From: Bdellovibrionales bacterium
Lineage (GTDB): Bacteria > Bdellovibrionota > Bdellovibrionia > Bdellovibrionales > UBA1609
Assembly: GCA_965203095.1 (NCBI GenBank)
Contig: OZ241877.1
Span: 1,184,001-1,248,000, forward strand
DNA: 64,000 nt
Direction: 5' to 3'
Program-made: the position numbers and the translations under genes
Notes under the pieces: model-generated
What the model was told of the DNA's origin: nothing
Database searches by the model: none
What the model saw: the letters and a program-made list of their open reading frames with translations, nothing else
Shown here: positions 1 to 64,000 of the stretch, one piece after another
How positions within the stretch are numbered: position 1 is the first letter of the stretch
Layout: each line of letters starts with the position of its first letter

Positions 1-856
1 GATCATTTTCCTCAACTAAAGAGGCGACAGAGATTTTTTTAACTAATTTTTTTTGAAATGCCTGCACAGGGTCTAAACGATACACCGGATTATATAAATT
101 TCTATGGGTTGCAGAATACCGTAAGGTGCAAAGGGGATTCAAGGATTTTATAGCTGAACGAGATTTTTCACTTTCCATATTTTGAGGTTCATCAATAATT
201 ACAATGGGTTTTATGTTTTTTATAAATTCAATAGGTTTTATTCCTCCAGCTTGATCTCTTGCTTCATGAATGATGTTTTTATCTTTGTTAAAAGCATCTA
301 TGTTGATAACCATAATTTGCAAATCATTTCCTCTGGCAAAATTCCTCAATAAACTGATTTTTTTAGATTGATAAATAAAAGGAATAAAAACAGGATTGTT
401 ATATAGCTCTTTAAAATGAGATTGCATTATATCAAAGGATTTTAAAACTCCTTCCCGAATAGCTATAGAGGGAACAACAATGATGAATTTGCTAAATCCA
501 TATTGCCTGTTCAATTCAAATATTGTTCTTAAATAGACATAAGTTTTTCCTGTTCCTGTTTCCATTTCCACAGTAAAGTTTTTTCCTTTACTACCTATAC
601 TTTCTTTGGAGAAAATTTGATTTTTATCTTGCACTTTTTTTAAATTTTTATTTATTTGTTCATCGCTTAAGGTCAGCTTATTTCCATAAAGTGATTCCAT
701 ACCCCCTTTGGATAAGGACAATTCTTGTATGCTGGCAATTTTTCCTCCTGTGACTCCAAAAACATTGGACGAAATAGTTTGTCCTTTAAACAAATCCTTC
801 ACAGCGGAAATAGCGTTTAACTGGTATTTTTGATTGGGCTTAAATTGAAACTTCAT
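1..856 (-). CDS. res: Type III restriction endonuclease Res subunit, 5' part (runs off the window start)
   Basis: Manual minus-strand translation from ATG at 856: MKFQFKPNQKYQLNAI...FTVEMETGTGKTYVYLRTIFELNRQYGFSKFIIVVPSIAIREGV...IIDEPQ (helicase motifs I and II). ATGA overlap with the RhuM stop codon. Not in the ORF track because it is truncated. Confidence 0.92.
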   Translation of the reverse strand, partial: MKFQFKPNQKYQLNAISAVKDLFKGQTISSNVFGVTGGKIASIQELSLSKGGMESLYGNKLTLSDEQINKNLKKVQDKNQIFSKESIGSKGKNFTVEMETGTGKTYVYLRTIFELNRQYGFSKFIIVVPSIAIREGVLKSFDIMQSHFKELYNNPVFIPFIYQSKKISLLRNFARGNDLQIMVINIDAFNKDKNIIHEARDQAGGIKPIEFIKNIKPIVIIDEPQNMESEKSRSAIKSLNPLCTLRYSATHRNLYNPVYRLDPVQAFQKKLVKKISVASLVEEND

Positions 857-1953
857 TTGCTCCTCTTCTTTTTTAAATTCTTCTTGCTTTTTATTGTTGG
901 TTTGACAACTTTTTTAGACATCGTTTTGTTCTTTTGTTTTTGTTCTAAAGTGCGAACAGATTGTCTTAAATCATGTAAATATTTTTTATCCGCTTCTCTT
1001 TCAGCTCGCAATCTTCTTTTTTTTAAGAAAATACTATATTGCTCATAAGCCCAAGCCGTAGCAATTTCATGACTAACTAAACCAGAATGACTTAAGACTA
1101 ATAATTCTGTATCCTTTAGAAATTTATCTAAAAAATTTTCCCAATCGTGGATATAAATATTTTGTTTTCGTTTAGCACGAAACTCAGCTTGATCTAAAAA
1201 CATTACAGTAATACGATTAAGAATATCTATCTCTTTCGCAGTCAAATAATTTTTTGCTATAACTACATCTTTTTTCAGCACATATTTGCCTTTCCATGCC
1301 GTTAATCCCATATTAGCTTTACTTGCTTTTGCTCTTTTATATACAATTTCAGCGGCCGTCAGTCCTGTTGCAGCATAGTGCATTTTATTTTGCATTATAG
1401 CAAAAAAAATCTGTGTCTCCTCTTCTTCTCTCTTATAATCTTCTGCTAAAGAAAAAATCTCCCGAACACGTTGATACACACGAGCTTCACTGGCACGAAT
1501 AGATCGGATCCGTTCCAGCAACTCATCAAAATAATCTATAATCCCAATATTACCTTTTAGCCGTTCATCATCTAAAGTAAAACCTTTAATCAAATACTCT
1601 TTTAAATGAATTGTAGCCCATTGACGAAATTGCATACCACGAGAAGAACGGACACGATAGCCAATAGCTAAAATCATATCCAAGTTATAATGTTTTAACT
1701 TCCTTTGAATACGACGTTTCCCCTCCAAACGAACTTGTAAGTATTTCTTACAAGTTGCCACTTCAGATAATTCTTTTTCTTGATAAATAGTTTGAATATG
1801 CATTGTAATATTTTGTGAAGTTGTCTGAAAAAGTTGAGCAATATGCTCTTGAGTCAGCCACACTGTTTTATCTTGTAGGCGAACATCAATCCGATCTTTT
1901 CCATCTTTGGTGCGATAAATGATAATTTGTGAATCAGGTATCTTTTTTGACAT
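853..1953 (-). CDS. RhuM-family (virulence/DNA-binding) protein
   Basis: TVWLTQEHIAQLF, YNLDMILAIGYRVRS..G.QFRQWAT..LKEYLIKGF.LDDERLK and IRSIRASE motifs typical of the RhuM family. Confidence 0.88.
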   Translation of the reverse strand: MSKKIPDSQIIIYRTKDGKDRIDVRLQDKTVWLTQEHIAQLFQTTSQNITMHIQTIYQEKELSEVATCKKYLQVRLEGKRRIQRKLKHYNLDMILAIGYRVRSSRGMQFRQWATIHLKEYLIKGFTLDDERLKGNIGIIDYFDELLERIRSIRASEARVYQRVREIFSLAEDYKREEEETQIFFAIMQNKMHYAATGLTAAEIVYKRAKASKANMGLTAWKGKYVLKKDVVIAKNYLTAKEIDILNRITVMFLDQAEFRAKRKQNIYIHDWENFLDKFLKDTELLVLSHSGLVSHEIATAWAYEQYSIFLKKRRLRAEREADKKYLHDLRQSVRTLEQKQKNKTMSKKVVKPTIKSKKNLKKKRSK

Positions 1954-1977
1954 TTTTCAACACTCCTCTGTTTCGTG

Positions 1978-4008
1978 TTATATGACTCTAAAATCCCTTA
2001 CTCCAAAAGAGTCAAAAGTATCTTTAGCATTGGTTTTTAGCCAGTCATTACCTTCAAAGCTTTTATCTAAACAAAGCACACGGGCAGGCTCAAGTTTTGC
2101 CATTTCCTGAATAAGCTCTTTTGTGATTCTTTTTTCAAGGCAAACCAAAAGAGCATTATTTTCTATAGAATAAACTGTCTTACCGGACATTTTTAGAATT
2201 TTTATTTTGGTTGTGAGCAAATAGCCTGTTTTAATAAGAATCTCATAAAGCAAATCTTCGGTAGTGGATTTTTTATCAATCAACTCTTCAAGTTGCATTT
2301 TGATTTGCCCGGAACTGTCCTTTGAGATTTGTTCATTCCATATTTTGAAATTGGATTTATCCAATTTAAAAACCTTAAAACCTAAGTCCCAATTGTTTTG
2401 TATTTCTTTTGGAGGATTTTTGTCTTTCTTGTTTATAGCCGGAAAAAGTCCGGCCTGTTGGTTTTCTAAAGAGGAGGAGGCTTTTTGATTTTTGGTTTTA
2501 AGAGAGTTTTTGTTTTCTGTTTCTTTAATTTTCTTAATGGCCCGGCGGATTCGCTCTTTTCCTATATCCGCAATAGTTTTGTATCCTTCTTTATAAGCGG
2601 ATGTATCTTCCTGAGTAGGTTCTGGTAGCTGGACACAAATATATTTCCTGCTCCCTCCGTCTTCTAAATTTTTCTCATAAACCGCGTGAGCCGTTGTCCC
2701 GGAACCAGCAAAAAAATCTAAGATAATATCGTCTTTATCTGTTCTTGAAACTTCTATTAAATACTTAATTAAACAGGTGGGTTTTGAATAGTCAAAAGGT
2801 ATATTTAAAGCATCAAGTTCATGAGATCCTTTCTGATTTATATGATTTTCTATCAAACTGTTTGGCTTAGCTGAAGCATTATTAATTACATCCAACAAGT
2901 AGGTTTTTGTAAATACATTATACTTTGCTGGTTTTTTGTTTTTATCAATTAAGTTTGAAGATCTTGTTTCCTTAATAACAATTTTATCTTGATCCGCTTT
3001 AAACTTTTTTTTCGTCCATCGCCAAATTCCATCACCCAACACTGGTCGTTCCGGTGGAAAAGTGGAACCAGGAGGAATAACCTCGTCACCATTAGGGCAT
3101 TTTATCCAAAATCGCTGTTCAGGATTTCTGTTCTGAATAGTAGACATAAACAAGCGAACAAGCTGATATTTTTCTCCTTTTCGTGCTCCAGTTTGTTCTA
3201 CAAGATTGTATGCTTTAGTATTCACACCACCAAAAAAAGGTTTAGCATTATCTATGTTTTTTGTATAAGTCAAAATATAATCAAAATTAGGAGCCCAAAA
3301 ATCTCCTTTATTATTACTTTTTTTAGTAATTCTTCCTGCACATCCAATAAAATTCTCTTCACCAAAAATTTCATCGCAAATTTTTCTTAAGTTAGCAACT
3401 TCATTGTCGTCAATGCTAATAAAAATCACCCCGTCATCTCTCAAAAGATTTCTTGCAAGAAACAAGCGGGGATACATCATATTGAGCCAGTTAGAATGAA
3501 ACCGCCCATCGGTTTCCTGATTGGTAGAAAATCTTTTCCCCTCAATATCCTTTTGCCCTGTGTATTTTAAATAAGTATCCAAACTTTCACTATATTTGTC
3601 AGGATAGATAAAATCCTTCCCTGTGTTATAGGGCGGGTCAATATAAATCATTTTGATTTTTCCATAATAAGAATGCTGGAGCAGTTTTAAAACTTCCAGA
3701 TTATCCCCCTCTATAAACAAATTTTGTGTCTTTTCCCAATCCAAACTCTCTTTTTTGCAGGGCTTTAAAGTTCCAAGGCTTTGCTCTTGAATTATGCGAA
3801 AGCAATCCGCTTTCCCCGGCCAACTAATATGATACCGCTCTACCTCTTTATCTAATATTTCCCCAAGCGTGGTTTTTAATCTCTCCCAGTCAATGTTTTT
3901 CTCATTAAAGACTTCAGGAAAAAGTTGTCTTAACTTTTTCTTCTGATCCTCTGTAATACTCATAGACCGCAAATCCAACTTCTTTAGCTTTTGTTTGGTG
4001 TTTTTCAT
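1978..4008 (-). CDS. mod: Type III R-M DNA methyltransferase (Mod subunit)
   Basis: NLFIEGDNLEVLKLL, IYIDPPYNTG, ILDFFAGSGTTAHAV motifs; upstream of res. Confidence 0.95.
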   Translation of the reverse strand: MKNTKQKLKKLDLRSMSITEDQKKKLRQLFPEVFNEKNIDWERLKTTLGEILDKEVERYHISWPGKADCFRIIQEQSLGTLKPCKKESLDWEKTQNLFIEGDNLEVLKLLQHSYYGKIKMIYIDPPYNTGKDFIYPDKYSESLDTYLKYTGQKDIEGKRFSTNQETDGRFHSNWLNMMYPRLFLARNLLRDDGVIFISIDDNEVANLRKICDEIFGEENFIGCAGRITKKSNNKGDFWAPNFDYILTYTKNIDNAKPFFGGVNTKAYNLVEQTGARKGEKYQLVRLFMSTIQNRNPEQRFWIKCPNGDEVIPPGSTFPPERPVLGDGIWRWTKKKFKADQDKIVIKETRSSNLIDKNKKPAKYNVFTKTYLLDVINNASAKPNSLIENHINQKGSHELDALNIPFDYSKPTCLIKYLIEVSRTDKDDIILDFFAGSGTTAHAVYEKNLEDGGSRKYICVQLPEPTQEDTSAYKEGYKTIADIGKERIRRAIKKIKETENKNSLKTKNQKASSSLENQQAGLFPAINKKDKNPPKEIQNNWDLGFKVFKLDKSNFKIWNEQISKDSSGQIKMQLEELIDKKSTTEDLLYEILIKTGYLLTTKIKILKMSGKTVYSIENNALLVCLEKRITKELIQEMAKLEPARVLCLDKSFEGNDWLKTNAKDTFDSFGVRDFRVI

Positions 4009-4093
4009 TCTAACCTCTTAAACATTGTCTTTTATCTTTCCGCACTCCTGATACTGTTGAATATAATAAAAGATATATGGCTTTGGCAACTGT

Positions 4094-4990
4094 TTATTCA
4101 TCCCATTCCCCAATACGGTGAACTTCAGTTTCTAACATTACAGAGAATTTATCGTAAACCCTGTTTTGAACTTCTTTAATAAGGCTTTGAATATCTTTTG
4201 CAGTAGCAGATCCAAGGTTGATTATGAAATTGCCATGCTTTTCAGAAACTTGAGCCTGTCCTTTTTTTAAGCCCTTAAGGCCGGCTTTTTCAATCAACTC
4301 CCCCGCAAACAGATAAGGTTTTTTATAGGGGTTTTTAAAAACAGAACCGCAAGTAGATTTATCTAAAGGTTGTGTGGCTCGCCTTCGCATTAGCTCCGCT
4401 TTGATTTGCTCCCCAAGGTTTTTTATCTCCTCTAAGGGCCATTCCAAACAGGCTGTATAGATCACTCCTTTTTGCCAGCCAGAGCTTTTGCGATAAGACC
4501 ATTGAATGTCTTTTTTCCTATATGTTTTTGATCCCTCAAAGTTTTGCACTTTAAAACTACTAATAATTTCTGAAAACTCAAAAGGTTTAACAGGGCGACT
4601 CACCCCGGCGTTCATAACAATTCCTCCTCCTACATCCCCTGGAAGTCCAGATAAAAAAAGAGCTGGGGCCAGTTTATGGGTTTTAAAAATCTTCATTACC
4701 TGAGATTTTAAAGTGCCAGCACCACAATAAATAAGGAGTTTGCCCTGGCTTTTTTCAAAAGAGCAATGATTGAGCCAAGCAGTGGAAATAACCAAACCCC
4801 TCACCCCCTGATCGCTAATTAAAACATTAGTCCCCCCACCAAGGACAGTCCAGTTTTGATGGTTTTCCTTAGCCCAAGCCAAAGCCTCTTTTAACTGCTG
4901 TAAATTTTCTGGCTGACAAAAGTGCTCTGCCGGCCCTCCCACCTTCCAAAAGCTAAAGTTTTTTAAAGACTCATTTTGTTTGATTTGCAT
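4094..4990 (-). CDS. murB: UDP-N-acetylenolpyruvoylglucosamine reductase
   Basis: KVGGPA, LGGGTNVL, PGDVGGGIVMNAG, TCGSVFKNP, SEKHGNFIIN motifs. Confidence 0.95.
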   Translation of the reverse strand: MQIKQNESLKNFSFWKVGGPAEHFCQPENLQQLKEALAWAKENHQNWTVLGGGTNVLISDQGVRGLVISTAWLNHCSFEKSQGKLLIYCGAGTLKSQVMKIFKTHKLAPALFLSGLPGDVGGGIVMNAGVSRPVKPFEFSEIISSFKVQNFEGSKTYRKKDIQWSYRKSSGWQKGVIYTACLEWPLEEIKNLGEQIKAELMRRRATQPLDKSTCGSVFKNPYKKPYLFAGELIEKAGLKGLKKGQAQVSEKHGNFIINLGSATAKDIQSLIKEVQNRVYDKFSVMLETEVHRIGEWDE

Positions 4991-5211
4991 AAGCTATTCC
5001 CTAACTGGATTTATGACATTTTATTCACAATATTTTAAAAGTTTTTTTCTAAGTTTTTTTAATAATAGCAAATATATCTTAAAGTGTCATGAATCTTAGC
5101 TAAAACTTTTAAAATACCTGTTGCCAACACAAATAGGGTAGATTATATAGTGGGCGGGCCTTATGGAGGCAAACAAATGATAACCTGCTCCTAATCACCT
5201 ATAAAAACACT

Positions 5212-6276
5212 ATGTTAGTTAATTATTACCCTCTTAAAATAACAAAAAAGATTTTTGAAACAAAAAGGGCTTGCTCCCTTTATTTGTCGGTTAAGGAAGA
5301 GCATAAAAATCTCTTTGTTTATCAAGCAGGTCAGTTTCTGACTTTTCGCTTTCTCATTGAGGGGAAGGAGTATGTGAGAAGCTACTCTATTGCCTCCTCT
5401 CCCTTTTTAAATGAGCCTCTAAGAGTCACTGTGGGGCAAGTGGAAGGAGGGCTGGTATCTAACTATATATTTTCTCAAGTTAAAGAGGGAGATGAGATTG
5501 AGTCTCAAGTGCCTTTAGGAGAGTTTTTTTGCCTACCCAAAAGCCTCCAACCTCAAAATTATATGCTTTTTTCTGCTGGTATAGGAATTACCCCTTTATT
5601 TTCCATTTTAAAAACAATTTTAGAAGTCCATATCGCGAAAAATGTCATTTTGGTTTTTTCTATTCGCAACATGACTGAGTTCATTTATCAAAAAGAACTG
5701 GAAGAGCTAAAAACTCTTTTTAAAAACCTCTTGCAAATTCGTCTCATTATATCGGAACAGGAGGGGCGATTAAACCCTGAAAAGATCTCTCAAATTATAA
5801 AACCATGTGATCCCCAAAACAGCTCATTTTACCTGTGCGGGCCAAAAAGTTATATGGAAATGATCTCCAACCAATTGCTTGAAAGTGGCATCCCTCCGGG
5901 CCAGATCCGGACAGAAGATTTTAAAATTGTCCCCATTCGGGGGCCAAAACCGGATAAAAATTCTGTGTTTTTTACAGCAAAGGCTTTTGAAGAGGGGGAA
6001 CCTGCCGAACTGAAAACTATTTTAGACGGAGAAGCTTTAAAGATCCCCCTCCATCGTGAGAAATCTCTGTTAGAGCAGTTGATTGATCAGGGGCATAGCC
6101 CTCCTTTTTCATGCACTTCTGGTTCTTGTATGACCTGTATGGCTAAACTTAAAGAGGGGAAGGTTTTCCAATTAGAAGAGGGTATTTTAGACGAAGACAA
6201 CATAAATAATTTAGAAATCTTAACTTGCCAAAGCTACCCTCTATCTAAAATTGTATCTATCGATTATGACTTATAA
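5212..6276 (+). CDS. FAD/NAD-binding oxidoreductase with C-terminal 2Fe-2S ferredoxin (PaaE-like)
   Basis: RSYSIAS FAD motif, AGIGITP, YLCGP, C-terminal SCTSGSCMTC...LTCQ. Confidence 0.88.
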   Translation: MLVNYYPLKITKKIFETKRACSLYLSVKEEHKNLFVYQAGQFLTFRFLIEGKEYVRSYSIASSPFLNEPLRVTVGQVEGGLVSNYIFSQVKEGDEIESQVPLGEFFCLPKSLQPQNYMLFSAGIGITPLFSILKTILEVHIAKNVILVFSIRNMTEFIYQKELEELKTLFKNLLQIRLIISEQEGRLNPEKISQIIKPCDPQNSSFYLCGPKSYMEMISNQLLESGIPPGQIRTEDFKIVPIRGPKPDKNSVFFTAKAFEEGEPAELKTILDGEALKIPLHREKSLLEQLIDQGHSPPFSCTSGSCMTCMAKLKEGKVFQLEEGILDEDNINNLEILTCQSYPLSKIVSIDYDL

Positions 6277-6290
6277 CTCCTGTCCTCTTG

Positions 6291-6380
6291 CTTTCGCGAG
6301 GGCAAGCTTACAGAGAACACGGCCTTTGAACAAAGAAATTAAAGAATAATGCTTTTTAACAAGCTTTTTCACGAGGAACT
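6291..6380. repeat. REP-like palindrome plus dispersed repeat motif
   Basis: Hairpin CTTGC-TTTCGCGAGG-GCAAG near 6286-6305; reverse complement of 6361-6380 (AGTTCCTCGTGAAAAAGCTT) matches 38623-38642 at 18/20. Confidence 0.5.
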
Positions 6381-6461
6381 TTTTACTTGCTTTTTCCAAA
6401 GAAAGCTTATATATAAAGAGTTAGGCAAGAAAATCAACTTATCCAAAAAGTATATAAAAAA

Positions 6462-7478
6462 ATGAGACCTCAAAAAATTTTTATTACTGGTGTGGCTGGC
6501 TTTTTAGGGAGCCATTTAGCCGAGTGGGCTTTGTCTCAAAATCATGAAGTCCTAGGTTGCGATAATCTCTCATTAGGCAAGAGAAACAACATTCCTAAAG
6601 GGGTTGAGTTTTATGAATATGATGTTTTGGATTTAGAAAAAAACAAAAAAACTATGGCGGGTGTGGATGTGGTTTTTCATGCTTCAGCTTACCCTTATGA
6701 TAATTTCAGCCTTTTTTCCCCCTTTAAAGTCACACAAAACACAGTATCCACAACAGCCAGTGTTTTAAGTTCAGCTATTTTTAACAACATACCGCGGTTT
6801 ATTTATTGCTCTTCAATGTCTCGCTATGGGAATAACAAAAGCCCTTTTGAGGAAAACATGCCCCCTCGCCCCCTCACTCCTTATGGTATAGCTAAAGCTT
6901 ATGGGGAAAACCTTGTAAAAAGTTTATCTCAAGTGCATGGTTTTGAGTATGTGATCTTAATCCCTCACAATATTTTTGGTCCCCGGCAAATATTCAATGA
7001 TCCTCATAGAAACGCTGTTTCCCTCATCATCAATCAAATGCTCCAAGACGGCCCTCCGATCATTTATGGGGATGGGGAACAAAAAAGAGGCTTTAGCCCC
7101 ATTCAAGATCTCAAGCCTCTTTTTGAGGGGATTTTATTTTCAGAAAAAGTCCGAAATCAAACACTCAATATTGGTCCTGATGAGGAGTCCATTACTCTCA
7201 ATGAGCTGATAAATATTTTAAATAAATACATGGGTAAAAAGCTTAAAGCGGTCTATAAGCCTTTTCGCCCTCAAGAGATAAAAACAGCCCTTTGTAGCAG
7301 TGAAAAGGCGAGACAACTGTTAAATTATAAAAAAGCCATAGCCCTAAGGCCCGCACTGATAGAGTTGGTGGAATGGATTAAAGAGCAAGGGCCTGTAAAG
7401 TTTTCCCATAATCAAAAAGCAGAATTGAGTTGGCCCCCTTATCAGCCACAAAAAAATGACCGGCAAAGTCAATTTTAA
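6462..7478 (+). CDS. NAD-dependent epimerase/dehydratase (extended SDR)
   Basis: ITGVAGFLGSHL, YGIAK catalytic motif, NIFGPRQ, IYGDGEQKR. Confidence 0.9.
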   Translation: MRPQKIFITGVAGFLGSHLAEWALSQNHEVLGCDNLSLGKRNNIPKGVEFYEYDVLDLEKNKKTMAGVDVVFHASAYPYDNFSLFSPFKVTQNTVSTTASVLSSAIFNNIPRFIYCSSMSRYGNNKSPFEENMPPRPLTPYGIAKAYGENLVKSLSQVHGFEYVILIPHNIFGPRQIFNDPHRNAVSLIINQMLQDGPPIIYGDGEQKRGFSPIQDLKPLFEGILFSEKVRNQTLNIGPDEESITLNELINILNKYMGKKLKAVYKPFRPQEIKTALCSSEKARQLLNYKKAIALRPALIELVEWIKEQGPVKFSHNQKAELSWPPYQPQKNDRQSQF

Positions 7479-8409
7479 AGAGGCCCTATCACTTCTCATA
7501 GAGGGGCATGTTCTGGCCTTGCCTACAGAAACAGTTTACGGGTTGGCCGGGCGAATTGATAACAAAAAAACTATTGAAAAAATATTCTCACTCAAAAAAC
7601 GACCTTTTTTTGACCCGCTAATTGTCCATTGTTTTGATAAAAAACAGGCTTTATCTTATTTGTCTCAGGAAAAAGATTTTGTTGAAGGGCTTTTTGATTT
7701 CTTCTCCCCCGGCCCTTTGACCGTGGTGGCTCAAAAAAACAAGAAAATCTCTCCTCTCATCACAGCGGGACAAGCCACAGTGGCCCTTCGTATCCCGCAA
7801 CATCCTTTGATGAGAAAGATTTTAAGGCAAATCAAAATTCCTCTGGCTGTCCCCAGTGCCAATGTGTATGGCAAGGTCAGCCCTGTTCGAGCAGATCATG
7901 TGCTGGCGGGGTTTAAACAAAAAGTTCCTGTTTTAGATGGCGGACCATGCAAAAAAGGGATAGAATCTACTATTGTTTGCCCCGATAGCCAAAAAAAGAA
8001 ATTATTTATTTTAAGGCCGGGGATAATTACTAAAAGACAATTAGGGTTTTTTCTCAAAAAAAATCAAATAGATTTTGAGCTTGAGGACAAAAAAGATCCT
8101 TACCAACCGGGAGGGCAAAAATCTCATTACAAACCTCCCTCTCCACTTTATATTATAGAAACTCAGAAAACAGAAAGAGAAATAAGAGCTTTTTTATTAA
8201 AAAAATTCCCCAACAAAACACTAAAAAAACTAAAGTTGGAATCAGATCCTAAAAAGTCAGCCCGTTTCCTTTACTCCCGTTTAAGGCCAGCGTCTAAAAC
8301 AAGAAAAAGTGTCTTGTTTGTCCAAAAAACCAAGAAACAAAGTGGAGGGCTTTGGCCAGCGATCTGGGATCGTTTAAACAAAGCCTCTTCTAAAAAATAC
8401 AGGCTTTAG
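7456..8409 (+). CDS. tsaC: L-threonylcarbamoyladenylate synthase (Sua5/TsaC)
   Basis: PTETVYGL, KKRP.FDPLIVH, PGPLT, PSAN, GIESTIV, RPG motifs. Confidence 0.92.
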   Translation: MTGKVNFKEALSLLIEGHVLALPTETVYGLAGRIDNKKTIEKIFSLKKRPFFDPLIVHCFDKKQALSYLSQEKDFVEGLFDFFSPGPLTVVAQKNKKISPLITAGQATVALRIPQHPLMRKILRQIKIPLAVPSANVYGKVSPVRADHVLAGFKQKVPVLDGGPCKKGIESTIVCPDSQKKKLFILRPGIITKRQLGFFLKKNQIDFELEDKKDPYQPGGQKSHYKPPSPLYIIETQKTEREIRAFLLKKFPNKTLKKLKLESDPKKSARFLYSRLRPASKTRKSVLFVQKTKKQSGGLWPAIWDRLNKASSKKYRL

Positions 8410-8421
8410 AGGAGAGACAGG

Positions 8422-8958
8422 TCACAAAACCATCTCCTGCCCACAATTTTTATAAGCAGGGTTAATGGGATTGTTTGCCAAACCGCTTTCTTGAAACCAA
8501 AGGCTTTTGTCCTTCGCACAGTAAAACATTTTATCTTTCATATCCCTTGTCAGGCCATAGACCTGAGCCAGCTCAAAAAAAGAGTTAAAAAGCTTTTTCA
8601 CATTTCTTTTTTTCTGTTTTTCATCTAAGGAGGAGTTGAAATAGATGACAGCCAACTGCTCCTCAATGGATCTAAAAAGCCTGTGAGAGTGGATCCTATG
8701 GTGAAATTGCGGGACCAATGAAATTTGCCGATTCAGCCGGGAGATGATTTCTTGAGTTTCCGCTATTTCTGTTTGAATGGCCTGGCTGTCCCCATTGAGT
8801 AGAGTTTTATGAAAATCCGCCGCTTGCTCTAAAAGCTTGAGATAGTTCATCCTCATAAGAGGTTCCAGCTCAAAAGCAGATTGGGCCGTTCCAGAAAAAA
8901 CAAAAAGGGAACAAGCTGTTAAAAAGCGAAAAAATCGAAAAGAAAAAACCTTGTTCAT
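8422..8958 (-). CDS. Secreted protein, DUF3347-like (possible metal-binding)
   Basis: Signal peptide; C-terminal FYC...W.Q...NP...Y..CG pattern. Confidence 0.55.
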   Translation of the reverse strand: MNKVFSFRFFRFLTACSLFVFSGTAQSAFELEPLMRMNYLKLLEQAADFHKTLLNGDSQAIQTEIAETQEIISRLNRQISLVPQFHHRIHSHRLFRSIEEQLAVIYFNSSLDEKQKKRNVKKLFNSFFELAQVYGLTRDMKDKMFYCAKDKSLWFQESGLANNPINPAYKNCGQEMVL

Positions 8959-9070
8959 GCCCCTTATATCAATGAGTTTTTTTGAGAAGTCAATACTCTA
9001 ATTAAAAAATATAGCTGTCCGACATGGCCCCCCGCACAAGGGCCAGGCGAAAGTCGGGAGGAAATATCCC

Positions 9071-9140
9071 CATTTCGCGGGAAAATGCTTTGGCCCCTCA
9101 CCGCTGGCTTTTGCTTATGCGATAAAGAACAGAGGCTTTT
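9071..9140 (+). repeat. Dispersed intergenic repeat, copy A (related to 38872-38941)
   Basis: Shares CATTTCG..TTGG.CCCTCACC..TTTTGCTT.TGCGATAAAGAACAGAG with copy B. Confidence 0.75.
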
Positions 9141-9176
9141 CACGGAAGATGAATGAGTATGACTTCATAAGAAACC

Positions 9177-10376
9177 TTAAAATTTATAAAAACCCGTCAG
9201 TTGAACATTACTGTAAAAATTATCTTTGGCAAAAAACTCTTGAATTTTAAGGCGAGGGGTAAAAAATCCGGCCAATAAGCTCAGTTCAAAGTTCTTTTGA
9301 ATCTGGGTTTTGAGTTGAATATCCACCTCCTTACCTAAATTATTAGGCCCCAATATAGAGTCAGAAAGCCCCTTCCCCTGAATCAAAGAACCAAAATAGC
9401 CCCAAACAGGAACTATTTGTTTTTCTGTCTGGCTCAAATCATAAAACGAAACCTGAAAGTCAAATAATTTTTTAGCTGAACCACTCAAACCCAGGAAATA
9501 ATAAGTCAAATTACCCCATAAGAAAATGTCCATAAGGCCGGCATTTTCATGGCGATTGTAAAGCCAGGGGTTATATCCTTGGCTGTCTTTATGATAGCCA
9601 GCAAAAAATCTGCTGTTCAAAAAATCAGGATAAGAATAGCTCAAAAGGAAGTGCAACATGTTCTCTTCCCATTTGAACCGAAGGCCCTGCCCATGCCCTA
9701 TAGCTACAAAAGTGTAATCCAGATCCATTACTATCGTCCCCTCAATGCCTAAGCCATAACGGGACATTTTGCTCGCTCTTTCCTTTAAAAAGGAATCTCC
9801 TAAATAGGCGGCATGAACACTAATATAATCAATGTAATCCATTTCAGACTTTACATCCACAAAAAAGCCAAAACCATATTTCAGCTCCGGAATCCTTTTC
9901 CCAGCAATCCATCTGTCGGGGAGATGAGCAGACCACAAATTGACATTGAGAAGGCGTGCACTATATTCTAAAAACACCCCGTCAAAAGTATAAAAAAAAG
10001 GCTCGTAATCATTTAAAGAAACTATTTGTGGGAAGGGGCTTTCATAAAGGTTTCGTCCTATGTTGAGCTGAAGATCCTCATTGATAAGCCAGCTGATGGA
10101 GGGGTAGATTTTGAGGGATTTTTTAAAAGACAAAGAGCCTTCATAAGAGTTTCCAGCTAAAAAATGAGCCTGACTTTTAAAACGGTTGCTAAAACGAAAT
10201 TCTCCGCTCAAATGAAGACGACCCTGTAATAGAAAAGCAGTGGACAAGTTATCAGGCCCTAACCAGCCCAAACGGGCACGAACAGAACCTTGCCCATCTC
10301 CCTTAGCTATTACAATTTGTGGCAAAAAAAGCCAAAGCATGAGGAAAAGGCGGGTTTTCCATTGAAAATTAAGCAT
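9177..10376 (-). CDS. Outer-membrane beta-barrel protein (alginate-export-like)
   Basis: Signal peptide, amphipathic strands, LGKEVDI motif, terminal YKF. Confidence 0.6.
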   Translation of the reverse strand: MLNFQWKTRLFLMLWLFLPQIVIAKGDGQGSVRARLGWLGPDNLSTAFLLQGRLHLSGEFRFSNRFKSQAHFLAGNSYEGSLSFKKSLKIYPSISWLINEDLQLNIGRNLYESPFPQIVSLNDYEPFFYTFDGVFLEYSARLLNVNLWSAHLPDRWIAGKRIPELKYGFGFFVDVKSEMDYIDYISVHAAYLGDSFLKERASKMSRYGLGIEGTIVMDLDYTFVAIGHGQGLRFKWEENMLHFLLSYSYPDFLNSRFFAGYHKDSQGYNPWLYNRHENAGLMDIFLWGNLTYYFLGLSGSAKKLFDFQVSFYDLSQTEKQIVPVWGYFGSLIQGKGLSDSILGPNNLGKEVDIQLKTQIQKNFELSLLAGFFTPRLKIQEFFAKDNFYSNVQLTGFYKF

Positions 10377-10377
10377 A

Positions 10378-11511
10378 TTATATCAAATCCCCATTCCATA
10401 ATTGATTTAAAAAGTCTGTCCAAGGCCAAATTTCAATTTTATCCTTTGTGATTCTTTTTTGAGGAACCTGAGAGATAAGAAAATATTTTTTTATCAGTTT
10501 TTCCTCTTTAAGTGCTCTTAAACCTTTAAGGTGCTTATCTTGAATGTCCCTACTGGATTTAATCTCTATAGCCAACTCATTTCCCACAATCAAGTCCACC
10601 TCCTTATGAGATACAGATCGCCAATAAGCCAATTTTAACCTCCTTCTAAAATAGCTTAAGAAAGCCCGTATTTCTAAAATAAGAAAATGCTCAAAAGCTT
10701 TCCCAAACAGCTCGCTTTTGTCTTCAATAAAAGGACGATGGCAAAGGGCATTAGCAATCCCAACATCAAAGAGATAATACTTTGATCGGGAAATAGCTTT
10801 TCGCTTTTTAGTTTTTGTCCAACCGGGAATTTTAAAACCTAAAAGAGTGTCATCTAATATTTGAATATAATTTTTTAATGTGCCAGGGGATACTTGAAGA
10901 TCTTTGGAGAAATTTTCATAATTTATCTCTTGACCATTAGATAAAGCTATCGAATCCAAAAATTCAGCGAAAGCTTGTATATTTCTGGACAAAGCCTCAT
11001 GTTGTATTTCCTCTCTGAGATAAAGGCTAATGTAGGCATTTAGCTCTTCCTTATAATCCGAGCTGTCATAAATTTGAGGCAATCCCCCACGGTTTAAATA
11101 GCGGATCAAATTGAACTTTGGGATCTCCTGCCATGTTAATGGAAAAAACTCCGCTTTCCAGGCCCGGCCAGCTAACAAATTAACTCCCTTTCGCTTTAAC
11201 TTTCTGGAACTGCTACCCATCAATAGGAATCGGAAACTCCGTTTTTCAATAAGCCGGTGGACTTCATCTAATAAGTTAGGGAGTTTTTGTATCTCATCAA
11301 TAATCACAATTTGATTTTTCTGATTTTCCTCTTCTAAAATTTTGGGGTTTTTAATTAAAGATCTATAAGTATTGGCGTCCAACAAATCATACATTTTGGC
11401 TTGAGGAAGAGACTGCTTTACTAAAGTGGTTTTCCCTGTGGAACGAGGGCCGAAAAGAAAAAACGATTTTTTCCTCAATAAAGCCACTAAATCTAACTGC
11501 CTTTTATACAT
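10378..11511 (-). CDS. AAA+ ATPase with DUF4143 domain
   Basis: GPRSTGKTT, IIDEIQK, GSSS, LAGRA, RGGLP, KYYLFDVG, EVD...AIEIKS nuclease-like tail. Confidence 0.9.
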   Translation of the reverse strand: MYKRQLDLVALLRKKSFFLFGPRSTGKTTLVKQSLPQAKMYDLLDANTYRSLIKNPKILEEENQKNQIVIIDEIQKLPNLLDEVHRLIEKRSFRFLLMGSSSRKLKRKGVNLLAGRAWKAEFFPLTWQEIPKFNLIRYLNRGGLPQIYDSSDYKEELNAYISLYLREEIQHEALSRNIQAFAEFLDSIALSNGQEINYENFSKDLQVSPGTLKNYIQILDDTLLGFKIPGWTKTKKRKAISRSKYYLFDVGIANALCHRPFIEDKSELFGKAFEHFLILEIRAFLSYFRRRLKLAYWRSVSHKEVDLIVGNELAIEIKSSRDIQDKHLKGLRALKEEKLIKKYFLISQVPQKRITKDKIEIWPWTDFLNQLWNGDLI

Positions 11512-11532
11512 AGATTTCTAATAATAAGCTTT

Positions 11533-11637
11533 ATTTTTATTATTTTCAACATTTATGTTGTGGATTTTTATTATTTTCAACATTTATGTTGTGGATTTTT
11601 ATTATTTTCAACATTTATGTTGTGGATTTTTATTATT
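11533..11637. repeat. Perfect 31-bp tandem repeat, about 3.4 copies, each with palindrome CAACAT-TT-ATGTTG
   Basis: ATTTTTATTATTTTCAACATTTATGTTGTGG at 11533, 11564 and 11595; partial copy at 11626. Confidence 0.95.
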
Positions 11638-11678
11638 CGGCCTTGGAAAAGTCCTTTTGTTTAGAACTCCAGCTTATG

Positions 11679-11765
11679 TGTCGTCTGAATGTCGTCTGCC
11701 TCCTGCGGAGTAGTCGGCAGGCTGTCTCTTAAAGCCAGTGCGGGTTTGTCGTCTGAATGTCGTCT
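11679..11765. repeat. Pair of 19-bp direct repeats TGTCGTCTGAATGTCGTCT
   Basis: Identical copies at 11679-11697 and 11747-11765; each is TGTCGTCT twice at 11-bp period. Confidence 0.85.
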
Positions 11766-12079
11766 AAAAAAAGGGAGGATATAGACAGAGATTAGAGGGA
11801 AAAATAGAGGGTTTAGAGCTTAACCCGCCCTAATCCAGCTGTGTTTAATGCTCCAGTTGATTCTTAATCAAAAATATCTTCATAAATGAACCAAATTAAA
11901 TCGCCATTAAAGCAGATCACAGCTCAAAAAAACCAATGGGCTTTTTAGCAAATTCTGTCAACGAAATACTGAACATGGACAGAAATGACTGGTTTTTTAC
12001 AGTAAAAGAGATTAAATGATTGACTCCCATCACTAAAAAGATTAAAAGCACTTGATTAAATGATTTTAGGAGAAAACTG

Positions 12080-14872
12080 ATGAAAAAATCATTATGCATC
12101 CTAACAGTAATGGCCTTTTTTGCCCCCGCACTGGCAGAAGAAAGGCCAACCTCTCTAGAATCCAAATCTATAGAGGGAAAAGTTCAAACCACTACCCCTT
12201 CAAAAAGCAATCTCCATAGCGAAGAGCCTATAGATAAAATCAAAGTGACGGGTTCCCGCATCAACCGCATCGGGACAGAAGGGCCCAGCCCACTTTATAT
12301 TTATTCCCAAGAAGACTTGGAAAATTCTGGCTATAGCTCCGCCGGTGACTTTTTAAGAGACACAACCATATCTCATTTTGGAGTGGGAAGGGAGCAGTCG
12401 GGAAGGAGCACAGCTGGAGTATCCTCTGCTGGCATTAAAGGGGAACAAGCTTTGATCCTTATCAATGGCCTGAGAGTGGTTGAAGACCCTCATGCCAATG
12501 CTGTGGATCTTAATCTCATCCCCTTATTTGCTATAGAAAGAGTAGAGATTTTAAAAGACGGGGCCTCAGCCCTATATGGCTCAGATGCCGTGGGTGGGGT
12601 GATCAACTTTATCACCAAAAAAGATTTTTCTGGAATAGAGCTTCAGGCCCAGGCCAGCCCTACAGCATGGCCTTTGGTTAAGGGAGGTTCTCGCGGGGAT
12701 ATAGCTGTCATAGCAGGGGAGAGTAGCAGAGATTGGTCTTATATCAGCTCTTTTCACCTCCGTTTTCAAGACCAGGTCCACAATGCCGATCGGGCATGGA
12801 CTAAAAAATCTATTTCCCCTATAGGTCCCTACGGCATTTTCACAGTTGGGAGAGGAAAGCCCTATATCGATCCCTCCTGTCCTAATATAACCTCCGATGG
12901 ATGTGAGTTCAATGTAGCTGGTCACTCCAGCAAGCTCCCTCGGCAAAGCCAATTATACGGTTATTTGCAAGCTGATTACAAAATTTTTGGAGAGAATAAG
13001 CTCTATACCCAAGTTTTATCCAGCTGGAAAAACACCAACTGGTTTTATGCTCCTGTTCCTGGAGGCTTGCCAATCCCAGCACAGCATAAAATGAGCTATG
13101 CCACAGGCCAACCGGGAGTTTTAAGGTTTCGCTTTATGGAGGCGGGGAAAAGAGATACCACAACAAATAACTTTGCTGGAGATCTCACTGTGGGGCTAAG
13201 GGGCTGGCTTTCCCACTCTTGGGACTATGATATTAATTTGAAATTAGCCCATATCACAAAAAACAACAAGGAAAAGGGCCTTCTGTTAAAAAAAGAGCTT
13301 ACTCAGGCCATTTTAACAGGGGTTTATGATCCCTTTAATAAAAGCAGAAGAGACCTTTCAACAGCCCTTTACACAGCTAAGGACAATAATGATTCCATAT
13401 TGCTTTCCAGCTCTTTAGATTTTTCCGGGGATCTCGGGTTCTTATCCAAAACCTTAAATGATTTGAATTTAGCTACGGGCATTCAAGCCTATTTTAAAAA
13501 TTATGACCAAAATGCGGACAAAAAATCAAAAGCTGGTGAAATTTTATCTAACGCTGGAGGAGATGGCTATGGAGAGCGATTTGTTTTGTCCCACTATTTT
13601 GAGATGGGTCATCATTTTTCTGAAATTTTGGAACTGCAACTGGCGGGACGAACGGATTATTACTCCGATGATTTTGGCTCGACTTTCAACCCTAAAGGTG
13701 CCTTTCGATTTCAGCCTTGGCTAAAGCCTATGTTGAAAATCGCGAAAAAGCTGACTTTCAACCCCAAAGTGGCTGTTCGATTCCAACCTCATTCCCGCTT
13801 TTTTTTGAGAGGCAGTGTGGGCACAGCCTTTGTAGCCCCATCACTTGATGATCTCAACCAATCGGACTTTGAAACCTATCCTTGGATTTTTGACACAGTG
13901 GCCTGTTATAACGAATTAAAATCCCAAAAAAGTTTTGCCACAACCTATAAAGCCTTAGGGGAAATGTCAGTAGAAAAAAAGGAAGAATTCGTTAAGGACT
14001 TCCTGATCGAGCAAAAAGATGTGATGGGGAGAAGGAATCTTAAAAAAACTGTCCTATCGGAATTAAAAAAATTATCCCAAAGCTTCCCTCAAAAAGATTA
14101 CTGTAAAGACCGACAAGTTAAGGGCATGGGAAAAGGGAATAAAAAATTAAAAGAAACCAAAGCCATAGTCGCCTCCTTGGGATCAGTCTCACAAATCACT
14201 GATGAGCACAGCCTGACTTTAGATCTATGGTATATCAGAAAAAGCGGAGTCCCAGGTTATGGATTAGGTAAAAAAACTATAGATTCAGAACTTAATTTTG
14301 GAAATGATTATGTTGCCAAAAAGGGGGTGACAGTCAAAAGAAAAAGTTCTCAACATAATCCTATAGATAAAATCCAAACAAAACTTTTAAATCTTGGGAA
14401 AACCCATATTTCCGGTGTGGACATAGATTGGGAGTCGGACATGACAAACATTCGCATTCCAAGTGGGAATCCTTATTTTAAAAGTTCACTCTCTTACATT
14501 TTATTTTTTAGGAAAGAAGATTTCCCTGGGATTGGCTATGTGGATAAAATAGGCAAATTTGGTTCTCCTCGTTGGAGAAACATCAGCTCCTTCGGTTGGA
14601 AAAACAACAAACACAATATTTCTCTAACAGCCCACATTGTGTCCCCTTTTAACAAACGAAGTTCCGAGTTAGAAGATCTCCCTTTATCCATCCGATGGGA
14701 TTTAGATTATCAGTTCATAATGAGTGAAAAAACTTCCATCCGCCTGGGCTGGTCCAATCTGCTTTTTCAAGATCCTCCTTATGACAAAGAGGCGGAAAGC
14801 AACCAATTGGATCATGATATTTTTGAGTCTCGTGGCCCCTTCTTTTTTGCTGGTATCAAACACAAAATTTAG
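12080..14872 (+). CDS. TonB-dependent outer-membrane receptor
   Basis: Signal peptide, TonB-box-like IKVTGSRI, plug motif IERVEILKDGASALYGSDAVGGVINFITKK, C-terminal barrel strand. Confidence 0.93.
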   Translation: MKKSLCILTVMAFFAPALAEERPTSLESKSIEGKVQTTTPSKSNLHSEEPIDKIKVTGSRINRIGTEGPSPLYIYSQEDLENSGYSSAGDFLRDTTISHFGVGREQSGRSTAGVSSAGIKGEQALILINGLRVVEDPHANAVDLNLIPLFAIERVEILKDGASALYGSDAVGGVINFITKKDFSGIELQAQASPTAWPLVKGGSRGDIAVIAGESSRDWSYISSFHLRFQDQVHNADRAWTKKSISPIGPYGIFTVGRGKPYIDPSCPNITSDGCEFNVAGHSSKLPRQSQLYGYLQADYKIFGENKLYTQVLSSWKNTNWFYAPVPGGLPIPAQHKMSYATGQPGVLRFRFMEAGKRDTTTNNFAGDLTVGLRGWLSHSWDYDINLKLAHITKNNKEKGLLLKKELTQAILTGVYDPFNKSRRDLSTALYTAKDNNDSILLSSSLDFSGDLGFLSKTLNDLNLATGIQAYFKNYDQNADKKSKAGEILSNAGGDGYGERFVLSHYFEMGHHFSEILELQLAGRTDYYSDDFGSTFNPKGAFRFQPWLKPMLKIAKKLTFNPKVAVRFQPHSRFFLRGSVGTAFVAPSLDDLNQSDFETYPWIFDTVACYNELKSQKSFATTYKALGEMSVEKKEEFVKDFLIEQKDVMGRRNLKKTVLSELKKLSQSFPQKDYCKDRQVKGMGKGNKKLKETKAIVASLGSVSQITDEHSLTLDLWYIRKSGVPGYGLGKKTIDSELNFGNDYVAKKGVTVKRKSSQHNPIDKIQTKLLNLGKTHISGVDIDWESDMTNIRIPSGNPYFKSSLSYILFFRKEDFPGIGYVDKIGKFGSPRWRNISSFGWKNNKHNISLTAHIVSPFNKRSSELEDLPLSIRWDLDYQFIMSEKTSIRLGWSNLLFQDPPYDKEAESNQLDHDIFESRGPFFFAGIKHKI

Positions 14873-14883
14873 TTTTGGGAAAA

Positions 14884-17187
14884 CTACCAACCAATAGAAA
14901 AATGGAATCGGTAATTTAAATCCGCTTTGGGCCTTTCGGGGGGAAGTCTATAAGCAATATCTAAACCCACAGGGATTAAAAAAGTCTGATAACGAAAACC
15001 CACACCAACAGAATGACCATAGTTAAAAACCGCATTGTTCCGGCCCTTTAAATAAACAGCCCCTATATCATAAAATAAAATGCCTTTAAATCCTTTAAAA
15101 ACAGGCCAGCGAAACTCTGCATTCAACAGGCCATAATTACTAACTAAAGCACTCTCTAACTGATCGTCTTTTTTAAGTTTTAAGTCTGAGTTCGCGGTTT
15201 CAATAGGGGCATGTTTTTCACTGGGGATCCTCGCTCCTTCAATATGCCCATCATAACCTCTAATAGAGTTTTTTCCGCCTAAAATGAAAGCTCGGCTTAC
15301 AGGTATATGATAACGATCTCTTAAAGCTTGAATCCAACCCCCTTTTAAAGTTAAACTCAATGTGTAATTTTTTGCAAAAGTCCAATACAGGCGATTTTGA
15401 AAATCTGCCTTTACAAAAGCAATATCCGAACTGCTCCCTAAAAGAGGATCTGCCCATTCCAGTGCTAAAGAACTAAGGGCTCCCTTTGAAGGATCAAAAA
15501 TGTTGTCTCGTTTGTCCCATATTATATTAAAACTGGAACTGGAAATTTGTTGAGGATTTTCCGGACATATTATTTGATCGCAAGACTCTCTTCTGTTTTC
15601 AAAAGACAAAACATTCCATCTCATTTTTAAATTTTCACTGAGGTTTTTATTTATAAAAAAGCTGATTTGCGTTTTATTGACAAAATTGATACTATTCTGA
15701 GAATAATTGAATATGTGTCGGGACTGAGAGAGGCTGACATCCCCTTGATAACCATAGCCCGGAACAAAAACCTCTTTGTATCTTCCGGAAAGATCATACT
15801 CTAAAAAAGTTTTTCGCCTGTTAAAGTTAACTTGCCCACTTACCCTGGCAATAAGGGATCTCCCCCAACCAAAAAGATTTCTATGAGCTATTTCAGAATA
15901 AGCACGAGTGGTTAGCCCTCTTTGTGAATTTAGCCCTAACCCCCCTCTAATAGACCTCAGCTTTCTCTCTTTAAAAAGAGCTTCCAATTCAAATGGATCC
16001 TCTGCAACCTCATTCAAACTGATGCTGGAAAAAAGCCCAGTTGCTCCAAGAGATTTTATTGCTCGCTCTTTTTTTAAAGGAGTTAAAACATCACCTGGCT
16101 GAATTTTTAGTAAACTTAGAACCATACTTTTCTTAGCCTTTTTTAAACCCTTAATAGAGATTTTTGAAACAAAAGCTTTAACCCCTTCATCCACTTTAAT
16201 AATCAAACTGGCATGTTTATCTCCCGGAGTGTATTGGATGACATTTTCTCTATTCTTGATTTTTATATTGATATAACCTTTGCTTTTATAAAACTGTTCA
16301 ATCCGATCCATGTCTTTTTGCACTTCATCCACTTTAAGAGTGGATTGAACTTTAGATTGAATGTGAGACAAAATTTCCCACACAGGAAGAGCTTTTGCGT
16401 TTTGAATTTGTATGTCCTGAATGATTATCAAAGGCCCTTCTTCTAAATTGATAGTGATAAAAGCTTTGTCCTCTTTAAAAAATATCCGGTCAGAATAAAT
16501 TTTGCTTTGTAAATAACCCTGCCCTCTAATATGACGAATTAAATTTTTATAACCTTTTTCCAGATCTTTTTTATTATAAAATCCCTTTTTGATAAGATCA
16601 GAACTGTTGTTTTTAATAAAATTTTCATATTGCTCGTTGGGCTGAGAGAGCAACCCTTGAATTTTTAATTCCGCTATACGGATCCGTGGGCCTTCAGCAA
16701 TATTGAAATAAACCCATTTCTTCCATTTCTTTTTAAATTCGGATCTTTTTAATTCTACTTTTAAAAAACCTTGATTTTGGTAAGCTCTTTGAATAGCTGT
16801 TTCAACAAAGTCATAAAAAAAAGCCCCCATAGTGTTTTCATCTACTTTCACAATTTTGTGAATTTGCTTTTCACTAAAAAAACGATTCCCTTTAAATACA
16901 AAGACAATTTGAATAGGGTTTTTAATAATAAAATTTTTACCTATTTGAGAAACTTCCGCTTGATAATAATCTTTTTTGATAAGAAATTTTTGTAAATTTT
17001 TTATTGATATAGGTTTATCCTTAAAATGCCGGTAAATTTGTTTGGGCAATGTAGGGTGAGGAGAAACAATGCGATAAGGCCCTGGTGTATCTAATTCCGG
17101 GAAGTTTAAAGCTGATTTTCCATAAGCCTGAAAAGTTAAAACAAGCAAAATCAAAAAAGACATAAACCCAGAAGTTCCCCAATGCAT
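14884..17187 (-). CDS. Omp85-family outer-membrane protein (TamA/BamA-like) with POTRA domains
   Basis: POTRA repeats, LGGKNSIRGY lid motif, C-terminal FHFSIGW; adjacent to TamB. Confidence 0.88.
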   Translation of the reverse strand: MHWGTSGFMSFLILLVLTFQAYGKSALNFPELDTPGPYRIVSPHPTLPKQIYRHFKDKPISIKNLQKFLIKKDYYQAEVSQIGKNFIIKNPIQIVFVFKGNRFFSEKQIHKIVKVDENTMGAFFYDFVETAIQRAYQNQGFLKVELKRSEFKKKWKKWVYFNIAEGPRIRIAELKIQGLLSQPNEQYENFIKNNSSDLIKKGFYNKKDLEKGYKNLIRHIRGQGYLQSKIYSDRIFFKEDKAFITINLEEGPLIIIQDIQIQNAKALPVWEILSHIQSKVQSTLKVDEVQKDMDRIEQFYKSKGYINIKIKNRENVIQYTPGDKHASLIIKVDEGVKAFVSKISIKGLKKAKKSMVLSLLKIQPGDVLTPLKKERAIKSLGATGLFSSISLNEVAEDPFELEALFKERKLRSIRGGLGLNSQRGLTTRAYSEIAHRNLFGWGRSLIARVSGQVNFNRRKTFLEYDLSGRYKEVFVPGYGYQGDVSLSQSRHIFNYSQNSINFVNKTQISFFINKNLSENLKMRWNVLSFENRRESCDQIICPENPQQISSSSFNIIWDKRDNIFDPSKGALSSLALEWADPLLGSSSDIAFVKADFQNRLYWTFAKNYTLSLTLKGGWIQALRDRYHIPVSRAFILGGKNSIRGYDGHIEGARIPSEKHAPIETANSDLKLKKDDQLESALVSNYGLLNAEFRWPVFKGFKGILFYDIGAVYLKGRNNAVFNYGHSVGVGFRYQTFLIPVGLDIAYRLPPERPKADLNYRFHFSIGW

Positions 17188-17189
17188 TA

Positions 17190-20100
17190 TTAAAAATCAA
17201 GATTAAATTCAAAATCCAGACCCAATCGATCGTTTTGATCGGTTTCTAAATCAGTTTGCCGGGTATTTTCCCAAAAGGCAGTGAGAGAAATTTTTTTATT
17301 AAGATTGTATTTTAAGCGAATGTCGCTTTGAGCATTTTCCTCAATGGTCCGGCTAAAAGAAGTTTTCCATTTTTCAAACCAGTTTTTACTCAATGTGATT
17401 TTTGTAACTGGTTTATTTAAAGTATTGATATAAGATGTGGGGCGAAAATCCCATCCCAAAGTGTCTTTTATTTCCTTGTTTAAAATTTTTTCCAAAAACA
17501 AAGAACCTAAAATTTGATAAGAGTAATCAATGACATCTTTTCTAACATTGGCGTCAAAATACCGAGACCCCACACCAAGAGTCAAAAGGGATATGATCTC
17601 TTTCTCATTTAAAACAGGAGAGCTTTTTAGAGAAAAATCAGGCTCCTGAGAAAAGCCTTTTAAAGATAAAAAGATCTTGTAAGCTCTCTCAATTTCCTGA
17701 TTGCCCTCTAAAGGATCGATAATTTGCTCTTTAAACAAAGTATTAGCTGAAATATCCAAATAAGGATTCCCCAAAGATGAATTTTTAAAAAGAACAGAAC
17801 CTGAACTGACTTTAAATTCTGTTCCTCTGAAAAAAATTAAATTCTCTTCAGCAGTTTTTGAAATAGCAAACTGGCCATCAGCTAAAAGCGACTCCAAAGG
17901 CCCATAAATCCTGATCTGACCCTTAATAGCAGATCTTATCAAACTGCTATTGATCTCCACAGCTTGATTTGTTTGAATATTTAAATCCAAATTAAAAAGG
18001 CTATCCTCCTTTTGTTTCTTCTTTTTTAAAAAGGAAAAATCATGCTTTGTTTTTTTAACTCTACCAGAAAATTCTTTTGTGATAGTGCCGGAATCTATAA
18101 GATACTCACCACTAATTAAATAAGGAGGATTGTCGCCATGGATTTTTAAGCGACCTTTGCCTTTGGTTTGAAAATCTTTTGGAATATTGAGTTGTGCACC
18201 AGAAAAATCCAAATCCAAATCTACTTTGGGCCAATGAATAAAATCATAAAAAACTAAGCCTTTTCCTTTTAGGGAACTGCCACCAGTATGGCTAAAAAAA
18301 TCATGAACCAATATGCGATTTCCGGCAAAATCCAACTGAGCCTGAGCTTCTTTAAAATCAGGCAAAGTGCCTACAGAAAATAATGCCTTATCCACTCGCA
18401 CAGATCCTTTAGGGGACGGTTGTTTTAAATTATTGTCTATTAAGACCTGCCCTCTCACATCTCCTTCAATTTTTTTTAAAAAAGGGAAAAGAACAGAAAA
18501 CAAACCTAAGGAGAATCTCCCAGAGACCCATAGTTTGTCAGGACCTCTTTCCTCTATAATTAGATTCTCTTTATTATGGTAAGAAAAACGACCAGAGGAG
18601 AGAGACCAACGATCTTTATCAAAAAAAATAGAAAAAGGCTTTTCACCTTTTATCCACTGATCAGATCGGGAGACAAAAAACTGATCGATTTGAGCCTGAC
18701 CAGTCCATTGGCTGGTTTTTTCTTTTGTTTTATGGAAAGAGAAAAAACCTGTCAGTTGAGAAGATCTCTCTTGTGCCCTCTCCATACGATTTTTTGAAAA
18801 TAAAAGCTTAATAAAATCTAAGTTGGCTAACCGGCCCCTTGCCTTTATTAAAGCTTTTTTTGAAAAAGGATAAATAAACTGATCGATAAAGATCTCGTCC
18901 ATAACAGGGCCAGAAAGGGACAATGCCTTAGCGTCTAACTTCATTTTAATATGAGAGTCTTTAACTGGATATGAGTAAAAAAACATATTGGATATAAAAA
19001 TGTCACTGTGGATTTTTGGACGAGCGAGTGTGCCAGTGATTTTCATATCAAAGTTCACATCGCCGGACTGATTGAAAGGCACAATACTGTTTAGCCATTC
19101 CAGCCTCTCTAAAGACAGATCTTGGCCTTTTACTTTTAAATTAAGGGCGTATTGGCTATCAAAAAAACCAGAACCTTTAAGATAACCTTGTCCCTTTTTT
19201 AAAAGTAAAGAGCGAATCACACCTTGATCATTTTGTAAACTAAAATTAAATGTCGCTTGTTGAAACAGATCTTTATTTACAGAAACATTAAAAAGATCTC
19301 CTTTGAGATGAAACTCTTTTTTCTCCGGTAAAGCCCATGGATAGCGAATAAAAAAAGTGCCTGCCCCTGTGCCTTTAAATGAGATAGGCCAAGAAATATT
19401 TTCTTGAACTGAGTCCATTAAATCTTCAATGTCAAAAAAAGAAGATTTCCAATTCAAAACAAGCTCTTTTTGACGAAAATCTATAACCCCCTCTCCGGCC
19501 CAGTTGGTTCTTCCAGGAGAGCTTTTGATATTTACAAAAGCTAATCGGCCAGTTTTAAACTGATACCTGCTGGAAATATCTTTGAGCTTATAGGATTGAA
19601 TTTTTATAAGAGAAGAGCTGAGGAAGCCTTTAAATTGAACTTTATTTTTTTCAACAATCAATTTTCCGTCTCGAATTTCTGCTGTTCCTTCTACAGGAAA
19701 AGCAGTGTTGAATTTTAAATCTTCACCCCACTTTCCAATAAAAGAGTAAGAGGATTCCAATCGATCAGAGGGTTGCGAGTATTGCCCTTGGAATTGCACT
19801 TTGGAAGTTTCAGATTTTGTGGTTTTTGTGCCAATGGCTAAAAAATTTAAAATCTCACGGTCCCACTCCACATTGAGATCCAAATTCATCCCGTGGAGAG
19901 ATACCAGTTCATTTTGATCTTTGGTTTGTGCACTTACTTTTTTACTTTTCCCCTCAGCTGAACATTTGAAATAAGAACCTCTATAACCTTTCCCTTGGCA
20001 TTTAATGGAACCAGTAAAATCTCCTTTTACCGGAAAATTATCCATGTTTAAAACCGCTTGGGCCACAAAATCAGAAGACAGCTTATGAGTTTCAATAAGA

Positions 20101-21272
20101 AAACCAAAACGAGAACTGGCCTTATGGAAAAACCATTCCCCATTTTTTATATAAGCTCTGCCTTGATTTTGCACTTCTACTTTAGCAGAATCTAAAAATA
20201 AAGTCCGGCGACGAAGCCTTCCCTTTGCAAAAAAACTTTTTAACTTGTGAGTTTTAAAAACAGCGTTTTCGCCATTCAGATCAAAAGAGCCTTTATAGCC
20301 TTTGTGAGTTGTATATTGAATATTCAGTTTATAAGATAGAAGAGAGTCAAAAAAGATAGTCTCTCCCCCCATCCAATCAATCCCTTTTTGAATAAGAACG
20401 AAAGGCAAAGCACCAGAAGATCTTATGTTCATCTGTTTTAATTTCTTGGAGTCAAACTGAAGATCTAATCGTTCTGTTATAGACTGAAATTTATGATTTT
20501 TTAAAAGGATCTTTTCAAAAAAAACTCTTCCTTTTTGCACAACCCCTTTAAAAGCCAGTTGATATGCCGGGGCATTTTCATTTTTTGGGATAGAAACCCC
20601 AGGCAGATAGTTGGAAAAAGCCTCAAACCCCGGATCTTCACTAAAATGGAAAGACTCCACAAAAAAATTAAAGTGAAAAATGCCCTCTTTTTTTTGACGA
20701 ACAGAAGAGCGGAGGCGAGAAAGCTTAAGCCCGCGACCCTGATGGCGAAGGCTTAACTGAGTGTTTTTAATAAGAATATGCTTTATGGGCAAAGCCATGT
20801 CCTGTGGGGCTTTAGATTTTCTCAAAAAAGATTTTAAAGTTTTAATATAAATATCCCCTTTTTGAATTTTTAATTTTGCCAAAACCACACGCTTTTTAAA
20901 TAAAAGAGAAAATAAAGATGGACGGGCCGATATTTTCTGAATTTTTTGTCGCCCATCCAATAAACCCAGCTCCTGTATTTTTTTAAAATTGGCTGTGTTT
21001 AGAGGAATTACTTGAACTCCCTCTAAATGAACATTCATTGTAAATATGTTAAATTGTAAAAGCTCCCATTCAATTTTTAAGCCTGTTTGATTCTCAAAAG
21101 CTTGAACCCCCTCTGTAGCCCTATCATTTATAAAGCCTTCCACCTTGTTGCCAACTTGACGTAAACTGATCGGGGTAAAGAGAAAAAACAAAATAAAAAG
21201 AAAGAGAAAAACAAAAAACTTTTTTGTTTTGAAAAAACGAGGGATTTTAAAATTTTTAAAAATAGATCTCAT
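17190..21272 (-). CDS. tamB: Translocation/assembly module TamB-like (DUF490) protein
   Basis: 1360 aa, N-terminal membrane anchor, beta-rich, C-terminal NPYLDISA...LKSSPVLNEKEIISLLTLG. Confidence 0.82.
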   Translation of the reverse strand: MRSIFKNFKIPRFFKTKKFFVFLFLFILFFLFTPISLRQVGNKVEGFINDRATEGVQAFENQTGLKIEWELLQFNIFTMNVHLEGVQVIPLNTANFKKIQELGLLDGRQKIQKISARPSLFSLLFKKRVVLAKLKIQKGDIYIKTLKSFLRKSKAPQDMALPIKHILIKNTQLSLRHQGRGLKLSRLRSSVRQKKEGIFHFNFFVESFHFSEDPGFEAFSNYLPGVSIPKNENAPAYQLAFKGVVQKGRVFFEKILLKNHKFQSITERLDLQFDSKKLKQMNIRSSGALPFVLIQKGIDWMGGETIFFDSLLSYKLNIQYTTHKGYKGSFDLNGENAVFKTHKLKSFFAKGRLRRRTLFLDSAKVEVQNQGRAYIKNGEWFFHKASSRFGFLIETHKLSSDFVAQAVLNMDNFPVKGDFTGSIKCQGKGYRGSYFKCSAEGKSKKVSAQTKDQNELVSLHGMNLDLNVEWDREILNFLAIGTKTTKSETSKVQFQGQYSQPSDRLESSYSFIGKWGEDLKFNTAFPVEGTAEIRDGKLIVEKNKVQFKGFLSSSLIKIQSYKLKDISSRYQFKTGRLAFVNIKSSPGRTNWAGEGVIDFRQKELVLNWKSSFFDIEDLMDSVQENISWPISFKGTGAGTFFIRYPWALPEKKEFHLKGDLFNVSVNKDLFQQATFNFSLQNDQGVIRSLLLKKGQGYLKGSGFFDSQYALNLKVKGQDLSLERLEWLNSIVPFNQSGDVNFDMKITGTLARPKIHSDIFISNMFFYSYPVKDSHIKMKLDAKALSLSGPVMDEIFIDQFIYPFSKKALIKARGRLANLDFIKLLFSKNRMERAQERSSQLTGFFSFHKTKEKTSQWTGQAQIDQFFVSRSDQWIKGEKPFSIFFDKDRWSLSSGRFSYHNKENLIIEERGPDKLWVSGRFSLGLFSVLFPFLKKIEGDVRGQVLIDNNLKQPSPKGSVRVDKALFSVGTLPDFKEAQAQLDFAGNRILVHDFFSHTGGSSLKGKGLVFYDFIHWPKVDLDLDFSGAQLNIPKDFQTKGKGRLKIHGDNPPYLISGEYLIDSGTITKEFSGRVKKTKHDFSFLKKKKQKEDSLFNLDLNIQTNQAVEINSSLIRSAIKGQIRIYGPLESLLADGQFAISKTAEENLIFFRGTEFKVSSGSVLFKNSSLGNPYLDISANTLFKEQIIDPLEGNQEIERAYKIFLSLKGFSQEPDFSLKSSPVLNEKEIISLLTLGVGSRYFDANVRKDVIDYSYQILGSLFLEKILNKEIKDTLGWDFRPTSYINTLNKPVTKITLSKNWFEKWKTSFSRTIEENAQSDIRLKYNLNKKISLTAFWENTRQTDLETDQNDRLGLDFEFNLDF

Positions 21273-21284
21273 CTTTTTTGTGGG

Positions 21285-22340
21285 TTATGTGTTTTTCAAC
21301 CATTTATCCAAAAGATATTGCACACTTTTATAATCCGGCTGAACCTGAGAAATAGCTGTAAGATACTCAATAGCTGAAGACTTTTTTCCTAAAGCGTAAA
21401 GCATTTGTGATTTAATGTAAATGAGAGGCAGAAAAAAACTTTCACTTTCTGGAGTTTCTGAAAAAAGCCGGTGGATCAACTCTAAACCTTTTGTGTATTG
21501 CCGAGTCTCCAATGCCCAGTCTAAGTAAAACCAATAATCAGACAACCGGCGAACATCTGTCTCTAACAAAGACAAAGCCTGATCCGGCCAACCACCGAAA
21601 TATAAAAAAAAGGATAGATTTTTTGTCCGGTGAGGGGTCTTTTTAGCCGTTTGCCAAATTGCTGAATGCCAGCTTTTTTTTAAATTCCGCTTTTCCAAAG
21701 GAAAAGAAGGTAAGGAGTCGACTTCCTCAGTCTTTTTCCTCTGACTGATCTTTTTTTGCTCTTGAATAGTTAAAATAGCCTTTTTTTCATCCCATTTTTT
21801 TTTGAGTGTTTTATATTTTTTATTTAAAGGTTGAAGAGACAATAGCTTAAGGATAATGTCTTCCTCTTCTTTTATCAAATTTTGAGCTTTAGCAAACTCT
21901 AATCTCTCCAAAAGATCTTCTTCCTCTTTAGAGGACTTTTTCCCCTCCATATCTTGAAGATGGACATATCTCAACTGCTGAAACTCTGGGGAAATGTCCT
22001 CCCATTCCTTACAAGCAAATAGGGCCGGTGTCCAATTTTCTTTCTTTTTGAGGTAGTGGTGAAACAAAAGTTTCTTCATTTGTGAATTAGGGGATATTTT
22101 ATATTTAGTTAAAATTTTTAAAATGTAAGGCCATGCAAGAGGCTTTTTTTTACTTAGCCTTTGAGCTGAAAATTCCAGCAAGGTTTTATATAAACCGGCA
22201 TTGTAAAGAAACCGACTGACATCCTCTATACTTGAACTGCCTTGAATTTCTTCAAAAATTTGGATTGGTGTTAAATTTTTTTTAAAAAGAGAAAAAATCT
22301 TTTTTTCCAAAAATTCTACTGTTTTAATTTGAGAATCCAT
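21285..22340 (-). CDS. Hypothetical protein with C-terminal TPR-like helices
   Basis: Long ORF in the operon; Y..SQMLYALG...AIEYL..I...PDYK. Confidence 0.6.
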   Translation of the reverse strand: MDSQIKTVEFLEKKIFSLFKKNLTPIQIFEEIQGSSSIEDVSRFLYNAGLYKTLLEFSAQRLSKKKPLAWPYILKILTKYKISPNSQMKKLLFHHYLKKKENWTPALFACKEWEDISPEFQQLRYVHLQDMEGKKSSKEEEDLLERLEFAKAQNLIKEEEDIILKLLSLQPLNKKYKTLKKKWDEKKAILTIQEQKKISQRKKTEEVDSLPSFPLEKRNLKKSWHSAIWQTAKKTPHRTKNLSFFLYFGGWPDQALSLLETDVRRLSDYWFYLDWALETRQYTKGLELIHRLFSETPESESFFLPLIYIKSQMLYALGKKSSAIEYLTAISQVQPDYKSVQYLLDKWLKNT

Positions 22341-22388
22341 ATTTTTACCAATTTTAAAAAGGTGGGCACAAATACAAAACGAATAGTA

Positions 22389-22949
22389 TTATCTGCATCT
22401 TTCAATATAAGTTCCGTCTTTACAGTTGATTTTTAACTTATCCCCCTCTTGAATATGCAAAGGGACCTGAACCACAAGCCCTGTCTCCATAGTGGCGGGC
22501 TTAGTTGTATGGCTGGCAGTATTCCCCTTAAACCCAGGATCGGTTTGTGACACAGTTAAAATGAGGCTCCTTGGCAACTCAATAGAAATTACCCGATTGT
22601 TAAAAAAACAAGCCGTGACTTTTAAAGATTCTGTCAAATAGTATTGATTGTCCCCAACAATTTTCTGGCTTATAGCCAAAGTCTCATAAGATTGAATATC
22701 CATAAAATAAAAAGAGTCCTTATCTTTATATACATAAGAAAGATTTTTGTAATCAATATCCGGCACCGCAAACTTTTCCCCAGAGCGGATTGTAAGATCA
22801 ATAGCCATGCCTGTCAGGAGGTTAGTTAGTTTGGTCCTGGTGAATTGATTGCCCTTCCCTGGTTTGATATGCTGAAAATCCAAAATAACATGAGGTTCTC
22901 CTTTTACCATGAGCTTTAATCCTTTTTTAAAATCACTTGTCCCATACAT
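22389..22949 (-). CDS. efp: Translation elongation factor P
   Basis: MYGTSDFKKG, KPGKG loop, PGFKGNT..TKPATMETG...VPL; start moved to ATG at 22949. Confidence 0.95.
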   Translation of the reverse strand: MYGTSDFKKGLKLMVKGEPHVILDFQHIKPGKGNQFTRTKLTNLLTGMAIDLTIRSGEKFAVPDIDYKNLSYVYKDKDSFYFMDIQSYETLAISQKIVGDNQYYLTESLKVTACFFNNRVISIELPRSLILTVSQTDPGFKGNTASHTTKPATMETGLVVQVPLHIQEGDKLKINCKDGTYIERCR

Positions 22950-23013
22950 GGCTATCTGATGGTTTTGTGCCGGATGATTTTTCTCATTTAAGAAAAAGGA
23001 GCAAGGGCCTTTT

Positions 23014-23589
23014 TCAAGCTGAACCAGTATAACCACTTTTTGAAAATTTATCCATATAAATTTCAATATGGGCTAAAATTTTATTCAGCCGGGCCAGTTT
23101 TTGACTCTCTTTTTCAGAAAGAGTTTTAGGCTGTGCCTCTTTTTCCTCCGTTTGACGAATCTCCTTTATTGGCCGATCCACTACCTTTTCTAAATGCTGA
23201 ACTGTGGCTGTGGCCTCTTTGTCCCCTGGCCTTAAAAGAACAGCCATTTTATAAGCGTTAAGGGTTTTTTCTAAATCATTTTTCTTTTTATAGATAGCAC
23301 CTAAACTTTTGTAAATGTTAGGGTTATCCGGGTTAAATTTTTTGGCTTGAGTGAGGCAATAGATGGCCTCTTGGGTCCGGCCCTGGCTTTCGTATATATC
23401 CCCAAGCAAAGCATAAGCCTGAGAATGAGAGGGATGATAAACTAAGCCCTCAAGACATAGCTTTTCTGCCTTCTCCACAGCCCCACTGGAATAATAAATT
23501 TGAGCTAAAGAGCAAAAAACTTTTGAGCGAGGGTCTTTTTTAAGATTATCCTCCAGCTTTTTAGTTAAAAGGGGATTATGTCCGGCCAT
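23014..23589 (-). CDS. Tetratricopeptide repeat protein
   Basis: Three clear TPR units; likely start MAGHNP at 23589. Confidence 0.8.
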   Translation of the reverse strand: MAGHNPLLTKKLEDNLKKDPRSKVFCSLAQIYYSSGAVEKAEKLCLEGLVYHPSHSQAYALLGDIYESQGRTQEAIYCLTQAKKFNPDNPNIYKSLGAIYKKKNDLEKTLNAYKMAVLLRPGDKEATATVQHLEKVVDRPIKEIRQTEEKEAQPKTLSEKESQKLARLNKILAHIEIYMDKFSKSGYTGSA

Positions 23590-23852
23590 ACTTCTATTTT
23601 GACATAAAAAGTCTGGATCCGCCAAACTTTTTTATGGTTTTTTCCATTGAAAATTTTTATTGCTTGCGTTGAAACTCAATTTGAATATACCTTTGGGCTG
23701 GTTTTATTTGAAAATTCATGTTAGCTAAGTCATACTGCTTTTGTTAGCAATATATTAAAATATAGAGAGAAAGCTCTTAAAAATTTCTGGTTTTTGAGAG
23801 CTGAGGGAGCTAAGGCATTCGTTTAAAACTTCAACAGGATGGCTCAACAACT

Positions 23853-24365
23853 ATGGATCTGATCATCATGGGCATTGATCCCGGCACTGTGAGCACAGGT
23901 TATGCTGTGATTCACACTACAGAGGATTCCAGCAAGTGTTTGGATTACGGCCTCATCCGTGCCAATGAAAAATCTTTCCCTCTCAGAATAAGCAAAATTC
24001 ATCAAGGGCTAAAAGAGTTAGGTCAAACCTATAAGCCTCATCATATCGCTGTGGAAAAGATCTTTTTTGGGAAAAACCCCGTCACAGCTTTTAAGTTAGG
24101 CCATATTTTTGCTCTCTGCTTGTTGGAAAGCACAAGGCAAAAGGCTGAATTTTTTGAATACTCCACCCGGTTTATTAAAAAAGCTGTCACATTTTCTGGC
24201 AATTCTTCAAAAGAGCTGGTTCAGCAATTTGTCACTAATTTTTTTGCTCTCAGCCCTACCCCCCGATCTTTAGACGCTACTGACGCCTTAGCCGTGGCTT
24301 TATGCCACAGTAGAGAGTGCAAAAAAAATCTATTTCAAAAACAAATTCAAGCAGTCAATTTATGA
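23853..24365 (+). CDS. ruvC: Holliday junction resolvase
   Basis: IMGIDPG...TGY, AVEKIFFGKNP, DATDALAVALCH. Confidence 0.95.
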   Translation: MDLIIMGIDPGTVSTGYAVIHTTEDSSKCLDYGLIRANEKSFPLRISKIHQGLKELGQTYKPHHIAVEKIFFGKNPVTAFKLGHIFALCLLESTRQKAEFFEYSTRFIKKAVTFSGNSSKELVQQFVTNFFALSPTPRSLDATDALAVALCHSRECKKNLFQKQIQAVNL

Positions 24366-24940
24366 TCGGATTTTTAAAAGGTTCTCTTATTTTACAAAAC
24401 CCCAACAGTTTGCTGGTGGACACGGGAGGAGTGGCTTATGAGGTTCAAGTGTCTCCAACGGCTTTTAGCCAATTTCAAACAGGGGCTATTGTCTCTGTTT
24501 GGATTCACACTGTTTTTCGTTCAGATAGCCTTGAGCTGTATGGCTTTCCCTCCTTTAAAGAAAAAGAGGTTTTTCTGGCACTTTTAAAAGTTAAAGGTAT
24601 TGGGCCTAAGATGGCTCTTTCCATATTGGCTTCTTGCTCTATAGAACAGTTGAATCGTATGATTTATGAGGAAAATATAAAGGCCCTCAGTGCCTTGCCT
24701 AAAGTGGGTAAAAAAACAGCTCAGCAAATTGTCCTTTCATTAAAGGATCAAATTTCTGACAAAGCCATCGGTTCAACTGATGGAAATCCTGGGAGGGATA
24801 AACTTTTTTTTGCCTTAGAAAAATTAGGCTTTCATCCCTCTGAGATTGGAGAGGCTTTAAGCTTGATGAAATGGGAAAATGATTTAGAAAAGAATCTCAA
24901 ACAGGCTTTATCTCTCCTCAACCCCTCTTCAAAATCGTAA
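24362..24940 (+). CDS. ruvA: Holliday junction branch-migration protein
   Basis: MIGFLKG start overlapping the ruvC stop; GGVAYEV, LYGF, VKGIGPKMAL, PKVGKKTA. Confidence 0.95.
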   Translation: MIGFLKGSLILQNPNSLLVDTGGVAYEVQVSPTAFSQFQTGAIVSVWIHTVFRSDSLELYGFPSFKEKEVFLALLKVKGIGPKMALSILASCSIEQLNRMIYEENIKALSALPKVGKKTAQQIVLSLKDQISDKAIGSTDGNPGRDKLFFALEKLGFHPSEIGEALSLMKWENDLEKNLKQALSLLNPSSKS

Positions 24941-26287
24941 AGGGGTAGGGTATTTTTCGTCAAAACAGGCCAAACAAAATTCTTTATTCCCCCCCGCTTT
25001 GATCAGGCTCTCGTAAGAGAGATAAGCTAAAGAGTCCGCCCCGATGAATTTTCTAACCTCCTCAACCCCTTTACGGTGAGAGAGCAGTTGTTTTTTTTGA
25101 GGAGTATCTACACCATAATGACAAGGCCCTCTAATAGGGGGGGAAGAGACACGAAGATGAATCTCCTTAGCCCCTCCGGCCCGCAAAATTTCCACCAAAG
25201 CTTTTGAAGTGGCCCCCCTTACAATAGAATCATCAATAGCCACTACTTTTTTGCCTTTAACTAAAGAAGAAAGCGGGTTGAGTTTGATTTTGACTTTAAA
25301 ATTTCTCACTGTAGGGGATGGATGTATAAAAGTCCTCCCTATATAATGATTGCGGATAATGCCCATCTCATAAGGAAGACGCATCTCCCGGGCATAGCCA
25401 ATAGCTGAAGGGACGCCACTGTCTGGAACTGGAATCACCATATCTGCGGAAACAGGATGTTCCTTAGCTAAATACTCTCCCATCTTTTTTCGCCTCTCAT
25501 AAACATTTTGATCAAAAACTAAACTGTCCGGGCGGGAAAAATAAACATACTCAAAAATGCATTGTGCTTTTCTCCGGGCTGGAGGCAGAAAAAACGATTT
25601 TAAACCTTTTTTATTGATAAGCAAAATCTCCCCAGCAGAAACTTCACGAAGATAGCGAGCACCTATCAGATCCAAAGCACAAGTTTCAGACGCCACAATA
25701 TAAGCCGAATCTTTTACACCCAAAACCAAAGGGCGAAAGCCTCTGGAATCTCTAACAGCAATTAAAGAATCTTTTGTCAGCAGGACAAAACTAAAAGCTC
25801 CTTCTAACAGAGGCAGACATTTTAACAAGATAGATTCCACAGGCTGATTTTTACCTGCAAAATGGGCCATAAGAGGGAATAGGCATTCTGTATCGTTGTC
25901 GGCTTTAAAAGCTTTTTGGTTTTTTAAAAACCTTTTTTTCAGAACATGATGGTTGACGATATTCCCATTATGAGCTACTGAAATAGGCCCAAAGCTCAAT
26001 TCACGAGTTAAAGGTTGAATGTTTTTGAGTTTGTCCCCACCAGTAGTGGAGTATCTATTATGCCCTATGGCCGATAAACCTTTTAAAGACTTCAACTTTT
26101 CTTTTGTGAAAATATCCCCTACCAAGCCACGATCTTTATGGGATAGGTGCCGGCCCCGGAGGAGAGAGACAATACCTGCCCCCTCCTGCCCTCTGTGTTG
26201 CAGAGCATACAAAGACAGATAAGTTAAAAAAACAGCGGAGGGATGATTCCATACCCCCACCACAGCACATTTGTCATTAAAACCCAT
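24929..26287 (-). CDS. purF: Amidophosphoribosyltransferase
   Basis: N-terminal Cys, LQHRGQEGAG, HNRYST, PVPDSG, IDDSIVRGAT. Confidence 0.96.
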   Translation of the reverse strand: MGFNDKCAVVGVWNHPSAVFLTYLSLYALQHRGQEGAGIVSLLRGRHLSHKDRGLVGDIFTKEKLKSLKGLSAIGHNRYSTTGGDKLKNIQPLTRELSFGPISVAHNGNIVNHHVLKKRFLKNQKAFKADNDTECLFPLMAHFAGKNQPVESILLKCLPLLEGAFSFVLLTKDSLIAVRDSRGFRPLVLGVKDSAYIVASETCALDLIGARYLREVSAGEILLINKKGLKSFFLPPARRKAQCIFEYVYFSRPDSLVFDQNVYERRKKMGEYLAKEHPVSADMVIPVPDSGVPSAIGYAREMRLPYEMGIIRNHYIGRTFIHPSPTVRNFKVKIKLNPLSSLVKGKKVVAIDDSIVRGATSKALVEILRAGGAKEIHLRVSSPPIRGPCHYGVDTPQKKQLLSHRKGVEEVRKFIGADSLAYLSYESLIKAGGNKEFCLACFDEKYPTPLRF

Positions 26288-26319
26288 AAACTGATCCTCT
26301 TAAAGGTTGGGGGGAAATA

Positions 26320-28473
26320 TTAAACAATATAACCTTCCCATGGTTTAAAATATTGAGCTTTCATTTCCTCATAAGAGATGGCCTCACCTTGCAAAACTAA
26401 AAAAGGTTCGGCTTGAGTTTCCCCCATAAAATCCCAATTTAAAGCCCATCTATCTAAAGCCCATTTAAAGCTTTTTTCCTGTTCCTTTGGAACAGAAACC
26501 ACTGCCTCATAAAGCCTCCCTTCCCAAATGTCAAAGGGAAAGCTTTTTGCCAAAACAAAACCTACCCCTCGCTCTAAAACCATGCGAGCCAAAGTGTTTG
26601 CTAAACCCCTCTTGCCTACCATCCGTGCACTGGAAAAACAGCCTTCCTCTGCCATCCCCTTCAACTGTTGAACAAAGCCATTCAATAAGGGATCTTGAAG
26701 AGCACCATAAGCTGTTTTTTCCCTTTTAAAACTCTCAGTGGGACTAACTACAGGGAAAAAAAACTGATGAGAACTTAACAAATACACCTGCTCTTTTGGC
26801 TGGTGAAATCCTGCCGGGGCTAAACTCTGGTGGCTTTCCTTCAAACCAATCATGGCAATGGCTGGTGTGGGGGTAATGCTCCTTCCTTGGCTTTCATTAT
26901 AAAAACTCACATTTCCGCTCACAATGGGAGTATCTAAAACCTCACAGGCTTTGGCTATGGATTCGACAGATAAAACAAACTCTCCCATAGCCTCTTTTTT
27001 TTCTGGATTGCCAAAATTCAAGCAGTCGGTGAGGGCCCAAGGCTGAAAACCCCTTAAAGCCAACTGTAGAGCCGGGTAAAACACAGCATCTTTAGCTCCT
27101 TGCTCAACATCCAATGCCATTAAATAAGAAGAGCCTGCCACAGTGAGAGCTAACTCCCTTCCGCTTTCTAACAAGCGAACAACAGCTATAGGGTAAGAAG
27201 AGTCTTTAAGAGTTTGAGTGCCTACCCTTTGATCATATTGACGATAAATAAATTGCCGGCTGACTCCCTCCGGCTGGGCCAGCATTTTTAAAAGGCTGGC
27301 TTTAACTTTTTTTGCTTGTCGCCATTCATTAGGGCAAAGCCTTTTTACTGGCGATGGGATAACATAAGGGCGGTTTTCTATAGGTGCTTTGCGGATCCAA
27401 AACTGAGGGTCTGTTTTGAGTATTCGTTCTCCTTGCCAAAAAATTTCCAGCTCTTTTTGATTTAAAATTTTTCCTAAAATGCAAATTTCCAGCCCATAAT
27501 CTTCAAATAACTTTTTTAAATTTTCCCAATGGCGAGGAGGGCAAATAAAAAGCAGTCGCTCTTGACTCTCTGAAAGCAAAATATCCCCCGGTTGTAAGCT
27601 TTGATCTCTTAAAGGGACCCGATCCAAGTGCAAGCTCAGGCCAAGCCCTCCTTTATCCGCCATTTCAAAACTGGAGCAAGCCAGACCCGCGGCCCCCATA
27701 TCTTGACAAGCTGTGATCCAAGCTCTCTTCATAGCCAAAAGGCTGGCCTCCATAAGTTGTTTGCCAAAAAAAGGATCTCCTATTTGAATTGTAGGTCGGA
27801 AAGATTTTTTCTCCCCCTCAAAAGAGCGACTGGCCATATCTGCCCCTAAAATCCCATCCCTTCCAGTGGAAGAGCCGGCGTAAACTACATAATTTCCCAC
27901 ACCTTTAGCCTTGGCACTCATAGCTTTGGTTTGAGAGCCTAAATAGCCTAAGGCCATGGCATTAACTAAAATGTTATGGTTGTAGGAGGGAGAAAACTCT
28001 GTTTGGCCTGTAATTGTGGGAATGCCCATACAGTTGCCGTAATCTCCAATACCACGGACCACGCCATCAACAAGGCCGGAGGAGATCTGAGCCTTAGGAT
28101 CTCCAAAACAGAGATAATTTGCCAAAGCGATGGGTCGGGCATTCATGGCGAAAATATCCCTCAAAATGCCTCCTACACCTGTTGTCGCCCCATGATAAGG
28201 AGTAATAAAAGAGGGGTGGTTGTGGCTCTCCATTTTAAAGCAAACTCTCTCCCCTTGCCCAAGATCGACAATGCCAGCCTGCTCAGCTTTTCCTGAAACC
28301 TTTTTTCTTGTAGGGAAATCCAATTTTTTAAGATGAGGGCGGGAACTTTTATAAGAGCAATGCTCATTCCACAGGGCCAAAGCCAAAACGACCTCCAAAT
28401 TTTTAGGGGGACGGCCTAAAAGGCTCTTTAGTTTTTGATGATCGGCAGGGGGAAGGCGGTATTTTTTCATCAT
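26320..28473 (-). CDS. purL: Phosphoribosylformylglycinamidine synthase subunit PurL
   Basis: WNEHCSYKSS, KMESHNHPS, GVGGILRDI, QDMGAAGL, SESQER, VSGNVSFYN. Confidence 0.96.
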   Translation of the reverse strand: MMKKYRLPPADHQKLKSLLGRPPKNLEVVLALALWNEHCSYKSSRPHLKKLDFPTRKKVSGKAEQAGIVDLGQGERVCFKMESHNHPSFITPYHGATTGVGGILRDIFAMNARPIALANYLCFGDPKAQISSGLVDGVVRGIGDYGNCMGIPTITGQTEFSPSYNHNILVNAMALGYLGSQTKAMSAKAKGVGNYVVYAGSSTGRDGILGADMASRSFEGEKKSFRPTIQIGDPFFGKQLMEASLLAMKRAWITACQDMGAAGLACSSFEMADKGGLGLSLHLDRVPLRDQSLQPGDILLSESQERLLFICPPRHWENLKKLFEDYGLEICILGKILNQKELEIFWQGERILKTDPQFWIRKAPIENRPYVIPSPVKRLCPNEWRQAKKVKASLLKMLAQPEGVSRQFIYRQYDQRVGTQTLKDSSYPIAVVRLLESGRELALTVAGSSYLMALDVEQGAKDAVFYPALQLALRGFQPWALTDCLNFGNPEKKEAMGEFVLSVESIAKACEVLDTPIVSGNVSFYNESQGRSITPTPAIAMIGLKESHQSLAPAGFHQPKEQVYLLSSHQFFFPVVSPTESFKREKTAYGALQDPLLNGFVQQLKGMAEEGCFSSARMVGKRGLANTLARMVLERGVGFVLAKSFPFDIWEGRLYEAVVSVPKEQEKSFKWALDRWALNWDFMGETQAEPFLVLQGEAISYEEMKAQYFKPWEGYIV

Positions 28474-28589
28474 TTTGAACCAATAATGACTGTTATATCG
28501 CTCAAACGGGAATTTTCAAGGCAGGAATCCACATTTTCACTTGCATTCCTTTAGATTTGAGCTTAAACTTCTAAAAATAGGAGTTTTTT

Positions 28590-28778
28590 ATGGGGCCTTC
28601 TTTTTGGCAAATTCTCATTTTGGTTGTGATTGTCCTCTTTATTTTTGGCCCTAAGCGGATACCAGGCTTAGGCAAATCCCTTGGGGAAGCCATTAGAGGC
28701 TTTAGAAAGGGCATCAATGAAGACGACAAAACAGCTGAAAAAAAGGAGGATGACAAATCCTCTGATAAAAAAGCCTGA
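28590..28778 (+). CDS. tatA: Twin-arginine translocase TatA/E subunit
   Basis: TM helix, [31 protein letters not shown]. Confidence 0.92.
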
Positions 28779-28782
28779 GTTT

Positions 28783-29805
28783 TTAACCTCTTTTACGGGT
28801 TTTTAATGCTTTTATAAGGTGATGAATGTAATCATAGATACCGGGATAGGAAAGCTCTCCGGCAGATTGCCTTAAAAGTTTAAAGGTGGGCAAAATATAC
28901 TTTAAGTGAGAACTTTTTTGATTCAAGTTTTTAAAAGCGGCAAATCGGCCACAGGCTTTAAAGCCTCTTTGTAAAAACTGCAACTTGACCATCTGCTCCA
29001 CACGAGATAAAGAACCCACTATTTTTTTTAAACCTGTGGGAAGATTTTCAAAATAAAAAAGAAGAAGTTGGTTTCTGCTATAAGAGCTGAGCGGGACATA
29101 ACTATCATACAATAAACTGGCCAGATCATAAAACCAGGGACCCCTTCCAGCATCTTGAAAATCAATTAAAAAAACTTTTTTGTTTTTCAACATAAGATTT
29201 CGGCTGTGAAAATCCCTATGGCAGTAAACATAATCCTTTGTTGAGAATTTTAAAAGAATCTTTTCCATATCTTTTTTAAAAGGCAAGATAAGGGAGGGGT
29301 CCGGTTGAGGCTTTTTCAAAATATAGATTTGCAAATGATGGATAGCTTTATCTAATTCCTTTAAAAAAAATTTTTTATCAAATAGAGGATCAGAAAAAAG
29401 CAAGCGAACACTGCTTTGGATCCGTATCAGTTGACTTAAAGTCTGATGATAAAAAGGCCAGCTGTTTTTTTCCCCTTTTTGAAAAAAAAATTGCTGAAAA
29501 CTTTGAGATCCCAGATCTTCTAAGAGAAGTAAGCCCAGTGCAGTGTCTTTATAATAAATTTTAGGGGTATTAGCAAAAATGCTCAGCCTTTTCCGGATAT
29601 TTATAAATTTCTTTAGGCTAAGATCCTCTTTCCCGCAAGACATTAGCATAGCTGTTTTTTTTTTCGATTGGACACGAGTATAAAGCCTGTGCCCTCCATC
29701 TCCTTGGATTTTTTCTTTTTTTAAGTTTTGCGGAGAGGAAAAGCCTTTTTTTAAAAAATTATTCCGTTCCTGTCGGTTAGCAAAATGAAGTTTCATATCT
29801 GTCAA
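28783..29805 (-). CDS. APH-family phosphotransferase (AmgK-like MurNAc/GlcNAc kinase)
   Basis: GDGGHRLYTR, LLLEDLG, HRDFHSRNLM, IDFQDA..GP..YDLASLL.D.YV. Confidence 0.82.
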   Translation of the reverse strand: MTDMKLHFANRQERNNFLKKGFSSPQNLKKEKIQGDGGHRLYTRVQSKKKTAMLMSCGKEDLSLKKFINIRKRLSIFANTPKIYYKDTALGLLLLEDLGSQSFQQFFFQKGEKNSWPFYHQTLSQLIRIQSSVRLLFSDPLFDKKFFLKELDKAIHHLQIYILKKPQPDPSLILPFKKDMEKILLKFSTKDYVYCHRDFHSRNLMLKNKKVFLIDFQDAGRGPWFYDLASLLYDSYVPLSSYSRNQLLLFYFENLPTGLKKIVGSLSRVEQMVKLQFLQRGFKACGRFAAFKNLNQKSSHLKYILPTFKLLRQSAGELSYPGIYDYIHHLIKALKTRKRG

Positions 29806-29827
29806 TGCACCTTGTCCTATCAGTGTT

Positions 29828-31567
29828 TTACAAAGTATCTACCTCTTCAAACTCTTCTAACTCAGTATCTGGTTCTTCCTCATCATCTAATTTCCCCTCT
29901 AACTCCTCACCTAAGCCTTCATCTGAATTTTCATCCTCATTTGTGCTTTCAAAATCTTTCACTAAATCTTCATCTTCTTCCTTTCCTTTATCTTCTTCAC
30001 CTTCTTCTTCCATTAGCTCATCCTCCTCTTCTGGCTCATTTTCTATTGGTTCATCATCTTCCATTTTTTGAAACTCATCTAATAACTCTTTATCTAATTC
30101 CTCTTCCTCATCTGTAGGCTCTTCGGAATCTTTATCTTCTATCTCTTCAAAATCCTCCCCTAAGCTCTCTTCTTCTATAGATTTTTCCTCTTCTTTTTCT
30201 TCTTCTTTCTCAGGGACCTCTTCAAAATCAATTAAAAGATCTTGGCCTTGTTTTAAACTTTCATCCTCTTCAATTGTTTCATGCTCCAGGGACTGGCTAA
30301 GATCTTCCATTCGACCTGATTCCCCAGTAAAGCTGTCTCCCACATAAATTTTGTCTTTAGATGAAATGATAATACCTGTAGAGGTATTTCCCGCACTATG
30401 GATAATTTTTAACTTTCCAAGAAGAGGGCTATCATAATGATATGGCCTTCTAAAAAGTTGGGAGGGGTTGGCCTCTCCTCGGATGTAAAAAATATCTTCT
30501 TTCTGAAGGCCATCGTTTATCCCTCTATTAAGATAGACAATGGAGCCGAGGCTAAGCAAAACTTGCTGTTTATAAAATGAACCTACAATTGAGCCTTTAG
30601 CAGAACCTATTTGCCCTTTTTGAGAAAAGTTATAAACCTGAGGTGGGCCTTCAAAAAGCAAATCACCTGGAGAGATGCTTTCCATAGCAAAAACCACATG
30701 AGCTGAATATAAAGAATCTTCTCCTTGGATATAGGATAAAATTTTAATTTTCCCTTTGATTACTATTTCATCTTCATTTAAGCCGGTAAAAAATTTCAAA
30801 AGGCTGGCAACACGCCCTCTGTTTTCAAATACAGTGTATACAGATCCTATGGAGATTTGGCTGTCTATTTTGACAATAATTGGTTCTCCCCCTAAGCCTA
30901 TAAACTCTCCATAGCCATCTTTGCTAATCACTTCTCCCGCCACGGTAGGAGGGCTATCCGTTAAATAGGAGGGGATAATATGCTCCTTTGTGATTTCCAC
31001 AGTTTGAAGTTTGCTGATGTCTATACTACTGTGAAAGGGTTTAAATTCCTCCAGTTGAGGAAGAGATGAGGGAATTTCCTCTGCTGGGAGGGCACCTCGT
31101 GAAAAGGGATTTTCCGGGATATTAAGGCCAGGGAATTGAGATTGAATATCCACACTGTATTTTGAAACAGCCACTTGAGACAGTGCCTGAATATCAAATT
31201 TGATCTTGTTCCCTTGATAAATTAAATGAGGATTTTCCACATCAGGGTTGGCCACCCACATTTTTGACCAGTAAAGAGGATTTTTAAAAAAAGAACGGCT
31301 CAAATCCCAAAAGTTGTCACGCCATTTCAGCTTATATCTTGATGGCAAAGTCTGAATCCTCTGACTCCAATCGCTGTGAGAGATAGGCTCTTTATAATGT
31401 TTTAAATAAATTTTGTGCAAACGGTCTTCATAAGCCAGATCATCCTCTGAAACATTCTTTAAAATATCTTCTGAAGTATCTTCTGAAATATCTTCTGAAA
31501 CGGCTAAGCTCAATCTCACCAAAGCCAAACTAAAAAAAATAAGAATATAAAACTGCTTGTTCATCAA
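29828..31567 (-). CDS. Secreted LysM-domain protein (TsaP-like) with long acidic C-terminal tail
   Basis: Signal peptide; D.FWDLS..F.NP.YWSKMW..NP.VENPHLIY.G LysM-type motif; E/D-rich tail. Confidence 0.75.
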   Translation of the reverse strand: MMNKQFYILIFFSLALVRLSLAVSEDISEDTSEDILKNVSEDDLAYEDRLHKIYLKHYKEPISHSDWSQRIQTLPSRYKLKWRDNFWDLSRSFFKNPLYWSKMWVANPDVENPHLIYQGNKIKFDIQALSQVAVSKYSVDIQSQFPGLNIPENPFSRGALPAEEIPSSLPQLEEFKPFHSSIDISKLQTVEITKEHIIPSYLTDSPPTVAGEVISKDGYGEFIGLGGEPIIVKIDSQISIGSVYTVFENRGRVASLLKFFTGLNEDEIVIKGKIKILSYIQGEDSLYSAHVVFAMESISPGDLLFEGPPQVYNFSQKGQIGSAKGSIVGSFYKQQVLLSLGSIVYLNRGINDGLQKEDIFYIRGEANPSQLFRRPYHYDSPLLGKLKIIHSAGNTSTGIIISSKDKIYVGDSFTGESGRMEDLSQSLEHETIEEDESLKQGQDLLIDFEEVPEKEEEKEEEKSIEEESLGEDFEEIEDKDSEEPTDEEEELDKELLDEFQKMEDDEPIENEPEEEDELMEEEGEEDKGKEEDEDLVKDFESTNEDENSDEGLGEELEGKLDDEEEPDTELEEFEEVDTL

Positions 31568-31714
31568 GAAATCCGACTATAAAAGAACCTTTAATCTTAT
31601 TTTCTATGTTTTACGCTAATAGTCAAAATTCATAATCCTAAAAAAATTGTTTAAACAGACGAAAGTCCAAGTAAAAACGCTCCATTGGGAATCTTTTTTG
31701 CATGAGAAATAGGT

Positions 31715-32647
31715 ATGGCATTTTGGGCATTTTTTGGGATCCTGTTTGTTTGCCTCTCCGGTGGGCTGGCTTTTTGGGATCTGTCATCGATGGCTGAGGA
31801 GTTGCATTTTCTTTGCTTAAAAAAGCTGAGTTGGGAAAGCTCTATGACTGATATTTATAAATCCCTTGTTTGTGGAAAAAGACTGCCTGAGGGCCAACTC
31901 AAAGGGCTTTTTATTCAAGGAGGCTTGATTCATCTGACTGTGGTTTCCGGGGCCCACTTGCTTTTTTTAGAAAAATTTTGGAAAAAACTCCCCTTGCCTG
32001 TGTTTTTAAAAACTTATGGGGTTTTTGTTATTTTGATTTTATATGCTTTGATTAGCCGGATGTATCCACCGGTGACTCGTGCTTTGTTTTCTTTTTTTCT
32101 GTTCCGCTTATCTCAATCTTTAAAGCTGTTTTGGAGTGCCGGTGGGATCACTTTGCTGAGTGGTATTTTATGCCTTATTTATCAACCCCGTTGGGCTGAT
32201 TCCTTCTCTCTACAGCTCAGCTTGTTAGCCAGCCTCCTTTACAGCTTGCCCACAAATTCCATAAAAAAATGTTTTTTTATTTATGTGTTCATTCTTCCTG
32301 TAGTTAATCGCTGGCAGGCTTTGCACCCTTTAACAGTGTTGCTGAATTGGACTTTAGCCCCCTTGATTGCCAGTTTGCTTTTCCCTTTGTCCTTTTTAAG
32401 CCCTATGATCCCCATCCTATATCCTGTGACAGATTTTTTATGGGCCTTCCCTATTCAAGTTTTAAAAATAGCTAAACTTTTCCCTTCTGAATCGCCTTTA
32501 ATGCAATGGTTTATCCCTAAGGAGTGGATCTGGCCCTATATTGGCTTTGTTTGTTTTGTGATTTTTATTTTTGGCTTTTTCCAAAAAAAACGGCAATTTC
32601 ATAATGCTGAAAAGAATGGCTTAGCCAAGCCCGCTACTATCAAATAG
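31715..32647 (+). CDS. comEC: ComEC/Rec2 competence membrane domain protein
   Basis: GGLIHLTVVSGAHL, PPVTRA, SFSLQLS motifs; no MBL domain. Confidence 0.8.
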   Translation: MAFWAFFGILFVCLSGGLAFWDLSSMAEELHFLCLKKLSWESSMTDIYKSLVCGKRLPEGQLKGLFIQGGLIHLTVVSGAHLLFLEKFWKKLPLPVFLKTYGVFVILILYALISRMYPPVTRALFSFFLFRLSQSLKLFWSAGGITLLSGILCLIYQPRWADSFSLQLSLLASLLYSLPTNSIKKCFFIYVFILPVVNRWQALHPLTVLLNWTLAPLIASLLFPLSFLSPMIPILYPVTDFLWAFPIQVLKIAKLFPSESPLMQWFIPKEWIWPYIGFVCFVIFIFGFFQKKRQFHNAEKNGLAKPATIK

Positions 32648-32701
32648 CCAAAAAACAGTTCTTGAGTTTTTGTCCGTATTTCGTCACTTTAGGACGAACT
32701 T

Positions 32702-32733
32702 AGCCGAAAGCCCTATAGGCTTTGGCTTTTTTT
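32702..32733 (+). terminator. Probable intrinsic terminator after comEC
   Basis: AGCCGAAAGCC-CTATA-GGCTTTGGCT hairpin followed by a T run; bracketed by 22-bp direct repeats. Confidence 0.55.
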
Positions 32734-32784
32734 AATTTTTTTTGTCCGTATTTCGTCACTATTGAGTTCGCTCTTTCATCAGTT

Positions 32785-32891
32785 TTGAAAGGCTTAAAAC
32801 CCATAACCCTTTATGAATATATCAAAAACTGCTGGAAAAAAGAACCAGAAAGAGTAATATCAAATCATTATACTATAATACGAAACCTAAC
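32785..32891 (+). pseudogene. Remnant of an IS481-family transposase C-terminus
   Basis: Translates LKGLKPITLYEYIKNCWKKEPER, resembling the recalled IS481 C-terminal pattern LKGLTPYE.I...W..EPER; segment ends in ...ACA. Confidence 0.55.
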
Positions 32892-32918
32892 ACAGTATAA
32901 TTTATTTTGGAGATGGAC

Positions 32919-34214
32919 ATGATTGATCGCTACAGCCTTAAAGAAATGTCGGAAATATGGGAGCCAGAAAATCGCTTTCGTTTCATGTTGAAGGTGGAGC
33001 AAACTACAGCCTCAGTTCAAGGGGATATGGGCATTATTCCCAAGGCTTTTGCCCAAGTTATTTTAAAAAAAGCAAAATTTTCCTATAAAAACATATTAAA
33101 AAGAGAGCAAACCACCAAGCATGATGTGACTGCTTTTGTGGATGAAGTGTCTTCGCATTTGGGCCCGGCGGGGGCTTATTTTCATTATGGCCTCACTTCT
33201 TCTGATGTGTTGGATACAGCCCTCAGTTTGCAAATCAGAGAATCCGCTCAGCAGTTAAACTCTGTTATTCATCTTTTAAAAAAAGTTTTAAAAGGTTTGG
33301 CTAAAAAGCATAAAAAAGATATTTGCACTGGCAGGACCCATGGCATTCATGCCGAACCCACCACTTTTGGCTTTAAACTTTTAGGTCATTTATCAGAATT
33401 AAAAAGGGCAGAAGAAAGTTTTAAACAAGCAGTAGAAATATGCTCTGTGGGGAAGATGAGCGGTGCTGTGGGGGCTTACTCTTCTCTTCCTCCTCAAGTG
33501 GAAAGTCGAGTTTGCAAGCAACTCTATTTAAAACCGGAAACTTTAGCCACTCAGACAGTCCCCAGGGATCGCTTGGCTCGTTTGGTTTTTTCCCTATCCC
33601 TTATAGGTGCTTTTATCCAAAGGCTCTCAGTGGAGTTGAGGCATCTTCAAAGGACAGAGGTAGGGGAGGTGGAAGAGGGTTTTTACAAAGGGCAGGCTGG
33701 CTCCAGTGCCATGCCTCATAAAAAAAATCCCATTTCGGCAGAAAACTTAACAGGCATATCTCGCATTTTACGATCTTATGTCTCTCCGGCTTTAGAAAAC
33801 ATTATTTTATGGCATGAGAGGGACATTTCCCATTCCAGTGTGGAGCGGGTCATTTTGCCATCGAGCTTCATTTTGTCGCATTATGCCTTGGTCCGCCTGA
33901 CAAATTTGTTGAAAACTTTGCGAGTCAAAACAACAAAAATGAAAGAGAATTTAGAGTCTTCAAAAGGTTTAATATTCTCCTCACAAGTGCTTAATGCTTT
34001 AGTTCAAAAGTCCTGCCCTCGCAAAAAAGCTTACCCTTTAATTCAAAAAATAAGCCAGAATTTAAAAGAAGAGGGGGAGAGTTTTAAAAAAGCTCTTCAA
34101 AAACACCCTCAAATTAAAAAATACTTGAACCATGAGGAGATAGAGGAGATCTTTTCAGGTAAGGTGTTAACAGCCTTACTAAAGCATTTTGAGAAAACTA
34201 TCAGACATTTTTAA
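32919..34214 (+). CDS. purB: Adenylosuccinate lyase
   Basis: MIDRY, HDVTAF, HYGLTSSD, GRTHGIHAEP, GSSAMPHKKNP. Confidence 0.96.
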   Translation: MIDRYSLKEMSEIWEPENRFRFMLKVEQTTASVQGDMGIIPKAFAQVILKKAKFSYKNILKREQTTKHDVTAFVDEVSSHLGPAGAYFHYGLTSSDVLDTALSLQIRESAQQLNSVIHLLKKVLKGLAKKHKKDICTGRTHGIHAEPTTFGFKLLGHLSELKRAEESFKQAVEICSVGKMSGAVGAYSSLPPQVESRVCKQLYLKPETLATQTVPRDRLARLVFSLSLIGAFIQRLSVELRHLQRTEVGEVEEGFYKGQAGSSAMPHKKNPISAENLTGISRILRSYVSPALENIILWHERDISHSSVERVILPSSFILSHYALVRLTNLLKTLRVKTTKMKENLESSKGLIFSSQVLNALVQKSCPRKKAYPLIQKISQNLKEEGESFKKALQKHPQIKKYLNHEEIEEIFSGKVLTALLKHFEKTIRHF

Positions 34215-34233
34215 ATTGAGACAAGGAGAGATA

Positions 34234-34998
34234 TTGGCCACTATTCAAAAAAAGATTTTGCTTTATGAAGGCAAAGGTAAAAAAGTTTATCAAGCTGAGG
34301 ATCAGACAGACCAAGTGGTTTTATTTTTTAAGGATGATCTGACAGCTGAACAAGGGCGTCAAAAAGGATCTTTTTCTGGCAAAGGGGAGATTTGCAAAAA
34401 TGTATCCTCTTTGATTTTTCAGTATTTAAAAAAGCAGGAGTTGCCTGTTCATTGGATTAAGGATTTAAGTTCCAGGGAAATGCTTTGTTTTAAAACAGAG
34501 ATTTTGCCTTTAGAGGTTGTAGTGAGAAATCGCTTGGCTGGTAGCACAGCTAAAAGGCTGGGTTTTCCGGAGGGGAAAACCATCCTATCTCCACTTTTAG
34601 AATTTTATTATAAGAAAGATGAGCTGGATGATCCTTTTGTCAACGAAGAGCAAATCCGTTTGTTGAATCTCATCAAAGACAGTTCGATTTTGCCTGAGAT
34701 AAAAGATAAGGCGTTTTTAATTAATGAGAAATTGAAAACTTTTTTTTGGGAATCGGATTTAGAGCTGATTGATTTTAAAATGGAGTTTGGTTTATTTAAG
34801 GGAAAGCTGTTTTTATCGGACGAGATAAGCCCTGATAGCTGTCGGATTTGGGATCCAAAAACAGCCTACCGTTTGGACAAGGATCGATTCCGAAGGGATT
34901 GGGGCCGGGTAAAAGAGTCTTATAAAAACATTGAGAACCGACTTTATAAAAGATGGGGCAAAGCCCGGTTTTGTTTAAATGAGGACCTCAACAGTTAA
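34234..34998 (+). CDS. purC: SAICAR synthetase
   Basis: LYEGKGK, EVVVRN..AGS, DFKMEFG, DEISPDSCRIWD, DKDRFR; TTG start after AGGAG. Confidence 0.95.
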   Translation: MATIQKKILLYEGKGKKVYQAEDQTDQVVLFFKDDLTAEQGRQKGSFSGKGEICKNVSSLIFQYLKKQELPVHWIKDLSSREMLCFKTEILPLEVVVRNRLAGSTAKRLGFPEGKTILSPLLEFYYKKDELDDPFVNEEQIRLLNLIKDSSILPEIKDKAFLINEKLKTFFWESDLELIDFKMEFGLFKGKLFLSDEISPDSCRIWDPKTAYRLDKDRFRRDWGRVKESYKNIENRLYKRWGKARFCLNEDLNS

Positions 34999-35015
34999 TT
35001 TTTTATGAGGGCATA

Positions 35016-35282
35016 ATGACAAAAGTGGCTATTAAGATTCAATTAAAAAAAGAGGTTTTAGATGTTAAAGGTCGTGCCATTTTAAAAATTTTGCAAAAAG
35101 AAAATCCCTTAGTTAAAGAGTGTCGCTATGGGAAATATATTGAATTGAGCTTGGATGAACCGGATCAGGAGACAGCCTTAAAAAAAGCTCGTCATATTGT
35201 TAAAAATATTTTGCATAATGATCTTATAGAGACTTTTGAGTTGGAGGTTTTAGGCGATCCTCCTAAAAAAAAGAATGTTTAA
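35016..35282 (+). CDS. purS: FGAM synthase subunit PurS
   Basis: LKKEVLDVKGRAI, RYGKYIEL, LHNDLIETF. Confidence 0.9.
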   Translation: MTKVAIKIQLKKEVLDVKGRAILKILQKENPLVKECRYGKYIELSLDEPDQETALKKARHIVKNILHNDLIETFELEVLGDPPKKKNV

Positions 35283-35318
35283 CTACAGGAAGACAGCCTA
35301 AAAACACTGAGGGAAACT

Positions 35319-36818
35319 ATGGATGGATTCTTAAAAGATATTTCCCACTATGCACAGGAGATACCAGAGCAAGAGTTGACTGCTGGCTTTTCCCGTTTTT
35401 GTGAAAAGATGGCCACTGTTTTTGAGGTTAAGGACTTCCTTCTCAGTTTGCATGCTTATATACCAAAAAAATTTAAAATCAGTGAGATAGCTCTTTTTTA
35501 TGAATCTCCACAGTTGGGTTTAAGAAGAGCTTATGTCAACCGTTCTCGTTTTTATGAATCTGTGGCCAAAAAACCTTGGCCTAAAATTCATCAGAGTTGT
35601 CCTGGGTCTTTGGAGTTGAGTTTTTATTTAGCAGAAGAGTTGGGCCGGCCTTTTTCTAAAAGCCTTATGATCCCCTTATTTCATTCAAAAAGATCAGAGC
35701 CCGCCCTTCTTGTGGTGGAAACAGGCCAATGGAGAAAATCTTTTCAAGCCCTAATAGAGTTTTTTGAGCTGAGAAGACCTCTTATTCACATAGCTTTTAA
35801 CAGGGTTTTGATGAACGCTTATTTTGAAAGGGTCTCTTATTTATGGAGCCAGCTTTTTGAATGTTGGGGAGAGCCTTTAGCTGTTTTGCAAAACTTCAAG
35901 GCGGTCCGTTGGAATGATTCGTTTAAAGAGGATATAACTTTACCTTTTGTTTTCCCTCATCCTCAAAAAGAAAAAAGCTGGATAGAAAAAAAAAATAAGA
36001 TCTACCAAGCCCATTATTATCCTATCTCTAAAACGGAGACATCGATTCCCACAGGGATTTTATACTGTCAGGACATGACAAAGCATTTTCGTTTAAGGGA
36101 AGAGCTTTTTCAAAGTGAAAAAATGGCCAGCCTTTGCAAGTTAGGGAAAAACATGGCCCATCAGTTAAATAATCCTTTGACAGGTATTCAATCTATGGCT
36201 CAAATTTTATTAAAAAACTCTATAATGTCCAATTTTAAAGAGGAATGGGCTGAGGTGGAAAAAGCGACCCGGAGATCCCAAAAAATTATTGAGAGTCTTT
36301 TGTCTTTTTCTCAAACAGGAGGACAATCCACAGCTTGTGATTTGAATCAAGTTGTTGCAGATACTTTGCCTTTACTAAAAAACATGACACAAGGTTTGGA
36401 AATGAAGGTGGATTTTTGCCAGCAAGATATTAAAGTTCAAGGGGATTTTGCTTTGCTGAAACAAGTGGTTTATAACTTGGTTTTAAATAGTTGTCAGGCT
36501 TTAAAACAAGATAAGCAGAAAGCTCCCCCTCGTATTCAAATCAGTATTTATCAAAATTTAAAAGACCAAGCCTGTTTAAAAATTCAAGATAATGGACCAG
36601 GGATAGCCTCACAAAATTTAAAAAAGATTTTTCAGCCTTTTTGGACAAACAAAGACAAAGGCACAGGTTGGGGATTGGGTATTGTTCAGCGATTTGTTCA
36701 AAAGTTCCATGGGGAGATTTTAGTTTCCAGCAAGGAGAAAGAGTTGACCTGTTTTACAGTTCTTCTCCCTCTCATTAAGCCCCTGAGGACCAACCCCAGT
36801 GCCCCTTCAACTTATTGA
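35319..36818 (+). CDS. Sensor histidine kinase (soluble; no response regulator in the window)
   Basis: QSEKMASL..AHQLNNPL H-box, NLVLNS, DNGPGI, F.PFWT.K..GTGWGL. Confidence 0.9.
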   Translation: MDGFLKDISHYAQEIPEQELTAGFSRFCEKMATVFEVKDFLLSLHAYIPKKFKISEIALFYESPQLGLRRAYVNRSRFYESVAKKPWPKIHQSCPGSLELSFYLAEELGRPFSKSLMIPLFHSKRSEPALLVVETGQWRKSFQALIEFFELRRPLIHIAFNRVLMNAYFERVSYLWSQLFECWGEPLAVLQNFKAVRWNDSFKEDITLPFVFPHPQKEKSWIEKKNKIYQAHYYPISKTETSIPTGILYCQDMTKHFRLREELFQSEKMASLCKLGKNMAHQLNNPLTGIQSMAQILLKNSIMSNFKEEWAEVEKATRRSQKIIESLLSFSQTGGQSTACDLNQVVADTLPLLKNMTQGLEMKVDFCQQDIKVQGDFALLKQVVYNLVLNSCQALKQDKQKAPPRIQISIYQNLKDQACLKIQDNGPGIASQNLKKIFQPFWTNKDKGTGWGLGIVQRFVQKFHGEILVSSKEKELTCFTVLLPLIKPLRTNPSAPSTY

Positions 36819-36841
36819 AATCCCTCTTCTTTTTCAAAATA

Positions 36842-37786
36842 TTAGGTTTCTGTTTTTTCTCCCAGCAGATCTTCCATCATGTCATTGAAGTCGTCGGTAG
36901 GGCATTCTTGTGTTTTTTCTTTATTTGCTGGCAGAAGGGCCAACAGTTCAGGCAGAGGGTTAAAGCAAGTAGCCAAATCCCCAGGCATCAAACCGTCTTT
37001 GTTTTTAGAGTGAATGTCAGCTCCTTTGTCCACTAAAACTTTCACTATTTCTATATCATTGAACCATGCGGCTAAGTGTAAGGGGGTATCGCCGTCTTTA
37101 TCTGTAGCCGAAATGTTGGCTCCAGCAGATAAAAGAATTTTCACAAAATCGGAGTTAGAGTTAAAAAATGTGGCTAAATGTAGAGGGGTCATGCCATTAT
37201 CATCTTTGATCTCAATATTGGCTCCGGCAGATAAAAGAATTTTCATAAAATCAGGATCAGGGTTCATCCTGGTGGCTAAATGCAAAGGGGTTCGTCCGTC
37301 ATCATTTTTGACATTAACTTTTGCTTTAAAAGATAGCAGGGTCCCTCCAATTTTTAAAGAAAATTTGATGACAGCCAAATGTAATGCGGTATCGCCATCT
37401 TCATCTTTAACCGAAATGTCGGCTCCTGAGTCCAACAGGGTGAGAATTACATCAAAAATTTCATTACGTAAAATAGCTATGTGCAGGGGAGTATTGCCAT
37501 TTTCATCTTTGGCCTCAATATCAGCCCCTTCTGCTATAAGTGCTGAAATCACTTTGGGGTCGGGGTTTGCTGTGGCGGCTAAATGCAAAGGGGTTTGTCC
37601 GTCATTATTTTTGGCCTTCACATCAGCTCCTTCATTTAATAAATATTTTATGAGTTGCAGTTCGCCAAAATCAGCCATTAAATGTAAAGGGGTATTGCCA
37701 TTTTCATCTCTAAAGTTGATATCTGTATTGGATCCTGCTGAGAGATGACAAAAAAATAAGAATATAAAACCGGATAAAAACTGCAT
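36842..37786 (-). CDS. Secreted ankyrin-repeat protein
   Basis: About seven G.TPLHLA repeats; likely start MQFLSG with signal peptide. Confidence 0.92.
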   Translation of the reverse strand: MQFLSGFIFLFFCHLSAGSNTDINFRDENGNTPLHLMADFGELQLIKYLLNEGADVKAKNNDGQTPLHLAATANPDPKVISALIAEGADIEAKDENGNTPLHIAILRNEIFDVILTLLDSGADISVKDEDGDTALHLAVIKFSLKIGGTLLSFKAKVNVKNDDGRTPLHLATRMNPDPDFMKILLSAGANIEIKDDNGMTPLHLATFFNSNSDFVKILLSAGANISATDKDGDTPLHLAAWFNDIEIVKVLVDKGADIHSKNKDGLMPGDLATCFNPLPELLALLPANKEKTQECPTDDFNDMMEDLLGEKTET

Positions 37787-37872
37787 AATAACTCTATAAT
37801 ACAAAAAAGCGGATATTGCAAATTTAAATTGGAAAAGTGAAAAAATTTCCGATTTAAAGCAAGACTCCCTTA

Positions 37873-38538
37873 TCAACAGGCCAGGGGATGATGAAGAGGG
37901 ATATTCGTCATTTCTGAAATTTTTTGGCTATAATAGCTTGTTTTTTTAGGAAAAGACAGGTTTTTAACAATGCTGAGAGATCGCAAAAAAGCAAACAGAT
38001 GAAAATCATCTAAGCTCAGGTCCCCATTAAAAAAATCCTGGGAGCTATCAAAAAAAGACTCCAAAATCTGTAGTTCTTTACTCATTTCCTGAATAAGTTC
38101 AGGACTTTTGCTGAGGCAGTCTTTAAAAGGCCCGATATAAGCCTCTTTCTTTTTTTGAAAGTAATTTCTTGCCTGAAGGCTTTTAAATTCTTCTAAAGGG
38201 GCTTGGACCCATCGTGGCATGGCTAGCTCATAGCAAAGTGTGCTGTTTTTGTTCATCCATTTTGAAAGCTTGTTGTTTGTTTTTTCAGAAAGCAAAGGAT
38301 GGCCATCTTCTTGATCTATATGGGATATTATATCTAAACTCTCTGGCATAAATTGGCCATCTTCCAGCTGTAATATAGGAACCATTTTGACCCCTATCAT
38401 GGATTGAGGGGTTTTTTCATCATCGTTAGGGAGGCATACCAACTCCAACCCCACTTTTTTAAAGCCAAAAATCATACGGGCCTTCACACAGTAAGGGCAA
38501 TGATCATAAATATAAAGCTTTTTTGTGGTTTGAGCCAT
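37873..38538 (-). CDS. grxB: Glutaredoxin 2
   Basis: KLYIYDHCPYCVKARMIFG.K, NDDE.TP..MIG.KMVPIL, MPESLDII. Confidence 0.93.
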   Translation of the reverse strand: MAQTTKKLYIYDHCPYCVKARMIFGFKKVGLELVCLPNDDEKTPQSMIGVKMVPILQLEDGQFMPESLDIISHIDQEDGHPLLSEKTNNKLSKWMNKNSTLCYELAMPRWVQAPLEEFKSLQARNYFQKKKEAYIGPFKDCLSKSPELIQEMSKELQILESFFDSSQDFFNGDLSLDDFHLFAFLRSLSIVKNLSFPKKTSYYSQKISEMTNIPLHHPLAC

Positions 38539-38622
38539 TTTCGGCCTCCTATCCTTTTGTGTTCAAAAGTTTATTCTTAAGTGAGTATATAAACAATGGT
38601 TTTGGAGTTTTCAAGCTATTTT

Positions 38623-38735
38623 AGTCCCTCGTGAAAAAGCTCGTCGCTTCCGCCAATCTTGCTAAAAAGCTCCCCAAGCTTTTTAACTCTCGTGAAAACG
38701 GGAATCCAGAAAAGCCTGTTCTCGTAAAAACAGGG
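38623..38735 (+). repeat. Cluster of decayed REP-like units
   Basis: CTCGTGAAAA at 38628 and 38688, CTCGTAAAAA at 38721; CTCGTGAAAACGGGAATCCAGA resembles the TTCCCGCGAAAGCGGGAATCCAG palindrome type. Confidence 0.5.
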
Positions 38736-38871
38736 GTTTTCCTACAAAAGCTTGTTATACTGATTACATTTGAGATTTCCGGTCAAAACAGAGTAGAAAA
38801 GGCAGGAATTTTCAAACAAAATCAGTATAAAAAGGCAAATATTTTTTAGTTTCTTTGCCCAAAGGCCACAG

Positions 38872-38941
38872 CATTTCGGGACGGCAATACCTTGGACCCT
38901 CACCACTAAATTTTGCTTGTGCGATAAAGAACAGAGATTTT
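38872..38941 (+). repeat. Dispersed intergenic repeat, copy B (related to 9071-9140)
   Basis: 17-bp exact core TGCGATAAAGAACAGAG plus colinear upstream similarity. Confidence 0.75.
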
Positions 38942-39025
38942 TTATAGGCAATTTTTTAGTTTTTTTGCCTGATCTGGCCATTTTTTTCTAAAGTTTTTTA
39001 AACAAAAACCCGATAAGTCTTTACT

Positions 39026-41689
39026 ATGAAGAAAAATATATTAAAAAATACCTTGAGAGAGTCTGTTAAAATGGGAATCCAGAAAACTTTATCTTCTTTA
39101 CCTACAAAACCAACGGGAATCTTGCCCCCAGGGATCTCCGAGTCGCAGTTTCAAGGCAATTTCACCCCCCCCCCCCCCCCCGAAAAACGCTGTAAATTCA
39201 ATAGTTTAAAGCATTTTAAACACAAAAAAGCTTTTCTTTTAAATAATAAAGGCTTTTCTATTACCGGTGTGGTGGTGGCCTCCACGATTGGGGTAATAGC
39301 CATGACGGGTATGGCTAAACACATGGCCTTGATAGCCCAACAGCAACAGAAAATAAATAAGGAAAGGGAACTGAATGCTTTTTGGGAACAGTTTGGGACT
39401 GAAACTAATTGTAAGGAAACAATAAAAGGCTGGCTCAATCAGAATACCCCTCCCGCAAATTCTAAAAAAGAAAAGTTAGCTTTGGGGACTGAAGGCAATG
39501 AGATAGAAATCAAAGTTTTAAAAAAGAAAAAAAACAATGTTGTCAGCAATTTTTTTGATGTAAGCACTGCAAATAATGTTTTTAGGCGACATGGTTTTAC
39601 TCCCCGCTTTTTTGTTTTGAGATGTAATCCTGCTGACAATGGCGGGAGTTGTGATTGCAAGGCCAGCGGGACGACTTATCCCTGCAAAAAGACTTGGATG
39701 CTTATCCCTGGGGTTCAAAGGGGGATGACTTTTATTAGAGGAAGGGTTTTGAATTTAGATATTGAGTGGTCGTCTGCTCCTAATAGCACTTATACTAATT
39801 TTGATTGCACTAAGATAGGAATATCCGGCGGGAAAAACCGCTGTTATAAGGCGGAGGCTACTGGGAGCAAAAGAACCCTTGCTGGTTGTGGTAGCACACA
39901 ATCACTTGGTGGCACAGGCACAACCGCTTTTGGTAATGATGTAGCAAGGTCGGCTACTATCACTGGGGCTGAAAATTATTTTTTTGGACACTGGGCGGGG
40001 CATAGTGCCAAAGTAAGCTCCACTGGCAATTCTTTTTTTGGGGATAGAGCGGGCTTAGGAGTAGAGATAAAAGCCAGAGGGACAAACAATGGGAATGCCA
40101 ATGTTTTTGTGGGGCAGAGAGCGGGGGACAATGCCACAATAGATGGTGGCACACAAAACCATTTTTTTGGATTTCAATCGGGATATGATGCCACAGTGAG
40201 AGGGCATAGAAATCACTTTTTAGGTCCTTATTCTGGGTATAAAGTAAATATGACGTCGGGGAATAATAATACTTTTGTCGGCTCTAATGCTGGTAGAGAA
40301 ACCACAATCTCAGCCGGTGGTAATCATTTTTTTGGGGACAATGCTGGGAAAAAAGCCACAGTGAGCGGAGGGCAGAACCATTTTATTGGCGATCATGCCG
40401 GCCAATCCGCCACAGTGGCCGGGGCGAGAAATACCTTCTTAGGGAACAGTGCGGGCTGGAATGCGGATGTAAGAAGCGGGGCCGATGGCAATGTCTTTAT
40501 TGGGCAGAGTGCGGGAAAAAAAGATCATGGGACTACCACAGGCGGTTATATATCAGGGGATTTGAATGTCTTTTTAGGGCATGCCGCCGGCCGGACTGCT
40601 AAGGTGTCCGGGCATTATAATACCTTCATTGGAGCCGGTGCCGGGGACGGGCAACCTATCTCTGGCAATGGCGGGACTTATATCAAAGGGAGTAAAATAG
40701 AAATCAAAGCCAATGATGTTGTAATCAAATCGGGGGCGGGCGGTGTTAAGTGTGCTTGGAATGAATATCTTAGAGGATTTGATGGCAATGGAAAACTTTG
40801 CGGAGTGCGGGCCACTATAGGAACTTGTCCCAGTGGGCAAGTGCTTAGTGGATTTAATGCCGATGGAACTTTAAATTGTGTGGCCACTGGAGGCACAGGC
40901 TGGAAACAAACTTGTCCGGTGGGGGATGTTCTCAGAGGGTTTAACTCTGCCGGGAATAAAGTCTGTGCCCTTCAAGATAAATGCAATGCAGGTTATTATT
41001 GGAGTGGGAGTCGCTGTATAACCCGCTGTGGTAGCAGTCAGCGATGGAATCATGAAAGGGCGACATGTGTTGCTTATACCCCTCCCCCCTCCCCCCAGCA
41101 GGGGTGTAGTCCCGGCTGTTCCGCGGATTCTATTTGTAGGAGCGGAACTTGTGTCCCCCTCTCCCCCGGAGGACATGGTTCCTCCAAAGTTTATAAAAAG
41201 AATATTCGTCCTTTTAATGATATGGAAAAGGCTTTGAAGGATATTTTAGAGACTCCCCTATTCACTTATTATTTTAAGGATAAAAACAATTTTCCTAAAA
41301 AGAAAAGAATGGGAGTGATAGCGGAGGACTTGCCAAAAAACTTACAGCTTAAAGGAAAGCCTATTGCTCCGGACTGGCCCTCTATCTATGGGACATTGTG
41401 GGCCGGGATAAAAGCCCTTCATTCCAAGATAGAAAGTTTTAAAAAAGATGTGCTCTCAAAATTCAAAACTCTCAATTCCACAATAGAGGCAAAATTTAAA
41501 GCCCTCAGCAAAACAGACGATCAGTTTAAAAAAGAGCTGGCAGGAACAAATAAAGAGTTGGCCAATACTAAACAGGAACTAAAATCAGCCAATGAAAAAA
41601 TAGACAGCCTCTCAAAAGAATTAAAAGAACTAAAGTCCAGCTTTGAGAAAAAAGGACTAAACAAAATAGACAATCAGCCGATAAGATAA
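39026..41689 (+). CDS. Fibre/adhesin-like protein: prepilin-like N-terminus, Gly-rich N-x-F-x-G repeats, Cys repeats, peptidase S74 chaperone, coiled coil
   Basis: NNKG|FSITGVVVASTIGVIAM; more than ten NxFxGxxAG repeats; three C..G.VL.GF...G...C repeats; SSKVYKKNI...MGVIAEDLP...LWAGIKAL. Confidence 0.8.
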   Translation: MKKNILKNTLRESVKMGIQKTLSSLPTKPTGILPPGISESQFQGNFTPPPPPEKRCKFNSLKHFKHKKAFLLNNKGFSITGVVVASTIGVIAMTGMAKHMALIAQQQQKINKERELNAFWEQFGTETNCKETIKGWLNQNTPPANSKKEKLALGTEGNEIEIKVLKKKKNNVVSNFFDVSTANNVFRRHGFTPRFFVLRCNPADNGGSCDCKASGTTYPCKKTWMLIPGVQRGMTFIRGRVLNLDIEWSSAPNSTYTNFDCTKIGISGGKNRCYKAEATGSKRTLAGCGSTQSLGGTGTTAFGNDVARSATITGAENYFFGHWAGHSAKVSSTGNSFFGDRAGLGVEIKARGTNNGNANVFVGQRAGDNATIDGGTQNHFFGFQSGYDATVRGHRNHFLGPYSGYKVNMTSGNNNTFVGSNAGRETTISAGGNHFFGDNAGKKATVSGGQNHFIGDHAGQSATVAGARNTFLGNSAGWNADVRSGADGNVFIGQSAGKKDHGTTTGGYISGDLNVFLGHAAGRTAKVSGHYNTFIGAGAGDGQPISGNGGTYIKGSKIEIKANDVVIKSGAGGVKCAWNEYLRGFDGNGKLCGVRATIGTCPSGQVLSGFNADGTLNCVATGGTGWKQTCPVGDVLRGFNSAGNKVCALQDKCNAGYYWSGSRCITRCGSSQRWNHERATCVAYTPPPSPQQGCSPGCSADSICRSGTCVPLSPGGHGSSKVYKKNIRPFNDMEKALKDILETPLFTYYFKDKNNFPKKKRMGVIAEDLPKNLQLKGKPIAPDWPSIYGTLWAGIKALHSKIESFKKDVLSKFKTLNSTIEAKFKALSKTDDQFKKELAGTNKELANTKQELKSANEKIDSLSKELKELKSSFEKKGLNKIDNQPIR
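39165..39181 (+). repeat. Homopolymeric C17 tract in the 5' coding region (candidate phase-variation switch)
   Basis: 17 consecutive C encoding TPPPPP in an AT-rich genome. Confidence 0.85.
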
Positions 41690-41714
41690 ACAGGAAACCT
41701 AAAACGGAGGGACT

Positions 41715-42269
41715 ATGAAACAAATTATTTTAATCCTTTTATGGATTGCAATCCCAGCTCAGAGCATTGCAATCCCCTTTGATAAAAAAAATTTAAAATA
41801 TAAAAAATCTTTAAAAAAAAGTGATCTCCACTATAAGAAATTAAGAGGTTCACTTCATGATAAGAAACAAACAAAAAAACCAGTTGATCCAACAAAACAA
41901 GCAGAGCTTATTAAGCAAATAAGGAAAGGCAAAAAAGATTTGGCGGGAGCAGACTTGAGAGGGGCAAACTTAGTGAGAACGAACTTACAGAATACAACCT
42001 TGAATTGGGCGGACTTTGAGGGGGCGATCTTAATAAGGGCGAACTTGAGAAGAGCATACATGGAACATGCAAACTTGAGAGGGGCAAAACTGCATGGGGC
42101 GGACTTTGAGGGGGCGATCTTGACAGGGGCGGACTTTAAGGGGGCGATCTTGACAGGGGCAAAATTTAAAGGAACAAACCTAATTTTTGCTTATATAGAC
42201 TCAAAATATCGTGACATGATTATGGCCAGCGGAGCATTGAACACAGACAGGATTAACTGGTGGGATTAA
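41715..42269 (+). CDS. Secreted pentapeptide-repeat protein (copy 1)
   Basis: Signal peptide; A(D/N)(L/F)xx repeats; GGAGG RBS. Confidence 0.9.
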   Translation: MKQIILILLWIAIPAQSIAIPFDKKNLKYKKSLKKSDLHYKKLRGSLHDKKQTKKPVDPTKQAELIKQIRKGKKDLAGADLRGANLVRTNLQNTTLNWADFEGAILIRANLRRAYMEHANLRGAKLHGADFEGAILTGADFKGAILTGAKFKGTNLIFAYIDSKYRDMIMASGALNTDRINWWD

Positions 42270-42350
42270 GCTCCGCCCTTTGTGTGAAAAATTTACAAAA
42301 GGCTTTAAAAGACTTTGTTTTCCCGGACAATCCTGCTATAAACAAACTCT

Positions 42351-42608
42351 ATGAAAATACTATTGAGCCTTATTCTTTTAATGAGCTTGCCGGCTTTTTC
42401 TGAAAACACGGAGCCAGTTGATCACACAAAACAAGCAGAATTGATTAACCAAATCAGACAAGGAAAAAAAAACTTGACAGGGGCGGACTTGAGAGGGGCT
42501 ACTTGGATAGGAGCGAACTTAGCTGGAACTTATATAAACTCAAAATATCGTGACATGATTATGGCCAGCGGAGCATTGAACACAGACAAGATTAAATGGG
42601 TGGATTAA
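42351..42608 (+). CDS. Short pentapeptide-repeat paralogue (copy 1)
   Basis: Signal peptide; shares PVD.TKQAELI.QIR.GKK and YI.SKYRDMIMASGALNTD with the upstream gene. Confidence 0.75.
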   Translation: MKILLSLILLMSLPAFSENTEPVDHTKQAELINQIRQGKKNLTGADLRGATWIGANLAGTYINSKYRDMIMASGALNTDKIKWVD

Positions 42609-42676
42609 GCTTTTGCCCTTTGTGTGAAAAATTTACAAAATTCTATTTTTTTGGAGGATTATTATATAAGGCAAAT

Positions 42677-42838
42677 ATGAAAAATTTATTATTTATCTTT
42701 TCCTTTTATTCTTTTACCGCTGGAGCAGGTTTTTGGGACTCTTTGAATTTTTGGTCCGGTCCTGATTGGTATGCAGTGATTACAAACTTACATTTTGGAC
42801 AACCTTTTAAAATATATGCTGATAATGTAGGGAATTGA
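42677..42838 (+). CDS. Small putative secreted protein or gene fragment (copy 1)
   Basis: MKNLLFIFSFYSFTAGA signal-like start; 53 aa. Confidence 0.3.
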   Translation: MKNLLFIFSFYSFTAGAGFWDSLNFWSGPDWYAVITNLHFGQPFKIYADNVGN

Positions 42839-43032
42839 CTTTCATTATACTTGTGGTATAATAAACTCGCTATTTTACTGATAAAATTAGTCTAAAATCT
42901 GAGCTTTTAGGCAAAGAGAATAAATTCTGTCAGCAAAATACTGAAACATGGACAACCCCTTCCTTTTTTCCTATATTGAGTAGACAGTGAGTGTGCAGGC
43001 TTTTATAAAATATAGGGGTAGTAAAAAACCGG

Positions 43033-43689
43033 ATGAATGCCAAAAAAACAGTTTTAATAGTCGCAGGGCCTTCTGGGGGACATATTTACCCCGCTTTGGC
43101 TGTGGCGGAAAAGTTGAAAGATCAATTTCAAGTTCATTTGGCCCATTCCGGTTCTCTTTTAGGAAGAAGTCTTTTAAATTCTACAAAATTCCCCATCCAT
43201 GAAATTTCCATTGGTGGTTTAGCCCAAGGGCAGAGTTTTTTTAAAAAAATAAAAACAGTTTTTAACCTGCCACTGGCTTTTATTCATTCCCTAAGACTTA
43301 TCCAAAAAATAAAAACTGGTCTTGTTTTTGGAACTGGAGGATCTGTCACCGGTCCCCTTTTATTAACTGCTGTTTTAATGTTTCGTAAAACTGCTTTATG
43401 GGAAGGGAATATTTCTGCAGGATTGGCCAACCGCTGGCTAGCTCCCTTTGTCTCAAAAGTGTTTACAGTTTTTCCTGAAGTGGAGGCTTTGCCTTTAAAA
43501 AAACAACAACTCTGTGGTTATCCTTTAAGGGATCCAAAACCGGGTTTTCAAAAAAAACCACCAACTGAGGGGCAAAAGGATTTTTCCCGACTTCCGCATT
43601 TTGTGATCAGGAATCCAGTATTATCAAGGGTTTGCGGGGAGGCTTGGGTCACTACATTCAAGACTTTAGTTTGTGATATTAGGACATAA
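43033..43689 (+). pseudogene. murG: 3'-truncated murG copy reading into the IS end
   Basis: Identical to 48316.. up to ...EGQKDF (43585), then IS-derived SRLPHF... Confidence 0.92.
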
Positions 43690-45361
43690 ATTTAATAGTT
43701 CGTGGGAAGGTTTTGTTAAAGGCTTTGTAGATATTCTTTTGTGTTTTGTTGATTGTAGAAGGTAGGAAGAATTTCTTTCCTGTGGATGTGTCCTCTATAT
43801 AACTGATTTGGACAAGACTTAATTCTTGTTTAATGACTTCAAAACTAAGGTTTATATTTTTAGATTTCAAAACATGCCTCACAAAAACCGTCAGACCATA
43901 AGCTATAAAACATATTAACACATGAGCCTTTATCCTTCTCGGTGTCCAATGATAGATAGGTCTCATCTTCAAATCATGTTTGTTCATACGAAAAGCAGAT
44001 TCTATTTGCCAAAGATTTTTGTATTTTTCCAATATGTTATGGGCCGTCTCTTTTTTGTTGTTTACAGCTACAGCACTAAATCCGTCCCATAAACGCTCCG
44101 CTTGTATCTTGTCTTCATTTAAAACAGCCCAACCCTTCTGTTTTAACTCCAAATACTTCTTAAGTCCGGTGTTTTTAACCAAATCCTTCACACGAACTCG
44201 ACCACCTTTCATCTTTTCTTTTATCTTGGCCAAAAGCTTCTCCCTATCCCTTCTGTCTTTATCTGCTCTTTCCCGATCATAACGGACAATGAGACGAAAA
44301 CCCTCCCACTCATATTCCCCCGTCCAGCTCCGAACCTTTCTAAAATCCCCTCTTTTAGAAAAAGCAGGAGCTTCCGACAACACCCTATCCTTCAAAGACT
44401 TCTTCATTGACTTCAGCCGGGCCCCAGCTATAAACTGAACCTTCCTTTTATCCATCTCAAAAAGATTTTTCTTGGAAAACATCCCACGATCAGCAACTAA
44501 AAACACATCCCGAATATCATAACTCTTTGATATATTATCTATCGTCTGGAGCAAAGTATTGCCCTCAAAAGTATTACCAGAAAAAAGCTCATAACCTATA
44601 GGCAAACCCCCTTTAGTCGTCATCAAAGACAAAACAACCTGTGTCTCTTTGATCTTATTGTCCTTGCTAAAACCACAACTCCTCAAATTATCCTCGATAA
44701 AACTCTCAAAATACAATGTCGTCACATCAAAAAACACAACATCAATACGCTCTTTAAACAAACTCAATGTCCTCTCGGTTAGCTTGCCTTTTAAAACCTC
44801 ACTATTCTTATAAACCTTGTCCATCATCCGATAAACACGATCCAAAGGTATGGACTGAACACCAGCAGACCTTCTGCTTATGTCCAAAACACTACCCCGC
44901 TTACTCATCGGACTTTTTAAACGATGCAAAACCATTTCCTTCAATAGTTGGCTGGCCTCTCTATGCTTATATCCCTCATTAAAACAAGACGATAAACCCA
45001 GGTCATCGTAAACCTTGCCAAATATGTCTGAAATCCCCACAACTTGACGACTCTCCTCTTTCAGACTTGGTGCATGAACCATATCCCCAGGATAAAAATC
45101 CCTCTTCTTCTCTCTCGTAGAGTCCCCCTTGGAATCCCTCTTAGAATCCTCCTCAAAAAGCGAGAACTGATCTTTTCCTTTGAGGTCCTGAATGACTTTT
45201 CTGCCGATCTTGTAAAATAAAGCAATTTTCTCTTTATCGTTTTGATGGCAATGTCCTACACAGCCAATAGTCTCTTGTCTGACTTTTTTGCCTTCTCTAC
45301 GGCTTCTGACCACACGGATGGAAACATGGCCATTGGCTTTTTTAACTTCACGAATAAACAT
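43679..45361 (-). CDS. IS1634-family DDE transposase
   Basis: MFIREVKK, FFDVTTLYFES, GFSKD, GNTFEG, VADRGM, LWQIESAFR..KHDLKMRPIYHW..RIKAHVLICFIAY. Confidence 0.95.
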   Translation of the reverse strand: MFIREVKKANGHVSIRVVRSRREGKKVRQETIGCVGHCHQNDKEKIALFYKIGRKVIQDLKGKDQFSLFEEDSKRDSKGDSTREKKRDFYPGDMVHAPSLKEESRQVVGISDIFGKVYDDLGLSSCFNEGYKHREASQLLKEMVLHRLKSPMSKRGSVLDISRRSAGVQSIPLDRVYRMMDKVYKNSEVLKGKLTERTLSLFKERIDVVFFDVTTLYFESFIEDNLRSCGFSKDNKIKETQVVLSLMTTKGGLPIGYELFSGNTFEGNTLLQTIDNISKSYDIRDVFLVADRGMFSKKNLFEMDKRKVQFIAGARLKSMKKSLKDRVLSEAPAFSKRGDFRKVRSWTGEYEWEGFRLIVRYDRERADKDRRDREKLLAKIKEKMKGGRVRVKDLVKNTGLKKYLELKQKGWAVLNEDKIQAERLWDGFSAVAVNNKKETAHNILEKYKNLWQIESAFRMNKHDLKMRPIYHWTPRRIKAHVLICFIAYGLTVFVRHVLKSKNINLSFEVIKQELSLVQISYIEDTSTGKKFFLPSTINKTQKNIYKAFNKTFPRTIKFMS

Positions 45362-45367
45362 ACTGGC

Positions 45368-45396
45368 AGAATAAGAGAAGACAGAAGGCTTGTCAA
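45368..45396 (-). promoter_or_regulatory. Sigma70-type transposase promoter, probably leaderless
   Basis: Minus strand TTGACA-17 bp-TATTCT, then 6 nt to the ATG at 45361; no Shine-Dalgarno. Confidence 0.65.
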
Positions 45397-45504
45397 GTAG
45401 ATAAATTAAAAATATTGCTTTATTTTTATCAAGGGCCACTACACCCCAACACAACAATAAAAAGCCCATAAACTGGGCCTTTTAAACCCTTACAACTCTA
45501 CAAA

Positions 45505-46972
45505 ATGCGGAAGTCGGGAGTAAATATGACGTCGGGGAATAATAATACTTTTGTCGGCTCTAATGCTGGTAGAGAAACCACAATCTCAGCCGGTGGTAAT
45601 CATTTTTTTGGGGACAATGCTGGGAAAAAAGCCACAGTGAGCGGAGGGCAGAACCATTTTATTGGCGATCATGCCGGCCAATCCGCCACAGTGGCCGGGG
45701 CGAGAAATACCTTCTTAGGGAACAGTGCGGGCTGGAATGCGGATGTAAGAAGCGGGGCCGATGGCAATGTCTTTATTGGGCAGAGTGCGGGAAAAAAAGA
45801 TCATGGGACTACCACAGGCGGTTATATATCAGGGGATTTGAATGTCTTTTTAGGGCATGCCGCCGGCCGGACTGCTAAGGTGTCCGGGCATTATAATACC
45901 TTCATTGGAGCCGGTGCCGGGGACGGGCAACCTATCTCTGGCAATGGCGGGACTTATATCAAAGGGAGTAAAATAGAAATCAAAGCCAATGATGTTGTAA
46001 TCAAATCGGGGGCGGGCGGTGTTAAGTGTGCTTGGAATGAATATCTTAGAGGATTTGATGGCAATGGAAAACTTTGCGGAGTGCGGGCCACTATAGGAAC
46101 TTGTCCCAGTGGGCAAGTGCTTAGTGGATTTAATGCCGATGGAACTTTAAATTGTGTGGCCACTGGAGGCACAGGCTGGAAACAAACTTGTCCGGTGGGG
46201 GATGTTCTCAGAGGGTTTAACTCTGCCGGGAATAAAGTCTGTGCCCTTCAAGATAAATGCAATGCAGGTTATTATTGGAGTGGGAGTCGCTGTATAACCC
46301 GCTGTGGTAGCAGTCAGCGATGGAATCATGAAAGGGCGACATGTGTTGCTTATACCCCTCCCCCCTCCCCCCTCCCCCCAGCAGGGGTGTAGTCCCGGCT
46401 GTTCCGCGGATTCTATTTGTAGGAGCGGAACTTGTGTCCCCCTCTCCCCCGGAGGACATGGTTCCTCCAAAGTTTATAAAAAGAATATTCGTCCTTTTAA
46501 TGATATGGAAAAGGCTTTGAAGGATATTTTAGAGACTCCCCTATTCACTTATTATTTTAAGGATAAAAACAATTTTCCTAAAAAGAAAAGAATGGGAGTG
46601 ATAGCGGAGGACTTGCCAAAAAACTTACAGCTTAAAGGAAAGCCTATTGCTCCGGACTGGCCCTCTATCTATGGGACATTGTGGGCCGGGATAAAAGCCC
46701 TTCATTCCAAGATAGAAAGTTTTAAAAAAGATGTGCTCTCAAAATTCAAAACTCTCAATTCCACAATAGAGGCAAAATTTAAAGCCCTCAGCAAAACAGA
46801 CGATCAGTTTAAAAAAGAGCTGGCAGGAACAAATAAAGAGTTGGCCAATACTAAACAGGAACTAAAATCAGCCAATGAAAAAATAGACAGCCTCTCAAAA
46901 GAATTAAAAGAACTAAAGTCCAGCTTTGAGAAAAAAGGACTAAACAAAATAGACAATCAGCCGATAAGATAA
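45505..46972 (+). pseudogene. 5'-truncated, frameshifted second copy of the fibre gene
   Basis: Starts at the IS end; an extra TCCCCCC unit at about 46373-46379 splits it into ORFs 45505-46392 and 46304-46972. Confidence 0.88.
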
Positions 46973-46997
46973 ACAGGAAACCTAAAACGGAGGGACT

Positions 46998-47552
46998 ATG
47001 AAACAAATTATTTTAATCCTTTTATGGATTGCAATCCCAGCTCAGAGCATTGCAATCCCCTTTGATAAAAAAAATTTAAAATATAAAAAATCTTTAAAAA
47101 AAAGTGATCTCCACTATAAGAAATTAAGAGGTTCACTTCATGATAAGAAACAAACAAAAAAACCAGTTGATCCAACAAAACAAGCAGAGCTTATTAAGCA
47201 AATAAGGAAAGGCAAAAAAGATTTGGCGGGAGCAGACTTGAGAGGGGCAAACTTAGTGAGAACGAACTTACAGAATACAACCTTGAATTGGGCGGACTTT
47301 GAGGGGGCGATCTTAATAAGGGCGAACTTGAGAAGAGCATACATGGAACATGCAAACTTGAGAGGGGCAAAACTGCATGGGGCGGACTTTGAGGGGGCGA
47401 TCTTGACAGGGGCGGACTTTAAGGGGGCGATCTTGACAGGGGCAAAATTTAAAGGAACAAACCTAATTTTTGCTTATATAGACTCAAAATATCGTGACAT
47501 GATTATGGCCAGCGGAGCATTGAACACAGACAGGATTAACTGGTGGGATTAA
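46998..47552 (+). CDS. Secreted pentapeptide-repeat protein (copy 2)
   Basis: Identical translation to 41715-42269. Confidence 0.9.
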   Translation: MKQIILILLWIAIPAQSIAIPFDKKNLKYKKSLKKSDLHYKKLRGSLHDKKQTKKPVDPTKQAELIKQIRKGKKDLAGADLRGANLVRTNLQNTTLNWADFEGAILIRANLRRAYMEHANLRGAKLHGADFEGAILTGADFKGAILTGAKFKGTNLIFAYIDSKYRDMIMASGALNTDRINWWD

Positions 47553-47633
47553 GCTCCGCCCTTTGTGTGAAAAATTTACAAAAGGCTTTAAAAGACTTTG
47601 TTTTCCCGGACAATCCTGCTATAAACAAACTCT

Positions 47634-47891
47634 ATGAAAATACTATTGAGCCTTATTCTTTTAATGAGCTTGCCGGCTTTTTCTGAAAACACGGAGCCAG
47701 TTGATCACACAAAACAAGCAGAATTGATTAACCAAATCAGACAAGGAAAAAAAAACTTGACAGGGGCGGACTTGAGAGGGGCTACTTGGATAGGAGCGAA
47801 CTTAGCTGGAACTTATATAAACTCAAAATATCGTGACATGATTATGGCCAGCGGAGCATTGAACACAGACAAGATTAAATGGGTGGATTAA
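47634..47891 (+). CDS. Short pentapeptide-repeat paralogue (copy 2)
   Basis: Identical translation to 42351-42608. Confidence 0.75.
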   Translation: MKILLSLILLMSLPAFSENTEPVDHTKQAELINQIRQGKKNLTGADLRGATWIGANLAGTYINSKYRDMIMASGALNTDKIKWVD

Positions 47892-48315
47892 GCTTTTGCC
47901 CTTTGTGTGAAAAATTTACAAAATTCTATTTTTTTGGAGGATTATTATATAAGGCAAATATGAAAAATTTATTATTTATCTTTTCCTTTTATTCTTTTAC
48001 CGCTGGAGCAGGTTTTTGGGACTCTTTGAATTTTTGGTCCGGTCCTGATTGGTATGCAGTGATTACAAACTTACATTTTGGACAACCTTTTAAAATATAT
48101 GCTGATAATGTAGGGAATTGACTTTCATTATACTTGTGGTATAATAAACTCGCTATTTTACTGATAAAATTAGTCTAAAATCTGAGCTTTTAGGCAAAGA
48201 GAATAAATTCTGTCAGCAAAATACTGAAACATGGACAACCCCTTCCTTTTTTCCTATATTGAGTAGACAGTGAGTGTGCAGGCTTTTATAAAATATAGGG
48301 GTAGTAAAAAACCGG

Positions 48316-49401
48316 ATGAATGCCAAAAAAACAGTTTTAATAGTCGCAGGGCCTTCTGGGGGACATATTTACCCCGCTTTGGCTGTGGCGGAAAAGTTGA
48401 AAGATCAATTTCAAGTTCATTTGGCCCATTCCGGTTCTCTTTTAGGAAGAAGTCTTTTAAATTCTACAAAATTCCCCATCCATGAAATTTCCATTGGTGG
48501 TTTAGCCCAAGGGCAGAGTTTTTTTAAAAAAATAAAAACAGTTTTTAACCTGCCACTGGCTTTTATTCATTCCCTAAGACTTATCCAAAAAATAAAAACT
48601 GGTCTTGTTTTTGGAACTGGAGGATCTGTCACCGGTCCCCTTTTATTAACTGCTGTTTTAATGTTTCGTAAAACTGCTTTATGGGAAGGGAATATTTCTG
48701 CAGGATTGGCCAACCGCTGGCTAGCTCCCTTTGTCTCAAAAGTGTTTACAGTTTTTCCTGAAGTGGAGGCTTTGCCTTTAAAAAAACAACAACTCTGTGG
48801 TTATCCTTTAAGGGATCCAAAACCGGGTTTTCAAAAAAAACCACCAACTGAGGGGCAAAAGGATTTTTTTAAGCTTTTGATCTTGGGGGGGAGCCAAGGT
48901 TCTCAGTTCATCAATCAGGTTGTCAGCCAAGCTGTGGAGGAGGAGAGCTGGAGAGAGGGTATTTTTATCTATCATCAAACAGGCAAAATGTCTTTCCCTA
49001 AAATCAACAAGAAATACAAGAGTTTGAATAGGGTTCAGGCTTTTCCCTTCAGCTCAAATATAGATAAGTATTACAAAAACAGCGATCTGATTATTTCTCG
49101 TGCCGGCTCAGGTGCTATTTGGGAGGTGGCGGAACAAGGCAAAGCCCTTGTCCTCATCCCTTTAACTGCCTCTGCCGGAGGGCATCAGCTCAAAAATGCC
49201 CTTTGGCTCTCTTCAAGAAATTGTGTTGAAATGATCAAAGAGCCGGATTTTAATGTCAAGAGCTTGAAGGATATAGTCATTCAGCTGAAACAAAATGAGA
49301 AGAGAAGAAAGCAGTTGGCTCAATTTTTAAAAACCAGGAGCCAAGGAGACGGTGCTCAGTATATTGCTAATCAGTTGGCCGGACTGGCCTCTACTGCTTG
49401 A
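48316..49401 (+). CDS. murG: Undecaprenyl-PP-MurNAc-pentapeptide GlcNAc transferase
   Basis: GPSGGHIYPALA, GTGG, GYPLR, LGGSQG, ISRAGSG, HQLKNA. Confidence 0.95.
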   Translation: MNAKKTVLIVAGPSGGHIYPALAVAEKLKDQFQVHLAHSGSLLGRSLLNSTKFPIHEISIGGLAQGQSFFKKIKTVFNLPLAFIHSLRLIQKIKTGLVFGTGGSVTGPLLLTAVLMFRKTALWEGNISAGLANRWLAPFVSKVFTVFPEVEALPLKKQQLCGYPLRDPKPGFQKKPPTEGQKDFFKLLILGGSQGSQFINQVVSQAVEEESWREGIFIYHQTGKMSFPKINKKYKSLNRVQAFPFSSNIDKYYKNSDLIISRAGSGAIWEVAEQGKALVLIPLTASAGGHQLKNALWLSSRNCVEMIKEPDFNVKSLKDIVIQLKQNEKRRKQLAQFLKTRSQGDGAQYIANQLAGLASTA

Positions 49402-49508
49402 GTGAGGAGGGATTTTTTGGATTTTAGAAGGCACAAAGGCTTTTTAAAAAAATGAGAAGGCTTAGGAGTTTTTTCATAAAAACTCCAATACAATTTTGGG
49501 TATGAGTC

Positions 49509-50867
49509 ATGCTGTATTTACAAAATAAAAATTTGCACTTTATAGGTATTGGCGGGATAGGCATGTGCGGTTTGGCCGAATTGCTCCATAATTCTGGCAG
49601 TTGTGTGACAGGAAGTGATTTGCAAGAAGGCCCAGAAGTTGAGCGTCTTAAAGCTTTAGGTATTCCCATTTTTATTGGTCATGCTCCTTCTCATATAAGT
49701 AAAAAAACAGATATTGTGGTTTATTCCAGTGCTGTCCGGAAAGACAATATCGAAGCTATAAAAGCTCAACAGATGGGGCTACCTTTAATCCATCGTGCAG
49801 AGGCATTGGCTGAAATGATGAGGCTTAAACAAGGGATCGTTGTGGCCGGATCTCATGGGAAAACCACCACCACTGCCTTTTTAGCCCATGTGTTTTTTGG
49901 AGCAGGGCAAAGCCCCACAGTGGTTGCGGGAGGGCGGTTGGATCTGTTTCAATCCACTGCCCATTTAGGAAAAAGCCAGTGGTTTATTGCGGAGTCGGAT
50001 GAAAGCGACGGGAGTTTTCATCACCTGTTTCCGGAATTGGTTGTGCTGACTAACATTGATGACGACCATTTAGATTTTTATGGCAGTCTTTTGGAGATGA
50101 AAAAAAGCTTTTCCAAGTTTTTGAAAAAAATCCCCTTTTACGGTTCTGTAATTGCCTGTGGGGATTGCCCTAATGTCAGAGAAGTTTTAGACAGTGGATT
50201 TACTGGTCGGTTATGGCTTTATGGTTTGTCTAAGAAAAATGACTTTATCTTAAAAAAAGAGGAGAAGGCTTATAGTATCCGCCACAAAGGGGAAAAGTGG
50301 GGAGAGTTGGATATTCCCCTCAAGGGGGAATATAATGCTTTAAACGCTTTAGGAGCTTCAGTTTGCAGTTGGGTGGCCGGTTTAAATAAAAAGGAAATTT
50401 TTAAAGGACTAAAAAGTTTTAAAGGGGTCAAAAGGCGACGCGAGTTTAAGGGGGAGCAAAATGGTTGTCTTTTTTTTGATGATTATGCCCATCATCCTAC
50501 AGAAATAAAAGCGGTTCTCCTTAGCCTTAAAGAGGAGTTTAAGGATCGTCGTATTGTGGTTTTGTTTCAACCCCATCGCTACAGCCGATTTAAAAATTGT
50601 TGGGATAGGTTTTTACAGTGTTTTCGCCTTGCGGATCGGCTTTTTGTTTTGCCGGTGTATCCTGCGGGGGAGAAGGCTTTAGCAGGCTTTGACTCTGTTC
50701 ATTTTGTCCAAAAAATATCCCAGCCTGAAGCTTGTTTTTTAACTGAAAAGGCTTGCTCCTCTTTGGCTTTAGAGCTGAGAGACAAAGATGTTTTCATTAC
50801 CCTGGGGGCAGGTTCAGTTTATCGTTATGGAGAGGAATTGTTGGCTCAGCTTAAAAAATCTTACTGA
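49509..50867 (+). CDS. murC: UDP-N-acetylmuramate--L-alanine ligase
   Basis: HFIGIGGIGM, AGSHGKTTTT, ESDESDGSF, DDYAHHPTEI, FQPHRYSR. Confidence 0.96.
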   Translation: MLYLQNKNLHFIGIGGIGMCGLAELLHNSGSCVTGSDLQEGPEVERLKALGIPIFIGHAPSHISKKTDIVVYSSAVRKDNIEAIKAQQMGLPLIHRAEALAEMMRLKQGIVVAGSHGKTTTTAFLAHVFFGAGQSPTVVAGGRLDLFQSTAHLGKSQWFIAESDESDGSFHHLFPELVVLTNIDDDHLDFYGSLLEMKKSFSKFLKKIPFYGSVIACGDCPNVREVLDSGFTGRLWLYGLSKKNDFILKKEEKAYSIRHKGEKWGELDIPLKGEYNALNALGASVCSWVAGLNKKEIFKGLKSFKGVKRRREFKGEQNGCLFFDDYAHHPTEIKAVLLSLKEEFKDRRIVVLFQPHRYSRFKNCWDRFLQCFRLADRLFVLPVYPAGEKALAGFDSVHFVQKISQPEACFLTEKACSSLALELRDKDVFITLGAGSVYRYGEELLAQLKKSY

Positions 50868-51043
50868 TTTTGAGTCTTTAAGTGATTTGGGCTTAAAATC
50901 GGGAAGTCCTGCATAATTTTTATTTTTTCCCTTGTTTTTGATCTTTTTTCTCTATAGCCTATAAGCTGAAGTGCAAAAGGGCCTGAATCTGAGATGTTTG
51001 CCTGGTTTTTGCTCTTCAGTTCATTTTTATAAGGAGGACTTCC

Positions 51044-52012
51044 ATGATAAAAAATATTACTTTCTTTTTGTTGATTTTATATATCCCTATTGGTTTTTCA
51101 GAGGAAAAGCAAAATAACACAGTCATTATAAAAAATGAGGCCAACTCTACTACTCAAAGTCCAACTGTTACAGCTCCGGCTTTAGTCCCCTCTCCGGCCA
51201 AAAAACTGAGAGATGTTCGGGAAAAGCAAGAAATCAAAACAGAGGACAGAATTCTTCGAGAGTTGGAAAAACAAAGATTGTTGGACGAGCAAAAGCGAAT
51301 GGATGAACTGTTAGGGCGAAGTTCTGACCCTGCCCCTCCTATTGTTCGCCCTCAACCAACGGAAAGATGGTTTTTTGGGAACAAGGCTTTTATTTCTGTA
51401 GGAGCAGGGGCTGTTTTTTATCCTGGTGTGACCAATGTCAACTCCTCTAATGCTCCAGCCATTTTTGGTTCTTTTGGTGGCTATGGCATGGATAGCCGTT
51501 TGATTTTTGATTTGTCAGTTAGTTATTCCCGGCACTATTTAAGAACAGATAGAGAATGTTTTTTACCCACAGGGGTTGTTTCCTGTTCCTCATATAATGA
51601 ACTCCAAGATGTTAATCGGCAAGAGGTAAAGCAACCAGCCCTTTCGATGTCTGTCAAGTATTCCTTCTTGAAGGGGAAGATAAAACCTTATGCGGGCCTT
51701 TCAAGTTCAATAATTGGACGAAAATGGCGATGGATACACAAGTCAGGGAAACCAACAAAAAACTTATTTTATGGAAAGGATGTGGCAGAAAAAGAATGGT
51801 ATGTCTCTTTTGATGCCGGTTTGGCCGGTGGGGCCGATATTGTTTTAACCAAGCAGTTAGGGGTCAATGTAGAAGCTCGTTATCATTGGAACTTTTATAC
51901 AGAGAATAAGAGAACAGCTACCTATTTTCATTATCAAGTTTTAGCAGGAAAAAAGGTTTTAGATAAGATGAACTCAATGATTCTTTCAGCTAACTTGAGA
52001 TATTATTTTTAA
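51044..52012 (+). CDS. Outer-membrane beta-barrel protein with N-terminal coiled coil
   Basis: Signal peptide, IKPYAG, NVEARYHW, terminal RYYF. Confidence 0.7.
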   Translation: MIKNITFFLLILYIPIGFSEEKQNNTVIIKNEANSTTQSPTVTAPALVPSPAKKLRDVREKQEIKTEDRILRELEKQRLLDEQKRMDELLGRSSDPAPPIVRPQPTERWFFGNKAFISVGAGAVFYPGVTNVNSSNAPAIFGSFGGYGMDSRLIFDLSVSYSRHYLRTDRECFLPTGVVSCSSYNELQDVNRQEVKQPALSMSVKYSFLKGKIKPYAGLSSSIIGRKWRWIHKSGKPTKNLFYGKDVAEKEWYVSFDAGLAGGADIVLTKQLGVNVEARYHWNFYTENKRTATYFHYQVLAGKKVLDKMNSMILSANLRYYF

Positions 52013-52019
52013 GGGCAAA

Positions 52020-52832
52020 TCAAAGGTTTTTTTTAGTAGCTTTCACCCGCTTTTTTAGCCGAGAGGATTTTCTTTTTCTCAGCTTTTTTCTTTTGCCCTT
52101 TTTTCTATAAAGAAGAAACAACCATATAAAAGCCAGCAAAAAAATGGGTAGAAAAATAACAAATAAAAGCACTTTAAATAGGCTTGGTTTTTTTTGTTTG
52201 CTCTGGTTTTTCATGTCTTCTTCTAAATCAGTTTCGCTCAAAATTTTTTCAATATAAGAAAGCATAGCTTGCCTTTGCTCCGCTGTCTGTTTCCGGATCT
52301 GATTGAGTGTTTCTGTAATGTCCTTAGTCAGACGAAGGCTTTTGATAATATGGAGAAATTCACTGGAGTAGTTTGCATAGTGCTCACTTGAGGAGTGGAG
52401 GCTCACCATCACATTAATTTTTCTCTTTTCATGTTTGCAACAGATGGCCATGGCATATCTATTGACCGATTTTTCCACAAAACCACTGTCATAAAAGCCT
52501 TCCAACCAAACATGGCGGTAGATCATTATTTGTTTGAGATGCTTTTTCGTTCCAAAATGGTGAGATGAGAGCTTATTGAGAGCAGACTGATACATATCTA
52601 AACGGACCGAAGGGTCTCCCTCAGTAGCTATAGTCAAGATGAGAGCGGGCCTGATTCCTTTAGAGAGAGAGTGATGGCAAACCCAATTTATACCAAAAAT
52701 TTTGCAAGTCCATGGATAGTTCATCTGAAAATGAACATAAGGCGTGCGAAAAATTTTTCCATGAGAAGGAAGGCTCAAAAGCCCCCCCACTAAAGGGAAG
52801 AGGAATAAAAACCATCTCAGTGAAAAAGTCAT
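52020..52832 (-). CDS. Hypothetical exported protein with C-terminal TM helix and basic tail
   Basis: Signal peptide, TM segment, K/R-rich end. Confidence 0.6.
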   Translation of the reverse strand: MTFSLRWFLFLFPLVGGLLSLPSHGKIFRTPYVHFQMNYPWTCKIFGINWVCHHSLSKGIRPALILTIATEGDPSVRLDMYQSALNKLSSHHFGTKKHLKQIMIYRHVWLEGFYDSGFVEKSVNRYAMAICCKHEKRKINVMVSLHSSSEHYANYSSEFLHIIKSLRLTKDITETLNQIRKQTAEQRQAMLSYIEKILSETDLEEDMKNQSKQKKPSLFKVLLFVIFLPIFLLAFIWLFLLYRKKGKRKKLRKRKSSRLKKRVKATKKNL

Positions 52833-52846
52833 AAAATGGTAAAAAT

Positions 52847-53551
52847 CTATTCTACTGCTGTTGCATTTTTTAAACTCAATTCAAAATAAGGATTCTCATC
52901 CCCTGGAGTGAAGTGAATCAAAAGCTCCTTATCCTCCTGTCCTTCTTCAAAAAATCGGACATTTGTCAAAAGCCAGCTGGGGGTTAAGGAGATAGAGCTG
53001 TTATAAAACCGGACAAAAACCCCTTGATCTGACAAAACAAAAAAGTTTCTTTCCGGATGAGCTAACATTTCTTTATGAGGTAAATAAAAAGGGCCTATCC
53101 ACTCCTCATCCTCCATTTTGCAGGGAGATTGCACAACCATCGCCCCCGGTTCGTTATTGAGAGCAAAGCCTATAGAGAAAAAAGAAAACTCCACTAAAGG
53201 ATAAATTTGGCATATAAAATTCAGCTCTTTAAGTTGAGGATCATGGACAAGAAAATTCCCTAAATAAAAGGCCAAAAGAGAATCTTCCTCAATCACTTGA
53301 TTTTTAGAAAATAGAGCTAAGCTGGCTTTTTGAGTCAACTGGTTGGTGGAAAGGTTTAAAATCTCTTTTGAAGAACCTTCACCGGCCAGTCCTCGCCACT
53401 CAGATGGCTTCCATTGCACATAAAGATTTTTATCCCAGGAGTTTAGGCCAAAAAACAGGCCCATAGCGAAAAAAAAGCCCAAAAGACCTAAAGCAATAAG
53501 GTTTTTTTTCCACCAGTTTTTTGTCCAAAAGCTTTTAAACTTTTTCATCAT
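52847..53551 (-). CDS. Hypothetical membrane-anchored protein
   Basis: 234-aa ORF with N-terminal TM; co-oriented with neighbours. Confidence 0.6.
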   Translation of the reverse strand: MMKKFKSFWTKNWWKKNLIALGLLGFFFAMGLFFGLNSWDKNLYVQWKPSEWRGLAGEGSSKEILNLSTNQLTQKASLALFSKNQVIEEDSLLAFYLGNFLVHDPQLKELNFICQIYPLVEFSFFSIGFALNNEPGAMVVQSPCKMEDEEWIGPFYLPHKEMLAHPERNFFVLSDQGVFVRFYNSSISLTPSWLLTNVRFFEEGQEDKELLIHFTPGDENPYFELSLKNATAVE

Positions 53552-53603
53552 CCTAAGACTCAGAATAACATGAAAAATCTACTATTCAAAAAAAATCTTC
53601 AAA

Positions 53604-55235
53604 TCAGGACTTCTCTAAAAGGGGATCTGCCTCAGCCTTCAATTTTTCAAACCCTCCCTCCACAAAATAGACATTGATAAAGCCTTGATCCCTTAGTTTT
53701 TGTGATATTTCCTGAGATAACTCCCCTCGATCACAAAGCAAAACTAAGGCTTTTTTAATATCCTGGCCCTTTAACCGAGAGAAAAGCTCACTAATTGTTA
53801 TTTGTTCCGCCCTTTTCATCAACTTTTCCCTTTTTAGGAGCGGATTCTGGCCCAAGTAAAAAAAACCAAAAGGAATATTTTTGTCAATCAAGCTTTTTAA
53901 TTGACTGTAGTTTAAAGAAAACAAATCTTCATCTATTTGTTTTGATTTCTTTTTTGAGCTGGTTTTTTTGCCCGCATTAGGAATGCTTTTTGGGAATCGA
54001 AAAGCCAGAAACAAAGCTATTAAAGTGAGGACCCCACCGGACAAAAAAGGACTTTCATGGGAAAAATTCTGATAGAGCCAGCCTCCCATAGCCGGACCTA
54101 TAATTCGTGTGGCTGAAGAAAGGCTTTTGCCTACTCCAAAAATACTCCCCTGCTTTTGAGATGAGCTTGTCAAACTCAAAGCTCCGCTCAAACTGGTGTT
54201 GGACAAGCTATAACCTACAGAAAATAATGTGACTCCCACAAACAAAGCCAAAAAAGCTAAAGAAAAGAGCTGGACTGTGCCGGGCAAAAAACCAGATAAA
54301 GCTATAGACAACAGCCCTGCGGACATGGATAGCAAACCCACAGAGTGGGTTCGGCTTTCCCCCCACTTGGGGATGCATTTTCTCACAAAATAGCCCTGGC
54401 TGATTGCCATCAAAAAGCCCACATAAATAAAAGAACCGTAAGCGGATTTCTGACTCCAAAAAAAATCATCTTGAACAAAAAGAATGAGTGCCGGTTCTAT
54501 TTGTGCCAGTGAGAGCCAAAGCATAAAAGACATAGTGAGAATAAGCCCTGTTTTTGGACTTCTTAGAGATTGGATTATTATGGGAACTGAGGGACGGACA
54601 AACAGAGGGTTTTTTCGCTTAAAAACTTCAAAAAAGGATTTTTTTGATTTGAGGCTTTCTCTTAAAAAGAAACAGGACATCAAAAAATTGATAAAACAAA
54701 AAAAGCTGGCTCCCATAGCCGAAAAATGAGCAGAATAAGGGGGCTGGCCCCCTAATTTTTCCCCTAAGAGGATAAATAAAAAGCCAAAAACTGGGCCTAT
54801 GGCAAAACCCGCTCCAAAAGCCATGCCAATAAGACCAATGTTTTTGGATCGATTTTGTGCTGAAGTCACATCAGCAATATAAGCTGTGGCCACAGCAGGA
54901 CGGCTGGTAAGAAGGCCAGCAATGGCCTGGGCTAAAAACATATCGGACACTTCAGTGGAAAAGGCAAAAATCGCGTAAGATAGAGCGGAACCAAAAAGCC
55001 CAATCAGAATAATAGGCTTTCTTCCAAAAGTGTCGCTCAAACGACCCCAAAAAGGGGCGAACAAGAATTGAGCTGTAGAATAACAGCTTATTAAAAGGCC
55101 AATGGTGAATCCTTCAGCCCCAAAGTCCCTACCTAAAATAGGGATGAGAGGGATAATCATCCCCCAGCTGACAATATCAAAGAAAATAACAGAAAAAATA
55201 GCCAAAAGGGCTCTTTTTTTTTGCTTTTCTCTCAA
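53604..55235 (-). CDS. MFS transporter (TetA/DHA1-like) fused to a C-terminal rhodanese-like domain
   Basis: GRLSDTFGRKP, AYIADVT, GMAFGAGFAIGP; tail VLLCDRGELS...LRDQGFINVYFVEGGF. Confidence 0.85.
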   Translation of the reverse strand: MREKQKKRALLAIFSVIFFDIVSWGMIIPLIPILGRDFGAEGFTIGLLISCYSTAQFLFAPFWGRLSDTFGRKPIILIGLFGSALSYAIFAFSTEVSDMFLAQAIAGLLTSRPAVATAYIADVTSAQNRSKNIGLIGMAFGAGFAIGPVFGFLFILLGEKLGGQPPYSAHFSAMGASFFCFINFLMSCFFLRESLKSKKSFFEVFKRKNPLFVRPSVPIIIQSLRSPKTGLILTMSFMLWLSLAQIEPALILFVQDDFFWSQKSAYGSFIYVGFLMAISQGYFVRKCIPKWGESRTHSVGLLSMSAGLLSIALSGFLPGTVQLFSLAFLALFVGVTLFSVGYSLSNTSLSGALSLTSSSQKQGSIFGVGKSLSSATRIIGPAMGGWLYQNFSHESPFLSGGVLTLIALFLAFRFPKSIPNAGKKTSSKKKSKQIDEDLFSLNYSQLKSLIDKNIPFGFFYLGQNPLLKREKLMKRAEQITISELFSRLKGQDIKKALVLLCDRGELSQEISQKLRDQGFINVYFVEGGFEKLKAEADPLLEKS

Positions 55236-55333
55236 TTTAACCTCTCAGTTTGCCGAATTTAAAAACAGGACGGCTTAAATAATTAAAGAGGCTTAAAGCT
55301 ATAACCTGATCTATATTGAGAAAAAAGTTAAAA

Positions 55334-56392
55334 ATGATAAAACTTAAAATTTTTCTTTTAGTTCTTTTTTGGTTTCATTTTAATGCTGTGGCTGTATCCA
55401 ATTTGCGATTTCCGGAATGGCCCTCTAAAAGCCAACCCTTAAACATTAGCTTGCAAACAGAGTTTTTCCGGACTCAAGCCAATTACACTCAGTTGGGCTT
55501 GTATGATGATTTGCCTGATGAGAGTTATTTTCAATATACAGCTATTCATCCCCGTATCACTTACTCCCCCTTGAGCTGGACCCATTTTGAATTGTTTGCC
55601 AATAGTTTTTATGCCATGAGCAAAAAGCAAAATATTCAAAGAGATGTGTTTCGCGTGGCTCTTGTGGGTGGAGGATTTGCTTTTTACAAAAATCTTAACT
55701 TTTTGACTGCCGGACTGGAGCTGAGGGGGGGAGTTCCTCTGTTAGGCAATTTTCAAACTCCCGATGAATTGATTGTGGGTGATGGGGCTTACTTTGTGGA
55801 ACCGGGGCTTTGGCTTTTGTTTCAGCCCACAAAGGTAGTTTATATTTATGGCCATACGGCTTTTCGTTATAGGATGTTTTCCCTTTCTGGCCTGCTGTGG
55901 GGCCGGTTAGGTGGGGTTTTGCAAACTCAATATATTGACGCCGGGTTGGGCTTGGATTCTTTTTACAGCCTAATCCCCGATCAATACAGCCTCCAACCGC
56001 AATTTCGTTGGGATCCCATTGAGAAAGTCAATGCAGGAAGTTATAAGTTTTACTCTGTAGATCCAGCGGTTCTTTCTTGGATAGCCTGGATGGAATTTAA
56101 ATTTCAACCTCTGTTTGCAAAAATTTATTTTAATTTGGACAGCTTGGGGAAAAATTATGCTAAAGGCTTTAGCTTTGGCCTGGTGACAACATTGAGGTTT
56201 AACACCAGATCTTCCATTGCTGACAAACGGAGAGGATCCACTTTTGATCCTGAAGATTTTGAGGCTGAAGAAGATTTAGAAAAACGCCCGGCTAAGAAGG
56301 ATAGCTCTTACTTTAAAGAGGAAGCCGATCCTTATGAAAAAAAAGGCATGAGTCAGGAGCTGAAAGAGGAGCTAAACACTTTAAGGCATTAA
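55334..56392 (+). CDS. Hypothetical exported beta-rich (outer-membrane-like) protein
   Basis: Signal peptide, aromatic beta-strands, charged tail. Confidence 0.6.
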   Translation: MIKLKIFLLVLFWFHFNAVAVSNLRFPEWPSKSQPLNISLQTEFFRTQANYTQLGLYDDLPDESYFQYTAIHPRITYSPLSWTHFELFANSFYAMSKKQNIQRDVFRVALVGGGFAFYKNLNFLTAGLELRGGVPLLGNFQTPDELIVGDGAYFVEPGLWLLFQPTKVVYIYGHTAFRYRMFSLSGLLWGRLGGVLQTQYIDAGLGLDSFYSLIPDQYSLQPQFRWDPIEKVNAGSYKFYSVDPAVLSWIAWMEFKFQPLFAKIYFNLDSLGKNYAKGFSFGLVTTLRFNTRSSIADKRRGSTFDPEDFEAEEDLEKRPAKKDSSYFKEEADPYEKKGMSQELKEELNTLRH

Positions 56393-56664
56393 GCCATCCC
56401 TTTATAGGATTTTTATACTTGTCAAAAAAGCGGACTGAAAAATAGAGAAGATAGGACTTATTGCATTGCAACATTTTTCTATTCCAAAGGGCTTTTATAA
56501 TTTAAAGCGGAATGGAGACGAAGGGTGTTGGACCAAGCCTCAATCCAGTCTTTAGTGCATGGTTCCACTAAAAAAAGACTCACTTATGAGAAGTTTATAA
56601 GATAAAATCTTAAAACTTTGAAAAAACATTTCTGTTTTTACATTTTTGAATTAAGTTAAAGTCG

Positions 56665-59121
56665 ATGAAGTTTAAAGATTTTGCAACTGGAAAGTTTGTT
56701 AAGTCTTCTCCAGAGGAAAAGATAAGACAAGAGTATGAAAAAATCTTAGTAAATGATTATGGTTATAAAAAATTAGAATTAGATATTGAAGTTTCTATTC
56801 CAAGAGGAACAGGATATTTCCCAGATTCTGCTGATATTGTCGTATTTAATTCATCAACTAAAAGAGACCCAGCGGCTAATATATTAGGAATTGTAGAAAC
56901 TAAACGCCCTGAGAGAAAAGATGGGCTAGCTCAGCTTAAGTCATACATGACAGCAACTTCTGCCATTTGGGGGGTGTGGACAAATGGTAGTGATATTGCT
57001 TATCTTTGCAAGCCTCCTGGAACAAACTCTATTTCAAAATATTATCTAAATAATATCCCTGCAAGAAGTCAATCTCTTCAAGATGTAGGAAGAATAAAGA
57101 AACAAGGTTTAAAACCTTTCGGAAGAGAAGAACTTAAAATAGCTTTTCGTAGGATTCTTCGCACTCTTTATACGAATACCAATATCAGTCGACGGGAAAA
57201 ATTAGGTGGGGAAATGATAAAATTAATTTTTTCAAAGATTGAAGATGAAAAAACATATTTAAATCGTATTCCTGATTTTCGTTCAGAAGCAGGGGAAAAT
57301 TCAGAAGTAGTAAAAAAACGAATTGACAAACTTTTTGAAAGAGTAAAAGAAGAATTAAAAAATGATGGAGTTTTTCATTCTCACGAAAAAATTAATCTGG
57401 AAGCCAGATCAGTGGCTTGGGTGGTTGGACAATTAGAGCGTGGAAGCTTACTGAAGACTGATACAGATGTGGTTGGAGATGCTTTTGAGATTTTTGCAGA
57501 ATCTCCTTTAAAAGGGGAAAAGGGTGAGTTTTTTACACCTCGTGGAGTTATTAAACTTGCAGTAAAACTTATTGATCCAAAACCTGGAGAATCTATTTGT
57601 GATCCAGCCTGTGGATCAGGAGGATTTCTAATTTATTCCATGAAACATATATGGAATTTAATGGAAAGGGACCCTAAATGGAAAGGATCTCCAAAATTAA
57701 GTGAACATAAGCAAAGAGTAGCTTCACAATCTATATTTGGAATAGATAAAGAATCTGATTTGGTGAAAATTGCGAAAGCTTATATGGCTATTTCAGGAGA
57801 TGGGAGAAGTAATATGGTTTATGAAAATACTTTACATGAAATCACAGAATTTTCACCTTTTGCCAAACAAAAATTTATAGAAGATAATCGATTTAGAAAG
57901 TTTGATGTGATTTTAACCAATCCACCTTTTGGGACTAAAACTAAGGTTATAAAGTCTGATTCTAAAAACTTTCAACTTGGATATCAATGGAAAGAAACAA
58001 AAGAAGGGAAATTTAATAAAACTAATAAAGTATGTGAAAGAGAACCACATATTTTATTTATTGAACGTTGTCTTGATATGCTTAAAGAAAATGGAAAACT
58101 TGCTATCGTTCTTCCAGAGACTATTTTTCACGCTCCAAAAACAGATTACATTAGGAATTTCGTAAAAAGTCAAAATAGTATAGAAGCTATAATTGATTTG
58201 CCACATAATACTTTTCGGCCTCACTGTAATGCAAAGACCTGTCTCCTGATTTTAAATAAGGGAAAAAATCAAAATGACAAAGTCATTATGGCTACTCCAA
58301 AAGAAATGGGGCATAACCATCAAGGGAAAACTCTTTTCAGAAGAGGTACTGAGGAAATATGGGATGATCTGAAAGTAGTAATGAAAGAGATAAATGAGCC
58401 TGATCTAAAAGACAATCAATTCACCTTTTTAGTGCCATGGTCTAAAATCAAAGAAGCTGGAAATCTGATGCCTATTTATTATCAAAGTCTTTTCAAACCT
58501 CCTAAAATGTTAAAAGGACGATTCGGAATCAAAATAAATGATCTGTTTAATCAAAAAATCTTAGGTGCCTGGGATGGTCATGGTTCTCCTGCTTCTACAT
58601 CAAAGGGACAAGGAAAAATTCCTTATATTCGTGTAAGTGACATCGTTAATTGGGAGCTATACAGGAATCCTGTTACTGGTATTCCAGAGGAAATTTATAA
58701 AGAAATGACTCGGCATAAAACAAAACCTGAACCAAAAGATATTCTTTTTGTGCGACGAGGGAGTTATCGTATAGGAACAGTTGCTATGGTATCTCCTCAG
58801 GATAAAAAAGTGCTTTTAACAAGAGAACTACTTACTTTTAGAGTTTTGAATTTAGAAAACTCCTATGGTATCAATCCCTTTTACCTTCTTGGTTTATTAT
58901 CTTCAGAGTTTGTGCAAAATCAAATACCTTCAAAGGTTTTTATTGATACAACACTACCAAATATCGGAAGTAGGTGGAAAGACATTATTCTTCCTATTCA
59001 TAAGAATAAAAAGGAAATTGATGATTATACAGCTAAAGTTAAGTCTATTATTGATAATAAATGGAGAGCACAAAAAGAAATTCACCAAATGATAAACGAT
59101 TTTGGGAATATCGTAACCTAA
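56665..59121 (+). CDS. Fused restriction-modification enzyme (HsdR_N-like nuclease + N6-adenine MTase + TRD; type IIG-like)
   Basis: PEEKIRQ...ADIVVF...IVETKR; GEFFTPR, ICDPACGSGGFL, LTNPPFG; C-terminal IPYIRVSDI...DILFVRRGS TRD; more AT-rich than its neighbours. Confidence 0.88.
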   Translation: MKFKDFATGKFVKSSPEEKIRQEYEKILVNDYGYKKLELDIEVSIPRGTGYFPDSADIVVFNSSTKRDPAANILGIVETKRPERKDGLAQLKSYMTATSAIWGVWTNGSDIAYLCKPPGTNSISKYYLNNIPARSQSLQDVGRIKKQGLKPFGREELKIAFRRILRTLYTNTNISRREKLGGEMIKLIFSKIEDEKTYLNRIPDFRSEAGENSEVVKKRIDKLFERVKEELKNDGVFHSHEKINLEARSVAWVVGQLERGSLLKTDTDVVGDAFEIFAESPLKGEKGEFFTPRGVIKLAVKLIDPKPGESICDPACGSGGFLIYSMKHIWNLMERDPKWKGSPKLSEHKQRVASQSIFGIDKESDLVKIAKAYMAISGDGRSNMVYENTLHEITEFSPFAKQKFIEDNRFRKFDVILTNPPFGTKTKVIKSDSKNFQLGYQWKETKEGKFNKTNKVCEREPHILFIERCLDMLKENGKLAIVLPETIFHAPKTDYIRNFVKSQNSIEAIIDLPHNTFRPHCNAKTCLLILNKGKNQNDKVIMATPKEMGHNHQGKTLFRRGTEEIWDDLKVVMKEINEPDLKDNQFTFLVPWSKIKEAGNLMPIYYQSLFKPPKMLKGRFGIKINDLFNQKILGAWDGHGSPASTSKGQGKIPYIRVSDIVNWELYRNPVTGIPEEIYKEMTRHKTKPEPKDILFVRRGSYRIGTVAMVSPQDKKVLLTRELLTFRVLNLENSYGINPFYLLGLLSSEFVQNQIPSKVFIDTTLPNIGSRWKDIILPIHKNKKEIDDYTAKVKSIIDNKWRAQKEIHQMINDFGNIVT

Positions 59122-59448
59122 AAAAACATAATCAAATCTGAGGTTGGACAAGTTAAGCTTGAAAAGAAGATGGGCGGACTTGAGGCCAAGTTGAAGCCAT
59201 ACCGATTTCATTTTAAAATAAGGATTCAGTACAAATAGGCTATCACTGAGATGCATTTTGCATAGCTGGCTGGCCCACAGCCCGGATATATTGAATGGTT
59301 GGTCAACATAGTGACCAACTTATTGTGATTTTGTTATTAATTGTAAAAAATGCTGGTTCGGTATATAGGGCTTTTTAAAAATATACCTTAAGTAAAATCA
59401 ATACCCAGCAATATAGAGACTTTATTTTTCAATCAAAGAATAGGATTT

Positions 59449-60291
59449 TTATAAAAAAGAAGATAGACAAGGCTTGTTAGCATTGTTCAGCAGTTTAACC
59501 ACTTGGCTTTTAAATGTGGGCTGGATACCCTTTCGAGGAGTTCGACTCATCCACTCCTGCATAGCGGGATCTTTTTTATCAAGAGGAATGTCCGGCCTTC
59601 GAGAAAGATAATACTCTGGAATTTTGCCAAATTTGTTTTTTGCTTGAGGCTTTGCTCCCGCCTCTAATAGAATTTTAATGACTTGAATATTAGGATTGCT
59701 GGCTACGGCCAAATGCAAAGGGCTGTTGCCGTTTATATTTTTAGCATGAATATTTGCTCCTGCTTTTAAAAGGGCCAGTGTGACTTCTGGGTTAGGGTTA
59801 TCCTGAGCAGAATAGTGAATAGGGGTGCTTTTATGGTGGTTTAAAACATTCACATTCGCTCCAGCAGAAGTAAGAGCAGTGATCATTTTTGGATTGAGGT
59901 TATTTTGAGCTGACAAGTGCAAAGGGCTTAGCCAATGGCGGTCTTTAATATCAACATAATGATCAGCCCCTGCTTTTAAAAGAGCCAGTGTCACATCTGG
60001 GTTATTGTATCGAGCAGACAAATGCAATGGGCTTTGCCATTGGCTATTTGTAGCATAAACATCCGCACCAGCAGATAAAAGAGCAATGCTCACTTCCGGA
60101 TGAGGATTATATTGGGCCGAAACTCGCAATAGATAATTTATCGAAAAGTTATTTTTTAACGCTCCTTGTTCTATCAATTCCTGCACTTCTTTAGCAGAAC
60201 CTGTTTGCACTGTTAAAAAACCATTTTCTAAGGTTTTATCACCCCAAGACAAAGAGGCTATAAGAAGAAGGTTAACTATAATCTTCAACAT
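59449..60291 (-). CDS. Secreted ankyrin-repeat protein
   Basis: SPLHLSA..N.NP repeats; signal-like N-terminus; start uncertain (60291-60303). Confidence 0.9.
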   Translation of the reverse strand: MLKIIVNLLLIASLSWGDKTLENGFLTVQTGSAKEVQELIEQGALKNNFSINYLLRVSAQYNPHPEVSIALLSAGADVYATNSQWQSPLHLSARYNNPDVTLALLKAGADHYVDIKDRHWLSPLHLSAQNNLNPKMITALTSAGANVNVLNHHKSTPIHYSAQDNPNPEVTLALLKAGANIHAKNINGNSPLHLAVASNPNIQVIKILLEAGAKPQAKNKFGKIPEYYLSRRPDIPLDKKDPAMQEWMSRTPRKGIQPTFKSQVVKLLNNANKPCLSSFL

Positions 60292-60312
60292 TCCCATCCA
60301 CAACTCAACAAA

Positions 60313-61491
60313 TCAGGATGAAGTAAAAATTCTTCGGCAGTGGGATATTACTCTTTGTGGAAAAGACTTTCTACTTTTTATTTCTTTTAAAACAGGAGGA
60401 ACTAAACCGGGAAGTTCAGGAATAGTGAGGGAATCATCTTTAAGAGCTTTTAAAACTTGAGGGTTCATTTCTTCCATAGCATAATTTATTGGAGTGCGAC
60501 CTTGAGTATCTTCAACATGTTTATCTGCTCCAGCGGATAATAAGGGAGGGATAGCTAAGGCATTATTATTTAAAATCGCGTGGTGTAAAGGGGTTCTTGA
60601 TTCATAATCCATAGCATTCAGCTTTGCCCCTGCATTCAAAAGGGCAGTGATAACCTCAAGGGGTTTAGGGTTATTCCCGGTGGCTAAGTGCAAGGCGGTT
60701 CGGCCAGCTTTATCTCGACTATGAATATTCACACCGGCTTTTATGAGAATCTGAATAATGTTGGGCAGTAAATTCTCTTCAGCAGAAATATGCAGGAGGC
60801 TTAGCTTTTCTCTATCCACAAAATTGACATTTGACCCTCCCTGGATAAGAGTTTTAACAATTGAGGCAGAAGGGTTTTGGATAATAGCCAAATATATAGG
60901 GATCCGCCCCTCATGGTCCTGAGCTTGAACATCCGCCCCTCCTTTTATAAGTGCTTGAATCACTTTCGGGAAGGGATTGCTACTGGCGGCATAATGTAGG
61001 GCAGTGTAGCCCTTTTTATCCTGAGCTTGAACATCCACCCCCCCGGCGATAAGTGTTTGAATCACTTCCGAAAAGGGATTGCTTTTAGCGGCTAAGTGTA
61101 AAGCAGTTCGGCCCTCATGGTCTTGAGCTTTGACATCCACTCCTGCGTTGATAAGTGCTTGAATCACTCCTGGGAAAGGATTGCCTTTAGCGGCTAAGTG
61201 TAAAGGGTTTTGCCCCTTATCATCTACAATATCAACCTTTGCTCCTTTATTTAACAAAGCCTTAACATGTTGTGGGGCGATAGGCCCTTTTATAGGTGAG
61301 GTATTTTTTGCCCGAAACAAATCAGGTTTAGCCTTCTTAAGCTCATCATGTTGAAGGTGGGATGTAATTTCAGTATTTAAAAAAACTGTCAACAGTGCCT
61401 CTTCAGTTTGTTTCTGAGTGGCTTGAACATTTTCCCCTCCCATTGTGTTGAGAGAGAAAACCAACAAAACTACAGCTATATATTTATTCAT
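60313..61491 (-). CDS. Secreted ankyrin-repeat protein
   Basis: Signal peptide; about eight 34-aa ankyrin repeats (G.TALHLAA..NPFP.VIQ.LI..G.DV). Confidence 0.92.
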   Translation of the reverse strand: MNKYIAVVLLVFSLNTMGGENVQATQKQTEEALLTVFLNTEITSHLQHDELKKAKPDLFRAKNTSPIKGPIAPQHVKALLNKGAKVDIVDDKGQNPLHLAAKGNPFPGVIQALINAGVDVKAQDHEGRTALHLAAKSNPFSEVIQTLIAGGVDVQAQDKKGYTALHYAASSNPFPKVIQALIKGGADVQAQDHEGRIPIYLAIIQNPSASIVKTLIQGGSNVNFVDREKLSLLHISAEENLLPNIIQILIKAGVNIHSRDKAGRTALHLATGNNPKPLEVITALLNAGAKLNAMDYESRTPLHHAILNNNALAIPPLLSAGADKHVEDTQGRTPINYAMEEMNPQVLKALKDDSLTIPELPGLVPPVLKEIKSRKSFPQRVISHCRRIFTSS

Positions 61492-61599
61492 TTTTTTTCT
61501 CCTTTTTATTTATTTGCTCATTTTTTTGCCATAATTTTTTCTATTTTTCAAATTTTTTAAACAAAAGTGAAAATTTTTCCTATAGAACCGGGTTAAGCT

Positions 61600-62055
61600 T
61601 TATAATGGAGAACAAACAGATTGTGGGGAGGCAAATTTAATTACACCTTGGCCACTATGGCCTTGATAAACTTCCGGTGCCTCTATTCCGGTATCAGCGG
61701 GTTCCACACAGCGATATACTGGAGCTTTTGCCCCTCTAAAATCTTCTATAAAATACTTGCCACCCATGCAATGGCAGGTATGGGCTTTTTTACATTTGAC
61801 TGGAATATCAGGGTTTAATAACTGGCCAAATAAAGCAGAACCAGCCAATGCTTTCATCACATAATTTGCATATTCCTGACAGGTATTATAATGCCCAAGA
61901 TAAATTCCTGAATCGGGGCCTGGTTCTGCAAGTTGCCCTGGAGGTAAATCCGCCGAAGTAGCCAACTTCTCCGGAGAGGCTTGATTTTTAGGCTTGCTGT
62001 CACAAGACAAAAAAACAGATAAAATCCAAAAGATTTTTATTGTCCTTATAACCAT
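61600..62055 (-). CDS. Cys-rich putative lipoprotein
   Basis: Lipobox-like FLSC after a hydrophobic segment; several Cys residues. Confidence 0.55.
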   Translation of the reverse strand: MVIRTIKIFWILSVFLSCDSKPKNQASPEKLATSADLPPGQLAEPGPDSGIYLGHYNTCQEYANYVMKALAGSALFGQLLNPDIPVKCKKAHTCHCMGGKYFIEDFRGAKAPVYRCVEPADTGIEAPEVYQGHSGQGVIKFASPQSVCSPL

Positions 62056-62123
62056 ATAATTCTTCCTTTGTGGAAAAGTCTTAGTCAGTCTTTTCCACCC
62101 TTTGTTTGCATGGATAAGCTCTG

Positions 62124-62152
62124 CTGGATTTCCACCATCCGGTGGAAATGGC
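62124..62152. repeat. REP-like palindrome
   Basis: CTGG-ATTTCCACC-ATCC-GGTGGAAAT-GGC, perfect 9-bp stem. Confidence 0.55.
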
Positions 62153-62392
62153 TTGCTTTTTCAAATCCTATTTTTACATTTTACATTAGATTCCCATTTT
62201 CCACAAGATAAATTTCAGGTCATAGTGTTCATTTTTGCCGGTATCCGGCAGATCACTTAGTTTTTTAGCTCAAAACTCAAAAAAAATTTACTCTTTAGGG
62301 ACAGTTCTTTTGCTTATTACTTAAAAGAGAATCAAAAAAACCTTTTGTGAGAACAGGCCAAAGTTAAATATGGAAAAAAGAAAAGCTTGCTT

Positions 62393-63817
62393 ATGAAATT
62401 TTTTTCTTTTGTTAAAGAGGGATTCCTTTTTATCCCTGTAGAAATCCAAGTGAGTCTTTTAGCAGGACTTCCAGAAGTCAAATTTACTGGGCTTGTGGAT
62501 ATGGCCATTAAAGAGAGTGCCACCCGGCTAAAATCCGCTTTTAAAAAATCCGGTTTTAAATGGCCTTTAAGGCAACAAATGATCATCAACCTTTCTCCAG
62601 CTTATATTAAAAAAAGCAGTCCGGGGATGGATTTGGCCTTGGCCGGGGCTATTTTGTGGAAAACGGGTCAGATAGATTTTTCCCATTACAATGATACTTC
62701 TCTTTATTTTTATGGAGAGGTGGATTTGAATGCTCAAGTCCAAACACCGGAAAATTGGAAGTCTCTTCCTCTGCCAAACAAGCCCCTGATTATTGGTTCT
62801 TTAAGTGAAAGCAATTATAAAAATAAAATTTACTCTGTCAGCTCTTTAGGGGATCTGTCCAAGGGTAAGAAACTACCTGTCACACATTGGAAAAACCGTT
62901 TGAAGCCCCCGGAAACCCCGGACATTTCCTTTTCAAAATCAGCAGGAGATCTGTTAAAAATCACTGCTGTAGGTGAGCACCCCCTCCTTTTGTGTGGTCC
63001 GGCGGGATCTGGCAAAACCACTTTGGCAGAAAATCTTTATTATCTCCTCCCAGCCCCCAGCCAAAAATCCTTTGAAGAGCTGGAACGAATTTTAGGCATT
63101 GCTCAAAAATGGCGATCTTTTATTAACCCTCATCATACAACAAGCCCTTTATCTATTATTGGGGGAGGCTCCCCTCTTTTTTTAGGAGAAATCTCAAAGG
63201 CCCATGGAGGAATGCTTTTAATGGATGAATATTTAGAGTTTCATCCCAAAGTGCAGGAAGCTTTAAGAGAACCTTTAGAGAGGGGGGAAATTCGTTTGGT
63301 TCGAAAAGGGCAATGCATGCTATTTCCTGCTCGTTTTTTGCTGGTGGCGACCAGCAACCTCTGCCCTTGTGGGGACTATGAGCCTAACCAGCCGACACAA
63401 TGTGCTTATTCCCTCAGAAGATGCCAGTCTTATTTGGATCGCTTAAGTGGCCCTATGATGGATCGCTTTGATTTGTTGGCTTTTTCTAAAAATTGGAAGG
63501 GAGAAAAAACAGTTTCTTTAAAAAACCTTCAAGCAGAAGTCCAGCAGGCCATCGAGTTTCGCGAAATCAACAGGAAACAAGAAAAGCCCAACTCCCAACT
63601 GCAACTCAAATCATTAGAAGGCATGATAGGGGAGGACATAGCCCCTCTTTTGCCTCAAGATTGTTCTCATAGGAGAAAGCGAGCATTACTTCGTGTGGCT
63701 CGAACTCTCTCTGATTTAAAGCAAGAAGAAGAGATCAGTCTCCTCAGCATCCAAACCGCTTTAATTTTTACTGTTCGAAACTTTTTCTTTTTAAAAAACC
63801 GAATATTGGCTGGCTGA
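62393..63817 (+). CDS. comM: YifB/ComM Mg-chelatase-like AAA+ ATPase
   Basis: INLSPAYIKK...DLALA, GPAGSGKT, PHHT, GEISKAHGG.L.MDE, LREPLE, NLCPCG, LSGPMMDRFD, LRVARTLSDL. Confidence 0.9.
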   Translation: MKFFSFVKEGFLFIPVEIQVSLLAGLPEVKFTGLVDMAIKESATRLKSAFKKSGFKWPLRQQMIINLSPAYIKKSSPGMDLALAGAILWKTGQIDFSHYNDTSLYFYGEVDLNAQVQTPENWKSLPLPNKPLIIGSLSESNYKNKIYSVSSLGDLSKGKKLPVTHWKNRLKPPETPDISFSKSAGDLLKITAVGEHPLLLCGPAGSGKTTLAENLYYLLPAPSQKSFEELERILGIAQKWRSFINPHHTTSPLSIIGGGSPLFLGEISKAHGGMLLMDEYLEFHPKVQEALREPLERGEIRLVRKGQCMLFPARFLLVATSNLCPCGDYEPNQPTQCAYSLRRCQSYLDRLSGPMMDRFDLLAFSKNWKGEKTVSLKNLQAEVQQAIEFREINRKQEKPNSQLQLKSLEGMIGEDIAPLLPQDCSHRRKRALLRVARTLSDLKQEEEISLLSIQTALIFTVRNFFFLKNRILAG

Positions 63818-63916
63818 TTGCAAATATCCTCCCTACAAACTTTGCTAAAAAGCGTGATCTCTTTAATTTCTTCTTCTAGAAAATTGACGGCTAATTTGAA
63901 GGGGAATTAAATGGGT

Positions 63917-64000
63917 TTATTGCTGTTTGGCTAAGAGTTTATCCAGCTTTTCATTGAGCTTAGCCTGTCCCGCCTCAAGCCCCTCTATTCTTTTCTCAAG
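63917..64000 (-). CDS. C-terminus of a coiled-coil protein (partial, window edge)
   Basis: Manual translation LEKRIEGLEAGQAKLNEKLDKLLAKQQ*. Confidence 0.5.
   Translation of the reverse strand, partial: LEKRIEGLEAGQAKLNEKLDKLLAKQQ

What the first reader, a model, noticed from the sequence alone, without database searches (positions are those of the whole stretch)
40243..48868. IS1634 element flanked exactly by a 3.3-kb direct repeat: giant target-site duplication that spares the essential gene
Seen: the left inverted repeat starts right after 43585 (inside murG). The right inverted repeat is followed immediately by sequence identical to 40243 (inside the fibre gene). The layout is X-IS-X with X = 3343 bp, and no separate short TSD is visible. 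The fibre gene is intact in copy 1, murG is intact in copy 2, and the pentapeptide genes are doubled. Known: IS1634 (Mycoplasma) and the related IS1549 (Mycobacterium) make long, variable direct repeats, as I recall tens to a few hundred bp. Inference: either this transposase makes staggered attacks kilobases apart, or two insertions on sister chromosomes recombined. Either way it gives non-destructive, revertible insertion and gene amplification.
Basis: partly seen in the sequence, partly recalled or inferred. Interest (0 to 1): 0.9.

Follow-up and report, generated by a model that had tools for sequence, protein, structure and literature searches.

The report
IS1634-type element with kilobase target duplication
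A jumping gene of the IS1634 family sits between two copies of 3.3 kb of host DNA, and since every other copy also has long flanking repeats, the element probably made the duplication when it inserted, leaving the essential murG gene intact.

Summary
A 1,933-bp IS1634-family insertion sequence (window 43586-45518) lies exactly between two direct copies of a 3.3-kb segment (40243-43585 and 45519-48868). The copies are identical except for one extra 7-nt unit of a C-rich tract in copy 2.

- All 4 of 4 full copies of this IS in the genome are flanked exactly by direct repeats of 84, 1161, 1370 and 3343 bp.
- 23 of 34 full-length relatives (36-50% identical transposases, mostly in Bdellovibrionales MAGs) carry exact flanking repeats of 38-964 bp.
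- No copy has the family's usual 5-6-bp duplication.
- Both repeat boundaries show the same symmetric T-rich target preference, as expected if each IS end chose its own target site.

Long variable repeats (8-514 bp) are already known for IS1634 and IS1549, and this scan has met shorter cases before. So this is a new member of a known kind that stretches the range about 6.5-fold, and the mechanism is still unknown.

Read-level proof of the 3.3-kb structure was not obtained: only fragmented contigs could be laid, and their depths are ambiguous.

Interest is moderate.

The parts
40243..43585 (.). Direct repeat X, copy 1 (3343 bp). It holds the 3' 1447 bp of the fibre-like gene, the pentapeptide genes and the first 553 bp of murG.
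   Evidence: identical to copy 2 except for a 7-bp indel. It ends exactly at the left end of the IS.
43586..45518 (-). IS1634-family insertion sequence, 1933 bp.
   Evidence: one of four full copies in the genome, 100% identical to the copy at C1:1350952-1352884 and 96% identical to the two others.
43586..43604 (.). Left terminal inverted repeat, CCCGACTTCCGCATTTTGT.
   Evidence: (I3). The same CCYGACTT terminus occurs in relatives.
45500..45518 (.). Right terminal inverted repeat, a perfect complement of the left one.
43679..45469 (-). Transposase gene, 596 aa.
   Evidence: Pfam DDE_Tnp_1, 64.2 bits. NCBIfam NF033559 IS1634 family transposase, 345.6 bits, cut-off 100, residues 63-585.
45519..48868 (.). 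Direct repeat X, copy 2 (3350 bp).
46355..46361 (+). The only difference between the copies: one extra 7-nt unit in a C-rich (C6T) tract. Its exact placement within the tract is arbitrary.
   Evidence: It splits the fibre fragment of copy 2 into two ORFs (45505-46392 and 46304-46972).
39026..41689 (+). Intact fibre-like gene (887 aa), which crosses the left boundary of copy 1.
   Evidence: Peptidase_S74 (endosialidase chaperone) domain at residues 719-771.
41715..42269 (+). Pentapeptide-repeat gene (184 aa), duplicated at 46998-47552.
   Evidence: PF00805, 107 bits.
42351..42608 (+). Short pentapeptide-repeat ORF (85 aa), duplicated at 47634-47891.
   Evidence: PF00805, 21.4 bits.
43033..43585 (+). 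Truncated murG (N-terminal GT28 domain only). The ORF runs on into the IS as far as 43689.
   Evidence: Glyco_transf_28 N-terminal domain only.
48316..49401 (+). Intact murG (361 aa). It keeps 2.8 kb of its native upstream DNA inside copy 2 and is followed by a Mur ligase gene (49509-50867).
   Evidence: both GT28 domains. TIGR01133 murG model at 215 bits, which is below its 250-bit cut-off. Mur ligase downstream; the murG part of X matches only these two places in the genome.

Best explanation
The 3.3-kb repeat is a target-site duplication made in the single event that inserted this IS1634-family element. This is a lineage (found here mainly in Bdellovibrionales genomes) whose transposase does not hold its two strand-transfer reactions a fixed 5-6 bp apart. 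Each IS 3' end joins next to its own A-rich/T-rich target site, and the two sites lie tens of bp to kilobases apart on opposite strands. DNA synthesis primed from the two free target 3' ends then copies the stretch between them, probably by strand displacement, giving X-IS-X. Shown here: the layout, its recurrence at every copy, and the symmetric target preference. Inferred: the order of chemical steps, and how the intervening duplex is separated. Consequences: genes that cross a boundary stay intact on one side (fibre gene left, murG right), inner genes are doubled, and RecA recombination between the copies could remove the IS precisely. At this site only a long duplication could have survived, because a short one would have destroyed the only murG.
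For: (1) All 4 of 4 full IS copies in the genome are flanked exactly by direct repeats of 3343, 84, 1370 and 1161 bp, with 0, 0, 4 and 0 mismatches.
(2) Among 34 relatives' loci of at least 15 kb with a near-full transposase match, 23 carry a repeat of 38-964 bp directly abutting termini of the type CCYGACTT. A more distant element, L051, carries one of 147 bp. 20 of these 24 repeats are 100% identical.
(3) No copy has a short duplication: 0 of 9 repeat-less copies with defined ends shows a repeat of 4 bp or more, even allowing a 3-bp shift at each end.
(4) Over 56 half-sites from 28 repeats, the base next to the IS end is T in 40, C in 12 and G in 0, with T-rich positions -4, -3 and -1. The pattern is the same at both boundaries after reverse-complementing one of them (P about 6e-10 against 31% T). 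So both boundaries look like chosen transposase target sites.
(5) No other IS copy flanks X-IS-X; the nearest is 123 kb away.
(6) The family is known for this behaviour: IS1549 and IS1634 make repeats of 8-514 bp (PMC2266710, passages).
(7) Repeat lengths form one continuous spread (median 275 bp) with 3343 as its upper tail.
Against: No transposition was observed, so everything rests on end products.

The 3.3-kb structure could not be confirmed with raw reads. Only fragmented short contigs of public runs could be laid. In the best-matching run, the contig specific to X has word depth 22.6. That compares with 16.9 for the contig crossing the left boundary and 47-56 for contigs specific to the IS subtype that has two copies in the assembly. 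This is not a clean two-fold signal, and several strains are mixed in that run.

11 of 34 relatives lack adjacent repeats.

3343 bp is 2.4 times the next longest case.

A normal transpososome binds one bent target, so attacks kilobases apart need an unproven architecture.
Confidence: 0.68

Rival explanations
1. Two separate insertions of the IS, one at 40243 and one at 43585 in the same orientation on sister chromosomes, recombined through the IS and gave X-IS-X. The reciprocal product would be a deletion.
For: The product would be indistinguishable at this one locus, because any short duplications would be hidden inside X (reasoning from the layout). recA is present. IS-IS recombination does happen in relatives: flanks of the repeat-less copies L032, L038 and L040 lie beside other IS copies elsewhere in the same chromosome.
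Against: It would have had to happen independently at 4 of 4 copies here and at 24 loci in relatives. The required intermediates, single insertions with short duplications, were never seen: 0 of 9 repeat-less copies with defined ends. Insertions 84 bp or 38 bp apart followed by an exchange are far-fetched.
Confidence: 0.08
2. The repeat arises in the insertion event, but not by a long stagger on one duplex. The two IS ends join the two sister duplexes behind a replication fork at different positions, and repair of the broken arms leaves X-IS-X.
For: It needs no melting of 3.3 kb of duplex. It is compatible with every sequence observation. A comparable route is recalled (from memory, not from a call) for maize Ac/Ds sister-chromatid transposition, which makes tandem direct duplications.
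Against: Nothing in the sequence demands it. In this genome all four copies lie on the same strand on both sides of the weak GC-skew minimum near 1.21 Mb, so no orientation bias relative to replication is visible. That rests on four copies and a noisy skew.
Confidence: 0.17
3. The 3.3-kb duplication is an assembly artefact, or a mixture of alleles in an uncultivated population that was assembled into one path.
For: The genome is a metagenome-type assembly at about 90% completeness. Contig depths do not show a clear doubling of X, and strain variants are present. The 7-nt difference lies in a poly-C tract where long-read consensus errors occur.
Against: In the best-matching run, the contig from the left flank ends 30 letters into X, and the contig covering the 3' end of X (42611-43585) ends exactly at 43585. 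That is the branch pattern expected if X has two left and two right neighbours. A second sample also has a contig ending at 43585. The same layout recurs at 27 other copies, most with repeats far too short to confuse an assembler, including a 117-bp case in a scaffold-level MAG record (L001).
Confidence: 0.07

Closest known systems
IS1634 (Mycoplasma mycoides SC) and IS1549 (Mycobacterium smegmatis), the members of the IS1634 family reported to make long, variable direct repeats
   Same: Same transposase family. Similar size: 1933 bp here against the family's 1500-2000 bp. Ends begin with C. Flanking direct repeats differ in length from copy to copy and no fixed short duplication is present.
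   Different: The published range is 8-514 bp (PMC2266710, passages; the two original papers are not held). Here the range is 84-3343 bp in one genome and 38-964 bp in relatives. The host is a Bdellovibrionota-like uncultivated bacterium. The symmetric T-rich preference at both boundaries was measured here; I did not find it in the passages I read.
Ordinary IS1634-family elements, for example ISGka5 of Geobacillus kaustophilus
   Same: IS1634-family DDE transposase with terminal inverted repeats.
   Different: These make 5-6-bp AT-rich duplications (PMC2266710; ISGka5 6 bp, PMC8024623, passages). No copy of the present clade shows one.
IS1634-linked large tandem repeats of M. mycoides PG1 (13-kb pair, 8-kb triplet)
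   Same: Kilobase-scale direct repeats with an IS1634 copy between them. The 13-kb repeats are 1824 bp apart, only one gene copy is usually intact, and the duplication can be lost in culture (PMC1798306, passages).
   Different: Those repeats are also flanked by IS copies on the outside, and the authors attribute them to the flanking IS elements. Here no IS flanks X-IS-X, and the repeat length grades continuously down to 38 bp.
Tandem direct duplications made by alternative (sister-chromatid or reversed-ends) transposition of maize Ac/Ds (recalled from memory, not checked in a call)
   Same: A cut-and-paste transposase produces kilobase direct duplications flanking the element in one event.
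   Different: A eukaryotic hAT element, using ends of two elements or of sister copies, and an unrelated transposase.

Membership tests
IS1634 family of insertion sequences | Transposase matches the family profile above its curated cut-off | tested here: met
   NF033559 transpos_IS1634, 345.6 bits (cut-off 100), residues 63-585 on model positions 1-480 of 483. The next family, IS701, scores 36 bits, below its cut-off.
IS1634 family of insertion sequences | DDE-type catalytic domain of the IS4-related kind | tested here: met
   PF01609 DDE_Tnp_1, 64.2 bits, residues 243-525. The individual D, D and E residues were not mapped.
IS1634 family of insertion sequences | Element length 1500-2000 bp, with terminal inverted repeats that start with C (family consensus C-----YT) | tested here: met
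   1933 bp with ends CCCGACTT. The criterion comes from the table in PMC2266710.
IS1634 family of insertion sequences | Incomplete YREK motif and a long N3-C1 spacer in the transposase | not tested
   Described in PMC2266710. I made no residue-level alignment.
IS1634 family of insertion sequences | Typical 5-6-bp AT-rich target duplication | tested here: not met
   0 of 4 copies here and 0 of 9 repeat-less relatives. This is the usual state rather than a defining one, since IS1634 itself lacks it. The AT-rich character is kept at each boundary.
IS1634/IS1549-type long variable direct repeats | Flanking direct repeats that abut the IS ends exactly and differ in length between copies of one element | tested here: met
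   84, 1161, 1370 and 3343 bp for one IS in one genome. 122-696 bp among the copies in one relative's chromosome.
IS-flanked tandem duplication by unequal exchange (IS-X-IS-X-IS) | Further IS copies at the outer ends of the duplicated segments | tested here: not met
   the only other copies lie at C1:175259, 971122 and 1350952, and none is next to 40243 or 48868.

The most novel reading that the evidence does not exclude
In this IS1634 lineage, the transposase has lost the fixed spacing between its two strand transfers while keeping the local target preference of each end. The two ends would capture two separate sites of a looped target. Gene-sized duplications would then be a regular, built-in product of transposition. 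The element could enter essential genes without killing the host, double the genes in between, and be removed cleanly by recombination. The spread of repeat lengths (38 bp to 3.3 kb, median 275 bp) would reflect how often two sites on one DNA meet, trimmed by the faster loss of long repeats.
Probability: 0.5. Interest if true: 0.7.

Novelty: new member of a known kind. Interest (0 to 1): 0.5.

Why it matters
How IS1634 and IS1549 make long, variable duplications has been open since 1998-99. The 2008 family review states that no mechanistic model had been proposed (PMC2266710).

This genome and its relatives offer a clean natural series of 28 insertions with repeats from 38 bp to 3.3 kb, nearly all still 100% identical, together with a measurable symmetric target motif. 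That gives a concrete transposase and defined ends to test in an ordinary host.

If the duplications are made in the insertion step, transposition by this lineage is also a direct source of gene duplication. Here it doubled pentapeptide-repeat genes at two of the four sites. It would also let an IS sit inside an essential gene region such as murG without damage.

A practical point follows. Annotation pipelines that look for short target duplications will misread these elements, and short-read assemblies will collapse them.

Tried and rejected
- **Read support.** Only Logan contigs were available and they are short in this paralog-rich region. No contig spans the structure, and depths are not interpretable as copy number because strains are mixed.
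- **Empty site in relatives.** Among 30 related genomes, only the murG part of X matches (64-69% identity), so no uninserted allele could be read. The IS itself was not found in the 9 same-genus genomes searched at E <= 1e-30.
- **JGI metagenome contigs.** Searching the right boundary of copy 2 and the left IS end gave 0 matches each.
- **Very long repeats at repeat-less copies.** For L032, a whole-genome search with the right flank found the partner 800 kb away beside another IS copy, not within reach of a duplication. For L012, L013, L019, L035 and L050 no partner was found within the 10-kb flanks, and I did not search their whole genomes.
- **L007 and L008.** No convincing terminal inverted repeats were found. 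I count them as undefined.
- **Helical phasing of repeat lengths.** No signal at periods of 9.5-11.55 bp: best resultant 0.35-0.40, and 49-83% of jittered controls reached it.
- **Orientation relative to replication.** The GC skew is weak and there are only four copies, so nothing can be concluded.
- **Original papers.** The IS1634 and IS1549 papers (PMC93511, PMC106989) are not held. Their numbers are taken second-hand from PMC2266710.
- **Prior reports of kilobase duplications.** The searches 'IS1634' + 'direct repeats' (15 papers), 'IS1549' / 'long direct repeats' and 'IS1634' + 'target site duplication' (5 papers) turned up no report of kilobase target duplications for this family. I judged this from the listed titles and abstracts and from passages of five of the papers. 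The library lacks most subscription journals.
Full report
**What is there.** The window is G000:C1:1184001-1248000 of a 1.78-Mb chromosome plus a 17-kb second contig, at 38% G+C.

At window 43586-45518 lies a 1,933-bp element with perfect 19-bp terminal inverted repeats. It carries one 596-aa gene on the minus strand. That gene matches the NCBIfam IS1634-family transposase model at 345.6 bits (cut-off 100) and Pfam DDE_Tnp_1.

The 3,343 bp to its left (40243-43585) recur directly to its right (45519-48868). The alignment has no mismatch and a single 7-bp insertion in the right copy, which is one extra unit of a C6T tract. The sequence just outside the two copies is unrelated, so the repeat abuts both IS ends exactly and there is no additional short duplication.

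The left boundary falls inside an 887-aa fibre-like gene with an endosialidase-chaperone domain. The right boundary falls at about codon 184 of murG. As a result:
- The fibre gene is whole only on the left.
- murG is whole only on the right (48316-49401, followed by a Mur ligase gene).
- Two pentapeptide-repeat ORFs are doubled.
- The murG part of the repeat occurs nowhere else in the genome.

**The decisive test in the same genome.** A BLAST search of the IS against the whole genome finds four full copies and two fragments of about 100-130 bp of the left end.

| Copy | Flanking direct repeat | Differences between the two repeat copies |
|---|---|---|
| C1:1227586 (this one) | 3,343 bp | 0 mismatches, one 7-bp indel |
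| C1:1350952 (100% identical IS) | 84 bp | 0 mismatches |
| C1:175259 (96% identical IS) | 1,370 bp | 4 mismatches |
| C1:971122 (96% identical IS) | 1,161 bp | 0 mismatches |

Each full copy is flanked exactly by its repeat. The two 96% copies are identical to each other. The 1,370-bp repeat doubles a 319-aa pentapeptide-repeat gene. No IS copy lies at the outer ends of any of these structures.

The result is the opposite.

**Relatives.** A scan of one genome per species for relatives of the transposase returned 60 loci. Those with usable flanks come mostly from Bdellovibrionales and Bacteriovoracaceae MAGs, several of them single-chromosome assemblies. This agrees with earlier notes of this scan that the genome is a Bdellovibrio-like uncultivated bacterium.

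I examined the 34 loci that are at least 15 kb long and have a near-full transposase match (36-50% identity).
- 23 have a direct repeat of 38-964 bp that abuts an element of about 1.87-1.98 kb with termini of the type CCYGACTT.
- A more distant element (L051, 31% identity) has a 147-bp repeat.
- 20 of these 24 repeats are 100% identical.
- Two apparent hits at transposase fragments (L052, L055) lacked such termini and were dropped.
- Nine full copies with recognisable ends have no adjacent repeat, and none of them has a short duplication of 4 bp or more, even allowing three bases of slack at each end.
- Two (L007, L008) have no recognisable ends.

For three of the nine repeat-less copies (L032, L038, L040), the missing partner flank lies beside a different IS copy elsewhere in the same chromosome. 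In a fourth (L021), a further repeated element of about 2 kb lies 54 bp from the right IS end. Secondary IS-IS recombination or nesting is therefore a sufficient explanation for at least these four. Insertions that deleted rather than duplicated the interval would look the same.

**A shared target signature at both boundaries.** I took the 28 repeats as 56 half-sites, reading each towards the IS end. The base touching the IS is T in 40, C in 12, A in 4 and G in 0. Positions -4 and -3 are also T-rich, with 37 and 32 T of 56. Against 31% T, the excess at -1 has P of about 6e-10.

The pattern is the same at the left and right boundaries once one is reverse-complemented. In chemical terms, each IS 3' end is joined just 5' of an A-run on the strand it attacks. 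This matches the AT-rich 5-6-bp duplications described for ordinary family members (PMC2266710). It is what one expects if each boundary is a transposase-chosen target site, and it is not expected for breakpoints of a replication-slippage duplication.

**Most likely mechanism.** The recurrence at every copy, the absence of short duplications and the symmetric target preference together point to one event. The two ends attack opposite strands at two sites that are not held 5-6 bp apart. The free target 3' ends then prime synthesis across the interval, necessarily with strand displacement or helicase action when the interval is long. The product is X-IS-X.

These steps are inferred; only the products are seen. 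Whether the two sites lie on one looped duplex or on the two sister duplexes behind a fork cannot be told from sequence.

The lengths form one continuous spread: 38, 84, 84, 86, 103 ... 964, 1161, 1370, 3343, with a median of 275 bp. I found no helical phasing. With only four copies and a weak GC skew, I found no sign of an orientation bias relative to replication.

Two biases should shape what survives. Long repeats are lost faster by homologous recombination, and recA is present. At a site inside the only murG gene, only a duplication long enough to carry the 5' part of the gene and its upstream DNA would leave a viable cell. This may be why the longest case sits here.

**Rivals.**
- *Two independent same-orientation insertions followed by exchange.* This gives the same product at one locus, but it would have to recur at all 28 loci, including repeats of 38 and 84 bp. 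Its intermediates were never seen.
- *Classical IS-flanked tandem duplication.* This is excluded by the lack of outer IS copies.
- *Misassembly or an allele mixture.* This cannot be excluded for the 3.3-kb case. Only contigs of public runs could be laid on 39500-45518, and they are short there.
  - In the best-matching run, the contig coming from the left flank stops 30 letters into X. The contig covering the 3' end of X (42611-43585) stops exactly at 43585. This is the branch pattern expected if X has two neighbours on each side.
  - A contig of a second sample also stops at 43585.
  - Word depths are 22.6 for the X contig, 16.9 for the left-boundary contig and 47-56 for contigs specific to the IS subtype that has two assembled copies. 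They do not give a clean two-fold signal, and variant letters show several strains in the run.
  - I therefore treat the read evidence as inconclusive. I rest the case on the recurrence of the layout, mostly at repeat lengths that cannot mislead an assembler.

**Comparison with what is known.** The 2008 revision of the IS4 group gives 5-6-bp AT-rich duplications as the rule for the IS1634 family. It singles out IS1549 and IS1634 as making long variable repeats of 8-514 bp, and notes that no mechanistic model had been proposed (PMC2266710, passages read). An active Geobacillus member makes 6 bp (PMC8024623, passages).

In M. mycoides PG1, 13-kb repeats lie 1,824 bp apart with an IS1634 copy between them and further copies outside. 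An 8-kb triplet also harbours IS1634. The 13-kb duplication is lost on passage. The authors attribute these repeats to the flanking IS elements (PMC1798306, passages). Kilobase repeats around IS1634 are therefore not new as an observation, though there they were not read as target duplications.

Earlier follow-ups in this scan met IS1634-family elements with repeats of 61 bp and an inferred 932 bp, and related miniature elements, on other genomes. They judged them normal for the family.

My three literature searches found no report of kilobase target duplications for this family. I judged this from the listed titles and abstracts and from passages of five of the papers. The two founding papers and most subscription journals are not in the library.

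**Verdict.** The feature is real as assembled, and the giant-target-duplication reading is the best supported one, at about 0.68 (0.85 if the replication-fork variant of a single-event origin is included).

It belongs to a known kind, the long variable direct repeats of IS1634/IS1549. Three things are added here:
- A clade in which this is the rule: 27 of 38 full copies, and none with a short duplication.
- An upper length about 6.5 times the published maximum.
- A symmetric target motif.

It does not reveal the mechanism, but it supplies a good system to find it. Interest is moderate, at 0.5.

Noticed in passing
window 41079-41099 and 46355-46382: A C-rich heptanucleotide tract (C4T, C6T, C6) inside the fibre-like gene has one more C6T unit in repeat copy 2, which shifts the frame. 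It could be slipped-strand (phase-variation-like) change since the duplication, or a consensus error at poly-C. A run of two or more full C6T units occurs only here in the chromosome.
   Followed up: partly
G000:C1 about 111-113 kb, 187-191 kb, 472-479 kb, 962-981 kb, and window 39026-42838: The fibre-like gene followed by pentapeptide-repeat genes is a multi-copy cassette, with paralogs at 66-95% identity. One of the other three IS copies (971 kb) lies inside one of these clusters and another (175 kb) lies about 10 kb from one. Two of the four target duplications double pentapeptide genes.
   Followed up: partly
G000:C1:1039302-1039431 (minus strand) and C1:1359826-1359934: Two solo left-end fragments of the IS (about 105-130 bp, 93% identical) with no transposase gene. 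They may be remnants or miniature derivatives. Their flanks were printed but not analysed.
   Followed up: partly
window 43604-45314 (IS): Contigs identical to this IS subtype over 510 and 1,431 bp occur in sponge and marine metagenome runs of two other studies. Those runs show no cover of the murG part of X at 95% likeness. The same IS may therefore reside in other strains or hosts (runs X1 and X2). Absence of cover in contigs proves little.
   Followed up: no
L032:11833-12432 and about 100 places in its genome (handle G031): The flank of one relative's IS contains a dispersed repeat of about 150-300 bp, present in roughly a hundred copies at 80-97% identity on both strands. It is probably a miniature mobile element of that genome.
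   Followed up: no
window 36842-37876 (minus strand) and 35319-36818: Upstream of the locus lie a 344-aa ankyrin-repeat protein gene and a histidine kinase gene. Ankyrin and pentapeptide repeats, together with sponge-metagenome hits, fit a host-associated lifestyle.
   Followed up: no
G000:C1 about 1.21 Mb (inside the window): The cumulative GC skew of the chromosome has its minimum near 1.21 Mb and its maximum near 0. The skew is weak and the arms are unequal. The replication origin may lie in or near this window.
   Followed up: no

Follow-up and report, generated by a model that had tools for sequence, protein, structure and literature searches.

A 1.8-Mb Bdellovibrionales genome encodes five full-length paralogues in which a pilin-like N-terminus is joined to a Peptidase S74 domain, and all five carry a run of 14 to 22 cytosines just upstream of the cleavage motif, which leaves two copies in frame and three out. 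One of these genes, P0001, lies in the window, the whole stretch of 64,000 nucleotides that was analysed, and consists of a pilin-like front end, a predicted beta-solenoid shaft, a variable Cys-rich tip and an S74 domain (Table 1). The preliminary description of this DNA had noted a pilin-like N-terminus and S74 in one open reading frame; the frame has 887 residues and the observation is confirmed. The C17 run, the four other paralogues and the IS-associated duplicate were absent from that description. The assembly itself shows how the domains are ordered, where the tract lies and which of the five copies are in frame. Our best reading is that the five genes encode trimeric adhesins for the tips of pili as a phase-variable repertoire, for which we infer the processing, trimerisation, display, target and switching. 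For P0001 itself, we consider it probable that the protein is cut at G76|F77, trimerised by S74, self-cleaved at Ser719 and carried as the tip adhesin of a type IV filament, with its expression switched by the C17 tract.

Table 1. Features of the P0001 locus and its surroundings, in window coordinates (residue numbers refer to P0001)
Feature	Position	Strand	Basis
Family start block, conserved upstream cassette ending in ATG	38961..39028	+	5'-end alignment
P0001, pilin-S74 fibre gene, 887 aa	39026..41689	+	ORF translation
Leader, 76 aa, basic, ends in Gly76; predicted class III signal leader for prepilin peptidase	39026..39253	+	
C17 homopolymer in leader codons, in frame; predicted slipped-strand ON/OFF switch	39165..39181	+	
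Pilin alpha1 helix, F77 to ~126: hydrophobic alpha1N (Gly at +5), then amphipathic alpha1C	39254..39403	+	model
Cys-containing alpha/beta head (127-290), conserved C..CY..TLxGCG junction at its end	39404..39895	+	
12 NxFxGxxAG repeats (317-540), predicted parallel beta-solenoid shaft	39974..40645	+	
Three C-x2-G/N-x2-L-x-GF-x3-G-x3-C units (576-647), likely disulphide hairpins	40751..40966	+	
Hypervariable Cys/Pro-rich tip (651-718), predicted distal end once S74 is cleaved	40976..41179	+	
C-rich heptamer tract within Pro linker	41079..41096	+	
Peptidase S74 intramolecular chaperone; S719 and K724 kept, Asp720 replaced by Ser	41180..41440	+	
C-terminal coiled coil of chaperone, long predicted helix ~784-875	41375..41650	+	model
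Pair of small genes next after P0001, encoding secreted pentapeptide-repeat proteins	41715..42608	+	
IS with 20-bp terminal inverted repeats, DDE transposase 43679-45469; 4 genome copies	43585..45519	-	
3350-nt duplicate of 40243-43585, IS-associated	45519..48868	+	

The N-terminus of P0001 contains everything that the preliminary description had placed there, i.e. a long basic leader (15 K/R and 3 D/E), a Gly|Phe junction at 39253/39254 and Gly at +5 (Gly81). The best 19-residue hydrophobicity window begins at residue 79 (KD 1.86), and residues 3-50 of the mature protein are helical in the structure model. Class III signal peptides have a hydrophilic leader of variable length that ends in Gly or Ala, followed by 20-25 hydrophobic residues that make up a long alpha1 helix, and Glu is found at +5 of type IV pilins "often, but not always" (PMC10191384). 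The two Pfam profiles that had been suggested as a check gave a divided answer: Peptidase_S74 lies above its cut-off, whereas N_methyl scores 15.6 bits, under the cut-off of 21.2. Three paralogues reach 18.3 bits for N_methyl, also below 21.2, and only one of 12 family members reaches E<=0.001; one homologue scores 23.3 bits and passes both Pfam cut-offs (N_methyl and S74). The family profile matched against the PDB returns type IV pilins in 10 of 10 cases (best E 4e-5). In the family alignment (n=60), Gly occupies -1 in 53 sequences and Phe +1 in 43, with G (34), E (12) or S (10) at +5. In a genome survey, as the preliminary description had proposed, 8/8 S74 ORFs of five sister genomes begin with a prepilin-like site; the site is also present in 36/36 further ORFs of seven genomes, where +5 is E in 23, S in 11, G in one and A in one. 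As a lead, the ESM Atlas places the P0001 N-terminus at 0.76-0.78 to Bdellovibrionota N_methyl clusters. Comparison across the family supports the suggestion that this N-terminus acts as a pilin signal. We think it very unlikely that the hydrophobic segment anchors the protein as an uncleaved signal sequence of the ordinary kind, its likeness to pilins being superficial: the N_methyl score below cut-off, the lack of Glu5 and the very long leader (such leaders have 76-119 aa, far more than in ordinary pilins of the same genome) would suit such an anchor, but the conservation of Gly-1 and Phe+1, the canonical GFSLxE homologues that exist among the relatives and a PDB profile search that matches pilins only argue against it.

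Beyond the alpha1 helix, the modelled head (pLDDT 77.6) has pilins at ranks 3 and 4 among its fold matches, both weak (7o5y, Z 3.1, rmsd 4.6, 108 aligned; 3sok, Z 3.0, rmsd 6.5, 107 aligned). Foldseek returned no match for the head model and nothing at E<=0.001 for either the head or the full-length model. The many NxFxGxxAG repeats of the preliminary description were counted as 12, usually spaced by 18 aa, and the shaft that they are predicted to form has a pLDDT of mostly 75-98 in the full-length model. This shaft aligns with HMW1 at Z 17.0 (rmsd 2.9, 239 aligned), tailspikes and UspA1 are also matched, and the best fits are to the monomeric beta-helices HMW1, Vag8 and EtpA. For the repeats, the leads from the ESM Atlas are unnamed clusters at 0.96 and, at 0.94, a cluster of which 22% is YadA_head; IPR008640 denotes the YadA head. 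The three disulphide-like repeats described earlier were likewise recovered, two of them via a strict regular expression and the third by eye.

At the C-terminal end, Pfam Peptidase_S74 (PF13884) matches residues 719-771 with 31.3 bits against a cut-off of 22, spanning 51 of 58 profile positions, and is matched in 12/12 family members. The Ser and Lys that had been described as spaced like the S74 motif are S719 and K724; their spacing is that of SDxxxK, the S74 consensus (PMC10769870), with Ser in place of Asp. Within the family alignment (n=60) the dyad is kept (S 55/60, K 56/60), the Asp position holds Ser in 46 and Asp in nine, and the usual Arg two residues ahead of the Lys is retained in nine. 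The top Foldseek match of the full-length model is the ICA domain of MyRF (prob 1.00, E 0.05), in which the S/K dyad is indispensable and cleavage requires trimers (PMC8326128). The C-terminal coiled coil of the preliminary description is present as a long helix in the model. S74 is preceded by the variable Cys/Pro segment and not by a triple beta-helix. In one relative of the genus, collagen repeats stand directly ahead of S74 (Pfam Collagen, E 3e-12); collagen always consists of three strands.

The five paralogues have conserved ends (84-98%) and hypervariable tips, residues 651-718 of P0001 being 7-32% identical to the four other copies. This pattern bears on whether the chaperone is released. 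An S74 variant without self-cleavage would be retained as a trimerisation knob, with the coiled coil, not the Cys-rich segment, at the distal end; it would explain Ser at Asp720, the scarcity of the Arg before the Lys and the weak Pfam match (31 bits). We nonetheless regard it as quite improbable, since Ser and Lys are near-invariant, the S74 domain is 90-98% conserved among the paralogues against 7-32% in the segment that precedes it, as expected if that segment is exposed after cleavage, and members from sister genome G008 retain SDxRxK within the same architecture.

No in-frame ATG, GTG or TTG occurs between the C17 tract of P0001 and its cleavage site. The paralogues carry C18, C14, C18 and C22 at the same place, and among the copies with a common flank C14 is in frame and C18 and C22 are out. 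Of the nine C/G runs of at least 11 on the chromosome, five precede the five fibre genes (0.04 expected from composition); an upstream run longer than 7 is found at 0/15 other N_methyl matches of the genome. The five tracts have a cassette in common and are not independent of each other. In the sister genomes, poly-C or (TC)n tracts were counted ahead of the modular pilin genes examined, and were found at 7/7 in G007 (four in frame, three out), at two of four in G008 (one in, one out) and at 25/28 in G009, mostly as (TC)n of 18-102 nt. In G009 nine are in frame, 11 out, four have a later ATG and one is without ATG, and the (TC)n tracts give this in/out mix behind one shared ATG. Against a switch, the S74-type genes of G001, G002, G005 and G007 lack the long tract (4/4), and a C run of at least 9 is found in only one of 36 further ORFs of seven genomes. 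Tract lengths that differ between paralogues set the frame in the P0001 genome and in G007, G008 and G009, and it is likely, from these sequence comparisons, that the tract in the leader switches the fibre gene on and off. Gene callers begin two out-of-frame copies at an internal Met (entries of 815 and 843 aa), so that both the pilin signal and the putative switch are hidden. Loss of mismatch repair was considered as a cause of slippage and rejected, as MutS, the one protein searched for, is present in 5/5.

Such C runs could instead reflect decay or assembly noise, the out-of-frame copies being pseudogenes in a genome that is shrinking, or homopolymer length errors, and no switching taking place. 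Homopolymer lengths are error-prone in long-read assemblies, which counts in favour of this explanation, as do copy C, whose start block is lost and whose second frameshift is borne out by the contigs of two runs, the remnants and IS duplicate in the genome, and the contigs of four of the seven runs listed, for which no tract-length variant is listed in a comparison that skips repeats and in which none resolved a C tract. Errors alter lengths, however, and cannot place C14-22 at one site in five genes; the out-of-frame copies A and D show no other damage across 820-850 codons, and the (TC)n tracts of G009 show the same mix of frames. Decay or noise therefore appears distinctly unlikely as an account of the tracts.

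The five fibre genes are scattered among housekeeping genes, outside any pilus operon or machine locus. The start block is common to four of the five paralogues and two remnants, and its 15-nt marker occurs seven times in the genome. Pentapeptide-repeat arrays follow every paralogue of the P0001 genome, and none were seen beside the eight S74 genes of the sister genomes. The duplicate beyond the insertion sequence comprises the fibre gene without its 5' end and with a frameshift, the pentapeptide genes and the 5' end of murG; the heptamer tract of this copy has one 7-nt unit more than that of P0001. As the contigs of four runs never bridge the IS junctions, this duplicate could still be a misassembly. 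A single-sequence homologue search with P0001 returned the paralogues and two weak matches only.

The P0001 genome encodes a prepilin peptidase (PilD-type), secretins, and extension and retraction ATPases including PilT. It also has a T2SS-like set, with a GspG-like pilin and a second pair of secretin and ATPase, and additional pairs of this kind. A search of 10 genomes of the genus found no flagellin, which together with the presence of PilT points to pilus-based contact. PilY1 (PF05567) was over cut-off in 0/41 genomes, in a search without positive control. Small shares were recorded in two sponge-metagenome runs, and no RNA dataset was among the matches listed. We think it unlikely that, after processing of the class III signal, the trimer forms a T2SS pseudopilus cap, secreted cargo or an inner-membrane-anchored protein instead of being borne by a long pilus that retracts. 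The T2SS-like set and additional secretin/ATPase pairs would allow such a fate, the fibre genes are linked to no machine, and GspK, bulky and Glu5-less, has been proposed to stall at the secretin (PMC5207764); against this, a hypervariable distal tip and ON/OFF tracts are typical of proteins exposed at the surface, Glu5 is kept in many relatives, and the PilT and flagellin results given above point to contact through pili. Parallels for a tip adhesin are CofB and TcpB, which are large minor pilins at the filament tip and homotrimers (PMC8179133, PMC5207764, PMC10191384), but which keep Glu5, are encoded by a single gene in a pilus operon and are without a self-cleaving chaperone, whereas P0001 has Gly5 and belongs to five scattered genes. 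The first pilus subunit can do without Glu5 (PMC5207764), and GspK-type proteins are minor pilins that also lack Glu5, but each is one subunit of a hetero-complex (PMC5207764).

The preliminary interpretation, a trimeric adhesive fibre displayed by a pilus-type machine and used for prey or host recognition, holds in part: the S74 domain and a family-level pilin signal support it, but the protein is not a Bdellovibrio MAT fibre and its architecture had already been catalogued. The S74 subgroup of Bdellovibrio bacteriovorus MATs resembles P0001 in its domain order, multiple copies, constant anchor, variable tips and C-terminal S74 Ser/Lys dyad (PMC10769870). Caulton et al. 2024 describe all 21 MATs as a signal peptide plus a beta-rich domain of ~130 aa, do not identify what anchors them to the surface and direct attention to type IV pili; the word "pilin" is absent from their main text (PMC10769870). 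The anchor of P0001 is a pilin module, in contrast to the beta-rich MAT domain, and NF053851 (Bdello_MAT_N) has no match in the protein or in 10 genomes of the genus, this one included, whereas the same profile is positive in 15 of 31 other genomes. As 16 of these 31 relatives are also without MAT_N, its absence is not special to the genus.

According to the InterPro survey of Raynaud et al. 2021, pilin plus S74 is among the 15 commonest modular pilin architectures, with IPR012902-IPR030392 in 29 proteins and IPR008640 in between in eight more, 37 in total; S74 was read as a peptidase activity, and none of these proteins was studied there (PMC8179133). Among its supplements, Dataset S1 gives no organisms for the pilin-S74 rows, and "Bdellovibrio" is absent from those searched (PMC8179133). 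A prepilin N-terminus with C-terminal S74 is common to that set and P0001, so the novelty is less than first thought; the difference is that paralogue sets, variable tips and repeat tracts are not described in the survey, and that P0001 falls below the N_methyl cut-off. What is new is the five-paralogue set, its conserved ends with hypervariable tips, and the tracts ahead of the cleavage site. The pilC and opa tracts of Neisseria lie in signal-peptide codons. There too, a 5' simple repeat (poly-G in pilC1/pilC2, (CTTCT)n in opa) switches multi-copy surface adhesins, but PilC does not belong to the pilins, Opa forms a barrel in the outer membrane, and switching is proven there and predicted here (PMC5320596). 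No paper combining three of pilin, intramolecular chaperone, S74 and Bdellovibrionota was found in a search with most subscription journals outside its reach; among the matches listed, no paper contains "peptidase_s74" and no title concerns phase variation in Bdellovibrio.

We propose a series of linked steps for the assembly of the fibre. The protein would be inserted via Sec with its long basic leader in the cytoplasm, and prepilin peptidase would cut Gly76|Phe77 and the leader would be discarded, which would explain why repeats and a slippery tract are tolerated in it. In the periplasm, three S74 domains may zip via the coiled coil, register the shafts and cleave themselves, leaving a chain of ~640 aa with the variable Cys-rich segment distal. 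Three pre-bundled Glu5-less pilin helices could take only the first (tip) position of a filament, an argument also made for TcpB and GspK. Slipped-strand gain or loss of C would set which tips a cell shows, and this choice may diversify binding, with the prey surface as the likeliest target and host matrix second, or hide tips from phages. Several features count against our best reading: N_methyl below cut-off, a head fold that is not clearly pilin and long leaders; Ser for Asp, an S74 that follows a Cys/Pro segment, and monomeric beta-helix matches for the shaft; and scattered genes, tract-free S74 genes in sister genomes and no length variant in the contigs.

A wider reading, which we put forward tentatively and hold to be doubtful, is that in this non-flagellated, genome-reduced genus without MAT anchors, S74-built homotrimers of Glu5-less pilins prime type IVa pili, each pilus being tipped with a randomly switched fibre as a form of phase-variable prey selection, while the loads on one and the same pilin base differ between sister species, from S74 fibres and collagen to hexapeptide-like solenoids and Cys-rich tips, at up to ~28 per genome. 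A fibre fused directly to a pilin, in a lineage related to Bdellovibrio, connects S74 fibres with pili in a way that can be tested, and bears on how Bdellovibrio-like predators mount recognition fibres on their surface. The catalogued "pilin-peptidase" architecture may accordingly be re-read as a chaperone-built trimeric tip, and the repeat tracts hint that this bacterium, a probable predator or symbiont, has a repertoire that switches in the manner of pathogens.

The fibre gene of the window is a real feature, in which a pilin-type N-terminus and the intramolecular chaperone domain Peptidase_S74 (S74) are joined, and it belongs to a multi-copy, variable-tip set that is probably phase-variable. 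The 887-aa product agrees with the preliminary description: a prepilin cleavage-like site (G76|F77, Gly at +5) precedes 12 NxFxGxxAG repeats (residues 317-540, spacing usually 18), three Cys-bounded GF units (576-647), a Cys/Pro-rich stretch and a Pfam S74 match (719-771; 31.3 bits, cut-off 22). The proposed prepilin-like N-terminus stood at family level, through cleavage sites and matches to pilins in the PDB; the window protein itself reaches 15.6 bits and misses the cut-off of 21.2 for the Pfam pilin N-terminus (N_methyl). A prepilin-like G|F or G|S site opens 8 of 8 S74 ORFs from five of nine sister genomes of the genus and, by regular expression, 36 of 36 further family ORFs from seven genomes; these 36 come from the loci of the family alignment search below, with five already-counted loci and three fragments truncated at the edge of a locus omitted. 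In the latter the +5 residue is Glu (23), Ser (11), Gly (1) or Ala (1), and one relative of this type exceeds both Pfam cut-offs. Among the best 150 of 426 matches to cluster representatives, 53, which overlap the seed sequences, carry both motifs by regular expression, with Gly5 in 44. Every one of the ten PDB sequences found with the N-terminal domain profile (68 rows) is a type IV pilin; the best E is 4e-5, and the matches fall largely on the alpha1 helix. In the model of the mature protein's first 235 residues (pLDDT 77.6), the first helix is 48 residues long and leads into an alpha/beta head; in fold searches with this model pilins ranked only third and fourth, at a weak Z of about 3. Class III leaders are described as variable in length and ending in Gly or Ala, with Glu5 common in pilins but dispensable (PMC10191384). 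Judged from these sequence comparisons, the N-terminus is that of a pilin at family level.

The suggested survey for this architecture found it in sister genomes and, as short pilin+S74 proteins, in two other families of the order; a family alignment search of the genome collection returned 25 loci, all in Bdellovibrionales MAGs. The architecture is already in print, catalogued though unstudied: Raynaud et al. (PMC8179133) count IPR012902-IPR030392 as one of the 15 commonest architectures of modular pilins, with 29 proteins and a further 8 that have IPR008640 domains in between, and interpret it as peptidase activity.

The single-chain model (pLDDT 74.8) gives the repeats a parallel beta-solenoid fold that resembles HMW1 (Z 17.0, rmsd 2.9, 239 aligned) and also matches further adhesin beta-helices, tailspikes and UspA1; these matches show a shared fold rather than an oligomer. 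The modelled C-terminus matches the MyRF ICA domain (probability 1.00, E 0.05), and the family profile matches a phage long-tail-fibre chaperone chain (E 1.5e-7). Ser719 is conserved in 55 and Lys724 in 56 of 60 aligned members, and an Asp follows the Ser in only nine of the 60. In MyRF the Ser/Lys pair is reported as indispensable and the trimer as required for cleavage (PMC8326128). A sister protein (L032; see table), with a domain order resembling the procollagen C-propeptide arrangement, has 14 Gly-X-Y triplets directly before S74, which argues that the S74 domain nucleates three chains.

The source genome (G000; 1.80 Mb, two contigs, 38% GC, 90% complete) has five full-length paralogues, scattered among housekeeping genes. 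Identity of the other four to the window copy is highest in S74 (90-98%) and alpha1 (84-98%), intermediate in the head (71-80%) and the shaft (61-73%), and lowest in the segment preceding S74 (7-32%). Arrays of small secreted pentapeptide-repeat genes lie 3' of every fibre paralogue and remnants, and are absent beside S74 genes of sister genomes. As assembled, part of the window gene lies in a tandem duplication around an IS (20-bp inverted repeats), whose junctions found no confirmation in reads. The two copies are identical except for a single C-rich 7-nt unit in the Pro linker, which puts the 5'-less fibre duplicate out of frame.

Coordinates of the fibre gene and associated features
Feature	Sequence	Position	Remark
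Fibre gene	window (+)	39026-41689	
Prepilin cleavage-like site	window	39253/39254	
Secreted ankyrin-repeat protein	window	36842-37876	two genes upstream of fibre gene
Repeated block	window	40243-43585	3350 nt
Repeat of block	window	45519-48868	
Whole duplication	window	40243-48868	yields truncated murG and 5'-less fibre copy
Truncated murG	window	43033-43689	
Pentapeptide arrays	window	41715-42608	
Pentapeptide arrays	G000:C1	475302-479212, 976839-978577, 184853-188831, 962780-968122	
Long C run	G000:C1	1414917	upstream of Tad-like pilin gene; same cassette as fibre genes
Long C run	G000:C1	1606315	5' end of secreted protein gene
REP-like palindrome array	G000:C1	1608865-1609061	8 tandem 28-nt units
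L032	G002:C1	~1749800-1752000	pilin + repeats + collagen triple helix + S74

Upstream of the Phe codon, at a distance of 72-73 nt, all five paralogues have a run of C: C17 in the window copy and C18, C14, C18 and C22 in the others. The window copy and the one with C14 can be read in frame from the ATG ending the family's conserved start block; one C18 copy and the one with C22 cannot, though both are otherwise intact; in the second C18 copy the start block is missing and there is an extra T, confirmed in contigs of two runs. These lengths and frames, like the anatomy and the paralogue set, are observations on the assembly; contigs of four runs, which cannot resolve such tracts, gave no length variant. 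In the window copy, no ATG, GTG or TTG follows the C run in frame before the cleavage site. Nine C/G runs of at least 11 occur on the chromosome against 0.04 expected, five of them the fibre-gene tracts; in the 400 nt upstream of 15 other N_methyl hits, no run exceeds 7. A REP-like palindrome, ATTCCC-N7/8-GGGAAT, resembling Neisseria dRS3, occurs at 77 sites in G000:C1 and contributes to the long leaders.

The tract pattern recurs in sister genomes with other tip types. G007 has C9-C26 in the leader of all seven Cys-rich-tip pilin genes examined, four in frame and three out. Of 28 pilin genes for hexapeptide-like solenoids in 19 regions of G009 selected by profile match, 25 have a tract, either (TC)n of 18-102 nt or a C/G run of 13-20. 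Nine of these are in frame (one only through a distant ATG), eleven out, four have a later ATG and one is without. In these loci (L109-L127) the pilin genes whose tips are hexapeptide/YdcK-like solenoids number at least 28, and in most of them a (TC)n or C/G tract lies in or before the leader. G008 has tracts in two of four S74 genes, one in frame and one out. Against a general pattern, the single S74 genes of G001, G002, G005 and G007 and 35 of 36 more distant family ORFs have no long tract. MutS is present in 5/5 genomes. A G002 locus (L139) has a long C run within a lipoprotein signal peptide. Elsewhere, tandem triads of three distinct pilin-S74 subtypes in fixed order, possibly heterotrimeric tips, occupy four loci of one genome and one of another (L062, L071, L073, L074, L070), and a ~70-kb cluster in one genome (L053, L055, L056, L060, L061) has at least 10 pilin-S74 genes, whose shafts reach 36 repeats and whose repetitive leaders, 70-250 aa long, lack C runs.

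G000 encodes a prepilin peptidase with methylase domain, four secretins, seven T2SSE-type ATPases (two PilT) and ten pilin-type genes exceeding the N_methyl cut-off. We propose that PilD would remove the leader, that the S74 domains would trimerise in the periplasm and then cleave themselves off, and that three bundled pilin helices would enter a type IV filament first. The first filament subunit is said to manage without Glu5, which GspK-type tip pilins lack (PMC5207764), and CofB and TcpB are described as tip homotrimers (PMC8179133). Neisseria pilC and opa are established cases of frameshift switching driven by repeats (PMC5320596); among the papers listed, literature searches found no published account of its combination with pilin-S74.

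Of the 21 Bdellovibrio bacteriovorus mosaic (MAT) fibres, 13 have S74 at the C-terminal end, whereas all 21 are reported to open with a signal peptide followed by a beta-rich domain, for which the study names no surface anchor (PMC10769870). The curated MAT N-terminal model matched 0 of 10 genomes of this genus against 15 of 31 other relatives, and flagellin was found in none of the ten (85-94% complete); reduced, non-motile Bdellovibrionota are reported from sponges (PMC9944714). By analogy with MAT fibres, the prey surface is our first guess for the target and host matrix the second; phage pressure could drive switching in either case. What is new here is the multi-copy, probably phase-variable pilin-S74 set of a Bdellovibrionales genus in which neither MAT anchors nor flagellin were detected, and its importance would rise if the predicted trimers prove to prime pili and select prey.
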